Shown in pieces: positions 1-64,000 of a DNA stretch of 64,000 nt (positions within the stretch are counted from its first letter, which is position 1; the number at the start of each line of letters is the position of its first letter). The DNA is taken from positions 372,001 through 436,000 of the forward strand of contig DF236952.1 of NCBI GenBank assembly GCA_000708835.1, given 5' to 3'. Below the pieces are notes generated by a model. That model was given only the letters and a program-made list of their open reading frames with translations. It was not told the DNA's origin and searched no databases. The DNA is from Klebsormidium nitens. Taxonomy: Eukaryota; Plantae; Klebsormidiophyceae. Position numbers and translations under genes: made by a program.

Positions 1-79
1 CTTCTTTTTTCCGTCCCCCAACTGTGTCCATCTTCTGACGACTCCCTCTTTCTGACGAGTCTCTTGTGCTCTCGTGTAG

Positions 80-1689
80 GCACTACACGGTCCTCTTTGC
101 CCTCAGCACGGAAGTCCAAGACGAGTCGGACGCCGAAAGTCGGGTGGGTTTCGGCCCGATGCAACTTCTGAACTTTTGTTGTGATTTGTGTCTCAAGATG
201 CTTAGTTGCCAAATGCGGCCAGGCAGGTTTGGGAAACAATCACTGCGAGTAAAGTTGACTCCAATTGTATGCACCCGTAGAAGGAGGAATCTGGCGTCAT
301 TCCTTCCCCTGCTGCTCTCCCGGGCCACAAAGTTATGTGCACCACGTGTTTGACAGCGCACGACATGAGCGCCCACGTGGCAGCCCCCCCGACCAGGACG
401 AGGTTTGAAAATCGAAGCCTTGAACCCCAGAGTTAAAGAACAATCCCACTTTCCTGCACTATCAGGCGTGCGCTCATTATTTGCAGGCACGAAACAAGCT
501 GCGCCGTCAGCACCTTCTACCTGCGAAGTTGCAGCATATACGTCCTCAAACCGATTCACCCGTGCAGGAAGAGATGGTGCGCCGCGTGTTTGACGCGCAC
601 GACACAAGCGGCGGCGGTGGTTTCATTAGCCCTCCCGATCTGGAAAAGCTGCTCACGGAGCTAAAAATGAACCTGCCCGCCGCCACAGTCACAGAGCTGG
701 GCGCCAACGAGATCATCCTCTGGCAGGACTTCTGGCAGGTGCGCGAGTTAACCCAAACTGGTTAAAACGAATCTTAGGGTCAAGCTGACGGTCAAGCTTG
801 CGGTTATGGTGGAGATTTACTGTAGTGTTCCTCTCGCAAAGTTTATGGCCGGGGGCCGTGCAATCCATGTCTATTTTGTCTCAGGCGTCAATTTTGAATG
901 ATGTTGGAGAAATCGAAGAGAAGCTGATGCAATCACTGAGGTCAGCAACGGGGTCTATCTCTTTTGCAAGGGGCGGTGCGCTCATCCACAATTACGACTG
1001 AGGACAGGTTCAGGTGCCGTAGGGTTTAGGGCTAGGTTAGGCTCATCCCCAGGTTACCGAGAGGTCTTACAGCTTCTCGGTCAGACTTGGGTCGAGTACA
1101 GGGTCAACATCGAGTTCGCATTCTCGTCGTAGTTTCGGTCTGCCTTTTGAAATCAACTTCAGATCTTGGTTTGAGTAAGCCCTGTGGATCAGCCTTTCCC
1201 TTTCTTGATCGTTTTACGCAAAAAGGTCACAGAGTGCTTTCTGATCTTGGTTGAGGAAGCCGTGTGCACCAGCCTTTCCCCTTCTTGGATCCCTTCACTC
1301 AAAAAGGTCACAGAGTGCTTTCTGATCTTGGTTCGCAGGCCGCTTGCAACCTCGACCGGAGTCAGGGCGGCTACAAGGGCCTCTCCACTCCCAACCAGAA
1401 GCGCCAGTTCGAACTGTTCCACTTCAACGGGATCGCGAAGAGCATATCAAACGGGGGGGACGCGAAAGCAAGCACGAGCGGGGGGGGCGCGGAACAACGG
1501 CCGCGGCTTACGAGGTTGAAGGTCACGGTGCCGCCAAAATGGACGCCTGACGAGATGCTGGTAGCGGATAGCATGGAGGCCTTGAAAGAGGAGGAAGCGA
1601 TGCACGCACCGCTGGTGGACTGCATACGCTCGCGGTGGCAGCGCGCGACGTGTAACTGGCACGGGCAAGAAGCGCCCAGCATCGTTTAG
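80..1689 (+). CDS. MINDY3: MINDY-3/FAM188A-type deubiquitinase with EF-hand-like insert, 3' part (5' exons lie upstream of the window)
   Basis: Exons 80..143, 568..738, 1339..1689, all flanked by AG/GT and in frame. Spliced peptide HYTVLFALSTEVQDESDAESR|EEMVRRVFDAHDTSGGGGFIS...ILWQDFWQ|AACNLDRSQGG...FELFHFNGIAKS...PRLTRLKVTVPPKWTP...HAPLVDCIRSRWQRATCNWHGQEAPSIV* matches the plant MINDY3 C-terminus as I recall it, including the catalytic-His HY motif. Confidence 0.85.
1187..1333 (+). repeat. Direct repeat (~65 bp x2, period ~83) duplicating the 3' end of the last MINDY3 intron
   Basis: cagcctttccc.ttctt.gatc...caaaaaggtcacagagtgctttctgatcttggtt occurs at ~1190-1250 and ~1270-1333. The second copy runs into the functional acceptor (ttcgcag, 1338). 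Confidence 0.9.
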
Positions 1690-3077
1690 ATGTGCGGGAA
1701 TGTAGTGTGTCACGCCACGCTTTGCTTGCAAAGAGCACGGACTATCATAAGCATGATACGGAATCGGGCCCTCGTCGTAAATCAGCTCAATCCCCGCAAA
1801 GTCCTGGCGTGCATATCATGCAAGCAGGAGAACAGGAAGACGTTCCGGGAGTTGCTTGTTTTGGCAATAACCGAGTGTGTGGTCTCTCAACGCATTAAGG
1901 GTGACTATATACTCCGCTTCCGTTTTCTGCTGAATGCCTGAAGTTGCGTATGGTCTCCCATGGTGCATGGCAAGTGAGCTATCATTGTTGAATCGAGCTA
2001 GCAGAACTTGGCACTGAGCATGTAAAATGCCCATATTTCAGCAAATGATCATCTCTAGACATAGGGCCCTCAGTATTAATCAGGTGCTCGCGGACATACA
2101 GCATGGATTAAACAATCAGGGCTTCAGACACGTACGTTCTGCTGCATAGGCTGCATGGGCATTCCAACAGGCCCATCTCTAGCTCTAGCAGGGCGATCCG
2201 GCCCATGCACTGACAATTATGAACAGCGACCCCCGCCGGGAGTGATTGAACCAATCTCCTGTACGGCAGATATATATTTGTTGTAGTTGCGCATGCCGCA
2301 TGTGCAGTTCTTACTAGTACTCCAATTCTTCGTCTGCTTTTCAAATTCGGGACCGTACGTGTACGTTGCATGCGGGTTGAGTGCCAGCGGCACCGGGTTT
2401 GATGATGTACTATTTTGACTCTCTAATTGAAAACGATCATGGCTGGCAGAGTACAAATAGGTAGTCAAAGTTACGGCTGGTTGCTCGATTAGACAAGCTG
2501 TTTCAGTCATGCGCATCGCGGAACAGTGAGTGTCCTTTCCAAAATGAGAAGTTCTAACGTCTCACGCATGCATTGACTGATTATGTTGCAGCTACGTTTC
2601 ACTTAAGACAAACCCATGCATTCTTAATCATGAACGCACGGGACAATCATTGGTTAGAGTCTTCTGTCACCCATCAGCTCAGCCCTGCAAAAGACCTGGC
2701 AATGATCCCGATCGCATGAGAGACCAACCACATACATGCGTATGCGGACTGTCCGCGAGCTTTATCTGTCATGCATGTAGTACGGTACAGCTGCATAGTA
2801 GATTGTGGTCGCTAAAAGGCGGTACGTCGCGCAACACGAAGTTCTCCTAGTTTCGGATCTGCTCCTCGGGGAACGTAGTATGTCTACATTGATCTCAGTC
2901 CGATCCGCGCACCTTCAGTAAGTGTTTTGCTGACCGATGAATATACAGTCACTGAGTGCTGGGCAGGTTCGAGGTCCCCCATGGACGTTGATTCTCAGAG
3001 CCAGCGTGCCTAGCGAGGCCTGATGAAAAGCCTTTACATCTGGCTACTCTAACCGCGAAACGGTGCTCCTCAATATG

Positions 3078-6000
3078 TTACAACGAAAAAGCTGCATTTG
3101 AGACCTCTTCCATCTTCAGCGGTCTGCGCTCCCTATCTTTGTACACTTTCGCGTCGACCCTATCCTTATCCTTATGGTACGTGGCATAGAGCAAGCCATA
3201 AGTCGCCGCGCAAATGCCAAAGGACGGCGCCATGCATGCAAACAGGCCGTTTGACAGCGCTCGCGCGTTCGCAGCGGACGGCTCGCTAGCCTTCAACACA
3301 TCGAACTTGTATCCGTACATTACTTCCGCGAGAACTCCAACCAAGGGCGCCGCGAGGGCCGAAAGGCTCCCCTCGAAAGCGCGGTCAAAGGCGTAGATGG
3401 TGGTGCGAAGATCGGGAGGGACGATATCTGCAAAGGACAGGAGATTGGAAGCTTTTACAGGACGAGATGAAGGGCTTGCGTCTGCGACTCTAACGGAAAA
3501 CTTCGACTGCATGATCAACGCCCAACAACGGGTGCTGCCGTGCTTGAGACAGCCACTCCCCGCAGATATGTATGATAAGTTGTATCCCGGCAAGAGCCTC
3601 TCCTATGACAAGTTCACTACTCCCAAGCACTCACCCGCAAAGATGGGGTTATTGCACATGCTTTGACGCCTGCTCAACAACTCCGCCATAAGTCACGGCG
3701 ACGCTAGTAGAACGACCGCAGGCTCGGGCTTACGAAGCTCAACTCTCCCCTTTAAGAACTCGTTCCCTGGCAATCTATTGCGAAATGCTAGATCTATTCC
3801 CTACTAACGAGTTCCCTGCCCCAAAAACTCACTCGCACGCGCTGAGACCCAGCTGGTAGCTGTCGCCCTTTGAAACAGCAGTTCCCTATACTTCCAGAAC
3901 ATTATTGGACGAGAAATTATTAAAACCGTTTTTGAACCTCACCCGCAAAGGTGGGTTTATTCCACGCGCTTTGACACCAGCTAATGGAGGTCGCCACAAG
4001 AAAGAGTAGCGCCCCGTTGAGCCAGCACAGTCTCGGCGAGCAACCCACAACCGTAACAAAACTCACCCGCGAAGATGGGGTTATTGCACGCGCTTTGACA
4101 CCAGCTGATGGACGTCGCCATGAGAAACAGCAGCGCCCCGTAGAGCCAAAACAGTTGCGGGTCCTGGGGGATCATCAGCAGGAGCAGCCACGTGAACGGG
4201 ACCCCCGACCCCGCGCTGTACTGCGCGCACATGATGCGGCCCGCGCCCGGAAAGCGCTTCGCCGCGCGATCGCCGAGCCAGCCGCCAAATACGGCGCCAA
4301 ACGCGCAGCCTGCGAGGGATGACGTAGGGTGACGTTAGTGCAGGTCGTAGATGGACAATCGAAGATTTTGGAGCCTCCTGCGCCCGGGAAGCGCTTTGCC
4401 GCGCGGTCGCCGAGCCAGCCGCCGAACATGGCGCCAAACGCTCAGCCTGGGAGAGGAGGATGGAGGTGACGTCAGAGTTGCGACTCGGGGTTCAACGAAC
4501 AGGGTCATAAGAAGGAACCAATTTAGGACGAGAACATCTGAGGAGAAGCTGAATCGTCCTGCACTGCGCAAAAAACTTGCCCTGCGATTGCCGAGCCCGC
4601 CACTGAACACGGCGCCAAGCGCGCAGCGTGCGGGGGATGACGTAAAGTGACGTTAGTGTTGGTCGTAAGGGAATACTGAATATGTGCACATCTTGGAGCG
4701 TCCTGCGCCCGAGAAACGCTTCGCCGCACGGTCGACGAGGCAGCCGCCGAATATGGCGCCAAACGCGCAGCCTGGGAGAGATGACGTATGTTGACGTCAC
4801 GCTTGCGGAGGTCGAGGGACTGGAAGTTTGTCGAACAAAGTTTGCAAGCATGCGGCAGGTGATAAAGATCCTCTGCCCGGTAAAGTGCTTTGCTGCGCGG
4901 CCACTGAACCAGCCGCAATCAATGGCGCCCGGCATGCAGCCTGGGGGAATAACGCAGGTTGACGTCAGCATTGCGTTTTGGGGTTAGGACGGACGGGCTT
5001 TGAAGACGAAACGTTTCCTAAGGGAAGAGAGTACTTAAGAGGGTTTTGAAGCATCCTGGGCACCGAAGCGCTTTGCCGTGAGGCCGCCTAGCCAGCCGCC
5101 AGGAACGGCGCCTACTGCGCAGCCTAGGGGAAAAGACGCAGGGTGACGTGATTGTTAAGCTTTGGGGCTACGGAACAGGGGTCTTTTAAAAAAAGGTGAA
5201 AAGAGCGGTAGAACATCGGGCAGGTCCGAAAGCGTCCTGCCTTTGGGAAGTGCTTCGCCGCTCAATCCTCGAATAGCCGCCGAGACGGTGCTGAGCGCAC
5301 AGCCTGGGGCATGTGACGTAGGGTGACGTTGTTGTTGCAGCTAAAGCTCGAGAGGAACAGGTAAGGCTACCGACAAACCTGTGACAATGGACAAATCTAG
5401 AAGCCTCCTGAACCAAGAAGCGCTTCGTGCTGCGGACGGGAGCCGGCCGCCATTGAAGCAGCCTGGCGGGAGATGACGCAGGGTGACGTTAGGAGTGCGA
5501 ATGGGGCTGTCAGGAACAGGGTTATGAGGAGGAAAGCTCCTTCCAGGACAAAATCAGCTCCGGTGGCTGGAAGTTCAAAGTCCTCCAACACCCAAATGGT
5601 TTTCACACCCTAGACCCTTACCTGCGGAGAAGAGCCCCCTGAGATACGCGTCAATGCTGTGGCTGACACCGATGACTTGCAATAACATGGTAAACAAGAG
5701 GAGCGCCTTCAAGGAAACCTACCGACCCAGAAAAGCACTCAAGAAAGAGATTCAGAGGTTCAACCCTTGCGATCCTCGAAGACTCAATCGTACCTGTTGA
5801 GAACAGCCCCATGAGGTATGCAGCGTTGCTGTGGCTGAAGCCGATGAGCTGCAGCCACATGGTATCGAAACGAGAGTCTGCCACGGGATGCTCTCAATAC
5901 CCGTGATACTTAGAAAGAATGAATGAGTGCTGAAGGACTCTTTGAGAAAGCTCAGGCCTACCTGTGGAGAAGAGCCCCATGAGATACGCGGCGTTGCTGT

Positions 6001-9000
6001 GGCTGAACCCGATGAGCTGCAGCCACATGGTGAAGAAAACGAGCGACTGCCAGGGGATGCTCCCAATGACGCCCTGCGCGATGATCAACTGGAAGGACCG
6101 CAACTTGAGCACTGAGCGGACGCCCGTCATCGACGAAGAGAGGCTCTCTCGAAACGTGCCGGGGCCGCTGGAAAAGGAAACGGCGCGGTTAGTGTCTGGG
6201 TCAAGATCGCTGCAGGGAAAAGGAACGAGTGGGTTAGCTTTATCTGAAAGTGTATCCGGTGCTTCGTTGACGGAAGGTGGAAAGAAACTTGGTTAACGAG
6301 CAACAACACCCGAAACGGAGATGTGACACTCTTGCAGAAAGCGCCCGCGCCGCTGCGGCTGGGTTAGTCTTTGGATTGAGATCGCCGCGGGAAAAGACGA
6401 CGCCTGGGTCAGCGATTATTGAAAGCTCAGCCTGTGCTTCACCAAGGAAACCTGGTTACTGAGGAGAATACGTCTTGACCAACGAAACGAGGCTCTCACG
6501 AAATGCACCGGGGCCGCTGGACAAGGGACCGGCCGGGTTGATGTCAGGGTTAAGGTTTTGTTTGATCGCGGAGATCAGAAGAACGACGAAACTAGGCGCC
6601 GAGGTAAAACAACTTGGAGGCAGGGGTTTGGGAGAAGCCCGCCAACAACGAAGCAAGGCTCTGGCAGGGAGTGCCGACACTGCTGGAGACGAGAACGGTT
6701 GTGTTGGCGTTCTTCGGTGGGTGCTTTGTTTGGGTGCTTCAGAACGGGGGAAAAAAGAAGAAGGAAAAACCGGCCCCGTTTTACCTGCCTTCCGACACGG
6801 GTCGCGGGTCCACCACGTACGCATACACTAGCCACCCCACGCCGAGGCTAATTACGGCCATCCCGACGAACGCAACTCTCCAGCCATCCATTCCGAAGTA
6901 GCGCCCCCCCGCGAGCATGGTTGCCGCCATGCTCCCCCCGATGCCCCCCACGTTTCCGGTTAGGTTGAGCCAACCGAAGGCTAACCCGCGGCCCTCCTCG
7001 TGGCTGTCGGCAACAAAGGATTGGATGGCGGGGATGACGATAGCAAGCCCGACCTGGGTAGAGAAAGCTCTGTGAGTTGCAAAACCGGTCTTCTAGCTTT
7101 CGGGATTGCTTAATTGGATTTGGGGCTGAGGATATGATGGCAAGGTCGTTTTGAGGAGTCAAAGCAAGTTGGGGTTTGTTTCAAGGAGGTAACATGCTTT
7201 TGAACGGCTAACTCGTTTTCAAGTAACGGGACGTTATGAATCATCGGGATAGTTGACAAGGAGGGGTAGCCTCAGGACCAAGACAATCAATGACTAGCTT
7301 AAGGGTCCGTCGATTGAAGGTTCTCTTGACCTAAATGATTCTGACTTTAAAAAGAGAAGGTTGTCTGGAAAGAGGACCTGATTGAAGCGGACTCGCTATG
7401 TGCCCTGCCCCAATCTTCCAGGCCTAGAAATGAAAGCCTAGTTTGTTACGATTTTGCCTTTCTGAAAGCGGGGTTTAATACACAGAAGGGAGGAACGAAT
7501 TTCATATTGACACACTGCTTGAGATAATTTGGCGTGGCAGAATGCGTAAGTGCAACATGGTCATATTCGAGCCCATGCCGAACACCTCGGTGGAGCAGTC
7601 TCACCACTTGAAGACAGAGTCGAATTGATCAATTGATGGCACGGCTAAGAATGATACATCTCCACACGACCTCCATTCTCCCACTTCTCAAGCGCCCCTT
7701 CAAAATCACAACAGAAGGCCTTTCAGGGTACTGCATTATTGACCAACTGATGACAATTGATTACATCGTCCGGCTGGACTGGACCGTGCCAGATACAAAC
7801 AAGCCTGTTCGTCTTACCCCTGTGATCGCTCGCCCAATCATCGCCTGGAAGTAGGTGGTACTAAGCCCCACAATGAGAGTTGCGCCCGCCCAGATGATAG
7901 TCCCAATTCCAATGACAGTCCCTCTGTCGTAGTGCATGGCTAGAAACCCGGCCATGGGGCTGAACAGCGCCTGGACAAGCGCCCTGGTGAAGGTGAGCGT
8001 GCCAAGCTTGCTGGGGCTAGCTTTAAGGGCCACCCCGACCTCTTGGTAAACTGCATAAGAGAAGATGGGTCTTTGTGAGTCAGGAATTCGATCTTCAAAA
8101 TGTTGAGAACAGCTGCCATGTTAGAACAAGCTCGATAGGCTCACCTGCTGCCCTCATGAGCCATCCTAACCATGTGTCACCACGCGAGAGAAAGAGCTTG
8201 GTAAATAACTGCACTACTCAAAAGCGAATGTAGCTTTCTACCTGCTAGGGCCGGTTTTGAGGGTCACCCCAACCTCCTGCTGTACTACCGGGTAACTCTG
8301 AGGTTTCTCCAGCATGAATACAACAGACCCTGAAGCTTCGAGTCTCCAATGCTAGTGATTGTTGAATGCCGCCGGACCTCCTAGTAGACTACAGAGTAGA
8401 AAAAGTCTCACTCTCGAAGTTTGAGAGTCTACACTGACTTGTGTGATTCAAAAAGATTTGAAGGACCACCTCCAATTCTGGTGGAAGAGAAGAAGAAGTC
8501 ATCTGTATGTCATTGAAGCACATCAAGTTCCGCCAGACGAGAAACATGCTTTCAACAACCTGCAAAAGAACCGTTGAGCATAATCTCACCATCTTGACAG
8601 GCTCTCCCAAACAGAAGTACCAAACAATGCAGATTGTTCAGAAGGGAGCAGCCACGGCTCTGATTGCGGCGCACGAACAAGTGCACTCTTCATTACGCCC
8701 AAGCAAATAACAAGGTTGAGACACTTCCAGGACACCTTGTGTACGGGTTGCATGTGCTGCAATGTGCAGCACAGCCATTTGCCTTTCTGCACTAATAGCT
8801 TCTTGGCTTCGTGGCTGACCTCTTTAATAATTGCACGTAACATTCAGATGCTGTGATGCCTTCTGAAAACTGTTCATTGCCACTCTTAGCAGACCATCAA
8901 CTCTTTGAAACAGGTCTTTGAGAAAGGCACAAATGCGAACCATATGGAAAAACACAGGGCAATGCGTCATCTTTTGAATGTTCTGCAGAATTAGGGCAAG

Positions 9001-9287
9001 AAGCAGGTTACCAATCTAAGCTAATGTATTGTGCTCGAGACTCTCTTTCCAAAGCATCCCGAAAATGTACTACGATGCATTGCATGTTTTGAATTAACCG
9101 CTTCCAGATTTTGAAAAGAAGCACATGGAATCTATGCAACTGAAGCGCATTGATAAATTGGCGCACCTGCTGGTAAAAGGCGTTCGTCTGCACTTTCCAT
9201 GATTGCAGCTAGATTAATGAGGAACAAAGTGCGAGACTGGACAAAGGATGACGGGCCCCGCCCCCCTGGGAGGCCAGAGGACCCCAT
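3078..9287 (-). CDS. Major facilitator superfamily transporter (plant spinster-like MFS_1), 6 exons, 487 aa
   Basis: Exons complement(9167..9287, 7818..8050, 6785..7053, 5962..6209, 4067..4309, 3078..3427) = 1464 nt, open frame, all GT-AG. Peptide MGSSG...TLFLINLAAIMESADERLLPA|VYQEVGVALKASPSKLGTLTF...|VGLAIVIPAIQSFVAD...RGLAFGWL...GWRVAF...|...SFQLIIAQGVIGSIPW...|GCAFGAVFGGWLGDRAAKRFP...|DIVPPDLRTTIYAFDRAFE..., with many hydrophobic helices and the MFS GxLxDR motif. Confidence 0.92.
3630..3985 (-). repeat. Donor-side echoes of MFS exon 5 (exon end + GT donor)
   Basis: ctcacccgcaaag..ggg.tatt.cac..gctttgac at ~3630-3670 and ~3938-3985, plus an eroded copy at ~3826-3840, repeat the real exon end at 4062-4105. 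Confidence 0.8.
4313..5491 (-). repeat. Seven tandem acceptor-side echoes of MFS exon 5
   Basis: Units of [branch/polypyrimidine + AG + ~70 nt of exon 5 start]. Acceptor trinucleotides at 4447, 4628 (mutated to CAC), 4772, 4941, 5124, 5304 and 5463, versus the real one at 4310. Confidence 0.92.
5620..5905 (-). repeat. Two donor-side echoes of MFS exon 4
   Basis: Copies of ...MWLQLIGFSHSNAAYLMGLFST|GT, with donors at 5792 and 5620 versus the real donor at 5960. The nearer copy has a 1-nt deletion (CTCGTTTCGATACCATG vs CTCGTTTTCTTCACCATG). Confidence 0.9.
6330..6570 (-). repeat. Two decayed acceptor-side echoes of MFS exon 4
   Basis: ~6335-6425 and ~6485-6570 resemble 6140-6250 (gagaggctctctcgaaacgtgccggggccgctggaaaagg...gatcgctgcagggaaaag). 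Confidence 0.7.
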
Positions 9288-10281
9288 CCTTGCACACTTG
9301 AGACAAAATTGAGTGAGAAAATTTCAACTGCAGATGCAATGTGGTACTGCTGAGATTATTCTCAAGTTACGGTCCTAGCTATTCAACGATAAACGCGATC
9401 AGTCTACTGCATCGTGAGCTTCGAATTCTGGAGGCTTTGGCGCCTTTCGGGTTTTCCTTTCGTACCAGAAGGCAGCATGCAATGTGCATGCTACCTGGTC
9501 ACCGCCCACCGCGGCATGATACAGCTAGCTAGTACTAGTAGTAGAAGCCTGGAGGCTGGAGCCTGCAAGGCCGACTGTTCAAACTTCAAGTTCAACTTCA
9601 AGCCCAGCCGAGGCTACCTGTATCCTAGCGAACGGCGCCGCGCGCGCGGCGGGCGCACTCAAGCGTGGTAGGTACCTCAGTCATAACTACGTACCGTTCC
9701 AGTCCCGGCCGATCACTGACAAGTCGCCACTTGGCACTGAGCTAACTGAGCAGTGAGGGATCCACTCGGGAGCCTGTCACCGACCACTTCAGGCCCACCC
9801 GGGTGCGGTGCCCGGTATCCTACTTTGGTCCGACACGATCCCGCGCCAGAATGTACCGGTGTCATCCTACTGGGAATACACCTACAGTAGACCTGACCTT
9901 GCGTCGGGCCCTCCAGGTGTATAGCCGGCCCATAGCCGGCTGGTCAATCAATGTCATCATGGTCCCGGCTCTACCTATCCTGGTTGGGGGAGCGTACCAG
10001 GCCTTGAAAACTAGGGATCCCTCACATGTCGACACGAACTCCGAACAGAAGTCCGAACAGTCCGGATTTCAGGGACCGGATCCTTGGCTCGAGCCAGTGC
10101 TCGTTAGCTCCAGGCTTTACCGCCACACTACGGTATCCAAGTATTATGTACTTGAAGTTGAATGAGCTGAGAGCCGTGACTTCCAAGAAACAAGCACGAG
10201 CTGGCGAAGTGCTCCCATAACGTCAGTCTCTTGCGAGTTGTGGTTTGCGCTAGTGCAATCTGGACGGAGGGCGAGCCGCCA

Positions 10282-13200
10282 ATGGAGGGGCTGCGGAGCG
10301 TGCTTATGGGCGTCCTTGTTTTGGCCTCACTCCTTAATGGCGGTTCCTGCATAACTCTAGACCAAGTAGCCAGCATGGTCCCAGGCGGCAATCTTAATGC
10401 AATCTCCACGCTGAATCTCAGCTCTCGGGGGCTTACCGGTGCTCTTCCTCCTGAACTGGGTCTCCTGCAAAATCTCATTGTTCTTGACCTGTCAGACAAC
10501 CAGCTCTCAGGGCCCATTCCCCCTGAGCTAGGCAACCTTGCCGGACTTCAGAAACTGTGGCTCCATATCAATAAACTTTCAGGGGCCATTCCCCGCACCC
10601 TGGGCGGGCTTGGATCCCTCAAATCACTGGCACTCTTTAACAACAGCCTCTCTGGAGGGATCCCTGCGGAGCTCGGCCAACTGGCAAACCTGGAGTACTT
10701 CGACGTAGGTAACAATCTTTTGTCGGGAGTCCTTCCGGCCACGTTGGCCCAAATCCCTGTTCTGTCCTGGCTAGCCGTTTTCAACAACCAGCTATCAGGT
10801 GCATTTCCTCCAGCCGTCGCCGCCTCACCCTCTCTAGTAATCGCCGACTTGTCAAGGAATAGCTTTTCGGGGGGGATCCCTGTCGAGTTTGGGAGCGCAA
10901 CTGCGCTGGAGGAGCTATATCTGTGGAACAACAGTCTGTCAGGTCCCATTCCGCCCCAACTTGGAAACCTCACGCGACTACGGATATTGAGTCTTTCAAC
11001 GAACCCGCTCTCGGGCTCCATTCCTCCCGCATTGGGTGGCGCAACTGCTCTGGAGGTGTTGTACCTTTATAACAACAATCTGTCGGGTCCCATTCCTCCC
11101 CAAGTGGGAAATTTCCCACGACTCCGGAAACTGGATCTTGGAAGCAACCGGCTCTCGGGCGCCATTCCTCCGGCACTAGGCGGGCTCACCCGATTGACCT
11201 ACCTCAGCCTGTTTGACAACTCTCTTACGGGCCCGATCCCTCCGGAGCTGGGCTCTCTCACCAGGCTGCAGTACCTGTATCTCTCCTTCAATTACATTTC
11301 CGGGCGCATTCCCCCCTCCCTGGGCAGCCTTGCCAGTCTTGTAGAACTCGACCTGAGGGCATACGAGTATAGCAGCCCCACCCTGTCCGGCCCCATTCCC
11401 CCAGAGCTCGGCCGCCTGTCCAATCTCCGTTACCTGGGGTTATCCTGGAACTCGCTGAACGGCACAATTCCCCATGAATTGGGGGAGGCGCGAAGCCTCC
11501 AATATCTGCGCCTGGAATGGACCAGGCTGTCGGGGGCGATTCCGGATGCGCTGGGAAACCTCCAAAACCTGCTCTACATCAACATAACACGAGCGAGCTT
11601 GATGGGGCCGATCCCCTCGGGGCTCGGACGGCTTTCTGCGCTGAAGAGCCTGGACCTGTCTAGAAACTCATTGACGGGGCCCATTCCCCCGGAACTTGGC
11701 AACCTAGCCAACCTGGAAGAACTGCTCCTGGGGAACAACTTTGGGATCTCGGGTACGATTCCCTTGGAGCTGGGCAGGCTTACCAAACTGAGGCGACTCA
11801 ATCTGGAGAGTGCTAACCTTTCCGGGCCGATCCCCCCTGAACTTGGGAATCTTGCCAATATGGAGCTCCTTGAGTTAGAAAGCTTCTCGGACGGCCGCAC
11901 GTTGGGGCCCATACCCCACGAGCTTGGCCGCCTCGCGCGGTTGACCCATTTGGACCTTGAGAACAGCCGCGGCTTCTCAGGTGAGATCCCGGAAGAGTTT
12001 GCCGCGCTGACCAGGCTCTCATACCTGAACCTTCGGGGGTGCAACCTGACCGGGCGGATTCCCCCCTGGTTTGGGGGTCTAACCAGCCTAACCGAGCTTG
12101 ACCTCTCAGTGAACAACTTGACCGGGCCCATTCCCTCGGAGCTGACGGGACTCACCCAGCTGACGTCACTGTCGCTAGCGCGCAACAATCTGTCCGGACC
12201 CATCCCCTCTCAGCTAGGTTCCCTTGTCAACCTAACATCGCTATCGATCTACCAAAACAGCCTGTCTGGAGAGATCCCCGCCGGCCTGGGTAACCTTGTG
12301 CAATTGACAGAATTGTATTTCTTCAAGAACCGCCTAAGTGGGGGGATCCCTGCGGAGCTGGGCCGCATGACCAAGCTTAGATACATAGACCTGTCCATTA
12401 ATAGCCTGACTGGGCGGATCCCAGGGGAGCTCGGGGCCCTAGGCGGTCCAGTTAGTAGTGGCTCTTTCTCGCTTGATCTGGGTAGCAACCGGTTGTCTGG
12501 GGAGATCCCCCCCGAGCTGTTCCGCGCGCCTTTCGGGATGTACTACCTCGACCTGTCCAACAACAGCCTGTCCGGGGCGATTCCGGCGGAGATTGCCAAC
12601 ATCAAGTCTTTGGAAACGTTCCGGCTGTCCTCCAATAACCTAACCGGGGAAATTCCCCGGAGTCTTGGGAAGAATCGCGGCCTCCGCGAGATCGACCTCT
12701 CGGACAACCGGTTGTCGGGGCCTCTGCCGCCGGAGCTTGCCACATTGGACTTCTGCAAAGTCTTCCGGGTTTCGAACAACAGCCTGACGGGGCCTATTCC
12801 CCCGACCTACGCGAGGCGCCAAGACGGCTATCGCAGCGCCGGCCTTGGGAACTCGGAATTCGCCGTGGCGCACAACATGCTTTCCGGCCCGCTCCCGTCT
12901 AACATGTGCGTCTGGGACTTGGACGTCTCGTACAACGCTCTCTCCGGGCCTGTTCCCACCGACATCGCCACCTGCGTCTACGGCAACTTGGACTTGAGTG
13001 GGAATGCGTTCACTGGCTCGCCGGCGGAGCCACGTGTCCGAATGCCCCTTGTTTTGGGGATCGACTACCCCCTTCCAAAGTAAGTCCCTTCCACCTGCGC
13101 ACTAGCTTGTCGTCGTCTCTCTGGTGTCACGGGGGCCTCTTTGGAATAGGTTCTGCTTTGGCTTGTTGCACTGCCCTGCGGGTTTTCCCGCTTTCGATTC

Positions 13201-16200
13201 TGGCTCTGTTTTCTATCTTCCAACACGCATCAGGTGCTGCCTCATTTTTCCGGAAGCTGATCTCAGATCACCCGGACCCTGTTTGCTTTCATCTTTGTTC
13301 CCCCCTTGAATACCGAGAAAAGGACACTACAGAATGTCGATGGTGGCTTTCTGTGGCTCTCTGCTGATATTGGGTACGAGTCTCACCCCCTCGTCGGGTT
13401 TGCTTTTCCTTCCTTTACTTCGAACCGAGAACTTTCTCTATTTTCCGGATATACTAGAGTGCCTTTACATTACTCGCCGTCGACGTAGGTTTTTGGCGCA
13501 GTGTCCTATTACATTACATGGGAAACGAAGCTTGGAAGAAACGGACAAGGTGCGCTTGTCATGTGAGATGGCATCGGGGGCTGATATTACCGTATCTTTA
13601 AAAGGCTAGCACTCTCTTCGTTTGTAGATTCGATTCGGAGGCAGTACTGGCGAGTGAACGAAGAAAAGGTCTGTTCTCTCGTTGATTTTCTGGAGGACTT
13701 TTTAGATGCCACTCTTTCACAAGCTGACAGAGGGCACGGACTTTCAAATTTCCAGGCAGAACAGTCAGTCAGTCAAGGCCTCTCGATTGCTTCATTTGGA
13801 TTTCCTTCGACCTGCAGCTGGATGCCCAACGCCACCAACCTGACAGCCCTTCGCCTGGGTGTGAATAACCCCCCGGTCACGTCAGTCGACCTGTCGCTGG
13901 TCCCCCCCGGATGTAAACTGGTCACGATCTTGGGCCCCGCCCCCCAGTTGCGCGACATCCGCTTCTGGCGGGGCTGCTCCGACGGCTGCGCGGTGAACCT
14001 CATCGGCACCGGGGCGAAACTCTCGCAGCGCACTCGGAAGGAGGCATGTCTCGGGAAGATCTCGCTCTTTTTGGAGGGGAACTCCCCGATAGCCGTCGTT
14101 CCGCAGCTCACGACGGGCAGTACTACGCCCGAACTCCCCTACCTGTTCAACGCCCAAGGGGTGTACTGGTTCCAAAACGACACCGACTTCGTGGACAAGA
14201 TCGACCTCGGCCCGGGGGGCCTGGCCTACACCGGGGTCTCCTTCAGCCGCGTCCAGGACGGGAACCTCTGCCAAAACCCCGAGGCGAAGTACATCGTCGC
14301 GGCCACGTGGGGCGCGTTCACATTGGCTCTGCTCGTGGGGGGGATGGCCATCGCGCTCGAGTCGCGGCTGATGCCCCAAAGTGGGGGGGACAGCTGGCTG
14401 AGCAAACGGCCCATCCTGGCAAAACTTTTCGAGGTTTCATCGTATCTCGGGGGGATCATCACGGCGGTTGCCGCGTACGTGGACCTGTACTTTGACGTCG
14501 CCGTGCTGCGGGACGTGTGGGGCGTGTGGCCCATGTGGGTTCTCCTCTCGTCCATCGTGGGCCCCTTTCTGCTTTTGGGGTACTACGCGGCCGACGCCTG
14601 GGCGGCCGGGGGGGGTATTTTCAGCCTGCCGGCCTGCCCCTCCTTCCGGTGGGTTTGGCCCGCCTCCCTATCTGGGAAAACATGGGAGCCGAGCCTGCAA
14701 GTGGCGCCCCCCACTGGGAAACTACACTGGGCGCGAGCGCTTCGTCTGTGGCCGGTTGCCGTGCTGCGCCTTCCGGTCTTTGAATAACTGGGCTTCTCAG
14801 CCCGGTTCGGGCGGTTCATGCGGTCGGGGGACGCGGTGGCGGGCATGGAGGAGTACCTCAACGCGCGCGCACACCTCGATGTGGTGCTGCGCTCCTTTCC
14901 CCAAGCGGTCTTCCAGGTAAATGCTCAGGGCCTGGATTAGAAGCAGTGGCGGAAATGAAAGTCTCGAGATGCGCGTCTCCGTTAGAACGAGTCCGTAAGC
15001 GGGACTCTGAAAACTGGGTCTTCGCAATATGCAACTAGTTTCGACTAAAATTCTCTCAGCCCCTTCGCCTCCGCAAAGAAAGCGTCTCTTGGCTTGAGGT
15101 CGGTGGTTAAGTCCCTGCCATTTTCGTCTCTGTGAGAAGCCGGCTCAAGTCCAAGTTTCTGTGAATGCTGTCCGCCGCACGTTCCTACTCGTTTCTTCGA
15201 AAGACTTTTGAAAGATCAAGAGAGCGTAGCAAAGCTTCTTTTCGCACGAGTCCAGCGGGACGTAACGAGAAAGATCTCTTCGTAGCGTTGGGTTTCAAGA
15301 GAGTTGATTTGCGTATGTACCGTACGCTCAATGATTCAGGAGCTTCAACGTGGCGAGTCAGAAGATAACGAGTCAAAAGGCCCCGCCTTAACCCGCCGTT
15401 CTTCCAGTCTCCGGTTACCCCCGCCTTTGGACATGTTAGGTTAGGAAAGTTTCTCGACAGCCTTTTCGAAGCCTCGTGCAAAGTGGAAGGGCATCAACCA
15501 GGCCCGACTCAGAGTCGACCCCCTCCGTACTGCGTCTGGCTTTTAAGCGTCGCCCCGAGTACGCTTAAGTTTTCAAAAGCTCAAGAACATGAGATAGTTC
15601 TGATACGGTTCGAGGCCGTCTTCCTCCAGGCGGTGGTCCACAGGGAGTTTTGGCTGCTAACCAGGCGGGTTACCGGACTGAATCTCAGGTTACTAGACAA
15701 ATAACCCGGCTTTAAACTTGTTCCGGGGCTGGTTACCGTCCAAGGCTGGTTATTGGACACACAATCAATTTCTAACCAGCCCATAAGCAGCTCATAACCA
15801 ACCATAATTAAGGGCCAAAAAGTCCTGTGTTCTACGTCCTGGGAGTCGACCCCCTGCGCGCTTCTGGCTTTTCAAGCGTCGCCTCTGTAAGTTCCACAGA
15901 CTCAAAAACATAGAATGCTTCTCACACGGTTCGGCGCTTTCTTTCTCCAGTCGTTCGTTTACGTCCTGGGCAGTTCCCGCGGTACCCGCATCTACGTCGA
16001 CGAGAGGATCTTCGTCCCCTCCATCGCGTTCTCGATGTTCTCGCTGTGCGTTTACCTCGGGACAATGCTCCGGGAGGCGCTGCAGAGGGGAGAGAACGTT
16101 CTGCTCGTCTTCTGGCGGCGGCCCCGGAAGATGCGCACCATAACTCTGTACACGAGAGTCCTCGATGCTCGGGAGGGGGAGGAAATGCTGGAGGCCGAGA

Positions 16201-16286
16201 AAGGAGACGACGCGTGTGAGTTGAAGGGTTTAATTTGCGAAGGACGACTTTCAAGTTACTCGATTCTTCTCCCTTTATCCCCCTGA
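10282..16286 (+). CDS. Secreted-type LRR protein (~36 plant extracellular LRRs) fused to a multi-pass, XK-like membrane region; in-frame TAA at 14785-14787
   Basis: Exons 10282..13079, 13818..14916, 15951..16286 (4233 nt, 1411 codons). N-terminal hydrophobic signal (MEGLRSVLMGVLVLASLLNGGSC), then ~36 LxxLxLxxNxLSGxIP repeats. Splicing AA|C gives PLPNWMPNATNLTALRLGVN, one more LRR-like unit. About 5-6 hydrophobic segments follow, with YVDLYFDV and LRSFPQAVFQ motifs. No kinase motifs. Confidence 0.8.
15639..15829 (+). mobile_element. MITE-like element, copy 1 (~190 bp)
   Basis: Imperfect terminal inverted repeats CACAGGGAGTTTTGGC ... GCCAAAAAGTCCTGTG. Clear reverse-complement similarity to 39478..39677. 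No coding capacity and no convincing target-site duplication. Confidence 0.7.
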
Positions 16287-18331
16287 AGAAGTGCTCTACC
16301 ATTGGGATACTTCAGAAGCTTTCCGTCAGAGTCGTTTTCAAGTCCTCGGATGCATTGTCTTTGAGAAAGGATGTCGCTCTCCGTTGGAGACACCCGGACT
16401 CCAAACGGAAATTTCTGCGAATCTGTCTTTTCAAACACTGGGGGTTTGCAAAAATGTTAGTCCGGTGTTGTGCCGACGTGTGAATCTGAATCCTGGCAGA
16501 TTGATTGGCCGGTTACCTGCTAGGAACCGTATCATCTGGTCGACAATTTGCAGTTCAGACGTGTATCTGGTGTCTCCTTGCATAATCACGTAAGATTCGG
16601 CTTTGTGATGAACCGGTGACCTGGCAATTTCAGTGGCAAACGCAAGTCACTGCCTCTATCAGTCTACAGCATGATGATAATACGCGCAAAGGGCCTGATA
16701 GAAAGGTTGCAGATCCAAGCATGTGTTCAAATTGTAGAACCGGCGAACCCAAGCCGTCGATTAATTGCGTAAAAGCAATTGCTAGCTAGGTACACGCCCG
16801 TGGCTGACATTAAACTCCCTGTCGATTACACTCCTGATGATTTTAGACGCTTTTGACCCTCACTGTGGACTCACTTTCAGAGATTTTGTCAACTTGACGC
16901 GCCCCTTGCGTTATGACGTAAACGAGAAGAATCAGCTTGATGGCACGATGTCAGGTAGGTTAGTAATGCGGTCTGGCTTCATCAACAAGCACGTGACAAG
17001 CAATCCAGATGCAAGCAAAAGACCTGTCGCGATCCCTAAAATGGCCTTAGTCATCTTCTCCTGCAGTTGAGTACGCGTGAGCATCCTTCCGTGCAAAAAG
17101 CAATATCTGCTTGCGGGAAGAGATGACTTAGTATATTGACCAGCGGTCTCTAGAGACATTCAGTGGTGAATAAAGAGAAGATATGATTTAACAGTGTAGG
17201 AAAATGCAGTCCTGGACAAGATCGAGGCGTCATCCTTCCAAGGCGATGTAGCTTAGAGAACGCAACACAGGTCATTTCATTCAATTTGGTGCTAGAAAAT
17301 GCTAGAAAATGGTTTCGAATGATAGTTCCGATCTTGGAGATTAAGGTTTGATCCCTAGGTTTAAGGATTCGAGAAACGGTTGACTAACTTAAGAAAGTGC
17401 AGGCAGGTCACTAAGGGCTCACTACAGTTAATGAGCACGTCATGCCTCCGCGTCATTCATTGGGTAGCTTGCAATGTACCAATTCTTGCAACCCGCTTGT
17501 GTCGAAAGCCTGGCCGTTTGATTGGATGGAACAACTTGATAAGCCTTGTGACTCGGATCGACGGCCCCCGGGGTGACGACGCAGAATGATCGACAGCTTT
17601 AAAGCCAACAATGCACTGGCCCTTGGTTTTACATGGACCCGGTGGACTTGACCCACGCCGCCGCGAAGCCTATGTAGAAGGCCAGCTCGTCGAGGTAACG
17701 TTAACCCCAAGAATTATGCGCCACGCACTGAAGCTCGATTCTACTCCAGGAAGTTTTCTGCGCCATCGATCAGCGAGCCCATGGCCGACATGATACTACG
17801 TATTGCGGTTATATAAGAATTGTTAAGGACGGTCATTCCGTCCTCCTATTCATTATGAGCTTTGAGTCTCCAGTGTAATCATCTCGATGCCCACAAGTAC
17901 TCTAGCTCTACGAAGTTCGGATCGTGCAAGCTAGGTGACGGTGTCGGATTCGTGCCCCAGCATGCAATGCGTTACCGTTGATGCAAAGTCAGCCGTGCGC
18001 CTGACTGTCTCGCAATCAATAAACAGACGTGGCCACTTCAAGATCATCAATCTTTACATCCGTAACTGAGCATGCATAAGCGAATTATTCGTGATGAGGT
18101 CATTTCGATCTCGAAACACGGTCGGTGCCCGCGTTAGACACAGGCACGTTTTTGTACACGAGGTTTATGCGTACTGATTCAATGACGCAACTTCATGTTT
18201 TGTAATCAAGACCTCCGCAGGACCCTATATTATTAGATCATTGGTCAATCCAGGCTTCCGAACAAAATCGAACTACAACAGCAAAGCATAGCTACATCAA
18301 CGTGGCCGGTACAAAACCAAAGCCCTACGTT

Positions 18332-21300
18332 TCAAAGGCTGGACTTCAGGGTCGGCAGGCCCAACTCCTTCGCATTCACGATGCTGGGACATGCCGGCGG
18401 CGGATTCCTAGAGTCGTCAACAAACGGGAGCACGTCGTTGGGGTTGTGCCATACCGGGTACCGGAGCAGCTTGCCCTGCATAATCAAGCCAGGAAGAGTC
18501 AAAACATTAATCCGTCCAAGAACAGGCGAAATCTTGTGTTCCGTTCAGAATGGACTCGATTCTGGAAGGGTGTCTTCTTGAATCGTGCGGGATGGGGGGA
18601 CTGACGAAAAGCGCACATGCTGACGCAAGCAGGGAACGTGAAATCCTTGCATCCTTCACAACCGGTGCAAACGCCAAACGGTGGCGAACCGTACCCACAC
18701 CTTCAATCGCACGCCATCTTATTCGGCACCGACTTATCGGTGAACGCAAGCAGAACTTTGAGAGATGAACAAACCGTAAATCAGAAAGAGAACAACATCA
18801 CTGGCGCTTCCTCTCCTGCGAATAGAGTACAACCTGTCCCTTGGAAGGCAAGCTTCGCGCCTCATTCCGCCACGAATAGGGGCGTAGCTAACTCACTTCT
18901 GCCATTCCGTTTCATTGGATACGGGTCACTTCACTGGTCCAAAGTTGCATACCGATCCTCATTAACACAAACATCAACATCAGATAGATCTGACATACAA
19001 TCAAAGAAGCAATCGATTCGAAGCCCGAATTTCCATAATTCTTTAATCGACGACCGGGAAAAGTCAAATCCTCACCGCCACATTGCATGCCGCGAGCGTG
19101 GCCATCCCCGCGCGAGTCCACTGAGAGGCGGACGCGATATGCGGCACTACCACCACGTTGGGCAGGTCTTTCAAACCGGGCTTCATCTTGGGCTCATCCT
19201 ACAAGGAGTGTGAGGAGGAAGAGGTAAGGATCTCCCCGAACCACGTTTTTAAAAATAAGCGGAGCTGACTTTCTTTTTGCCTGGTTCGATTAGAACCTCG
19301 CTCCAAGACTAGGGCACTTTGTGACGCATTTGAAGATCCTTCGAACCAAGCTTCATCTTGAGTTCGTCCTGCGAGGAAAAAGGGGTAAGGATCTCCCCAA
19401 ATCACGTCTAAAGATGAGCGGACACGGCTTCCTTCTTTAGACACGGGATGCGTAGCTTGAAGACAGGGCAGTTGGCAGCGCGGTTGAAGGTCCTTCAAAC
19501 CGGGCTTCATCTTGAGCTCATCCTGCAGCGAGGGTACGAAGCATGAGGTAAGGATCTCCCGGAGTCACGTTTCCTGAGCGAAACTGACTTTCTTTCTGTG
19601 ACAAGTTGCCTGGTTCGATTTGGAACTTCGCTTCAAGATAGAGCGCGTTTGAAGGTCCATCAAACCGGGCTTCATCGTGGGCTCATCCTGCAAGGAGTGC
19701 CTGATTAAAGTACACACAAGCGGGGGATGCCTAAAGTCTTAGGCAAATCAGACTTCAAAATCAAGTATTTTGCAGCGCTTTTGAAGGGTCCTTCGAACCG
19801 GGCTTCATCTTGGCTCGTCCTGCGGGGCGTGTACGGAAAAAGAGGTAAGAATCTTGGAAATAACGTGAGCGGACACAACTTCTTTCTTTAGCCACGGGAT
19901 GCGTAGCTTCGAGAGAGAGCGGTTTGCAGCGCGTTTTGTGACGCATTCGAGGGTCCTTCAATACGAGCTTCATGGTTGGCTCGTCGTGCATCATCAAGTC
20001 GTTCTCCGACAAAGATAAAAGTATAAAATTGGAAACTGACGGCGAGCGCGTTTCTCGGACAAGCTTGGGGCAAATCTAGGCCCGGGCTGTTCTTTTTCCT
20101 GCGGCGAGAGATTTTCGCAGATACGCAAGAGTCTCGACAGGGGGAGTAACTTCGTGGATGTCCGAATCCGAGCACCGGCATTGTCTGATGAGGGCGTCCC
20201 CTAAACGTACGCTATCACAGACTCTCTTTGAACACTCTGTCAGCATGCGCCATATGCACACGACAAACTAAAAGCAGGGCGAGGCCAATCTATCACGCTC
20301 CTCCTAAGACGTTCAGAACGCCCCGTATCTGCGGCGTCAAACGACACGGGCGGCACCGACACCCGATCCGGCCGGCTGCATCCGCTGGGTTTGCAAAGCA
20401 ACCAATTGCCGCCACCGACAGTATCTCCTAAGCCCCTAGATCAAAGTCGTCTTCCACCGTTACACAGCTCGAAGTGCAACGGTAAAAACTGCTACCGAGG
20501 TGTCGCCCCAACCGGTTCTCTACTCAAGACCGGGGGGATCCCCCGGGACCTCACCTCAAACACGTCGAGCCCTGCCCGGAACATTGGGTTCGCCCGGAGG
20601 TGCTCCACCAGTGCGACTTCGTCCACAACGGGGCCCCGGCTGGCGTTGATCAGAATGGCGTCCTGCAAGGGATGTGTGCGCAACGAGTCAGGTCATGCTT
20701 CGACAGGGCCTCGTACAGCAGGTTCCGAACTCATGTACTTTTCAGAGAGCCGAAAAGGGGCCCCGGCTGGCGTCCGTCAGAATGGCGTTCTGCAGGGACT
20801 GGGTTCGCAGGGAGTCAGGCCATGCTTTGATGGGGCCCTGCAGTAACGTTTACATATTCGAGGTGTTCACTAGCATCTGCAGAATGGGCCCCTGGCTGCC
20901 TCGACCAGAAGGGCGTCCTGCAGCCCCGTGCTTGAAGTTGGATGAACGTGAGCTTGACCCGGGCTCTCTGGCATTGTGCGCTTGAATCCATGCAAAATCG
21001 TACTTCACAAACGCTGAGACTGCATTTGTTACGGGCACAAACCACAGGGCGAATTAAGGAGCTTGAGCGAGAAGTCGCCTTCTTCATAAGGTTGAGTCGC
21101 TCCTGGTTGCTACGATGAAACGTGGTCTTAGCCCGTGGTTTCTTTTACTGTGTGCTCGAACCAATGGAAACAAGCCAAGAGGACATGCCGAAGCTTGAGA
21201 CTGCCTCGTCAACGATGGCGGGGATGACGTCACCTTCTTCATCAGGTTGAGGCGGTCCCGTTTTACAGGATGGATCGCGGTCTTAACCCGCCCTCTCTTT

Positions 21301-24300
21301 TACTGTGTGCTCGAACCCAATGGAAAGAAGTCAAGAGGACATGCTGAAGCTTGAGACTGCCACGTCATCGATGGCAGAGGTGATGTCACCTTCTTCATCA
21401 GGTTGTGGCGGTCCGTTTTATGGATGGACCGCGGTCTTAACCCGCCCTCCCTTTTCCGGTGTGCTCGAATCAGTGCAAAAAAGTCAAGAGGACATGCTGA
21501 AGCTTGAGACTGCCTCGTCATCAATGGCAGATGTGACGTCACCTTCTTCATGAGGTTGAGCCGGTCCCGGTTCATGAGGTGGAACGTGGTCTTGTCCAGC
21601 ACGGGGTGCAGGCTCACGACGTGCGCAACTTTCAGGACGTCCTCTACGGACGCTGCCCGCCGCCAGTGCACCGGCTCCTCTCCCTGAGTCTTCAAAAAGT
21701 CGCCATAGGCTGCGGGAAAAGAGCAAGTCAGTGTTCAATGAATGAGTTTTGGTATGCCTATTTGACAGTCAGTTAGGATGGTCGGTGGACCGTTCAGACG
21801 TACGCAACTTTCAGGACGTCCTCAAAGAGCGCCGCGCGCCGCCAGTGCACCGGCTCCTCGTCCTGGCTCTTTAAGATTCGTTGTACGCTGCACGAAACAG
21901 GGTTTGAAATTTCGGGTTAGTTCTGACGACCGTGGTTTCCAAGGCTTCCCTTCACGAAGGCCGCGCACCGCCAGTGCACCGGCTCCTCGCCCTGGCTCTT
22001 TGAGGAGGCGTTGTACGCTGCACGAAACAGGGTTTGAATTTTCGGGTTAGTGAAACGACCGTTCTGACGACCATTGTCTCCAGGGCTTCCCTTCACGAAG
22101 GCCGCACACCGCAGTGCACCGGCTCCTCGCCCTGGCCTTCAGAAAGTTCCCGCATGCTGCAACAGGAAACAGGATACGAAAATGTGCTTTGGTTACTTGG
22201 TTTCTTCGTTAATTGGTCATTTCGCTAGTTAAGGAACCACCTTGACTTGTGCAACATTCAGGACGTCCTCCACAGACGCCACTTGCCGTCAGTGTACCGC
22301 CTCCTTGCGCTAGCTCCTTGAAAGATTGCCGTACACTGCCGAATAGTAGGCACCACCACCAGCTATTAAGGTCAGGTCTCTTCTTGTGCATACACCAGAA
22401 TGTAAGCCCGTGCGCAAAAGAATAGACAGGCCCACCTGAGACGAAGGACTCTAGCCGCTTAGACTGGTACAGATCGTAGTAGATCACGTTCATCTTGTGC
22501 CCCTCCACCTGCAAAAGCACGTGCCTCTTTTCAATAGCTCGCGCTATTGAAACGGGGTGAGAAGCACTTTGGGCCGAGACGTCGGTCTCTTTTACTGTTT
22601 CAAATTGTCGGCGAAAGTAGGGATCGATTTGTGCCGCACAGGACGGGTTGCTCACGTTCTGAATAGACGTAGGGAGTCAAGAGTGCAGCCCATGAAAATA
22701 CTTGTTTTGAAATGCAAATCTCTTTACCTCAAATCTGCCCAAGCGCTCTGATCATGTTTTCTAATCTTAAAATGTCCGATCGACGGCAAGGAAAGTATTA
22801 GTCGGCCCAGAATCAGAAAGGCTCAGAAAGGTTGGCACCCAATGGCAACTTCGAAGCAAGCAGCTGTAGCAATACGAACACGCACGACGGTCCGCCTCAT
22901 TCTGCCCCTCGAATCAACTGAAACTACCGAAGAAACCTGAAAACCGAGTTAGCACCATGACTCCCCATCGTCCTGTATACGTCGTCCCGGTTTTGCCTGC
23001 CCCAAAGCCTCCCACCTGCCGCCGAATCCACCCAATGGTCTGCCTCAAAACCGGCAGAGCTAGCAAACTGCAAAATTCCAACCAGCGCCAAAAAGTGATG
23101 GCCCAGAAATTCAATCACCATCATTCTTGCATATGCCGTCCCGATTCTGCCCGCCCCAATGATCCCCACCGTCTGCCAAATGCGCACAATGGTCTGCCTT
23201 GGAATGGCAGAACGGACCAGCAAGAAGCAGAAACTCCAACTCGCACCCAATATAATGGCGCGGAGGTCCGCTCACCATCATTCTTGCATATGCTGTCCCG
23301 ATTCTGCCCGCGCCAATGATCCCCACCGTCTGTCCCTTGAGCAAGTTCCCAACAAACATGGTCGGCAGCCAGCCGTCGTACTTGCCCGCGCGCATGAAGA
23401 CGTCTGCTTCCACGACCCGCCGCGCCGCCGCGAGGGTCAGCGCCGATGCGAGCTCAGCCGTGGTCTCGGTCAAGACTCCCTGGTCAGGAGGAAAGCACAG
23501 GTTTACAATCGACTCTTTAACGATGTAATAGGAACTAACTCAGAAGCGCAAGAAGGTTTTGAACCTGTTTCGATCGCTGCACCGCCGCAAGGGTCAGCGC
23601 CAATGCGAGCTCAGCCGTCCTCTTGGTCAAGACCCCCTGGTTTGGAGGAAACCACAGTTTTACGGGCGACTTTTACAGGAGCATCTTGAAGTGGTTAAGG
23701 AGCGAGGAGAGGTACTAAACAATCTACGACATGCAGTGCCGCCGCAAGGGTCAGCGCCTTCGCAAGCTTAGCCAGGTTTCGGTCGAGACCCATTAATCAG
23801 AGAGAAACTACAGGTTTACGAAGTACTGTTGAACATTTAAGATGGGCGGAAAAAAGTCTGATGAAGTCCTACCACTCTCTCAGTTCGCCCCTACATGAAG
23901 AGGCAGCGCGGATTCGAGCTTAGCGGTGTAACCCCCCTTTAAGACGTCCTTAGTACGAAGCAATGACGAGATTTTGAATCAATTCTGACTAGATACGATA
24001 TGGGCGAAGTAGGAAGCCGAAGGAGGAAGTGACAGTTCCAGGTCACATACGGAAAAAGGCTCAAGGGCGGATGAAGGTTAGCGGAGGTGTTGGGTAAGAG
24101 CCCTCGTTAAGAAATTCACTAGTCAACGCGCATGTCCATAGCGCCTTGGCCTCTGATGACGTCAACAACAGTGATGAAACATCATTATTTCCACCCAACC
24201 ACTCCGCCCCCCCGTAAGGGCAAGTGACGAATCTTGAAAAGGAGGAGGTATCGGGCTTACGGATCGAGTCAACGGACCGTCCTACTGCTAGCCACAAGGA

Positions 24301-25725
24301 CAAACTGGGCAAAGAACGAGCACCTCACCGGGGTGTTTCCCACGGAGATCCTGTGCTTCGTGGCCGCGGGGACGTCCACGTTGTTGTACCCGACCGCCAT
24401 GTTGCTGAACGCGTGACCCCCCGCCTTGTCGAGCGCGCCAAAGAGCTCCTCGCCCCAGTCCTCCGTCAGTTGGCCGATGACGCCATCGCACTTGTCGCCG
24501 ATCAGCTTGATGATGTCAGCGTTGCTCAGAATCGTCTTGGACGCAGTGCAGATCTGCGGGGGGGTGGGGGGGTGAATGAGGTGCCGCGTCGACAGAAAGC
24601 GGCTAGGCCCACCAGCTTCGCTTCCTACAGCTTTGTACCCTGCCTCTCTAGCAGAATCCTGTCCCAGGTCTGTGACTTTGTATATCACGTGACTGATTTT
24701 AGCGTTCCATTGGTCCGGAGGACCCAAAATGAGCGCTCACCCAGTTTGATCGATGCGGAACCTAATGACAAGGAACCTGGATTTAATCAGGAACTCGGAG
24801 GAAGCTTTCGGGTAGTGTGAAATACATGTAAGGACAGGGCTGAAGAGCGGAGTGAGGGTTTTGTAAAGAGCTTCAGAGTGTTCGCGGTGGGTTTAGAGCG
24901 TGTGCGAAAACGAGGTATCGAGGAGAATTGGGTTTTTGCGTAAGGATAAAGGATTTGAGGACGTCGATGGTTGAAGGAGCGGAGATGGAAGCATTAGGAG
25001 TGGGTTACAATCAGCTACAATTGTCAGTTAATAGTCGTGAATCGAAAACTCCTCTCAGTACAAATCACATGCTGAGCTTGTGACATTGAATTCTCGTATG
25101 TCTTGCAGCATCCTTGACTGACAGGGATGCGAGGAACCTATTTCTTATGCCCAGAATGTTGTACGGAGCCTTGAGTTAACAATTGGGAAGCTGCCAGCAA
25201 GCCATTCATTTCTGTCCTTCTCAATGTCTTTGTCCTCAAAGAATCTTGAGCCACCAGAGATGAAGGACAGCTCTTGCGCAACAAGCAACTTGTGAACTCA
25301 AAGAATCTCTTGTGTGCCTATCAAAAGTTACTGAAGTCTGACGTTCCAAGCAAACATGAGACATCACTGGAGTCAACTAGGTCGTACAAAAGCTGGTGGT
25401 CGTGTATCAACAAGCTTCGTAGATAAAAGCATTTAGAAATCGCTGCCAATCGACTAAAAACGCGGCCACATCTGAAAGCATATACTGAGTGATCGACGCA
25501 GTCTGACAAACCGAGAGAAAAGGGAGTCAAGTCCAAGTTACAAGAAAGTATAGAAAAAGCGCGGAACGAAGTTCCCACCTCGACCCGGCAGTCTGCCTTG
25601 ACCAACAGATCGACCCACCGATCGCCCGGCATGGGTTTTGTGGAGATAACCCGGAAGCGGCCATCAGGGTTAACCACCTTGACCGGCAGAGTACCAAACC
25701 CAAAGATGCCGGCAACCTGGTTCAT
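18332..25725 (-). CDS. HPR1: Peroxisomal hydroxypyruvate reductase / glycerate dehydrogenase, 8 exons, 396 aa
   Basis: Exons complement(25579..25725, 24329..24553, 23276..23479, 22436..22508, 21543..21709, 20555..20662, 19076..19198, 18332..18475) = 1191 nt, open. Hallmarks: [55 protein letters not shown] (Rossmann), [31 protein letters not shown]-terminal SSL*. An in-frame TGA lies upstream of the ATG. Confidence 0.95.
19330..19995 (-). repeat. Five acceptor-side echoes of HPR1 exon 7
   Basis: AG|GATGAGCC..AAGATGAAGCCCGGTT copies with acceptor positions 19369, 19523, 19688, 19820 and 19986 (mutated), versus the real one at 19199. Confidence 0.9.
20750..21440 (-). repeat. HPR1 intron 5: three donor-side echoes of exon 5 plus acceptor-side echo(es) of exon 6
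   Basis: CTCAACCT.ATGAAGAAG|GT copies with donors at 21388, 21232 and 21077 (GC), versus the real donor at 21541. CAG|AACGCCATTCTGAC... echo at ~20755-20850. Confidence 0.88.
21800..22340 (-). repeat. Four decayed echoes of the 5' part of HPR1 exon 5
   Basis: gccagtgcaccggctcctc-containing blocks at ~21800-21895, 21955-22025, 22090-22160 and 22255-22340 copy 21620-21712. Confidence 0.8.
22950..23800 (-). repeat. Echoes on both sides of HPR1 exon 3 (two donor-side, two acceptor-side)
   Basis: Donor-side copies of [18 protein letters not shown]|GT at ~23115-23185 and ~22955-23050. Acceptor-side copies of [19 protein letters not shown] at ~23560-23640 and ~23735-23795. Confidence 0.85.
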
Positions 25726-26915
25726 TGTGCCTGGTTATATACGTAGGTCTGGTGATGTTGAATGTCAGCTGCGTACCTGTTGAGAACACAGCTTTCCTGG
25801 ATAAGTGGTGCATTGCAAGGGCTGGCTCCAGCTTGTGGGAACGCCACTTTCCTGCTTCACTCAATTGTAGATAGAAAGAAGTTCAAATGCGAAATGAGTT
25901 ACTTCTTTCCAGTCGTCTAAGGAATGTTGGGTTTCCCTACATTGTGCCTTCGAAGGTGACGGAGACTTAAGTTCGGAAGTTTAAAAGCAAAAAGAGAGCT
26001 GCACACTGATTGCATTGTAACTTGTAAGCGAGCAGCTTCCCAAGGTGTTGGATATGCTCTAATCAAATTGCCTGCAATGCATTCGGGCAGCTCTCGCATT
26101 TTTAAGAAAACAGCAATACTTCAGATCAATCTTATTTCTGAATTGAGCATGGAAAGTCAAATTTCTGACAAGCTTCAACGACTTTCTGATAGTTGCCTAC
26201 AAATATTTGAGGACTCATTGACAAGATGCAACAAAAATCGTTACAATGCAATGCCAAGCTTGCATGCAAACCCCTTGCAAACTCACCGCCACTCTTTCTT
26301 TGTCGGGCCCGCGTCTCCCTTCCTTTCAGTTGGAGCAGTTGCGCCTCAAAATCCTCTCGAGGAGACGTATCCTTCTGTTGAAAGGTGCCTTGGTGCGGAC
26401 GAAAAGAGGCGCTATAAGTTCTTTCTGTACGCCTTTATTCCACTTGGGGTCACGTAACACCGCAGCGGCTTTCGAGCCTCGCGGGCAGGAAAGGAAAGGT
26501 GGTGGTCTATCTGGCAGTTTCAACGGCTGAGAAGCTCACCCACGTGATCGAAAGAGGAGACGTGGCAGCTGCTAATAGTAAAAGTGCACGCATTGTCACA
26601 TATCAGTCCAAGGCTCTCCAAAGCTCATGTGTGTGCTTTTGATGCTGCCTTCCCTTGCCTACATTCTTATTTTGCAGGCAGGTACCTACCGACTTCGGTA
26701 GGATTCAGCCAACGCAAGGTGATCATGGCCGCCTTTTATAGATGTAGCGCTTCAGAGTAGGTAGCTGTCAGGCAAGCCATGACCTCTTCAAAGGGGGGGC
26801 CTCTTTAATCTAGCCTCCTTTGCTGCTGATTGACCTCCTCGTGTGCGAAAAGTAGGTTGATCTCTGATTTTTATAGTTTGAATAAGGGCGGTGGCGCCAT
26901 TGCTCAGATCAAATC
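25726..26915. promoter_or_regulatory. Shared upstream region of divergently transcribed HPR1 and CruP-like genes
   Basis: The start codons point away from each other (25725 on -, 26916 on +). A candidate 5'UTR acceptor (ttctcaacag) for HPR1 lies at 25777-25779. No specific motif was identified. Confidence 0.45.
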
Positions 26916-29900
26916 ATGGAAGCCCTTCAAAAGAGAGCTTTAGTTGCGCCAAAGAATGCTGTGCATGCAGTGGGCCAAAACTGGGGCTGCATCAAAAGCA
27001 ATCAACTATGTCCGACCAGCAGAAGTGCATTCTCCACGCATTCACCACATTTCAAACTTAGTCATGTTGGATTGTCAAGGTGCGATGTTGTGGTGTCAGG
27101 GTGTGTGCACCCTTTGACTCAAGCAGCGTTGCAGAGAACATGCAGAACCAGCGGGTTGTTGATTGGGCAGCGAAAAACTTGCTATTCTACTAGACAGCTG
27201 TCCTCTGTTGGGCTTTCAGATTCTCAGCTTATGGGAGTGCATAAAATACCGGAGCAACCGTCTCTTTCATGCGGCCAGCGAGGAAGCCCACGTAGATCCA
27301 CCGGCCCTCGGTCGGCCGCGAGCATAGTATCAGAGCCGGCCCCCCCGGCCCCCGAAGATCTCGATTCCCAGTCCCTCACGCAGCGCATCATGGAAGCCAC
27401 CGAGGGGCGGGATTCGCAAACGGGGGGCGCCGGCGGAGCGGTTAGCTACGCAGCTCTGAAGCGAGCGGACCAAAACTGGGCGCGGATCCGGACGATGAAA
27501 ACTGGGCGGGAAGCCGGGCCGGCTCCAGAAACGGTGAAAGAGAGACGGGGTTCCTGGAGGGATGTGGGCACTTCTGGGCAGGAGAATCTGGGCGTGTATG
27601 ACGTCGTTGTTTGCGGGGGCACGTTGGGGGTATTTCTAGCGACGGCACTGCAGCTGCGGGGGAAGAGGGTGGCAATTGTGGAGCGGGGCGTCCTGATGGG
27701 GGTGAGAATGTCGGAACGCTCATTCCTTCATTGACAAGATCTGTCCACTCGGCCTCTCACCAGACAGTAGATTGTTGACTATAAAAATGGCACTTGAGGG
27801 CTGTGAAGAAGCTTGCTTTCTGGGTTCTCTCTTCCACAAGTCGATTGTAAAGCTAGGCATCTGGTGAGAATGTCAGCTTGTCTTTCTGTCAATAAGAACT
27901 GGCCTACGGCTCTTGAATGATTATCACCTGATCGACTCGGTTTGAAAGAACCGAGTATGAGAAGCAGGTTGCTTTCTGCGTTCTTCCCCCCACGTAGTGG
28001 TCGGCAGAGCTGGACTCCTAACGGGGTTCAGGAATCAATGACAAATCCTGCGCTTTTGTTGTCCCTCTCAAAAAGCATGGCTGGACACGCGTACGAAAAC
28101 ATAATAATGAATGTTGTAAAAGTAAGCTTGATGCGGCGCTTCCCGTCTCCTGATTCACTGTCCGGACTGTGCTGTGCAGAGGGCACAGGAATGGAACATT
28201 TCCAAGCAGGAGATGCAAAGCCTGGTGGAGATGGGCGTCTTGACACAGGAGGAGGTGGAGGACTCAATATCCATCGAGTTTAACCCAGTGAGTGTCAATT
28301 GTCTTCTCCCACTGCAGCTCAGGGAGAGACTTTGTATTGTCCCGAAAAGCTTTAGTTCGTAAACGAAATTGCGGACGCTTACATACTCTTTGAAGCCCTA
28401 CGCAGTTCTGGGCAAATCATTGTCCAAGCTCCTGCAAGAAACGTGGTGATAATCTCTGCAGAGCCAACTTTTGATTGATTCTTCGCGCCCGTACGTAGAC
28501 CTCTTTGTTTGGGACCTCAGTTAAACAGACAGATTCCAAGCACTTGTTCTCGAAGCAGAAGCATCTTCCTTTGCTCCGGCCTTGATGTCTGAGTGTTGAT
28601 ATCATATCTCTCCAGGGCCGCTGCGGCTTTTACAACGGGACCCAAATCCTTGTTAACGATGTCCTTAATTTGGGGGTTTCGCCGGCGAAGCTGATCGAGT
28701 CTGCCAAACGGCGGTTCGTAGAGCGAGGGGGAGTTCTCCTCGAGAAAACGGGACTGGAAAACGTTGACGTTTTTGCGGATGGAGCGGTGCTGAATCTTGG
28801 GGAGAAGAAGCTGGTCGCAAAGCTCGTGATCGATGCGATGGGGCATGCTTCGCCAATTGTCCGGCAGGTGAGAGGTTTAGGAATGGACTGTTGCATGCTC
28901 AAATCCTCGTGCTTATTCTCTCTTTCTTCCCCGTCCGTCGTCCTGTTGGCGTCGTCCTTCACCTTTCGATTGTTCGGGTCCTCTTCGATCACCCAAGATA
29001 AGGCGAAAGAAGAAAGGTTCTTAAAGTCAAGCGAAAGTTGCTGGCGAGATTGTGTATTCTGCCGAAGTTTATGACAGAAGGGCCTAGTTGTGTCGTTTCC
29101 GAACATAGCCCTTTCGAACGGAGTCAAACGGACCCTGTCTGCAACGGTTGTTTGCATGTCGCAAGTTGATTGATACGCTGCAGGTCAGGCCACTTTTCTG
29201 CATTGTTTTGTCCAAGCGGGGGTCTCTCTGTCTTGCTACTGAAGATGAAACACGGAAACGGGAGCGAAACACTGGGGCGAAAGCAGGCATGTTGGAAAGT
29301 TCCAAAAGTCGACGTGTTGCGGAAGGCCATGCGTGGGGGTATGTTAGTGCCACAGACTTTGGATCGTCTCTACTAATCGTCGAAAACAAGTTTCAGCTAT
29401 GCGTGCTAGAGCACTATGACAACGCGAGGTGCATAGGACGAGATCATGGAGAAACGATGTTGAAAAGCTCTGTGTTATAGACAACGGTGTGACTGAAGCG
29501 CTCCTTCTCGTGCAGTTGCGGTGGGGCCGCAAGCCGGACGGGGTGTGCCTGGTGGTGGGCGCGTGCGCGCGCGGCTTCCCGGAGGAGACCAACACCGGGG
29601 GTGACGTCATCCTCACCAATGCGCCCGCGACCCGCAAGGGCCGCTCGCCGCTGCAGTACTTCTGGGAGGTAAGTCTGAGAGAGACGGTTGTTGCGGCTAC
29701 GTCTGGGGGGAAGGATTGCTCCTTGACGGTTACATCGGTATCAAAAGCTTGTTGGTTTCTCCACTTTCTGAAGATGCCGCGAGTTCGATGTCTGAAAGGT
29801 GGAAGTTCACTATCATTTAGGAAGAAGACGCGCAAACGGTAATTTGCATTTGTCTCCGACCCCTTTTTGTTTGACATCATCCCAGTCTTGAGAAGAAGCT

Positions 29901-32900
29901 CTGGTGAGAAACGATTGGTCCAATTGCGAAAAGCCTTGTTTCGAGGGGCAGAGCCGACAGCACCTGGAACGATCCACTCTTATTCTGCCAAGCCTCGACT
30001 CGCAGCCGTCACAAGCTGACAATGTATAATGATCAAAGGGCTCCCAAAACTCGTACACTCAGCAACGTATTAAGCGATCAAGAAATGACAATCTCAATCC
30101 AAGTGACATGTCTTCAGGCCTTTCCTGCGGGATCCGGCCCCGGAGACCGAACGACATATATGTTCACCTATTTGGATGCCCATCCGGACCGGCCATCTTT
30201 AGAGTCCCTGCTCGAGGACTATTGGCAGCTGATGCCTAAGTACCAGGTAAGGGAAGCCTAGAGGCTTACGAGGGAGCTTAGACGATTATTCTAATATGTC
30301 AGAGACTCGGGGTGCTTTTCAGGATGAACGTGCAGATCGAAGGGTTTGGGGATGCTTTTAGAGCCTCGGTGAAGCGATCTTAGGCTGTGCATAAGGCTGG
30401 AAGAATGTTGGAGGTTCGAGAGTGTCAATATGAAGGGCTGGGCCGTCCAAGTTTTGGAGCAAGATACGGGAGTGGGAATCAGAGAAGTTCGAAGAACGCT
30501 GGTTAGCATCAGAGGGCGTCATGAAACCCGTGGACCTAACGTCACAGGGCGATCACGGAGTCCGCAACTCTCTTCCTTGTCGCCAAGAAAAGGTGATATC
30601 AGAGTGCAAGTGGCCGTGTGCTGAACATTGCATAGACGCCTTTCGAAGGACGACAAATGGTGATTTCGCGTGGGGTCTTGTAGACGCTGGTGACAATCTA
30701 GATTGGAGTGTGTAGCTAGTTTGGGGATTTGACGATGCTGGTGCGCAGGTCACTAATTGTGTAAGGTTCGGCATGAGGTGGTTCTCAAGCGGAGGGATTC
30801 TGCACAGGTTGGCCTTTGAGAGGAAACGCTAAAGCTGCTCCAAGGCTTGTAAAACTCTGCCGTTTCAACACTGGTCTTGACGGTTGTCCCTGTTTAGTCG
30901 AGACTCTGAATTTGACACGTGGCGCTCTTCTGTCGCAGGGCGTCAAACTTGAGAACCTCGAGTTTCTGCGAGTGCTGTTTGGCTGCTTCCCCACTTACAG
31001 AAGCAGTCCGCTGCAGCCCGGTTTTGACAGGGTACTGCAGGTAAGCTCCGCTTTCGCCGTTCTGAATTGGTCATGCAGCTGAGGATTCTTCTCGACGTGT
31101 CATATCGTTAAACAGGCACCGCTCTTGAGCAGATTTGATTCACAATAGGCTCGAGACGCGTTTTCAGTTCATACTAGTTGGGGGCGCAAAATTGCCTTTC
31201 TGACGAGTCTCTGAAGAGCCGGAAGTCGTGCACTTTACTTGCATCTAATGCATGGCTTCTTTTACGAACAGAGCGGTGTGTAAATTAGTGTCACCGTCCT
31301 CTTTTCTGGTGCCAGCTTTTCAAAAGCTGTCTCCCATTAGAGGAGACTCTGACGACCAGCCGTCGTTGATTCTGAACTCCTTTTTGGAGATTGGCTGCAT
31401 ATGTTCGTCGGAGTGTAAGGATCATTCCGGTCGTATATCCATCTTGCAATCCCAGTCTTCTGTTGGCTCCAGTGAACAGCCATTCACGAAGGCGTCTGGC
31501 TTTCACCTGCGGCTGGCAGTATGTCTCACGAGTTAAACGGGTTGCAAACTGATTTGCCGGCGCTGAAAGAGGACGTGGGTTTCCTCGTGGTTTTGGCGAC
31601 TCGACAGACTGAGCTCAATCACACAATCGCCGCGACCATAATGCCACGCGCTTATGCATGGCGACTGTCAAATTTGGATAACGGCGAAAAAGTCGCCGGT
31701 GCAGATGCCTCTGCGCACGCCCACTCTTAAGATGCCACAATTTCCGGCAGATCGGCGATGCGAGCGGGATCCAGTCGCCGCTCTCGTTCGGCGGCTTTGG
31801 CGCAATCACTCGGCACATCGGACGGTTGACGGACGGCATCTCGGACGCACTAGATGCGGACTTGTTGAAGAAGCGGGACCTCGCACTGCTCAACCCATAT
31901 CAGGTATGCCTCAAATCTTGTGAGTGCGACTTAACCGACGACAACAAGAATTGGTCAGTCCGATCGGAGGATTGTTTCGTTTCTGTGGACCCCTGTCAGC
32001 TCCTGTCCTGAAGCTGGGTCGTTTGCGTTTCCGATTTTACAACCCACCTGATTGCTGCACTTAGGATCGGATCTCGTGTTCCTTTCACAGGAATCTCTAT
32101 TTAATCTCGGCCTCGTTTCTTGCAAGAATGTCTCGACTCTCACTTGTCGCCTTCATTACTCTTTGTTAAGAGTTTGTAAAAGTGCTACAATCCACGACGG
32201 TGGGCCTTGGCACGTTGTCTTTTCAAGGTGGCCCTCTATAAACATTCTTTTATGGTCAATCAAGCAAGTTGAGTACAACCCTTTCACACGCAAAGGGACT
32301 ACAGTCGACCCTGTTAAGAAGTCTGTTTAGAAGTTACAATGGCCGATTCTTGAGGTAAATATTCCCCTCCGATGCAAGACTTTCTGTCCTCTTACAGCCC
32401 AACCTGAGCGGCGCGTGGCTGCTCCAGAAGTCGATGTCGTACGAAGTGGGATCCAATCCGCCGCCCAATTTCATCAACGAGCTGCTGTCGGTCAACTTCG
32501 GGTGCATGCAGCGCCTGGGGGAGCCCATTCTCCGACCCTTCCTTCAGGTGGGCTCTTCTCGCTGCTCCCGCTTTCGCATCCTTCTTTTTTTGTGTTTTTA
32601 CGACCGCTCTATGTCACTAAGTTTCTTTCTTAGGAGGGAAAAACAAAGAGTAACGCCTTCTTTCTACCTGCACGGAACAAACACACGCGCTTGGAGACGA
32701 TGCAGAAAAGGAGATTTTGACCACGGTATCCTTCCCTCCATGAGATGTGCCCTCATATTCCTAGTGATAGCGTTGCTTCTAGCTGTTTGATCGTCAAAAG
32801 GCTCATGAAGGTACGGGACAAGATTGGGCGCTTCGTGTTCCATGTTTCGTCGCGGGTACAAGCAATGATTGAGTAGATTACCCCCACGAAATCCGTTTGT

Positions 32901-35009
32901 AAGGCGCCTTTCAAAAGCTTGTGGTTTGCCAGACCCGATCTTTCTGCATTCTTGAAGCTATTTGCGTATGGTTTGCGTATGCGAGATTCATAACTCGGTG
33001 CTAGTGGTTGCTTCCCTTCAGCTTGAAACGGTTCAGATTTGCTCCGCGGATACTTCGCCTGCTGACGTGTCCGCCTAGTGCTTCAGGACGTGACGCAGTT
33101 CGTCCCGCTCGCGCTGACGATGGGCGCGATGATGGTGACGCGGCCGCTGCTGCTGCCCACCATTCTGAGACAGGTGAGTTTGATTCCGCTCCGTTCAGTC
33201 CGTTCTCTTTCCGGTCGTTCCGTTCGCATTTCATCTGCTCGCGCTGAAGATGGGCGCGATGATGGTGACACGACCGCTGATGCTGCCCACCATTCTGAGA
33301 CAGGTTTCTGAGACAGGCAAGTTTGATTCCGTTTCCTTTCCGGTCGTTCCGTTCGTATTTCATCTGCTTGCGCTGACGATGCGGCCGCTGATGGTGCCCA
33401 CCATTCTGAGACAGGCAAATTCGATTCCGTTCTCTTTCCGGTTGTTCCGTTCCTGTTTTATTCGCTCGCGCTGACGATGGGCGCGACGATGGTGACGCGG
33501 CCGCTGATGCTACCCACCAATTTGAGACAGGCGAGTTTGTTTCCTGCTCCGTTCCGGTCTCTTCCCGTTTATTCCGTTCGCGGTTGCATCTGCTTCCCCT
33601 CACGATGAGGCACAGTGGTAGCGAGACGGCTGCTTTTGTTGCCCCACCATGTTAAGACAGGGGAGTGTAACTTTGTGTCGTTCCGTTCCCTTCCAGTCCG
33701 TCCCGTTCGTTCCATTCTGCCTGCGCTCCCGGAGGGCGCAGGGGTGACTGCGCACGCTTTTGGCTGGCACTTCTTCTCTGGGATGCTGTTTGAAGACCGT
33801 TCATTCAGAGATCTTGGATCTGTTTCTTCTCCAAATTTGTGGAACGGGCCGATGGATGAGACGGTCACTTCATTCAAGCCGCCGCTCAAGCCTTATGGAG
33901 TAGGTTCAGCAGCGACAGTTCTTGCGGATCTGCAAAGCATCCTTAATAAGAATCTTCCAGACGACACACTGTTTCGTGAACGAGGTCTACTTGCCACGTA
34001 CCGGAAGAGAGTACTTTCACCATACGCATCACCCACCAACAGACAAAGAAGACGGCTTACGCAGAACCCTTTGTATGCTTCCGCAGGTTGGCTTGATCCC
34101 GCTCGTTGACTGGCTCCGCCATTTCGTCGGCCTGGCAGTGTACTCGCTTGCGCACAAGCTGTTCGCGCCCCTCGTCAGGTGAGCGCGTGCTTTGTCGTAA
34201 CCTTTGCGGCCAAAGGTAGTCAATATTTTTGGGTACAATCAAAACCCCATCCAAGGTCTTCGCACTCCGCACCTGTTCCGTCCTAAAGAGGGCTTCAGAG
34301 GACTGGTCCTACTTGACGTCAGCCGCATACGGCGGTTTTCGATTGCGCGGCAATCGTGCCCGTATTGAGACGCCGAATCTGAAAACCGATGTGAGGCGGA
34401 CCTGCGCCGCGTGCGGAAAAAAAGTGAAAAAGTTACCCCGGCCAAGTTTTGATCGCTTGATTTTTGGGCGAAAGTTGAGCGCACTTGCCAGTTGTGCTAG
34501 AAGAGTCTGTGCGCCCACGTTGGTTTCTAGATTCACCGCTCGGGCCGACATATGAAGTCTGACGCCCTTTCAACTCCTAAGTACGCTCCACCGTCCCGTT
34601 TACTGTTCATTGACCTTGCTGTACTGAGCTGATTGGAAACTTAGCACACATTTTTGAGTCAACTACAAGTGGGGTTCTTATTGCAGGATGGCAGAGAGCT
34701 GAGGGTCCGTTTCCTAGACTCCTTTGTGTTTCTTTGATTGGGCGAGTCGCCTCCAAACCTCTCACTTTCTTGAACCTGTTTGTCGCCCTTTGACTCTTTT
34801 CTTTGACTCTCCTCTCTGTCTCGACCGTTGCTTGTTCATTTTCTCCGCTGTTTGTGGGCCTAGCTTACTGCAACACTCTAAGCCGATGCACTCGCCAATT
34901 GTTTTCCAGGTGGTTGCTTCCCAGGCTCTCCCTTGCGCAGAGGTATCGGTGGAAACGGCGGCTAGAGGCTTGGGAGTATGGCTCCGGGTTGGATTACCGG
35001 CTTCATTGA
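26916..35009 (+). CDS. cruP: CruP-type lycopene cyclase paralog (FAD-dependent oxidoreductase), probable plastid transit peptide, 11 exons
   Basis: Exons 26916..27701, 28180..28287, 28616..28867, 29516..29668, 30118..30246, 30939..31040, 31751..31903, 32398..32547, 33087..33173, 34087..34178, 34910..35009 = 2112 nt, open. Motifs: YDVVVCGGTLGVF (FAD), QEWNISK, IDAMGHASPIVRQ, KPDGVCLVVG, QYFWEAFP, RTTYMFTY, IGDASGIQSPLSFGGFG, YQPNLS, RPFLQD, terminal WEYGSGLDY. The first exon is long and may hide an intron. Confidence 0.88.
33236..33540 (+). repeat. Three donor-side echoes of CruP exon 9
   Basis: cgcgctga.gatgggcgcga.gatggtgac.cg.ccgctgatgct.cccacca.t.tgagacagg copies ending at ~33303, ~33415 and ~33530, versus the real exon end at 33173. 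Confidence 0.9.
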
Positions 35010-36556
35010 GCATATGTCTTACTGGTGAGATTGCGACCATTCATCGTATGAACATTTCGTATGCTGCCGCCGGATCGCACTTCGAGCACCGATTGTAGTC
35101 AAGCCAGATCAGGAGCATAATGTACAGGCAGTGCGCACAAGTTACGGGTTAAATGTTTGTTCCAGACCTTCGCGTTTCGCAGTTGAGATATCGAAGCATA
35201 TTTAGCGAACTTGCAACGAGTCATGTCACTTAGAGACGGCTAGCTAGTCGATCTGCTGGTAATCGAACATAACAGAACTGACGTTGTGCAAGTGGACAAC
35301 GATATGATGCAAAGCTAGTTGTCATGGAAGTTACAGAGCAGAGTGCCGCCTGCCAGAAATCCTGCACTGTCTTGGTTTGTGTGCATCAACAATGTTTGCA
35401 TGTCTTGCTTCACTGACCCTTCATGTATTGCGTGAAAATGGTCGTCGGCATGTCCGTTGAAAGCTGCCTGGCTGTAGCTTGAAGTTGGAATGAAACGTAG
35501 TACGGCCGTTGCTGTGTTCGTCAGCTTGCTTAAAAACTGCGAGTCGGACAGGATATAGCTTCTGAGCTAGCTCACATTTGCACGGCCAGATAGTTGCGCA
35601 TGCGCAAATCAAACTTACAATGCACTGCATCAGTTAATCGGGCCAATAAGGACCAGGTTCGACAACGTGCATGAATGACCCCATAAGACGGATCTCAGGA
35701 ATACGGAATATCAGTTTATTTGAGGCTTGGAATCTGATATTTCCATGAACCCAACAAATGCCGGTTCCAGGGCGCGGCGGTCGCATCATGCATCAATTAA
35801 TCATGTCCATCTGATGCATGGTCAGCCGGCACCGGCGGGCAGTATAAGCTTGCATGAGGTCAAGCTTGAACGCTGCGGCAGTTTCGGGAGAAGGCAGATC
35901 AGGCCGATGAAAACAGTCCATGCATGCGCATGATTGATTTTCGACCAGCGTCCCAGCTGACGCCTAGCTCTAGGAATTCAACGCAGTAAAATGATACAAA
36001 GTTAAGTCAGTCATTTGTACTTTCTGATTACAATCTGAATGGCGTACTGGAAACCAGCTGACTTGAGTGACCAGCTCGGAAGCAAACCGTCGATGGAGAC
36101 TTTGGCCAACAGTCTTACGCGAGGAGTTCGCGAACATCGGCTTACTGCAGCGGGACTTGCGCAAGTGATATCGATCCACCAAGCAATTGGTATAGCTGAG
36201 ATACAAATACTGTATACAGCATTTTTGCCAAATGTAGTCCGATTGGTCTACTTGTGTGTATGTCGAGCTCAATGGACGTGGGGAGTGGCGTTGTTCTTAA
36301 CGTGAAAGGGTACAAAGTGTTTGTGTTCTTCTCTTTTCCTCTGCATGCCGAGACGAAAGAATAAGCAACCTTGATCTACTCATTGATACTCTGCTCGTAA
36401 GTCGGAACCACCGTTCACTTCTGTCTCGTCTTGATTGCCTCTAATCGGAACTGCTCTCCTGCCAAACGACAGACACCATTACTTCGGATTCAAATGTACA
36501 ACTTTTGGCAGACTGTATGTATACTTGCAGGACTTGTGACTTGTGACCTCACAAAC

Positions 36557-39500
36557 TTAGCAGCCGGTGCCACGGTTTGAAGACAGGACTCCGCAGTTGG
36601 GAAGGCAGAACCCTTTGGTCGCCGTGGGCGCGACACCCCCGCAGTTGGCGGCGCAGGAATAACGGACGGAACAGTCTGCGTTGCTGTTGCAGCCCTTACA
36701 GGCGGAGCATGTAACGCCCGGCGCGCAGAACGCACCGGGACCGTGGTCGCCATGGAAGTGTTGTTTCCAACGGGTGCCACACAAATGCATGGGCCCGTAG
36801 TCTGCATTACTGGGATTGGGAGGGTGTTGCAGTTGACGGCGGAGGCTCCTGAGCATGCACGGACTGCACACACGAGAGGGAGTGTCAAGCCCAGCAGTAA
36901 TAGGGGAACGTTCAGGACCGCAGCTTCTCAATTTAGATAATGTTGGCACTTGCTTTCGATTCAAGCGGAATCTGGTCAAGTAATTCGTCGTCAGGTTGTC
37001 CCTTCTCTTGCTTGAGGGACCAGATTGGCTACATACGTCAAGCGACTGGTAAGGATTAAGCTGGACTCACAGCAGTACAGTAGAATCAGGTAAGGAATAC
37101 TAGACGGTGGTACTTCTTGAATTGCCGTTGATGTTATCGAGTCAACAATTTAAGCGAGACGTTCACGCTTTCAGTGGACTGAGGCCATCATAAGCCGTAA
37201 TTCAAGCATGCCATTGGTAGCAGCCGGACAAGAAGGCGGAACGAGGTGGGAAAAACTATAAAACTTTACTCGACTTCTCGAGCATTCATAACCGGTCTTT
37301 TAGAACCGCTCGAAAACCCGCAACCATCAGCGGGAGTGCATCTACAGCTTCTTCCGAGCAACCTGCTAGTTTTAGTGAAATTATTAGTGTGAGTTAGTCA
37401 GTCTGTTCCTGAGCGAAATGAGTCTAATTTAGATGACACTTAAAAACTGGCAGGTTGGTCGGGAGAAGCTGTAAGGGAGTTATGTTGCAAACGAAACTCA
37501 CCAACCCTCCTGGAGAGGTAAACAGCCCCGGGTTTGGGATCCGGGGCGGCCACCGTGCTCCACAAGATGCAGCAGTTCGGGACGGCGTAGTGGGCGATTG
37601 CGAGGCATGCCGGAGTGCTATCGCAGCGCGCCACGCACGCGTTGAGATTCTCGGCTATTGCCGACGGAATGTCGGAAGCAGCCTGGCCAACTGGGGGGAA
37701 CGTACAGGCGGGCGACGTGGGGGCTCCGGGGACGGTGATTGGGAAGCCGAAATAATCCTACATCAACGCCAGACAGTCGTGTGTTGGCCGAGCTTACTTT
37801 TGAACACATGCGGTCGTTATTAGGTCACGATCAGCCGAAAGAAACAGGTGTTTAAGTCAAGACCCTAGCGAAGTGGATGAATATACACGCAAGCAAGATT
37901 GGAATATGCAGAAGAGACACTGGTAACTTGAATGTACATATGACTCAGATGAGTGCAGACCACTTCGCATGTAACTTACCAGGCCGAATTCAACGGAGTA
38001 CCCTAGATAGGCTGCATGTAAATGACAAGACTGGGTTCAGATTCAAGCCGTTCGGACGTAGTATCATAGAAGTCTAAGGGAACATTCAGATTGACGAAAT
38101 CCTGTGACGTAGCCTTTGCCGCAAAGGCTATGCAGATTTCGATCTATCATTGGTTGCCACGAAGTAAATGTGAAGACCATCAGAGAGCACTTGTGTCTGA
38201 AAGAAGCTATAATGTTCCGGAGCACTAAGCCTTCTTTTGTCAACAATCATTGTCAAGCTTTTGCATCTCTGGCCTATCACCGACGCATGCACCAACCGGT
38301 GGATGCATCGAACCTAGCCTTCAATTGATCATTAATCAATGTCGACAAGCGTCCTGATTGCGCATCTAAAGCTTACCCGTTTTGACGTACGAGTTGACGG
38401 TAACATCCGATTTCTGGTTCGCCGGCGGGAGCGCGAACTTCAAGAAGCAGCAGTTGGTAAAGGGGTAGTGGACGAAACCAGCGCACGAATCCACCGCGTT
38501 GCAGCGGATCTCACACGCTGCGGCGCTCTCGCTGACCCCAATGTCCCCGCAAAGAGGCGGGAAAAAAGTGGGACCCGCCAACGGCAGGGGTCTGAAGTCG
38601 TATCCGGGGTAGTCCTGATGAACAACACAGCAGCATCAGAAACTTTGTTGCAGAATGAAGGTATGGAATATTTTAGTTCCAGACCTCGAGGATTTTCGGG
38701 TGAGAGGAAGTGGCTGAGTTCTCAAGTCAACGGTATGTTGGGTTTTATTTTTGATACGGCTGAACTGAGGACGAGACAACGTCACAAGACGTGCCAAATT
38801 CTATGTCAAGTATAAGACTACTTCGTAATAACGAGCGTAACACGGAGATGCTCGGGGCATTTGCGACTGTAACGTGAGGCACTACTGATCGACTTGCGAA
38901 CCAAGTAGTCCCACGAGCGCTAGCTAGTCTCTTCCTGCATGTGCCAAGCTGTTTCGAAGAAGAAACGTCCGCCTCTTGGCAAAGAGAGCCGAGCCACCAA
39001 CCACGAAGGGACATTTCTTTGCTGATTCACTTGCGACGTTGCAGTTGCTGGAACGAGGAATCAAGCGTTCTTCTGAGATGATGTAACAGGACCGCGGCTA
39101 AGGGCAAGAGATTGACGAGAAGCCGAAGCTACATCGGCACTGAGTAAGAGAAAAAAATAAGGAAAAAAAAAAAGCAGAAAAAAAAGCAGAAAGCAGGTAC
39201 TTTCTAGCAATCGGAATACGTTGATTTTGACACACAGCAAGTGTAGTAGAGCAAAGATTGAGCCTGCCGCGTGACTCACCGTTGCGTTTTGGACGGTGTA
39301 CGTATAGCCTGGAAAAAACGGGAAAAAATCTTTGACGCGATACGCTCAGCTTAGTTGTCGGTCGCTCTGAAAGAGTCGTTGACCAGAGCCATTCTGCAAT
39401 ATCTTGGCCTTGCCTGCTTCAATGAAGATCTTCGGAGTCATGTACCGTTTCCTGACCGTACATTATTGACACTAAAACACAGGGATTTTTGGCCCGTAAT

Positions 39501-40993
39501 CATGGCTGGTTATGGGCTGGTTAGAAAGTGGTTATTTGTCCAATAACCAGACTTGGGCGGTAACCATCCTGAAAACAAGGCTACGGCCTGGTTATCCCAT
39601 AACCAAGAACCAGAATAGGTCCAATAACTTGCAGAATGGGTATGGTAAAAGCCTGGTTAGCAACCAAATCTCCTGTGAAATCGTGGATCGGGAGCTCACC
39701 TAACGGCGCCTTCACATAAGACGTGGTGTCCGCGCCAAGCCTCGGGAACAACAATCTGCTCTTGATAAAGCAGCAGTTGACTGGAGACCTGTGGACGAAA
39801 CCAACACAGACGGCCGTCGCGTTGCACCGTGCCTCGCAGGCGGTGGCGTTCTCGCCGTACGAGGAGCCGCCACAAGTGCCGGGGGGGCCGGGCGAGGGTT
39901 GGATGTCGTAAAAGGGGTAGTCCTGCACGTGACGGGAAGGTTTGGCTGCTAAACGGGTTCGATAACCAAACTTCAGTCTGGTTCTTTGACCAATAACCGC
40001 GTAGTAGCCACGCTTAGAACCTGGTTACTGCTCGAGTCTGGTCATTGGACAGTTAACCAGCTGCGAACCAGCCCGTAACCGAACGTGGTTAACAGCCAAA
40101 ACACCCTGCGCGCACGACAGATGAGAAATTGTCTGCCAATGTTGATCCTGAAGTAGGTGTCTCCTGACTGGACGACAAAGTCTGAACGGGGGGGTTAGAA
40201 GAAGCCCGCAAAGGACGACAGCTTAGATATGTGCAAGCCGTTGAGCCAGGTGGTTAGTCAGTCTCGTTTTGAACGTGAAGTGATCGGTTCCATTGTCGAT
40301 CCAAAAGCAGCCACCAGCTTCAGCACTGGTAGGGATAGCGGAGGGCTTCATGTCTCTCATCAATGAGAATTTAGTACACAACTTCGACGTGATCAGTGGC
40401 TGCTTTTCTGCAAAACCAAAAAATGCATCTAGAAGTCACTGGCTCATCTGCTCAAGGTTTCAAAACTCCAGGAGCAACGTTCGTGTCCGCAGCTCATGAT
40501 GACAAAATACAAGGGAAAAAGCAGGAAGTCAAACTTCCAATCCCTAACTGGGACATTCTCCTTTTGCAGACGTCGGCCAATGCCTCTTTCACGCTGGCAA
40601 CTCTTGAAGCCAATCAATGATTGTGATCAGCACTGAACAGATATCGAAAGCCCATGAATTCCCTCTCAGAAAGTAAGCGAGCAGATAGAGATAGAGTCAC
40701 CTTTCCCCTTTTGTCCGAGCTCCATGTGGGCACATACATGCTTCTCACACGATGACGAAGTCAGTCCCTATCTAACATTAAGAGCTTGCACTTCCAAAAC
40801 AAGCAACCACGTTAAAGAAGAGAGTTTTTGTAGGTGTTGCGGATATGCGTGATCAGTGACTTACCACAGCTACCTGGACGATGTAAGTGAACGGCGCCTG
40901 AGCAGCCGCCAGACCGAGCGTCGTCCCAACCAGGAGGAAGGCGAGGATCATCCCGGCAGCTGTCGAGGACGACCAACTAGTGACTGGCGCCAT
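36557..40993 (-). CDS. Secreted protein with three tandem PAN/apple domains; terminal exon uncertain
   Basis: Exons complement(40874..40993 signal peptide MAPVTSWSSSTAAGMILAFLLVGTTLGLAAAQ, 39700..39922, 39280..39308, 38377..38614, 37980..38002, 37502..37757), all in phase. Each large exon reads DYx(F/G)xx(I/F)...CxxRC(N/D)xxxxCxxxxH....NCCx(I/L)x, the PAN/apple cysteine pattern. The gene ends either at 37038..37045 (V-A-stop) or in a Cys-rich exon starting at 36863. Confidence 0.8.
39478..39677 (-). mobile_element. MITE-like element, copy 2 (inverted relative to copy 1)
   Basis: CACAGGGATTTTTGGCCC ... ACCAAATCTCCTGTG. Aligns by eye to the reverse complement of 15639..15829 (ttatgggctggttagaaa..g.tt.t.tgtccaataaccag.cttgg.cggtaacca). 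Confidence 0.7.
39932..40110 (+). mobile_element. MITE-like element, copy 3 (more diverged)
   Basis: Starts cgggaaggtttggctgctaa and ends aacagccaaaacaccctgcg. The internal ggtt/aacc-rich blocks (ggttctttgaccaataacc) resemble copy 1. Confidence 0.55.
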
Positions 40994-41316
40994 GATCGCG
41001 GCAAAGCGGGGGGCTTTGCGGTGGGTTTTCGAGAAGCGAGCTCGGAGCTTGACAGAGAAAGTGGAATGGTGAGATCGAAGGCTTCTGGATACTTTATACT
41101 AGGCCAGTGTAGTCTACTGGCATCAACCGTTTGTGTGACAGACTAGCTTACGGTCTGACTGGTTGTCAAGAGACGTATCAGAGGCTGTGTCTCATACTCA
41201 AATCACGAGGCAGGTTACGTCTTTGAAAGCCAGCCTTTCTGCCTGAGGTTGCAGCAGTGCCGGAACACTGAGCAGGCCGGCCAACCTAGACAGGTTGGCC
41301 GCACGTCCAACCTTCG

Positions 41317-41430
41317 AGGATAGCGCCGAGGATAGACTCCAAGTATAGCGCCGAGGATAAGACCCCAAGGATAGCGCCGAGGATAGACTCCAAGGATAGC
41401 GCCGAGGTTAGCGCTGAGATTAGCGCTGAG
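41317..41430 (+). repeat. Short-period tandem repeat (gaggatagcgcc / gaggatagactccaa units) preceded by a perfect 9-bp hairpin
   Basis: Alternating 10-16 nt units seen directly. ggccaacct-agac-aggttggcc at ~41279-41300. Confidence 0.8.
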
Positions 41431-44384
41431 GCACACTGCGTTGGCGGAAGGATTTATTTGCATCTTCCACTTCTTAACAAGTAGCCACGTGGCAAAGAGA
41501 ATCCGCACGAAGTTCAGTACGTGGTGCGGCATCCATGCAATATAAAGCACGCAAAGGCCCCCGCGGGCCTATGATGGACGCCGTGGTTCCATTCGGTCGC
41601 CGTGGTTCGTTATGAGCAGGGCTCTCAGCTGTTCGGCAAATTCGAGAGTGATCAGACAGCCACTCCCGCCGCGCTTCGCGCCAATGCTGCGACGGTAGCG
41701 GGCCGGAGAGGGCCGCCGGCCTCTGAGTTTTGACAACAATCTCGAGCCGATTGGCAAATCTGACCGGAGGAAGGCGGTTTGGGCTCCGGAAGAAAAGGCT
41801 CGGACAGAAACCATGGAACGGAGAAGGAGCCTCTGCAACTAGTACGGGCAGCGGGGGCGCGCTCTCTCTTGGATGAAAAATACGAATATCAAGCAATGGA
41901 AACTGCTCGAGGGGGGCATTCTCCCCCGACTTTCCAAAGCGCAGGCAACGGCATCGCGGCGGAGGTCCTTTCCCGGGGCGTTTTGGATCCCATCAACGAC
42001 GCCCAGGCGACCTCCGACGGACTCGTCTACGCATCGGCCAACAAAACGGCGACACGTCGCAGGTACTTTCCGCGTAGTCTTCCTCGCGCCATCCCCGCCC
42101 CCCCCGCGATCTGCGAGGCTGCTTTAGCGCAGCCACGTGGTGCTAAATTGGCTGCCGTTCACACGGCATGACACGCAGACTGGTCGACAGGGCTCGAAGC
42201 GATTGTGCGGGTCATGAAAAGACTCTTTCAGGCTACTACTCTTTCAGGTGAACGAAGCCATCTTTGAGTTTGGACCTGGACGAACGAGAGCGCCCAAAGG
42301 AACGGTTGGAACGTCCGACATGTACACTCGGAATTCCCTTTTCGGGAACAAGGATTAGACGCATGTTTGCAAAAACAATGCGCCCAATCCCCCAGAAGCA
42401 CTGACAAGCTCAGGCGGACCTCGAGCGGAACGTAAGGCTGACGGAGTTCGGCGGAAGCAAAAGTTGAACGGAAACAGTGGGTCGCTTTATTAAGGGCTTG
42501 ACGCGTGCCGCAGGGAGGCCGCAGGCAGCACGAGCCCGTTCAATTCTTCAGCCTCGGCCATGGCACCACTTCCGGCCCTTTTAGTCAGGAAGGAAGCTCT
42601 AGAACAGCAAAACGGAACGACAGTTTTGCCGGGAATGTCGCATAAAGGTGGCGACCAAGCGGGTGCTAGGCACCGGCTCTCGGTCGCTCGGGAATGCGCC
42701 ATGTGAAGAAGCTGGTCGCGCGTTCCGCGCGACGAAATCTAGGGGAAAGGAAAAGTGGGTACTGGAAGGAAGCTGATGGCCTTCCAGAGTTGGGTCAGAG
42801 AGTAATCATCCTTCTGCACTACTGCGCCGGAACCAAAGTCGACGACGAGCACGTTACAGTCGTTCGATAGAGCCGTTCAAAGGTAGCTGACGTCATTGCG
42901 GCCGAGTCCCTGTGCCGGGCGGGCGTCGAAATGACGTTTCCGAAAGGTCAAAAGAAGCTCGGGACGGGTATGTGTCTAAGCACGAAGACGGTGTGAATAA
43001 GCTCGCGTCCGAAGCACAAGCGGCGGTTTCTGACTGCAACGAGCGTTCCTCCTTGGGCAGGAGTACGCGGCCCGCGGTCGCGGCCGCTGACGCGCGAGCT
43101 GGCCTCCTAAACCTGCCACGTGCCCTCGCCTTGCACGTGCATCAGTATGACATCAGCCCGGCCGTGGGCGTGATGCATCTAGCAAAAGACCTGTGGGAAA
43201 AGGTGGAAAGAGATTGAACGGTTGGAAATACAAGCGAGGATCATCGAACGGTGGAGACGCGCTCGCTAACGTTTCAATGATCTTTTCGATCGCAGAGTGT
43301 CCAAAGAATCCAAGGCTGATGACCTGTCTTTGCTTCGAGGTGCAGGGCGGCGGCTCACTCCGGTGGTGGAGGCCCTGTTTCAAAACAGGTCGGCGACTGA
43401 CAGTTGGGTGCACGCCTTGCGTCCCCCTCGCGCGCCGCTCTTTTGGTGGAACACAAGTTGCATGACTAGTGTTATTGCATAGCTTTCAAAAAGACGAGCA
43501 CAATTCATTGTGATGCTGTGGGGCCGCTGACTCCAGTAATTGAGCCATGGTAATGTAAGCCGGTCTGTGCATCTTAATAGAGCGGCATGTAATCATTTTT
43601 TATGTAATAAGCAGTAGCCTATGCGCATCCCTCAACGATTTAGGACGTAAGAGATCCTTGTTCGCCCGAGCTGCATGAGAGCTTCCACGCCTTCAATCCA
43701 GCATATGCTTGATTTGTATCTCGTAGCATAATCTCACAGCTGAATGGATCCAGGCACGGCCGGAAGCACCACTACCTCATGCAAGGTCGTGAGTGAGCTC
43801 GTCATGAGCTCGAGTAACGACGAGCTCGTTTGTGCTGCGCATGGCTCATGCACATCCGGCTCTCGCAAAACGTACGGACGTGCACGAAAGTAATGTTGGA
43901 TCAAACTATCTGGCAACAACAGAACATTCATGACATCCCCTTGCCACAACTGCAATAATTCAATGTACACCATGGCATGGCATGCGGCTTGCATCCAAAT
44001 TTCAAGTATCATTCGTCCCCAGCCTAATACGAGCATCATGCCCGCATGCAGAGGTGCACATGCAACCTTTTGAAGTCTTTCATGCTTTGCATCGAAAATG
44101 CAATTTATATCGAGAACCCGCAAATTTAGATTTAGTAGGCAAAAGCTCATCTTAACAGATAAATTCGGGTGTTACCCAGCTCGCAGCGCAAAGACTTGCG
44201 GGCTGCTTCCTCCAATCAAGCTACTGTATTGGCCTCATTACCAAAAACACAAACTCATACCTCATGTCGCATATGTCTCCTACAGATTAACAATGTTTGG
44301 AGCACACTCATCAGATTGGTCTTCATGCTGAGCCGCAGCAGCCAACTGATTCAAACACAAGATTAGTCCCGTTACAGATCGTGT

Positions 44385-47300
44385 TTACCCTTGCGCGGCT
44401 CTATTTTCCTCGGCGTCCTCGTGATGGTCGGTGTGGAAATGGCGTTGGGACCAGTCCTCTAGGTAGTCCAAACTTTGCATCTCTGTCAGCCTGCAAGGCA
44501 AGGAAGCCATCATAAGAACAGTTACCAAATCATATGGGTCAAGATGTCCGGAATTGATTCCTCCGTTTGGTGTTGGAAAATCTCCAAAAACAACCCGGAT
44601 TCCCCTGGATTGTCGAGGCTGCGCAGAATTCAAGCACCATCTCGAAAGAGACACTTCTGCGAAAAAGCGGCTGGAGCGCAGGGAGCTACGCAAAGTTGTC
44701 TTCAATTTGAGCAGCCGACGAAAATGCTGGAACGCTGTGTTACAACGTTGGGCCCGCTTGGATAGATACGAAGAACCTGCACTGACTAATCGACTCGTTT
44801 CTGCAGTCAGTTCCTTGATCCTGCACCCAAACTGTTCTTCCCGATGAAACATCTCTTCCTTCATGCGCCGTCATATCGAACCAGCAGGGCAAAACTATAA
44901 TTACCCTTATACTGCTGAGGACTGCGCACCCTCCAGGTGGCGCTCACTTGGCCCTGCCCAAACCCAGAACGCCAAATCTGACAATGGAAAGTCCATTCAC
45001 CAGACCGGAAGTCATCCAGCACTACGAGCTCCAAGCAATGGTCGGATTGCAAAGCTCAGCACTCGTGACTCACCTGCTAATTATCCGGTCCTTGGCAAAC
45101 CCTAGCTCATTGTCCACGAGCACGTCCGCCCTCTCGTTGTCCCAGGTGCGCGAGCTTCTCTGCTGTGGTCGGTCGGCGTATGTGACCACCCGGTCAAACA
45201 GCTCGACCGGGGTGGCCTCCGCCGAGCAGAGCAGCCGGGTCTTGTGCTCGTACATTACCTGGACGGGGAACGTCACCTTCTTTGTTTGCAGGTTTGAAAA
45301 AGCCTGAGGAAGTATTAGCGTGTTTTTAATTTGCAGAGGCATGGGGAATAATTGTTGTGTGTGACTTCAGCTGTGCAAAGCTGCCCGGTCGTGTGCTCGT
45401 ACATCAACTGGCCGGGGAACATCAACCGGGTGTTTCTGCAGCTTAGAGAAAGCAGCATGAGCAAGCAGTGCCTTTTCGCCAGTTGCTGAGAAAAGTAGCA
45501 TGGGAGATCAGTGTCGCGTTTCTTAGTCTAATCAAGTATAGGCGACCGGAGTCGCCTCCGCTGAGCATAGCAGACGAATCCTATGCTCGCACATAACTTG
45601 GGGATCGTCGTCGTGTCATGAAAATCCCAAAAGCGCAGGAGATCACTGCCTTTGCTGGGTCTAGTATAGAAGGTCATGTTTGGTGCAGTTGCCCTTTGCG
45701 GCAGACGTTTGTCAATGATGGGACTCAAGCTCGTGCAGGGGAGGAGGAGCAAAAAGCTTTCAGCACTGGTAATGAAAATGGCACTCTGCCGGGACAAGAA
45801 GAAAGACGGGATGTCTGGCAAAAGATGCTGGAGACTGAGGGGAGTGCTCACGTCGACTAGCGTGGCGAAGCGGTAGGCGGCGCTGCGGTTGCTGGCTCCA
45901 AAAACAGGCACGTCGTCGATGGCGAGCGTGTGGAAGTAATCTGCCATTCGAGGAAATGCATTGTCAATGTTCCCCAGACTTTTCTTCACATCTGCGCAAG
46001 GTGATATCTTGGCTTAAGATGCTAGTCTTTGTTTCGGCTTTCCTTGGACGGGCTTGCGCATTCGCGCTCTGGGGACTTTCTACTGATTGGCCATTAGCTG
46101 CGGTTTGCATAAATTTCAGAGATTTCTCTGCGATCTTCCCAGAGGAATCTTTACCTATTTTGCCCAAAGCATGGACGAGCATGCAAAGTTGTCGTGAAGA
46201 GAGGCACCGAAAGTAACGAGTGACAAAGGCTGGTCTCCGTGACATTCAGCCGCTCTTAGACTCTACTGCTGCTTGGAAGAGACTTCGAAGAAGCGAACAG
46301 AATCCTCAAATACGCGTCTGCCATCAGCAGATCCTCATCCTTGGGAAAGGACGAGGCAGCTGACTTTAAAGCAACAACCCTGGCTTCAAAAGTAAGAGCA
46401 ACTGGAAGAACGAGTGCTGAAACGGAAAGAGGCAGCATCAAAGTCTGGAGCGGGAGAACCGTGAACAGGGAAATGATTCATAACGTGTGATGAGTGGACA
46501 AAGAGGTGACCAAGCATATCATCTGATTTGAGGGTGAACAATTCTTGATGCGTATTAGTGGCACGGATGAGCAGAAAAAGAAGGGGAGACAGAAATTGGA
46601 ATAGTGGAAACAAAGCTGGAACAAACAAGCGGAAAAGAGAGCCAGGCGGCACTCACTGCAGAGAGCGATGTAGTCGGCGGCTCCAAGCGGCATATCGCAC
46701 AACTCTGTGAACTCAAAGAAAGCGCGCGCGCCCGCTGCCTTGGTCGCCTCGATCCGCCGGCCCATTGCCACTTCCACGGTGGCCGGTTGCAACCGCGCAT
46801 TTTCGGTGATCAGGTTGAACTTGGCCTCCAGCATCTCCGAGGCGCCTTGGCCGTAGAAGAAGAGGCCTAATTGGGCCTGAAAATTACAAGGGGCAGGTGA
46901 GTTAGTAATCTTGACCACCGAAGGCAGAAGCTTCAAAATACTGCTACGGTGGCCGGTTGCAACCGCGCGTTCTCCGTGATGAGGTTGAACTTGGCCTCCA
47001 GCATCTCCGAAGCCCCTTGGCCGTAGAAGAAGAGGCCTGATTGGGCCTGCGTAACCGAACATAAGGAGGAATTCAGAGTCATCTTAGCATCGTGCATTAA
47101 GAAAGCTACATTCGTCTGCCATAGACGTTTGTAATTGGTTTGAATTCGGCTTCTAGCATCTCGGAGGCGCCTTGGCCGTAGAAGAAAAGGCCTAATTGGG
47201 CCTGCGAGAATACAAGCAGCGCGCAACTGGTAATTTTAAACGTTGAAGTCCAATCTCCGCGAAAGCTAACTCTTCGCTCCACAAACTCCAACATTCTGTT

Positions 47301-50300
47301 GGACTTTGGCTTTCGACAGGTTGGATGCGCCTTCGCCGTAGGAAACGAGGCCGTACTGGGCCTGCGCATTCAATAATGGAGATGCAATTTCAACAACCAG
47401 AGTCCGTGGATCGGAAATCTACTCGTGTCTGCCACGCAATGTTCGGAAGCAGGTCGGCTTGGGTTTCAGCATCTCGAAGGCGCCCTGCCGTAGAATGAAA
47501 CGACTCATTGGGCCTGCGAAACCGGTACTCAGAATGTTAAGACCACCAGGGACATCTAACTTGTGCAGAGCTAAGGTCGTCTGCCCAGCGCTCTTACGAT
47601 AAACAAGGTCTTTGTTGCTTCAAGCGTCTTGAGGCGCCCGGATCGTTGAAGACCAGGCCTGACTTGAACTTGCAAAGAACAAGAACGAGGCCGAGACGCG
47701 CTTCGCCTGAAACTAAAGTGCCAATGATGGGACCGCAAGATGCAGCTCGCGAGCAAAATAGTCGTTCAGGCCTATGAAGCGCCCAGAAAACAATGGATGC
47801 CTCAATAACGTCCCAAAATCTATTCATGTGGTCCATGTGTAGTCCTCAAAATGGGGGCCGTGCTTGGGACCTTTCTCACGGAGGAGCAGACCCACCTCAG
47901 TTAGTCTCCGGTAGTCCGTAGTGGACCCGATCTCGTGGACAACGCACCGCTGCTTGAGGGTTTCGATGAAGGGAAGGAAGAGCTGCCGCTGCAGCCCTCC
48001 TTCGTACAGCCGGTCAGGCGCACGGTTCGACGTCGATACGAGAACCTGTCAAATCAGCGGCCAAATTGGAACTAAAAGATCCGCACACTTTTTGGCGTCA
48101 AAACCTTGGATAATATTGCAAGGGGGAAGCGGCTTCGGCAACCTTCCGAAGAGCCGGTCAGAGGCACGCTGCGACGTTGATACGACAGGGTATTGAGAAA
48201 CGGCCAGGTTATTCTGGTCAGATCAGCGCAGCAAGCCTCCGTAGATTAGGTCAGGCGCACGGTCCGACGTTGATACCAACAGATTGTTGCTTAGCAGCCA
48301 GAGTGATTGGGTGAAATGTCCCAGCGCAATCTCAAGTGGTCAGGAATTTGCTTCGATCGTCGGACAGCGGCCAAGTCGACCTAAAGACAAGAATTTCAAG
48401 GCTTGATGTCAGAAAGCTGGCCGTGTGCAGATTCAAGAACCTTTTCAATTCACCATTTGGGACCAGCAGTACCGAAAGTTGGAAATTCGTAACGGAACAT
48501 ACTCCATCTGAGGATCTTTCTTGGCGATTTGATGCGACGGTTCGCCTGATCGTTCATTTCACCGTTGTCGACGTTCAGTGCAAAGAGTTAAGAATATTCA
48601 TGCACCAAGTGCGCTCGTGCACAGGTGGCAGTAAGAGAAGATCCTCCGATCGCTTTCAATCAGAAAGTGCCATCCCCAATTGGTTTTTGCAATCTCTTGC
48701 ATGCGTGCTGCTGGGGAGAACCCCAACGGCGTGATTTGTCCACCTCAGAGCGGAAACGGCGCATTGAAATGACGAATTCACGGACTAGAGCGGGCAGGAC
48801 CAAAATCGTTACTGCTCTCGCAACCTTTCTCGAAGCTGCACCAACAAGCTGTCAAAGGCAAAAGGTGAAGAGAGAGAGGCGACTCACCAGGCCTTTCGAG
48901 AAGAGGTGCTGGAAGAGCCGGTTGAGTATCATAGCGTCGGCAACATCCGTCACCTGCGAAGAGGACAATAGGTTCTTCTGCCTGGCCGAAGACAACACAG
49001 CTCTGTACTAGGAAAAAGAGTTTGCCCACGCGTCGTCAAACGTGAAAGTGTCCTTTCATCATGGCTTGATGTAAGGTCAACGTTCCAGGAAAATGACAGA
49101 CAAAGCTTTTTTGCCCAGAGCAAGGAATGGATTCTTGTCAATCGCATCTCACCAGGCTTTCAGATTTTAACTTGGAAATCACGGTGACACTTCATCATCC
49201 TCACTCGCTGCAATCTCCGTTTCGATGGTTTATCAAGGAAATAAACGTAATTTGAAAGCGGCTTAAAAGGCCCGGGGACAAGGGAAAGATCCGCATACGA
49301 GGACTATGGCGACAGTGGCAGTGACTTTGAAGGAGCCTTACCATAAACTCGTCCAAACACAGGAGCTTAATGTCTGCAGTGACTTGCGTGGCAACCGCCT
49401 CGAGCGGGTCTGGCAGCGACCGAAGCTTCTGTTCAGGAAAGAGTAACAAGAGCGGGGTGAGATAGACGGCCCAACGGTTCGATGATTGGGAATGATAGCT
49501 TTCATGGATGAGAGGAGTAATAACACTTGGATTCAAATCTAATCAGATTCAAGCGAGCCTAGTACGCTCACGGGCCCACATGTGCCCAAATCTGATTCGA
49601 GGAGGAACAAGCGCTGTTCAAGATCGCAAAGTTCTCCACAACCAATGGCAAATTATCGTCGGGTACTATATCTGCGTTCAATACTTTGTCTCTGGAATCT
49701 ACCCATTTTGGTACGGAGTGAACAAAGATAACTTATATGCGAGAATGTTGCTGAATTAAGTCAACACACTTTACCCTATTCTCGAACCAGCAACTGAGGG
49801 CAATACCGGGGTTGGTCTATAGTTCGAAGCTTCCAACAGCCCAGGAGCGGAAGAAAGAGAAAAAAGCAGGAATGGAGGTTTCATTTGACCGAATGGACTT
49901 TGCAAAGCAAAGATATGGGTGAGATTCCGCGAACCTCATGATTGCGGTGCAAACGGTTCGATCTGATGAGCCTCGTCATTGTTTGCAAACCATTTGACCC
50001 GTGCTTACCTGCAACCTCCCATGTACATCCAGCATAAAATCGTGAAAGTGTATTCTTGTCTTCGCAATGCTTTCTGGCCTGCGCGCGAAACAAGAGCCCA
50101 GCCTCAGAAAGCAGGTAAGGCAAGGACCGAAAGCAGTTGATAACAAGATGCTGAGTATCCGTTTCCGTGAACAAATAGTTGCAGACCCAACGAGCACGTC
50201 CAGGCATCTGTTGCAAAGCCTTAAAGTTGATTGGACGGGGGAGTCAATTGATTGGAACTCACAGTTCTTTGTAAAACATGTCCATCAGCATAGTCTTCCT

Positions 50301-52185
50301 GCATGCACAAAAAGAGAAGTTGCCGGTAAGTTACATGGATTGTATGCCTATTATTGGTTTTTGGTGGTAGCGAGTCCAGAATGTTAGAACCTCAAGGCCT
50401 TTAGATCTGATCTAATACTAGAGCAGGCTGTTCATTTGATTGAGTGACTGAACGTTAGATGGTCAATTGATTGAACAATTGAAAGAACTTGCTTGACTAA
50501 GTAGTGCTTGAACAAACAAAATCGTGACTGAACAAACGACAAATTCTTTGATTGATCAATCTTCATCACCACGACTGGAGAATGCTCTTTCTCAACAAGT
50601 GTCAATCAAGGGATCAAACGTCGGACTAATCACGTACCCCTGTGACATAATCCCCAAAATCGACAATTGAATCCGATGCTTCTCCTGGAAGCTTAGTCGT
50701 AGTGCCCCTTACCCTGTTCCAACACCACCATACAAATATAGGCCTCGCATTGGGACTGCGCCCGACCGGTGCGATAGGCCAACCAAGCGAGACCACCAGT
50801 TATCCCGACTGCACAAAGCATTGGAATAAGATCAATCCAGATCATGGGGCATGGAAAACGTCAGAAGCTAGTTAGCTTTGGAAAATTATTGCCTCCAGAT
50901 CAGTCTTGCCAGGGCAGATTGATTTGTTGTTGCTGTATCAAGGACCAACTCTCAACAAGGGAAACCATTGACAGATAAACGATATTTTCGGTTAATGGAA
51001 ATCAAGCAACTAATAGGCGATCTGATAGGGGGTGACACGTGTCAGAAACACTACCTGTCGCTTCCATAGTTCCTGCCCTCCGGCCGCTGATCTACCATGT
51101 CAACAAGCTCCTCATACAGATTCTGAAGGAGGACGAGAGCAGCCTCCTGCATACCATCAATTCATCAGAGCATCAGCATAAACGCAGCTACATTAGTACA
51201 TGCTCTGAAGGTGCCAATCAAGGAATCAACGACCAATGACAAGTTCCACTAGACCTTGAACAAGGACATGTCTGCACACATGGTTGAAGCTGGGGGCTAC
51301 TATGAATGTGCGTGCATCACACCTGATGATCGTCTTCATTCATCACCCCTCCTTCCACCAGCTTCTGGTAGGCAGCAATAGGGCCAGGTCTGATTTCATA
51401 TTCTGGTGGAATCTCAGCATCTGCACATAAGCCAACCGTGTCAGCTCAGGTGGAGAAGCTGAAACAAGGAGTCTTATCGTTAGGCTACAGAAATACTTTG
51501 CAACTGGATGTAAGAGGCTTCAAACCAGACCCCTTCAAAGGAGCTTCGTTGTTTGGGGCTGAGTTTGATCGGCCATACAATATCAGCTCGGGCATCCCAA
51601 ACATGATAGCATTGCTTATGGAGATTACGTCATGGCCCAACGAGGGGCTATGTGTGTTGTACCATTGTGCACTGTAACAAGGATGTCAATACCCCATACC
51701 TCAACCGTCAAACAAATACTGGTTGATCAGGTCCCTAGAAGAAAGAAGTGAGCAATGCAGGACATGCCGCCCTTTTCACGAATTTTGCAATTCAAACCCT
51801 AAAATCTCATATTTGTGAAGGCCTTCACCAAAATGGACCAAACCAGACATTCATCAACGATGCGTGTAGAGACTTCTGAGAGCAGAGGAGACAGCTTACA
51901 CTGTGCATGCGAGCTGAAGCCTCTCTGCTGGCTTGCTGCACACATGGTTGCCAGGCTGGGAACCGCAGGGTACTGCACATGGGTCGAGGCTGACTTAGGC
52001 AACCTGCCCGACGTGCTGCACCCATCTTCCAGCCCTGCAGTATGCATCTCCTCAGACCTAGGAATCTCAGCAAAGGACCCCACATCCACCCTCTGCAAAC
52101 CGTTGCCCGTCGTCTGTGCCGAGGCTATAACCCGGCACAGCCTCGCCGCTCCCACTGCTCGATTGGCCCATGTCGCCACCTGCAT
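44385..52185 (-). CDS. AFG1L: AFG1/LACE1 (ZapE-family) ATPase, probably organelle-targeted, 13 exons, 526 aa
   Basis: Exons complement(51900..52185, 51323..51420, 51055..51146, 50713..50808, 50263..50298, 50009..50078, 49342..49428, 48888..48953, 47896..48045, 46657..46876, 45852..45940, 45074..45258, 44385..44490) = 1581 nt, open. Motifs: RGLYLYGGVGTGKTMLMDMF (Walker A), RIHFHDFMLDVH, LLCLDEFMVTDVADAMIL (Walker B), STSNRAPDRLYEGGLQR, DYR, LCDMPLGAADY, AYRFATLVDVMYE, GFAKDRIISRLTEMQS. The start codon is tentative. Confidence 0.92.
46940..47520 (-). repeat. Four acceptor-side echoes of AFG1 exon 10
   Basis: GCAG|GCCCA... copies with acceptors at 47047, 47202, 47362 and 47514, versus the real one at 46877. 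The nearest copy retains ~33 almost identical codons and then hits TGA. Confidence 0.92.
48130..48300 (-). repeat. Two decayed echoes of the start of AFG1 exon 9
   Basis: ggtcag.g.cacg.t.cgacgttgatac at ~48155-48185 and ~48250-48280 copy 48012-48040. Confidence 0.8.
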
Positions 52186-52604
52186 GGCGGCCTCCTTCTC
52201 AGAAAGCCAGGCTCCGTCAGCTCCAACGACTTGTGGCCTCCCAGACTCTGCCCTTGCTGCTACACCACCTTAAAAGTATAAGCGTTCTCGCGCCCTGAGG
52301 CAATTGAGCCATTGAAGTTGCGATTTCCTCTCCTCCCTTCAACGCTGCCATGGCATGATGATGGCGCCTAGCTGCGCGTGCTGACGGGGCACAAGTCACG
52401 TAAAGTTGCATGACTCAGCGAGAAGCAGCATTAGGGTTCTGGAATTTAGGGTTTGCAAAAGCGTACAGGTTGGGTTTAGACCTTGATTACGGGCTGGTCA
52501 TCCAAACCCCCTTCAAACCCCTTGTAACTCTGGCCCAGCTTCGCAAAAGTGAACATTGCTGGCCGGCACCTTCTTCGTTTTGCTTGGATCTCTGACAGGG
52601 CTAG
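52186..52604. promoter_or_regulatory. Short (~420 bp) interval between divergent AFG1 and PRCP start codons; probable bidirectional promoter
   Basis: Inferred from gene orientation only. No motif assignment. Confidence 0.45.
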
Positions 52605-55600
52605 ATGGAGCTCCTTCCAACGGCGCCTTGTGTGCTGGCTTTCCTCCTCATCTTGGCCTTATGTACGCAGGGCGATGCCACCCAGGGAATTGGCCACCTC
52701 AGGATTCCCAGGGTTCGCAGGGACGCCAGCCTTGGTTCGCAATTGACAGGCAGTCAGAGTAATGCACCCTACTCATATCGCACTGAATACTACAGTCAGA
52801 CGTTGGATCACTTCGCCTTCACACCTGAAGCCACCTCCACATTTCAGCAGCGGTACCTGATCAACGATGAACACTGGCTGAAGGAAGGGCATGGCCCAAT
52901 CTTTGTGTACATGGGAAATGAGGGGTACATTGACTGGTGAGGTTGTGCTCCCTGGTGAGGTGTTAGAATCTGAGTGCAATAGAACCGGTTGATGGTGTGG
53001 TTGTATTCAAGCAACCTGCTATAGCAAGAGGCTTTTATTTATATAGTCCCAATCTTGTACAATAACTTGAAGGAGGAGCGAGAGCTTGCTTGATGCGCAA
53101 CTACAAATCGACAAATTAATGTGTCGATTGATTCAAACATTTCTGAAGTCAAGGCTCACAATCAGTACGTTGTGACCACGATGGGAATATCTGAATGTTT
53201 ATAAGCTAGTGTCATTTGATTGAGAGGTGTCTTGTCTTCTGAATCGCTCATCGGGCCAACTGCACACTCTACCTATTTGATATCAAAAGCCTTTGATGTC
53301 AGTGGGAATGTGCTAAATCTCCAATATATGATTGTCGAGTCAACTACTCCAGAAAACTTGTTAAAACATACTGCGGTGGCCATCCACATGTGCCAGCTTC
53401 CAATGTCTGCTTCTCTTTTGCTATGCGCTCATGCAGGGTATCAAGGGGGCTGCAGGAGCCCTTTGGTCAGTGCGTCCATTGAAACCTTCAGTATTTCATC
53501 TTTGGACCCTGCAGGTTTGCAAACAATACTGGATTCTTGTGGGATATTGCTCCCGAATTTGGTGCCCTGTTGGTATTCCCTGAGCATCGGTGAGTATCTA
53601 GTGTGGCTTTCTGTTTAAGATGGACTCGAACACCTAAGAAAATAATATACTCAAGATCCTTATAGATCACTGGAAGGATTTCAGCAGCAGTATCCTGGCC
53701 CAGTACTTCAAAATTTCATGAACACTAACTAGTTGTTTGATTGGTCAAAGAGTGACACCAGATATTTGGAGAATACAATCTGATTTTCAATCCCGAAGTA
53801 GAACGTCTGGCCGTTGCGCTTTAGCCTGTTGCCATGTCCAGCAGTTCCAGAAATTTTCATTGCACTCCTAGAGGATGTCTCTTTGGGAAGGACTGAGGTT
53901 TGCCTCAAAAATGCAGATACTACGGGGAGTCAATGCCCTTTGGGAGTCAGGAAGCTGCGTACAGGAACGCTTCCACGCTGGGGTACTTGAGCTCAGAGCA
54001 AGCCTTGGCTGACTACGCAACGCTCATTGTGGATCTGAAGAGGAACCTCAGCGCAGGGAACTCGTCTGTGGTTGTCTTTGGCGGATCATATGGTGGCAGT
54101 AAGTTGATCCTGATCTCTTCTGAGACCTGCGGTTCCTCTTGCTCGAGACTGATAAAACCACAGGTAGTCAAAAGATACATAGACATCAATGAGCAATTCG
54201 GACATACGGGTTCAATCTTGTGTAGGTGCACTTCGAAATGGACTTTTTGCACGTTGCTGTGTTCTTGTACGGGAATAACACCTCCCATAACCAACGATTT
54301 GATCAAGAAAAGAGACAACACTTTCCAGCTTCGACCCTCCTCAAAGCAACGGCTGCCAATGCAGTGCTGGCCGCATGGTTCCGCATCAAGTACCCCCACA
54401 TCGCCTGTGGTGCCGTTGCCTCGTCTGCCCCCATCCTCGAGTTCGATGACGTCGTCCCTCTCGACTCCTTCTACCACATTGTGTCTGAAGACTTTAAGGT
54501 GTGGTTGCCTTAACGGACGGGATCTACTCACTTTTGCTTACAGCTCTGAACCCTGTCTTAAGAAGTATTATGTTACATACTCTGAACCCTGTCTTAAGAA
54601 GTATTATGTTACATACTCTGAACCCTGTCTTAAGAAGTATTTTGTTGCATATTGTACTGTCAAAACGGCGTCCTCTTGATGCCATCACGTCACGTCGTTA
54701 TAGACGATCCTGTATCAAGTCGACTCTTGCAAGGTTCGGTCCGTGACTGGCTGCATTTGTCCTTTCAGGTCGTCGCACCCCCTCATAATCACAGTCTTGC
54801 CCGCATCTCCTTTTCTCTCTCTCTCATTGTCGACCTCTCAGCAATTTTACTGCGGAGGTCAGAAGTGTAAACTTGACTCGGCCATCCACTTCAATCCTTG
54901 GCGCCAAGCACGTTGTCCGTCTTTGAAACCAACGTACTTCTTGTTGGGTGTACGGAATGAATCACACAAGGCGTCTCCTTCATGGTACCTCGCTAGCCAA
55001 TCCAAGCCGTTCCGAACGTACTTCTTGGTGGAAGTAGCTGCCTGAAAGCCGAAGCCGAATGATCGCCGGTTGCTTGAAAAGGAAAATCAGGGCGTAAAAT
55101 GAAACGGGCAGAATGAAAAGAAACGTAGAAGGCCAAGATGTGGCTATTTCCAGCGTCCATCGAATCTATTCTCAAGAAAAGGAACGTTAAATGAGGACGG
55201 TATGACAGGAGGAGATTTGAGCGCCCGTGCTTTGCTTTGCAGCGGGAGAGCGTTTCGTGCTTCGAGACGATCAAGGCCTCTTGGGACGTCATTGATCAGG
55301 TCGCAGCGTCGCCGGCAAACGGTCTTCTCAAACTTGGAGAGGTCTTCCGACTCTGCCGGTAAGCCAGCATGCTATTCCCAGAGTAGCTACAGTCCTGGTA
55401 TGGCCCTCCGATTCTCACGAGCTTTGAAACTTCTGTTCTCACAAGCTTACAGTCATTGATTTTCGCCCAGAGAGGCGAGCAGGAACGCATTTTGAGCGTT
55501 ACGTAGTCATCCCTATTAGACAGGTTTCGGCGGCTTTCTTGCAGAAGCCGTGAGAGAGTACTCGGGATTCATCACGAGGGAAAGGTCGTGCGCGAGATGG

Positions 55601-58600
55601 ATTTGGCTTAAGGAGAAGCTTGTCTTACCTGCAAACCGTGGCACACGCCCGTTGTTCGCCGATCCTCGGCACGTCACTGCCGAACAAGAACTTCTTTGGA
55701 GAAACGACGCCCGATGGAAGAGCCATAGAAGTGAACGACTGGATCTGGCATCTCTTCCGAACCCTTTGCAAGGCTCATCTCGGCGAAAACGCCCAGCCCA
55801 ACTCTGAGTGTCCTTTAAACAGTGTCTATGAGCGACATTCACCAGCGTTTCTTGTGTGTTACAGGACGCCTGAGTCTGCGGAGGAAGTGAAGGACTGGCT
55901 GAGCGAGGCATATGCCAACCTGGCAATGGTTGACTACCCCTCCCCCGCCGCGTTCTTGGCTCCGCTCCCGGCTTGGCCGATCAGGGAGGTGAGGCTTCGA
56001 TCGATTAAGCTCGAGCATCTTGAAAGGATTCAACTTGAGGAGTATTCGGAGGCAGACGCTGACCCAGGGTGGACACAATATCCTGATTCTCAGTCTTGGA
56101 GACGAGATGGAGATTTTTCAGCTTTCGAGTATCTGCGCCATTTCGTAGGGCGCGTCGACGGAAGAAAGCAGCGTCCACGGGTTATTCAGCCCAGAGCAGC
56201 TCTGTCGAATTCCAAACCAACAAAGTTACTGTCACAAAACGAAGCGATTATATAGTGTTCAAGTCGATGATAGAAAAAGTTGAGATCTGACACCGAGCCC
56301 GTCTCAGCGCGTGTGGCGGCGTATCAGGGAGGCCTCCAGAACTCCGAGCAACTGGATAGAACGAATCACGAGTCTCCTGCGCGTCTTGAGAGTGCAACTG
56401 TCAGATCCTGGATGCATAACAATCCCATCTCAAAGGCACTTCGGAAGCGCGCTGATTTTCAGACTGCTTTCCGTTCTGGCAGGTTTGTCGTCAGATGGAT
56501 GGGGCCCCCGCAGGCTCGAGCCTCCTGGAGCGGATTTACGCTGGCGCAAACGTGTACTTCAACTACTCGGGAGACGCCACGTGTTTCGAGATCGGGGCGG
56601 ACCCGCACGGGGAGAACGGCTGGAACTACCAGGTGCGCAGAGGCCGCCGTGTGACGCAGAGGCACTGCCGCCTTTCCGTTACTTGTGCTTTGGACTCATG
56701 TCTGGCCGCTCGAGGTTCCGAAGCAACGCGTCCTTAGGAGGACGCGTGATCTAAAGGCGCTCTCAAGGTGTCTCGATCATGCCCTTTTTCAGGGTCTTGT
56801 TGTCGCGGCTTTGTTTTTTCGAAGTTCCAGGCTTTCGCGCATACATTCGTCCGAAGTTGGAGAGCAGTGGGGCTGGCCATCTGCAAAGTCAACAGGCTGC
56901 ACAAGAACAGGTCAACATTGGACGTCGCTTTTGCTTCGCATTAGTAGCCTGACTTCTTATGCGGTTAGCTCATACTCGTACTTAAGAACGAAGGCGTACC
57001 CCAACCGCAACTATCTTGTGATGTTTCCCGGGGTTGCACCAACCTGGTGACGAGCAGCAACGAAAATTTTCAGCAAACCGAACGACAATGTGTTCAAGGG
57101 TCCGGTTGGGTTCCAGTAGCTAATCAATCTTAGATGCATGAAGTCATCTTCGAAGTCGAAGAGACATTGAAATCCCTGAACCCTGTAGAATCTCGATATA
57201 TTCTATTGTTCGCAGGGAGGCGCCGTCCTCCCTGCGCTGTGAAGTTTGCTTGCAGAGCGACAGATTGAAAGATCTGGCGCGAAGATGCAGCTCTTTGAGC
57301 TGCAAAAACGGGTCAGTAATCTCGTTAGCAGAGAACCGTGATTCTCGATTAACTACGAACGTCGAGAATTCGCAAATATGTTCTATTGTTCGCTTGGCAG
57401 GCGTGCACCGAGATGGTGATGCCTATGTCCAGCAACGCGAGCAACAGCATGTTCGAGGCGTCGGAGTGGGACCTCCCCGCGTTCGTCAAGTCGTGCCAAG
57501 ACCAGTTCGGCGTGACGCCGCGGCCGAACTGGGTGCTCACAGAATACGGCGGCAGAGTAATGCTGACTGCGCTTCTTATCACACCAAGGTCACATAGTGG
57601 TGGTTTTTCTGGTCACACATCCCGGTCACTTTTCTGGTGACACCTCGAATCCCTATTCTGGTACTTTTGTGGTCACTCTCTGGTTAAACTTCTGGTCAAT
57701 TTCTCTGATCACGAGGCACTTGTGTCTTGAGAAACTTTCCGCTTCGTCGGGTGATGGCGGATGTTTTTCGAAGCTGATTCAGTGCTCATAAACGCTTTTC
57801 TTATTCCGCCGCCCGTCTCGTCGGCACTGGAAGGATTTAATTGGTCATCGGGGTTTTCTCAAAGTTTGAAGAGCAGCCTCTACGTTAAAAGCCGTTGCAG
57901 ACGAGGGCGCAATATTGTATTCGCGAAGTCAATCATTCAAGTTGGATTCCCTGTAAGGAGACGACCTTTGAGACGGTCGCGTTTCCCGGCTCAACCGCAA
58001 ACTCCTGCCGGGTGACGTCATCGGCAGCGGATGCTGACGTGATCAGAGCACCCCTCGTGCAGGACGTGCAAACCGTGCTTCGCTATTCGGCGAGCAACAT
58101 TGTTTTCTCCAACGGCGACCTGGATCCTTGGAGCGGCGGAGGGTGGGTCGCCCTCCTTCCTGCACTCCTTTATGTTGACCGGTCCTTTGATCCCGCGTTT
58201 TCAGCACACCACTTGCCCTGCTCCATGTCTGGCTGAATCCTTGCATGATCGTAAGCTGTGTTTCAACAGTCGTACCTTTTGGGTGCTATCAAAACCAACT
58301 GTTCTGTCCGGGAGCCAAAGACAGCCTCTTCTCAACAGCCAGACTCTTGAGTGACGTCACTAGCACCGCGACGGAAGTCTGACCATGCACGTTTCCATCC
58401 CGCTCTTGCAGCGTGTTGGAAGACATTTCCAGTACCATCCATGCTGTCAAGATCAAGGACGGTAAGCGCTTCTTCCTCTTCCATTTCACAAGATTTGCTG
58501 CCCTACCTTGTCATGGTGCGGAAGACTTGGCTCTGTTCGTGTGTCCGTCCACTTTCTGTTCAAATGGCCACGAGAAATCTTCTAAGCTGCTCGGCTCGAG

Positions 58601-59178
58601 GATCTGGTTCCCTTATTGTGCAAGTGTTGCCTGCGTTTCACTCTAAGGCGCCTCGGAACGTGCTTCCAACGTCATCGAAGTCACTCTTCTGACAATCGTC
58701 GGGGCCATTGCGCATTTCATGTAGGTGCTTGTGGTTTAGTACGTCGTCAGAGCATAAAAGAAAGGTCTTTTTACCCCCTGGCAGACGACATCCTCTCCCT
58801 TACAGGACATTCTTCTTTGTTTGTTTCTTCAATATTAAAATTTCATTAGGAGTTGTTTACAATCTAGTAATCTGTGCCAAAAACTCTGCAACAGGCGCGC
58901 ACCACTTGGATTTCCGAGCGGCTCTGCCGGACGACCCGCCTTCCCTCATAGCAGCCCGAAAGACGGAGAAGGCATACATCGCAAAGTGGGTTTCGCAGCG
59001 GCGAGAGTCTAGCAGGAGCGGGGTCTTCTTTGGGCCAAGACTCGCAATTTTTCTGGCCGGGTCAGCTGCTATCTTGTTCGGGGCGATCGGCATGCTCTTG
59101 GGGGCGTTGGGCGCTCGTGAGTATGTCAAGAGAGAGCAAAGCTCGAGAGCAGGTTACAGGAGTTTACAAGGTGTTTAG
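52605..59178 (+). CDS. PRCP: Lysosomal-type Pro-X carboxypeptidase (serine peptidase S28) with signal peptide and C-terminal transmembrane tail, 11 exons, 560 aa
   Basis: Exons 52605..52936, 53515..53589, 53917..54098, 54365..54498, 55243..55358, 55865..55988, 56483..56632, 57401..57556, 58063..58142, 58412..58461, 58895..59178 = 1683 nt, open. Motifs: [56 protein letters not shown] (catalytic Ser), [32 protein letters not shown] (Asp), GAHHLD (His). Confidence 0.93.
54544..54651 (+). repeat. 36-bp tandem repeat x3 in PRCP intron 4
   Basis: ctctgaaccctgtcttaagaagtattatgttacata starts at 54544, 54580 and 54616. The first two copies are identical. Confidence 0.95.
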
Positions 59179-62100
59179 CGCGCGTCTCATGGTTGCCTGT
59201 CCATTACAATTGTTTACAAGGTGTTTAGCTTGGGTATCTTCATCGTCCTTCCATCTTGAGCTAGACCAACAGAGAGTTGAATTGTCAAAGGTGCATGGTA
59301 CAACTCCGTGTTGAACATTGCAGGCAAACTTGAATCAGGTAATTACTACGGCTTGTATAGTGTCATCTCTAACATGCTGAGTTGGGGTCAAGTTGCAATC
59401 CGATTGTGTACCTAATGAATCAGAAAGATACTCTTATGAGTAGCTGGAGCGGCAGCTCCAGAGCTCTTGCATGTGTGCACCATCAAGCAGATGGCATGTC
59501 TAGGCTGTACAATGTACATGTTGCGTACAAAAACGTTTTCGGCTGGTGCGCTTCATTGTCACGCTGTAGAGGCTCGTTGCCGTGGCTCATCGGAGCTGCG
59601 CGCGCGCGCGAGTTGTGAGCCGTTGATATTAGGGCTCGACCCGATCGGACGGCTGTAGGTTGCTGCAGTTTGTAGTCTACTGTGTGTAGACCCGAATGCT
59701 GAGTGACTGCGGCCAGCCCTATAAGCTGGACCCGAAAGTTGCTGATGCAACTTTCTGTACGTTGCCTTGAGAGAGAGAAGTCGCGCTATGGCGGCCTAGT
59801 GAGGTCTTTGATGGCAGCTTCTCTTCATGGGTGCCAAAGTGCAGAAGTTCCCTGAGCGCATGTGCTTGCGCTCTTGTATGACGTGCGGTGTGCAACTTGG
59901 CGGTGTGCCAAGCGGATCGGTGGGTCCATCATAAGTGGAATGCTTATATTTATGGGGGGGGGTAGCCAGCTAGTTTTGTTGTTGTTGGATTGGCATGATG
60001 CAATGCGTAGATGATGCGGAAGAGATGCTGGTGCCGAGGCGCTGCCGCAGCGATAGAGTACCGCATGACATCAATCCCAGACTCACGAGTCACACTAGGC
60101 CCCCTCATGCAAGATTAATTCAAGTGAAGGTCAGTGTGCACATTCGCGAAAATACGGCAGATCAAATGATTGTGCTAGGTCTGGCAAGCTTCGATCAACT
60201 CGCTGCAGCCACGTATAGCACAGACCGGATTGACCAGCATCGGCAATCAATGATTGCACATGCTGCAATGGGCCATGACCGCCACTTTGGACTAAAGGTT
60301 ACTCAGTGGCATGCAAACGGATCGGAAACTTATATAGTGGGTTAGATATGTCGAAATGGACAGGTGTCGTGTGCAGTATGTTTGCATGTGCGAGCGAAGC
60401 AGCAACTTCGTAGATGGCCAACTAGTGCATGGCAGTGACCTGGCATGTATAAGTATCAGATACGGCCAAACGCATGAGGTGTGGGAGGCAGCCACAAGGA
60501 TCTTGCATCCGCAAGTGATGGAGTATGAACGAGATGAGGGGTAGAAGCCTGAATGTGCGGTTATTGTGCATATTCAAAATGGCCAGCATACTCAACGCAC
60601 CTACGATTCAGATAGTACTACCTCGTTAGCAACTCAATAACTTTAGTGTTTTGCTTTTCAACAGCAGGTAAATGTGATTTGTCTGGAAACAACTTGAAAC
60701 TTCGGGTAATCTCCAAACACTGTAGGAGGTGCGCAGTGTAGAGATCAGAACCTGCAGAATGAGCGTCCGCTTGTGAGAAAGAACAAGCCCTGAAGATGAA
60801 CTGCGCCAAAGAAATCAATTTCGTGGGTATCAGGTTGAAATTTAGAGGACATGTAGGTCCGCAAAATCAGAACTTCAGATGCGGCCGTAGATGTCCCCAG
60901 TCCCTCTCGCTTATTAAGTTTTTGTGTTGAACCCAACCAATGTGGATGGCAGTGTTCGACCGTCAATAAGCATATACAGCATGATATCTGTTTATCATAT
61001 ACGAGAAAGCCGAAAGTTGGGGCATCAAGAACCAACCGGCCAAGCAGTCAGAACAGCAGAATCCGGGTGAGCGGAATAAACTTGGAAGAATGGCACTGTG
61101 AGCAGCGACATCAATCCCTTATAATTGCTTCAGGATTAGCAACAGCAAAGACGACTGCCCACATGAGCTGTATCAGAAGCCAAGCGTACAGCTTTGTTTT
61201 CAGGCGAGGCTGCGGCATTTGATCAGTGCGCAACCCCTCAAAGTTGTGGTTTATCGTCATTTACAGCTCAGACTGATCAAACAAGTGCATCCCAAGAATC
61301 ACACAGAGATCAGATCAGGTCGACTCAGGTGGAACATGACGAAAAAAGCGAAAACAACAGGCTAACACTTCATAGTTACGTACTTAACACTTGTAACACT
61401 ACTTGTTACATAGTAACAAGACAAGATCCATGCCCACTTCAAACCTGACAATCCTGATACCAGTAGTAAGCACGAGGCAGACAATACGATGTTCGGGGGA
61501 TGCTCAGACCCTTAGATTCCGCCATCAGATTGCGCTCAGCACTATAAAGTGTGATCTGAATTTCGTCATCGCATCCCCCTTTGTTTAAGCAGAGCCAAAC
61601 CCCTCACAGCAATGCAACCAAGTTCAGCATGGAAGGTCCAAGCGGATCCGAATACATGAACACAGAACATTGATCTGACAACAGGAAGATTGATACAAAA
61701 CATTCAAAGGTACCACCAAACAAAGTCGGGTTCTGATGCTGAGAGAAACCTACTGCCAACATGATGCAGGGTCACCAGAAATCAGATCGGCAAAAGCAGC
61801 AACCAGAGGCTATGAAGCTGCCATAAGCACTCACCTCAACGAAGCGATGGGCTGAAGGGAGGCGTTTCTTCAGGCCGCAATCTTCTTATGCCACCATCGA
61901 GATGACTTGCACCCTGCAGAATAGGACATCAGCACATCAGCAGCGGCACCAAGCGGAAACAACACAAAACAGAAACCATCTTTGCATGGCCCTGAAGAAG
62001 GGAAAGAAACGGCAGATTGATGTTTCCCGCAAAGCACGAAGACGTCAGGGGGGCCCAAGTAGTAGGCAAGTGCCCCTCAGTACTCGTATCAAAGCAGGAG

Positions 62101-63928
62101 CTGCTCTCTGGGCTGCCGAACACCGGCTCAGGAAAGGAGTCCATGGCTGGTTGCCTGAAGAGCGGCCCATTGTCACAAAATGATTTACATGGACAAGAGC
62201 ATGTATGCAGATCAAGCACCCAAGAACAACAACAAAAGGATTTGAAGAGGGCACTAAACAGAAGACTCCATGCCACATTTGAGGCAGGCTGGGAGCAGGG
62301 TGGAAAAATAATCTTAAGATTGTCACAAAACAGTGCGAGGCTATACCTTGTTGTGGTGAAGGTGCCGCTGTCTTGCTTGAGAAAGGCCACAGACTCCACC
62401 TGTAGAACAAGGAAGGCAACTGATGACTGCTGTGTTCACAGAGACCCTGCAAAGATTACAGACCTCAAATCATTATTACCCATGACTCATTTTATTTGAG
62501 TTTCGTCAATGATTCGCTTCCAATGGAGGCAACTCGTAAGAATGATGCCTGGTAACGGTGCCATACACCGCACAGAAGACAGAGACCACCACCACATACT
62601 GAACCACAGATGGACAGGGGCCAGCGTGAAAAACTTGCAAAAAGTGGTTTACAGGCGGGCAAACAAGTGCACAAAGGAAAAGCTTGAATACGACTCATCA
62701 AGCATTTCCAGAGTCCCTTTTCTAACGCTTTATGAAAGCACACAAGAGAGTCAGAGGCCAGCAAACCGGACAGAGGCGAACCACATCCAACATTTAGGCC
62801 ACATCAAAACTTAAGATGTCCCAAGCCCGTCGTCCCGTTCGCAGCACCTGTGGCCGCGGCGGGATAGCGAGGGCTGGGTGCATGTGGCAGGCAGGGTCTT
62901 CAGTCCTGAGAGCCGCACTGCTGTCGCTGCCTGGGAACGGGCTCATGGGCATAGAAACGACCAAGAACCAACTTTAAAGGAGCCAAGACCACTGAACTTC
63001 AAGCTGTGAAGAAGTCGTTTCTTATTGAGATGGCAATGAGGTCAAACTGCTTTGGACCGCTGCTTTTGGACATTGGAGACAATTGGGAAGGGAATCTACA
63101 CTTAAATGGAGCATTTCAGTTCTGTAGACTTAGACAAAGAGGATAGGCACAAGGGACGTACTGACGTAAATGGCCAAGGCGATCAGAAAACTTTGAAGAC
63201 TGATCATTGTTTGATCCACACCGGCGTGGGCCTATTCGGTTGGAGAAAGATCTGAATCATCATCTCGCGGGCCAGGGATCCGACGCAGTTGCAAAAATGG
63301 AGAAACAATCTACTGCTTACAAGACAAGGGCAAAGTTGGTGAGGGTAGAGACCACAGAATTGAGAATTTATCAGAGATTCAGATAGAGCTCAGATTTTCT
63401 GGTATGCTAACATGTGCAGAAAAACAAGAAGCATGCACCCTCTCAAGCACCAACCTAAAGTGCAGCATTTGATGAGCAGAACAATCCATTTGGTGGTTGC
63501 AAGAGACCTTGGATCAGCTACTGGCTTGGCTCCGTAGAGCTATCGCAAAGTTGGAATCAGCGTCGATCATTTGGGGAAAGGGTCATCCTTTCCAAGGCCT
63601 CTTGCATATATGACATGAGCAGCAGAATAGATGATCTGTGTGTTTCGGCAATTTAAAAGAGTGGCTTAGAGTTTGTCTGTGTCTGGTAACATCAGACTCT
63701 ACTGACTACTATCAACAGGGAGCGCAATCAGAAAGGACAAAAGGAAGCAATGGAAACAAATGAAACCCCTTTCAATGAGGTGGTAATGGTTGTTGATAAA
63801 ACTCGTAACAAATGATGACAAAACCTAAAGAACTTCAAGATTCCACCCCCCCTTGATCCAATCAAAAACAATAACTGGTCTGTAGCAGAACAATTCAGCT
63901 GCCGAGCAACCTGAGTGTACCAACTCAC

Positions 63929-63951
63929 CTTTCTTTTAGGATGGCATTTGT
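63929..63951 (-). other. Possible 23-nt internal exon of a gene extending beyond the window
   Basis: Flanked by cctgcag and gtgagt on the minus strand; can read TNAILKE. No recognisable homology and no confident downstream exon. Confidence 0.3.
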
Positions 63952-64000
63952 CTGCAGGTTGCAATGTACGTCCGGTAATCCCTGCCGAGAACAAAACAGC

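What the first reader, a model, noticed from the sequence alone, without database searches (positions are those of the whole stretch)
10282..16286. Giant LRR ectodomain wired to an XK/scramblase-like membrane module instead of a kinase
Seen: signal peptide, ~36 plant-type extracellular LRRs in one 2.8-kb exon, a ~150-aa Cys-containing spacer, then ~5-6 hydrophobic segments and a short polar tail, with no kinase. Established: plant LRR-RLKs/RLPs are single-pass, while XK-family (XKR8/CED-8) scramblases carry a DxxxD motif in an early helix and an ExxPQxxLQ motif. Here the sequence has YVDLYFDV and DVVLRSFPQAVFQSFVYVL. Inference: a ligand-gated LRR receptor-scramblase or receptor-channel, a signalling or immune-receptor architecture I do not recognise from land plants.
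Basis: partly seen in the sequence, partly recalled or inferred. Interest (0 to 1): 0.8.

Follow-up and report, generated by a model that had tools for sequence, protein, structure and literature searches.

The report
Broken algal LRR receptor, half-XK module
This green-alga (Klebsormidium) gene joins a very long plant-style outside sensing arm to a membrane module shaped like the first half of animal XK/Xkr lipid-scrambling proteins instead of a kinase, a design found in no paper searched; this copy is transcribed, but a stop codon in the middle of the membrane module cuts it short.

Summary
One spliced transcript (RNA contigs from 4 studies) joins a signal peptide, about 35 plant-type LRRs, a Cys-containing spacer and a multi-helix membrane part. 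There is no kinase. (1) An in-frame TAA at 14785-14787 lies between the two quoted motifs, in a stretch that is unspliced in the RNA contigs and coding in every paralogue. The predicted product therefore ends at residue 1255, after only two helices of the module. (2) The main isoform has a further intron (16216-17066) and ends at 17078-17080.

The XK idea holds by fold, not by sequence profile. Pfam finds no PF09815 hit and a family profile finds nothing among PDB sequences. But AlphaFold models of two intact paralogues each rank the three solved XKR representatives (XKR9, XKR4, XKR8; Z 8.7-11.3) first among 48,161 chains, over the XKR N-terminal repeat only. A language-model search also puts PF09815 clusters first.

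The family has 40 hits among 1.84 billion representative proteins. Every named one is from Klebsormidium nitens or K. subtile. The scan has already flagged this family on other DNA of the same genome (21 notes). Function is untested. This copy is most likely a recent pseudogene or a truncated receptor.

The parts
10282..13079 (+). Exon 1: start codon, signal peptide (about 10282-10350) and about 35 plant-type LRRs
   Evidence: ORF and Pfam LRR_1/LRR_8/LRR_14 hits. 24-residue periodicity. RNA contigs cover 10700-13079 and extend about 475-515 nt further upstream.
13080..13817 (+). Intron 1 (GT..AG, 738 nt)
   Evidence: Joint 13079 to 13818 in contigs of all 4 runs.
13818..14916 (+). Exon 2, continuous in RNA: Cys-containing spacer (to about 14289), receptor TM helix (about 14290-14358), XK-like TM1 with DxxxD (about 14428-14520; Asp codons 14482-14484 and 14494-14496), TM2 (about 14524-14607), loop, IH1-like helix (about 14725-14811), beta-hairpin, first part of the PQ helix (Pro-Gln 14899-14904)
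   Evidence: Contig pieces 13818-14911 without any joint in 4 runs. Hydropathy. Alignment to paralogues. Helix assignment from paralogue models.
14785..14787 (+). In-frame TAA stop inside the IH1-like helix; the reading frame ends at residue 1255
   Evidence: Translation. The stop aligns to a Ser codon (TCT) of L001/P0047 and to coding residues in all paralogues. The preceding family-invariant Asp is Glu here. No other letter at this place in any of 4 RNA runs.
14917..15950 (+). Intron 2 (GT..AG, 1034 nt), splitting the PQ helix
   Evidence: Joint 14911 to 15946, cut +5, in all 4 runs.
15951..16215 (+). Exon 3: end of the PQ helix (TM3-like), GSSR..T..D..F conserved block, TM4-like helix (about 16008-16082), cytosolic tail. 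It lies downstream of the premature stop.
   Evidence: RNA contigs. Family-invariant residues retained.
16216..17066 (+).
   Evidence: Loose end at 16221 whose letters match 17073 onward. Depth about 131 for the spliced form against about 17 for the retained form.
17067..17381 (+). Last exon: four codons, stop TGA at 17078-17080, 3' UTR (end approximate)
   Evidence: Exact match of the loose-end letters at 17079-17102. Sequence. The contig of run X11 extends 320 nt past the joint.

Best explanation
The locus is a transcribed, four-exon member of a Klebsormidium-restricted family of cell-surface receptor-like proteins. The parts are: signal peptide, about 35 plant-type LRRs, a family-specific Cys-containing juxtamembrane domain, one receptor transmembrane helix, a short basic cytosolic linker, and a module with the predicted fold of the N-terminal repeat of XK-related proteins (TM1, TM2, inner-leaflet helix IH1, TM3, TM4), followed by a short cytosolic tail. 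There is no kinase.

In this copy a single nonsense codon (TAA, 14785-14787) in the IH1-like helix ends the reading frame at residue 1255. The product keeps the ectodomain, the receptor helix and only XK-like TM1-TM2. It is most likely a recently inactivated pseudogene: everything downstream is still in frame and keeps the family's invariant residues. At best it is a truncated, decoy-like receptor.

The mechanism for the intact paralogues is inferred, not shown. An animal XKR needs two such repeats, so I propose that ligand binding to the LRR arms pairs two receptors and brings two half-XK modules together. That pairing could change lipid packing or asymmetry, or expose a conserved cytosolic beta-hairpin to a partner.
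For: Gene structure and single transcript: (joints 13079/13818, 14916/15951, 16215/17067; a 4545-nt contig spans all exons).
Stop codon in coding context: tblastn HSPs of paralogues run through it; P0047 is 55% identical over 373 aa; TAA against TCT in L001. P0047 is one uninterrupted ORF.
LRRs, no kinase.
XK-like fold: models with pLDDT 76 and 80. In VIA-align against 48,161 chains the top three both times are XKR9 (7p16_A, Z 11.1/11.3, rmsd 3.2/3.3, 150/154 residues, chain residues about 3-190), XKR4 (Z 10.0/9.8) and XKR8 (Z 8.8/8.7). Foldseek places XKR8 at ranks 2-3 with probability 0.82/0.72, where all other rows are at most 0.11. The two best ESM Atlas feature clusters carry PF09815 (0.88, 196 shared features).
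Repeat architecture of XKR9 (TM1-TM2, IH1, TM3-TM4 in each domain): PMC8298096.
Topology fits: the basic linker after the receptor helix puts XK-like TM1 in the in-to-out direction, as in XKRs.
Family range: 40 hits among 1.84 billion representatives. All named members are K. nitens or K. subtile.
Against: No sequence-profile link to XK proteins: no PF09815 hit at E<=1, no PDB chain at E<=10, no Foldseek match at E<=0.001, nothing by shape in the ESM Atlas. Z of 9-11 is within the range the tool warns can arise for helical bundles. The DxxxD pair is not invariant in the family (several paralogues lack it). Xkr8 E141 corresponds to Arg here by my own offset counting. The RNA evidence comes from assembled contigs, which drop rare variants, so a minor stop-skipping isoform cannot be excluded. 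The models are of paralogues (23-56% identical), not of this copy. Dimerisation and any lipid activity are pure inference.
Confidence: 0.72

Rival explanations
1. The gene is intact. A 186-nt intron (14615-14800, GT..AG, length a multiple of three) removes the stop, giving a 1349-aa receptor with a shortened membrane module. This is a gene model I built myself before the RNA data; it is probably close to what the first reader assumed when reading from the DxxxD motif to the PQ motif.
For: The interval has canonical GT..AG ends, and removing it keeps the frame.
Against: Contigs of 4 RNA runs from 4 studies are continuous across it and list no such joint. The interval encodes the loop and IH1-like helix that are conserved in all paralogues, including a family-invariant Asp and the RWxWP and LWP..VL motifs. 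Even if it were spliced, the module would lack IH1.
Confidence: 0.05
2. The truncated product (LRR ectodomain, spacer, three helices) is itself functional, for example as a decoy or co-receptor that pairs with intact family members, and is kept by selection.
For: The transcript is assembled at good depth in runs of 4 studies. The 933-codon LRR exon is intact. Other database members also end near this point (P0048/GAQ79501.1, P0050, P0058, P0060), though these may be annotation errors.
Against: The stop lies well upstream of two exon junctions, so by the general 50-55-nt rule the mRNA should be a nonsense-mediated-decay target (established knowledge, not tested here). The sequence after the stop is still conserved and in frame, which suggests a recent loss rather than a long-standing short form. 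The invariant Asp next to the stop is also changed.
Confidence: 0.15
3. The membrane module is a lineage-specific helical anchor that only resembles XKR proteins by chance or convergence, with no common origin and no lipid-related role.
For: No HMM-level similarity. Foldseek E-values are not significant. The tool warns that Z below about 13 is common for helical bundles.
Against: All three XKR cluster representatives, and only they, lead the list for two separately built models, 1-3 Z units above unrelated four-helix bundles, and they cover the whole N-terminal repeat. An independent language-model search ranks PF09815 clusters first and second. By my own counting, the acidic pair in the first helix and the Pro-Gln in the third helix fall where Xkr8 has D26/D30 and Q145. 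Helix order, the inner-leaflet helix and the topology all match.
Confidence: 0.2

Closest known systems
XK-related proteins (XKR8, XKR9, XKR4, XK; Pfam PF09815)
   Same: The predicted fold of intact paralogues superposes on the XKR N-terminal domain: TM1-TM2, inner-leaflet helix, TM3-TM4 (Z 8.7-11.3, about 150 residues). There is an acidic pair one helical turn apart in the first helix and a Pro-Gln in the third. The topology has a cytosolic start. In Xkr8 the residues needed for scrambling (D26, D30, R134, E137, E141, R183) all lie in this half (PMC8500837).
   Different: Only one of the two repeats is present. There is no Pfam or HMM similarity. The module is fused behind an LRR ectodomain and an extra transmembrane helix. 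There is no caspase-cleaved tail. The position of E141 is Arg, and the DxxxD pair is absent from some paralogues. The host is a streptophyte alga, not an animal. This copy is cut by a stop after TM2.
Plant LRR receptor-like proteins and kinases (FLS2-type LRR-RLK, LRR-RLP)
   Same: Signal peptide and 24-residue plant-specific LRRs, with strong LRR_1/LRR_8/LRR_14 hits. The nearest ectodomain relatives are land-plant LRR-RLKs such as MIK2-like and HSL1. Two K. nitens paralogues are even auto-named 'FLS2'.
   Different: No kinase domain and not single-pass. No LRRNT_2 cap was detected. A family-specific Cys-containing juxtamembrane domain is followed by a multi-helix membrane module.
Paralogues in the same genome already flagged by this scan (for example GAQ78274.1, GAQ78110.1, GAQ78170.1 of K. 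nitens)
   Same: Same architecture and the same module (23-56% identity). Earlier notes report intact and frameshifted copies.
   Different: This copy has the longest ectodomain seen here (about 35 LRRs) and is interrupted by a nonsense codon rather than a frameshift. No predicted protein above 56% identity was found for it in the databases.

Membership tests
XK-related (Pfam PF09815) | Match to the family profile at or near the curated threshold | tested here: not met
   No PF09815 hit at E<=1 for the window's pieces or for 10 paralogues. The family profile finds no PDB chain, XKRs included, at E<=10.
XK-related (Pfam PF09815) | Two structurally related repeats, each with four TM helices plus a partly inserted helix (PMC8298096) | tested here: not met
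   The models contain one repeat only. Alignments cover XKR9 residues about 3-190 and XKR8 residues 7-183.
XK-related (Pfam PF09815) | Fold of the N-terminal domain (TM1-TM2, IH1, TM3-TM4) | tested here: met
   XKR9, XKR4 and XKR8 rank 1-3 of 48,161 chains for two paralogue models, Z 8.7-11.3, rmsd 3.2-4.3. This was tested on paralogues, not on this broken copy.
XK-related (Pfam PF09815) | Charged pathway residues (Xkr8 D26, D30, R134, E137, E141, R183; PMC8500837) | tested here: inconclusive
   The DxxxD pair is present in this copy and in most paralogues, but several lack it. By offset from the Pro-Gln, E137 corresponds to Asp and E141 to Arg. No residue-level structural alignment was available.
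XK-related (Pfam PF09815) | Phospholipid scrambling activity | not testable with these tools
   Needs expression and lipid assays.
Plant-type LRR receptor ectodomain | Signal peptide plus tandem 24-residue LRRs | tested here: met
   LRR_1 E 1.5e-101 with 20 stretches, LRR_14 E 6e-60. 24-residue spacing. Hydrophobic N-terminus.
LRR receptor-like kinase | Cytoplasmic protein kinase domain | tested here: not met
   No kinase family in any exon piece or in any paralogue. The transcript ends about 300 nt after the stop at 17078-17080.
Klebsormidium LRR-half-XK family (unpublished, known from this scan) | Conserved spacer, TM helix and half-XK module, colinear with family members | tested here: met
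   phmmer E 4.7e-86 to P0047 and 29 hits at E<=1e-10. Colinear alignment through the whole module.
Klebsormidium LRR-half-XK family (unpublished, known from this scan) | Open reading frame through the module | tested here: not met
   TAA at 14785-14787, present in the RNA contigs.

The most novel reading that the evidence does not exclude
Intact members of this family are kinase-independent receptors whose output is a membrane event. Ligand-driven pairing of two LRR arms would assemble two half-XK modules into an XKR-like two-repeat unit that scrambles or exposes lipids. Alternatively, the conserved cytosolic beta-hairpin would recruit a VPS13-type bridge-like lipid transfer protein. That hairpin is predicted at the same place (between IH1 and TM3) as the VPS13A-binding hairpin of human XK. 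On this reading the half-XK module would also be a living relic of the single-repeat ancestor of animal XK proteins, and the present locus a recently lost copy in a birth-and-death receptor family.
Probability: 0.15. Interest if true: 0.85.

Novelty: new variant of a known kind. Interest (0 to 1): 0.5.

Why it matters
Plant cell-surface LRR receptors are thought to signal through kinases, either their own or a partner's. XK/Xkr proteins are treated as animal scramblases built from two repeats. A streptophyte-alga family that wires an LRR ectodomain directly to a single XK-like repeat would be a different receptor output. It would also be a possible single-repeat ancestor form of the XK fold, and an experimentally approachable case: force dimerisation and measure lipid scrambling. 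No paper in the searched library describes it. This particular locus adds that the family undergoes gene death: a nonsense codon here, frameshifts in other copies noted by the scan. That pattern is typical of fast-evolving receptor families. Its own product is probably not functional, which limits the value of this copy as an experimental subject.

Tried and rejected
1. My first gene model spliced out 14615-14800 to skip the stop. I rejected it after the RNA contigs and the paralogue alignment.
2. Word-based protein search with the end of the LRR exon returned only land-plant LRR-RLKs and RLPs, with no self or family hit.
3. Word-based profile search with the module alignment A1 returned one extra fragment only and no XKR.
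4. hmmsearch of A1 against PDB sequences found nothing.
5. Foldseek against the PDB gave nothing significant. Bestrophin and GPCR rows have TM scores of 0.1-0.2 and were dismissed.
6. ESM Atlas search by shape gave only TM<0.3 noise.
7. The first Atlas call, on the window's own exon, failed because the machine was busy.
8. A search for further family copies in the window found none.
9. A repeat search in intron 2 found none.
10. I could not run HHpred or hhalign against an XK alignment, because no tool gave me XKR sequences and I did not type them from memory.
11. I did not fold this copy itself, because the tools do not take a protein read through a stop. Paralogues P0047 and P0057 were folded instead.
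12. I did not independently prove the species of the window. 'Klebsormidium nitens' rests on earlier scan notes, on family members named K. nitens or K. subtile, and on exact RNA matches in 7 studies under two coded organism labels.
Full report
WHAT IS IN THE SEQUENCE

On the + strand an ORF opens with an ATG at 10282 and runs to a GTAAGT donor at 13080. It encodes a hydrophobic signal peptide and LRRs with the plant-specific 24-residue period, about 35 units (Pfam LRR_1 E 1.5e-101, LRR_14 E 6e-60). No kinase family hits any downstream piece.

TRANSCRIPT STRUCTURE

I laid assembled contigs of four public runs from four studies on 10700-16600. The runs are labelled 'RNA?'. They carry GT..AG-bounded skips at high depth and only thin coverage of the skipped parts, so they are RNA assemblies.

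They show these features:
- Intron 1 is 13080-13817.
- Exon 2 is 13818-14916, continuous in all four runs.
- Intron 2 is 14917-15950.
- Exon 3 is 15951-16215.
- A loose end at 16221 carries letters that match 17073 onward. This defines intron 3 (16216-17066) and a last exon that adds FEYA and a TGA at 17078-17080.

One 4545-nt contig (run X11) joins the LRR exon to the last exon.

THE PREMATURE STOP

I first removed it with a GT..AG interval, 14615-14800. The RNA contigs show no such joint.

Paralogues are colinear, residue for residue, through that interval. tblastn HSPs of many family proteins run straight through the stop. P0047, for example, covers 13816-14916 in one HSP at 55% identity over 373 aa.

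P0047 is a single uninterrupted ORF on a metagenome contig (L001 6001-8343). There the codon aligned with the TAA is TCT (Ser). The family-invariant Asp just before it is Glu in the window. None of the four RNA runs shows another letter at this place.

The reading frame therefore ends at residue 1255. Downstream, the frame and the family's invariant residues (the Pro-Gln and the G.SR.T....D...F block) are still intact. This points to a recent nonsense mutation.

THE FAMILY

An exhaustive phmmer search with the exon-2 protein against 1.84 billion representative proteins found only 40 hits, 29 of them at E<=1e-10.

Of the 20 I looked up, the named ones are:
- six K. nitens proteins: GAQ78110.1, GAQ78274.1, GAQ78170.1, GAQ79501.1, GAQ81742.1 and GAQ84842.1;
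- one K. subtile transcript.

The rest come from unnamed JGI, Logan and ENA assemblies. Klebsormidium is a streptophyte alga.

No database protein is more than 56% identical to this copy, so the locus seems unannotated. The window holds no second copy. Earlier notes of this scan report the same architecture at many other places of this genome, including two frameshifted copies. I treated them as leads and repeated the tests.

IS THE MEMBRANE MODULE XK-LIKE?

By sequence profile, no:
- no PF09815 hit at E<=1 in the window pieces or in 10 paralogues;
- no PDB chain at E<=10 with the family profile;
- nothing with a word-based profile search.

By predicted structure, yes, for half of an XKR. I modelled two intact paralogues with family alignments:
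- P0047:468-780, pLDDT 76;
- K. nitens GAQ78274.1 (P0057:670-930), pLDDT 80.

An all-against-all structural search of 48,161 PDB representatives put the same three chains first both times:
- rat XKR9 (7p16_A): Z 11.1 and 11.3, rmsd 3.2 and 3.3, 150 and 154 residues, chain residues about 3-190;
- human XKR4 (9boj_B): Z 10.0 and 9.8;
- human XKR8 (8xej_X): Z 8.8 and 8.7, chain residues about 7-183.

Generic four-helix bundles follow at Z of 8 or less. The tool warns that helical bundles can reach such Z values by chance, so this alone is not proof. Three further points agree:
- Foldseek gives XKR8 the only high probabilities (0.82 and 0.72) in an otherwise insignificant list.
- A language-model feature search ranks two PF09815 clusters first and second (0.88, 196 shared features).
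- The order of elements matches the published XKR9 N-terminal domain: TM1-TM2 splayed around an inner-leaflet helix IH1, then TM3-TM4 (PMC8298096).

Residue correspondences, counted by me:
- The Asp pair of the first helix (this copy: codons 14482-14484 and 14494-14496) falls near the start of the aligned range, where Xkr8 has D26/D30.
- Counting back from the Pro-Gln, Xkr8 E137 corresponds to Asp and E141 to Arg.
- In Xkr8 the six residues needed for scrambling all lie in this N-terminal half (PMC8500837).
- The Asp pair is missing from several paralogues.

I therefore do not file the module as a PF09815 member. I describe it as a single XK-like repeat, with remote homology plausible.

TOPOLOGY AND MECHANISM (INFERRED)

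The receptor helix is followed by a basic linker. This puts the XK-like TM1 in the in-to-out direction, as in XKRs, and leaves the tail cytosolic.

Animal XKRs need two repeats, and LRR receptors commonly act by ligand-induced pairing. The most economical model for intact paralogues is therefore that pairing of two receptors brings two half-XK modules together. That could alter lipid asymmetry or expose a cytosolic element.

Both models predict a conserved beta-hairpin between the IH1-like and TM3-like helices (consensus LG.HL). This is the position of the VPS13A-binding hairpin that distinguishes human XK and XKR2 (PMC9436381). It is a lead only.

For this copy the stop removes half of IH1, the hairpin, TM3 and TM4. 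I rate it as a recent pseudogene (about 0.7) or a truncated decoy-like receptor (about 0.15). A rare stop-skipping isoform is about 0.05.

LITERATURE

No paper in the searched library combines Klebsormidium with XK-related proteins, or XK-related with green algae and LRRs. PF09815 appears in one unrelated preprint. A survey of plant cell-surface receptors does not mention Klebsormidium, Xkr or scramblases.

VERDICT

- The design is a new variant built from known parts. The scan has found it before on other DNA of this genome.
- This copy is broken, which lowers the value of this locus relative to intact paralogues.

Noticed in passing
window 16216-17066 and 16186-16600: A minor isoform retains intron 3 (contig depth about 17 against about 131 for the spliced form). 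It would end with a different 24-residue tail, with a stop at 16284-16286.
   Followed up: partly
window 13818-14289; P0047:323-470: A juxtamembrane ectodomain of about 155 aa with conserved cysteines (FW..C, GC.V.L.G, CLG.IS.FL, GNLCGNPEA) is shared by all family members and matches no Pfam family.
   Followed up: partly
P0047 model residues 190-200; P0057 model residues 144-155; window about 14812-14850: Both models predict a conserved cytosolic beta-hairpin between the IH1-like and TM3-like helices. Human XK and XKR2 carry their VPS13A-binding hairpin at the same position (PMC9436381).
   Followed up: partly
L001 6001-8343 compared with window 12088-16202: The closest relative (P0047, JGI metagenome contig, GC 52% like the window) encodes LRRs, spacer and module as one uninterrupted ORF. 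The window's gene has introns at 13080-13817 and 14917-15950. Introns were therefore gained or lost between paralogues.
   Followed up: no
window 10282-17080: No predicted protein above 56% identity to this gene was found, either among 5.8 billion clustered proteins (word search on residues 840-932) or among 1.84 billion representatives. The locus appears to be missing from the public K. nitens protein set.
   Followed up: partly
window 53900-54676: An ORF on the + strand has a partial match to serine carboxypeptidase S28 (PF05577, E 3.5e-11, profile positions 68-125 of 434). It is probably one exon of a neighbouring gene.
   Followed up: no
window 13188-13847 and 14930-15666: Low-depth contigs (depth about 3-8 against 56-124 for exons) cover introns 1 and 2 in two runs. 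This fits unspliced pre-mRNA or a little genomic DNA in the RNA libraries.
   Followed up: no
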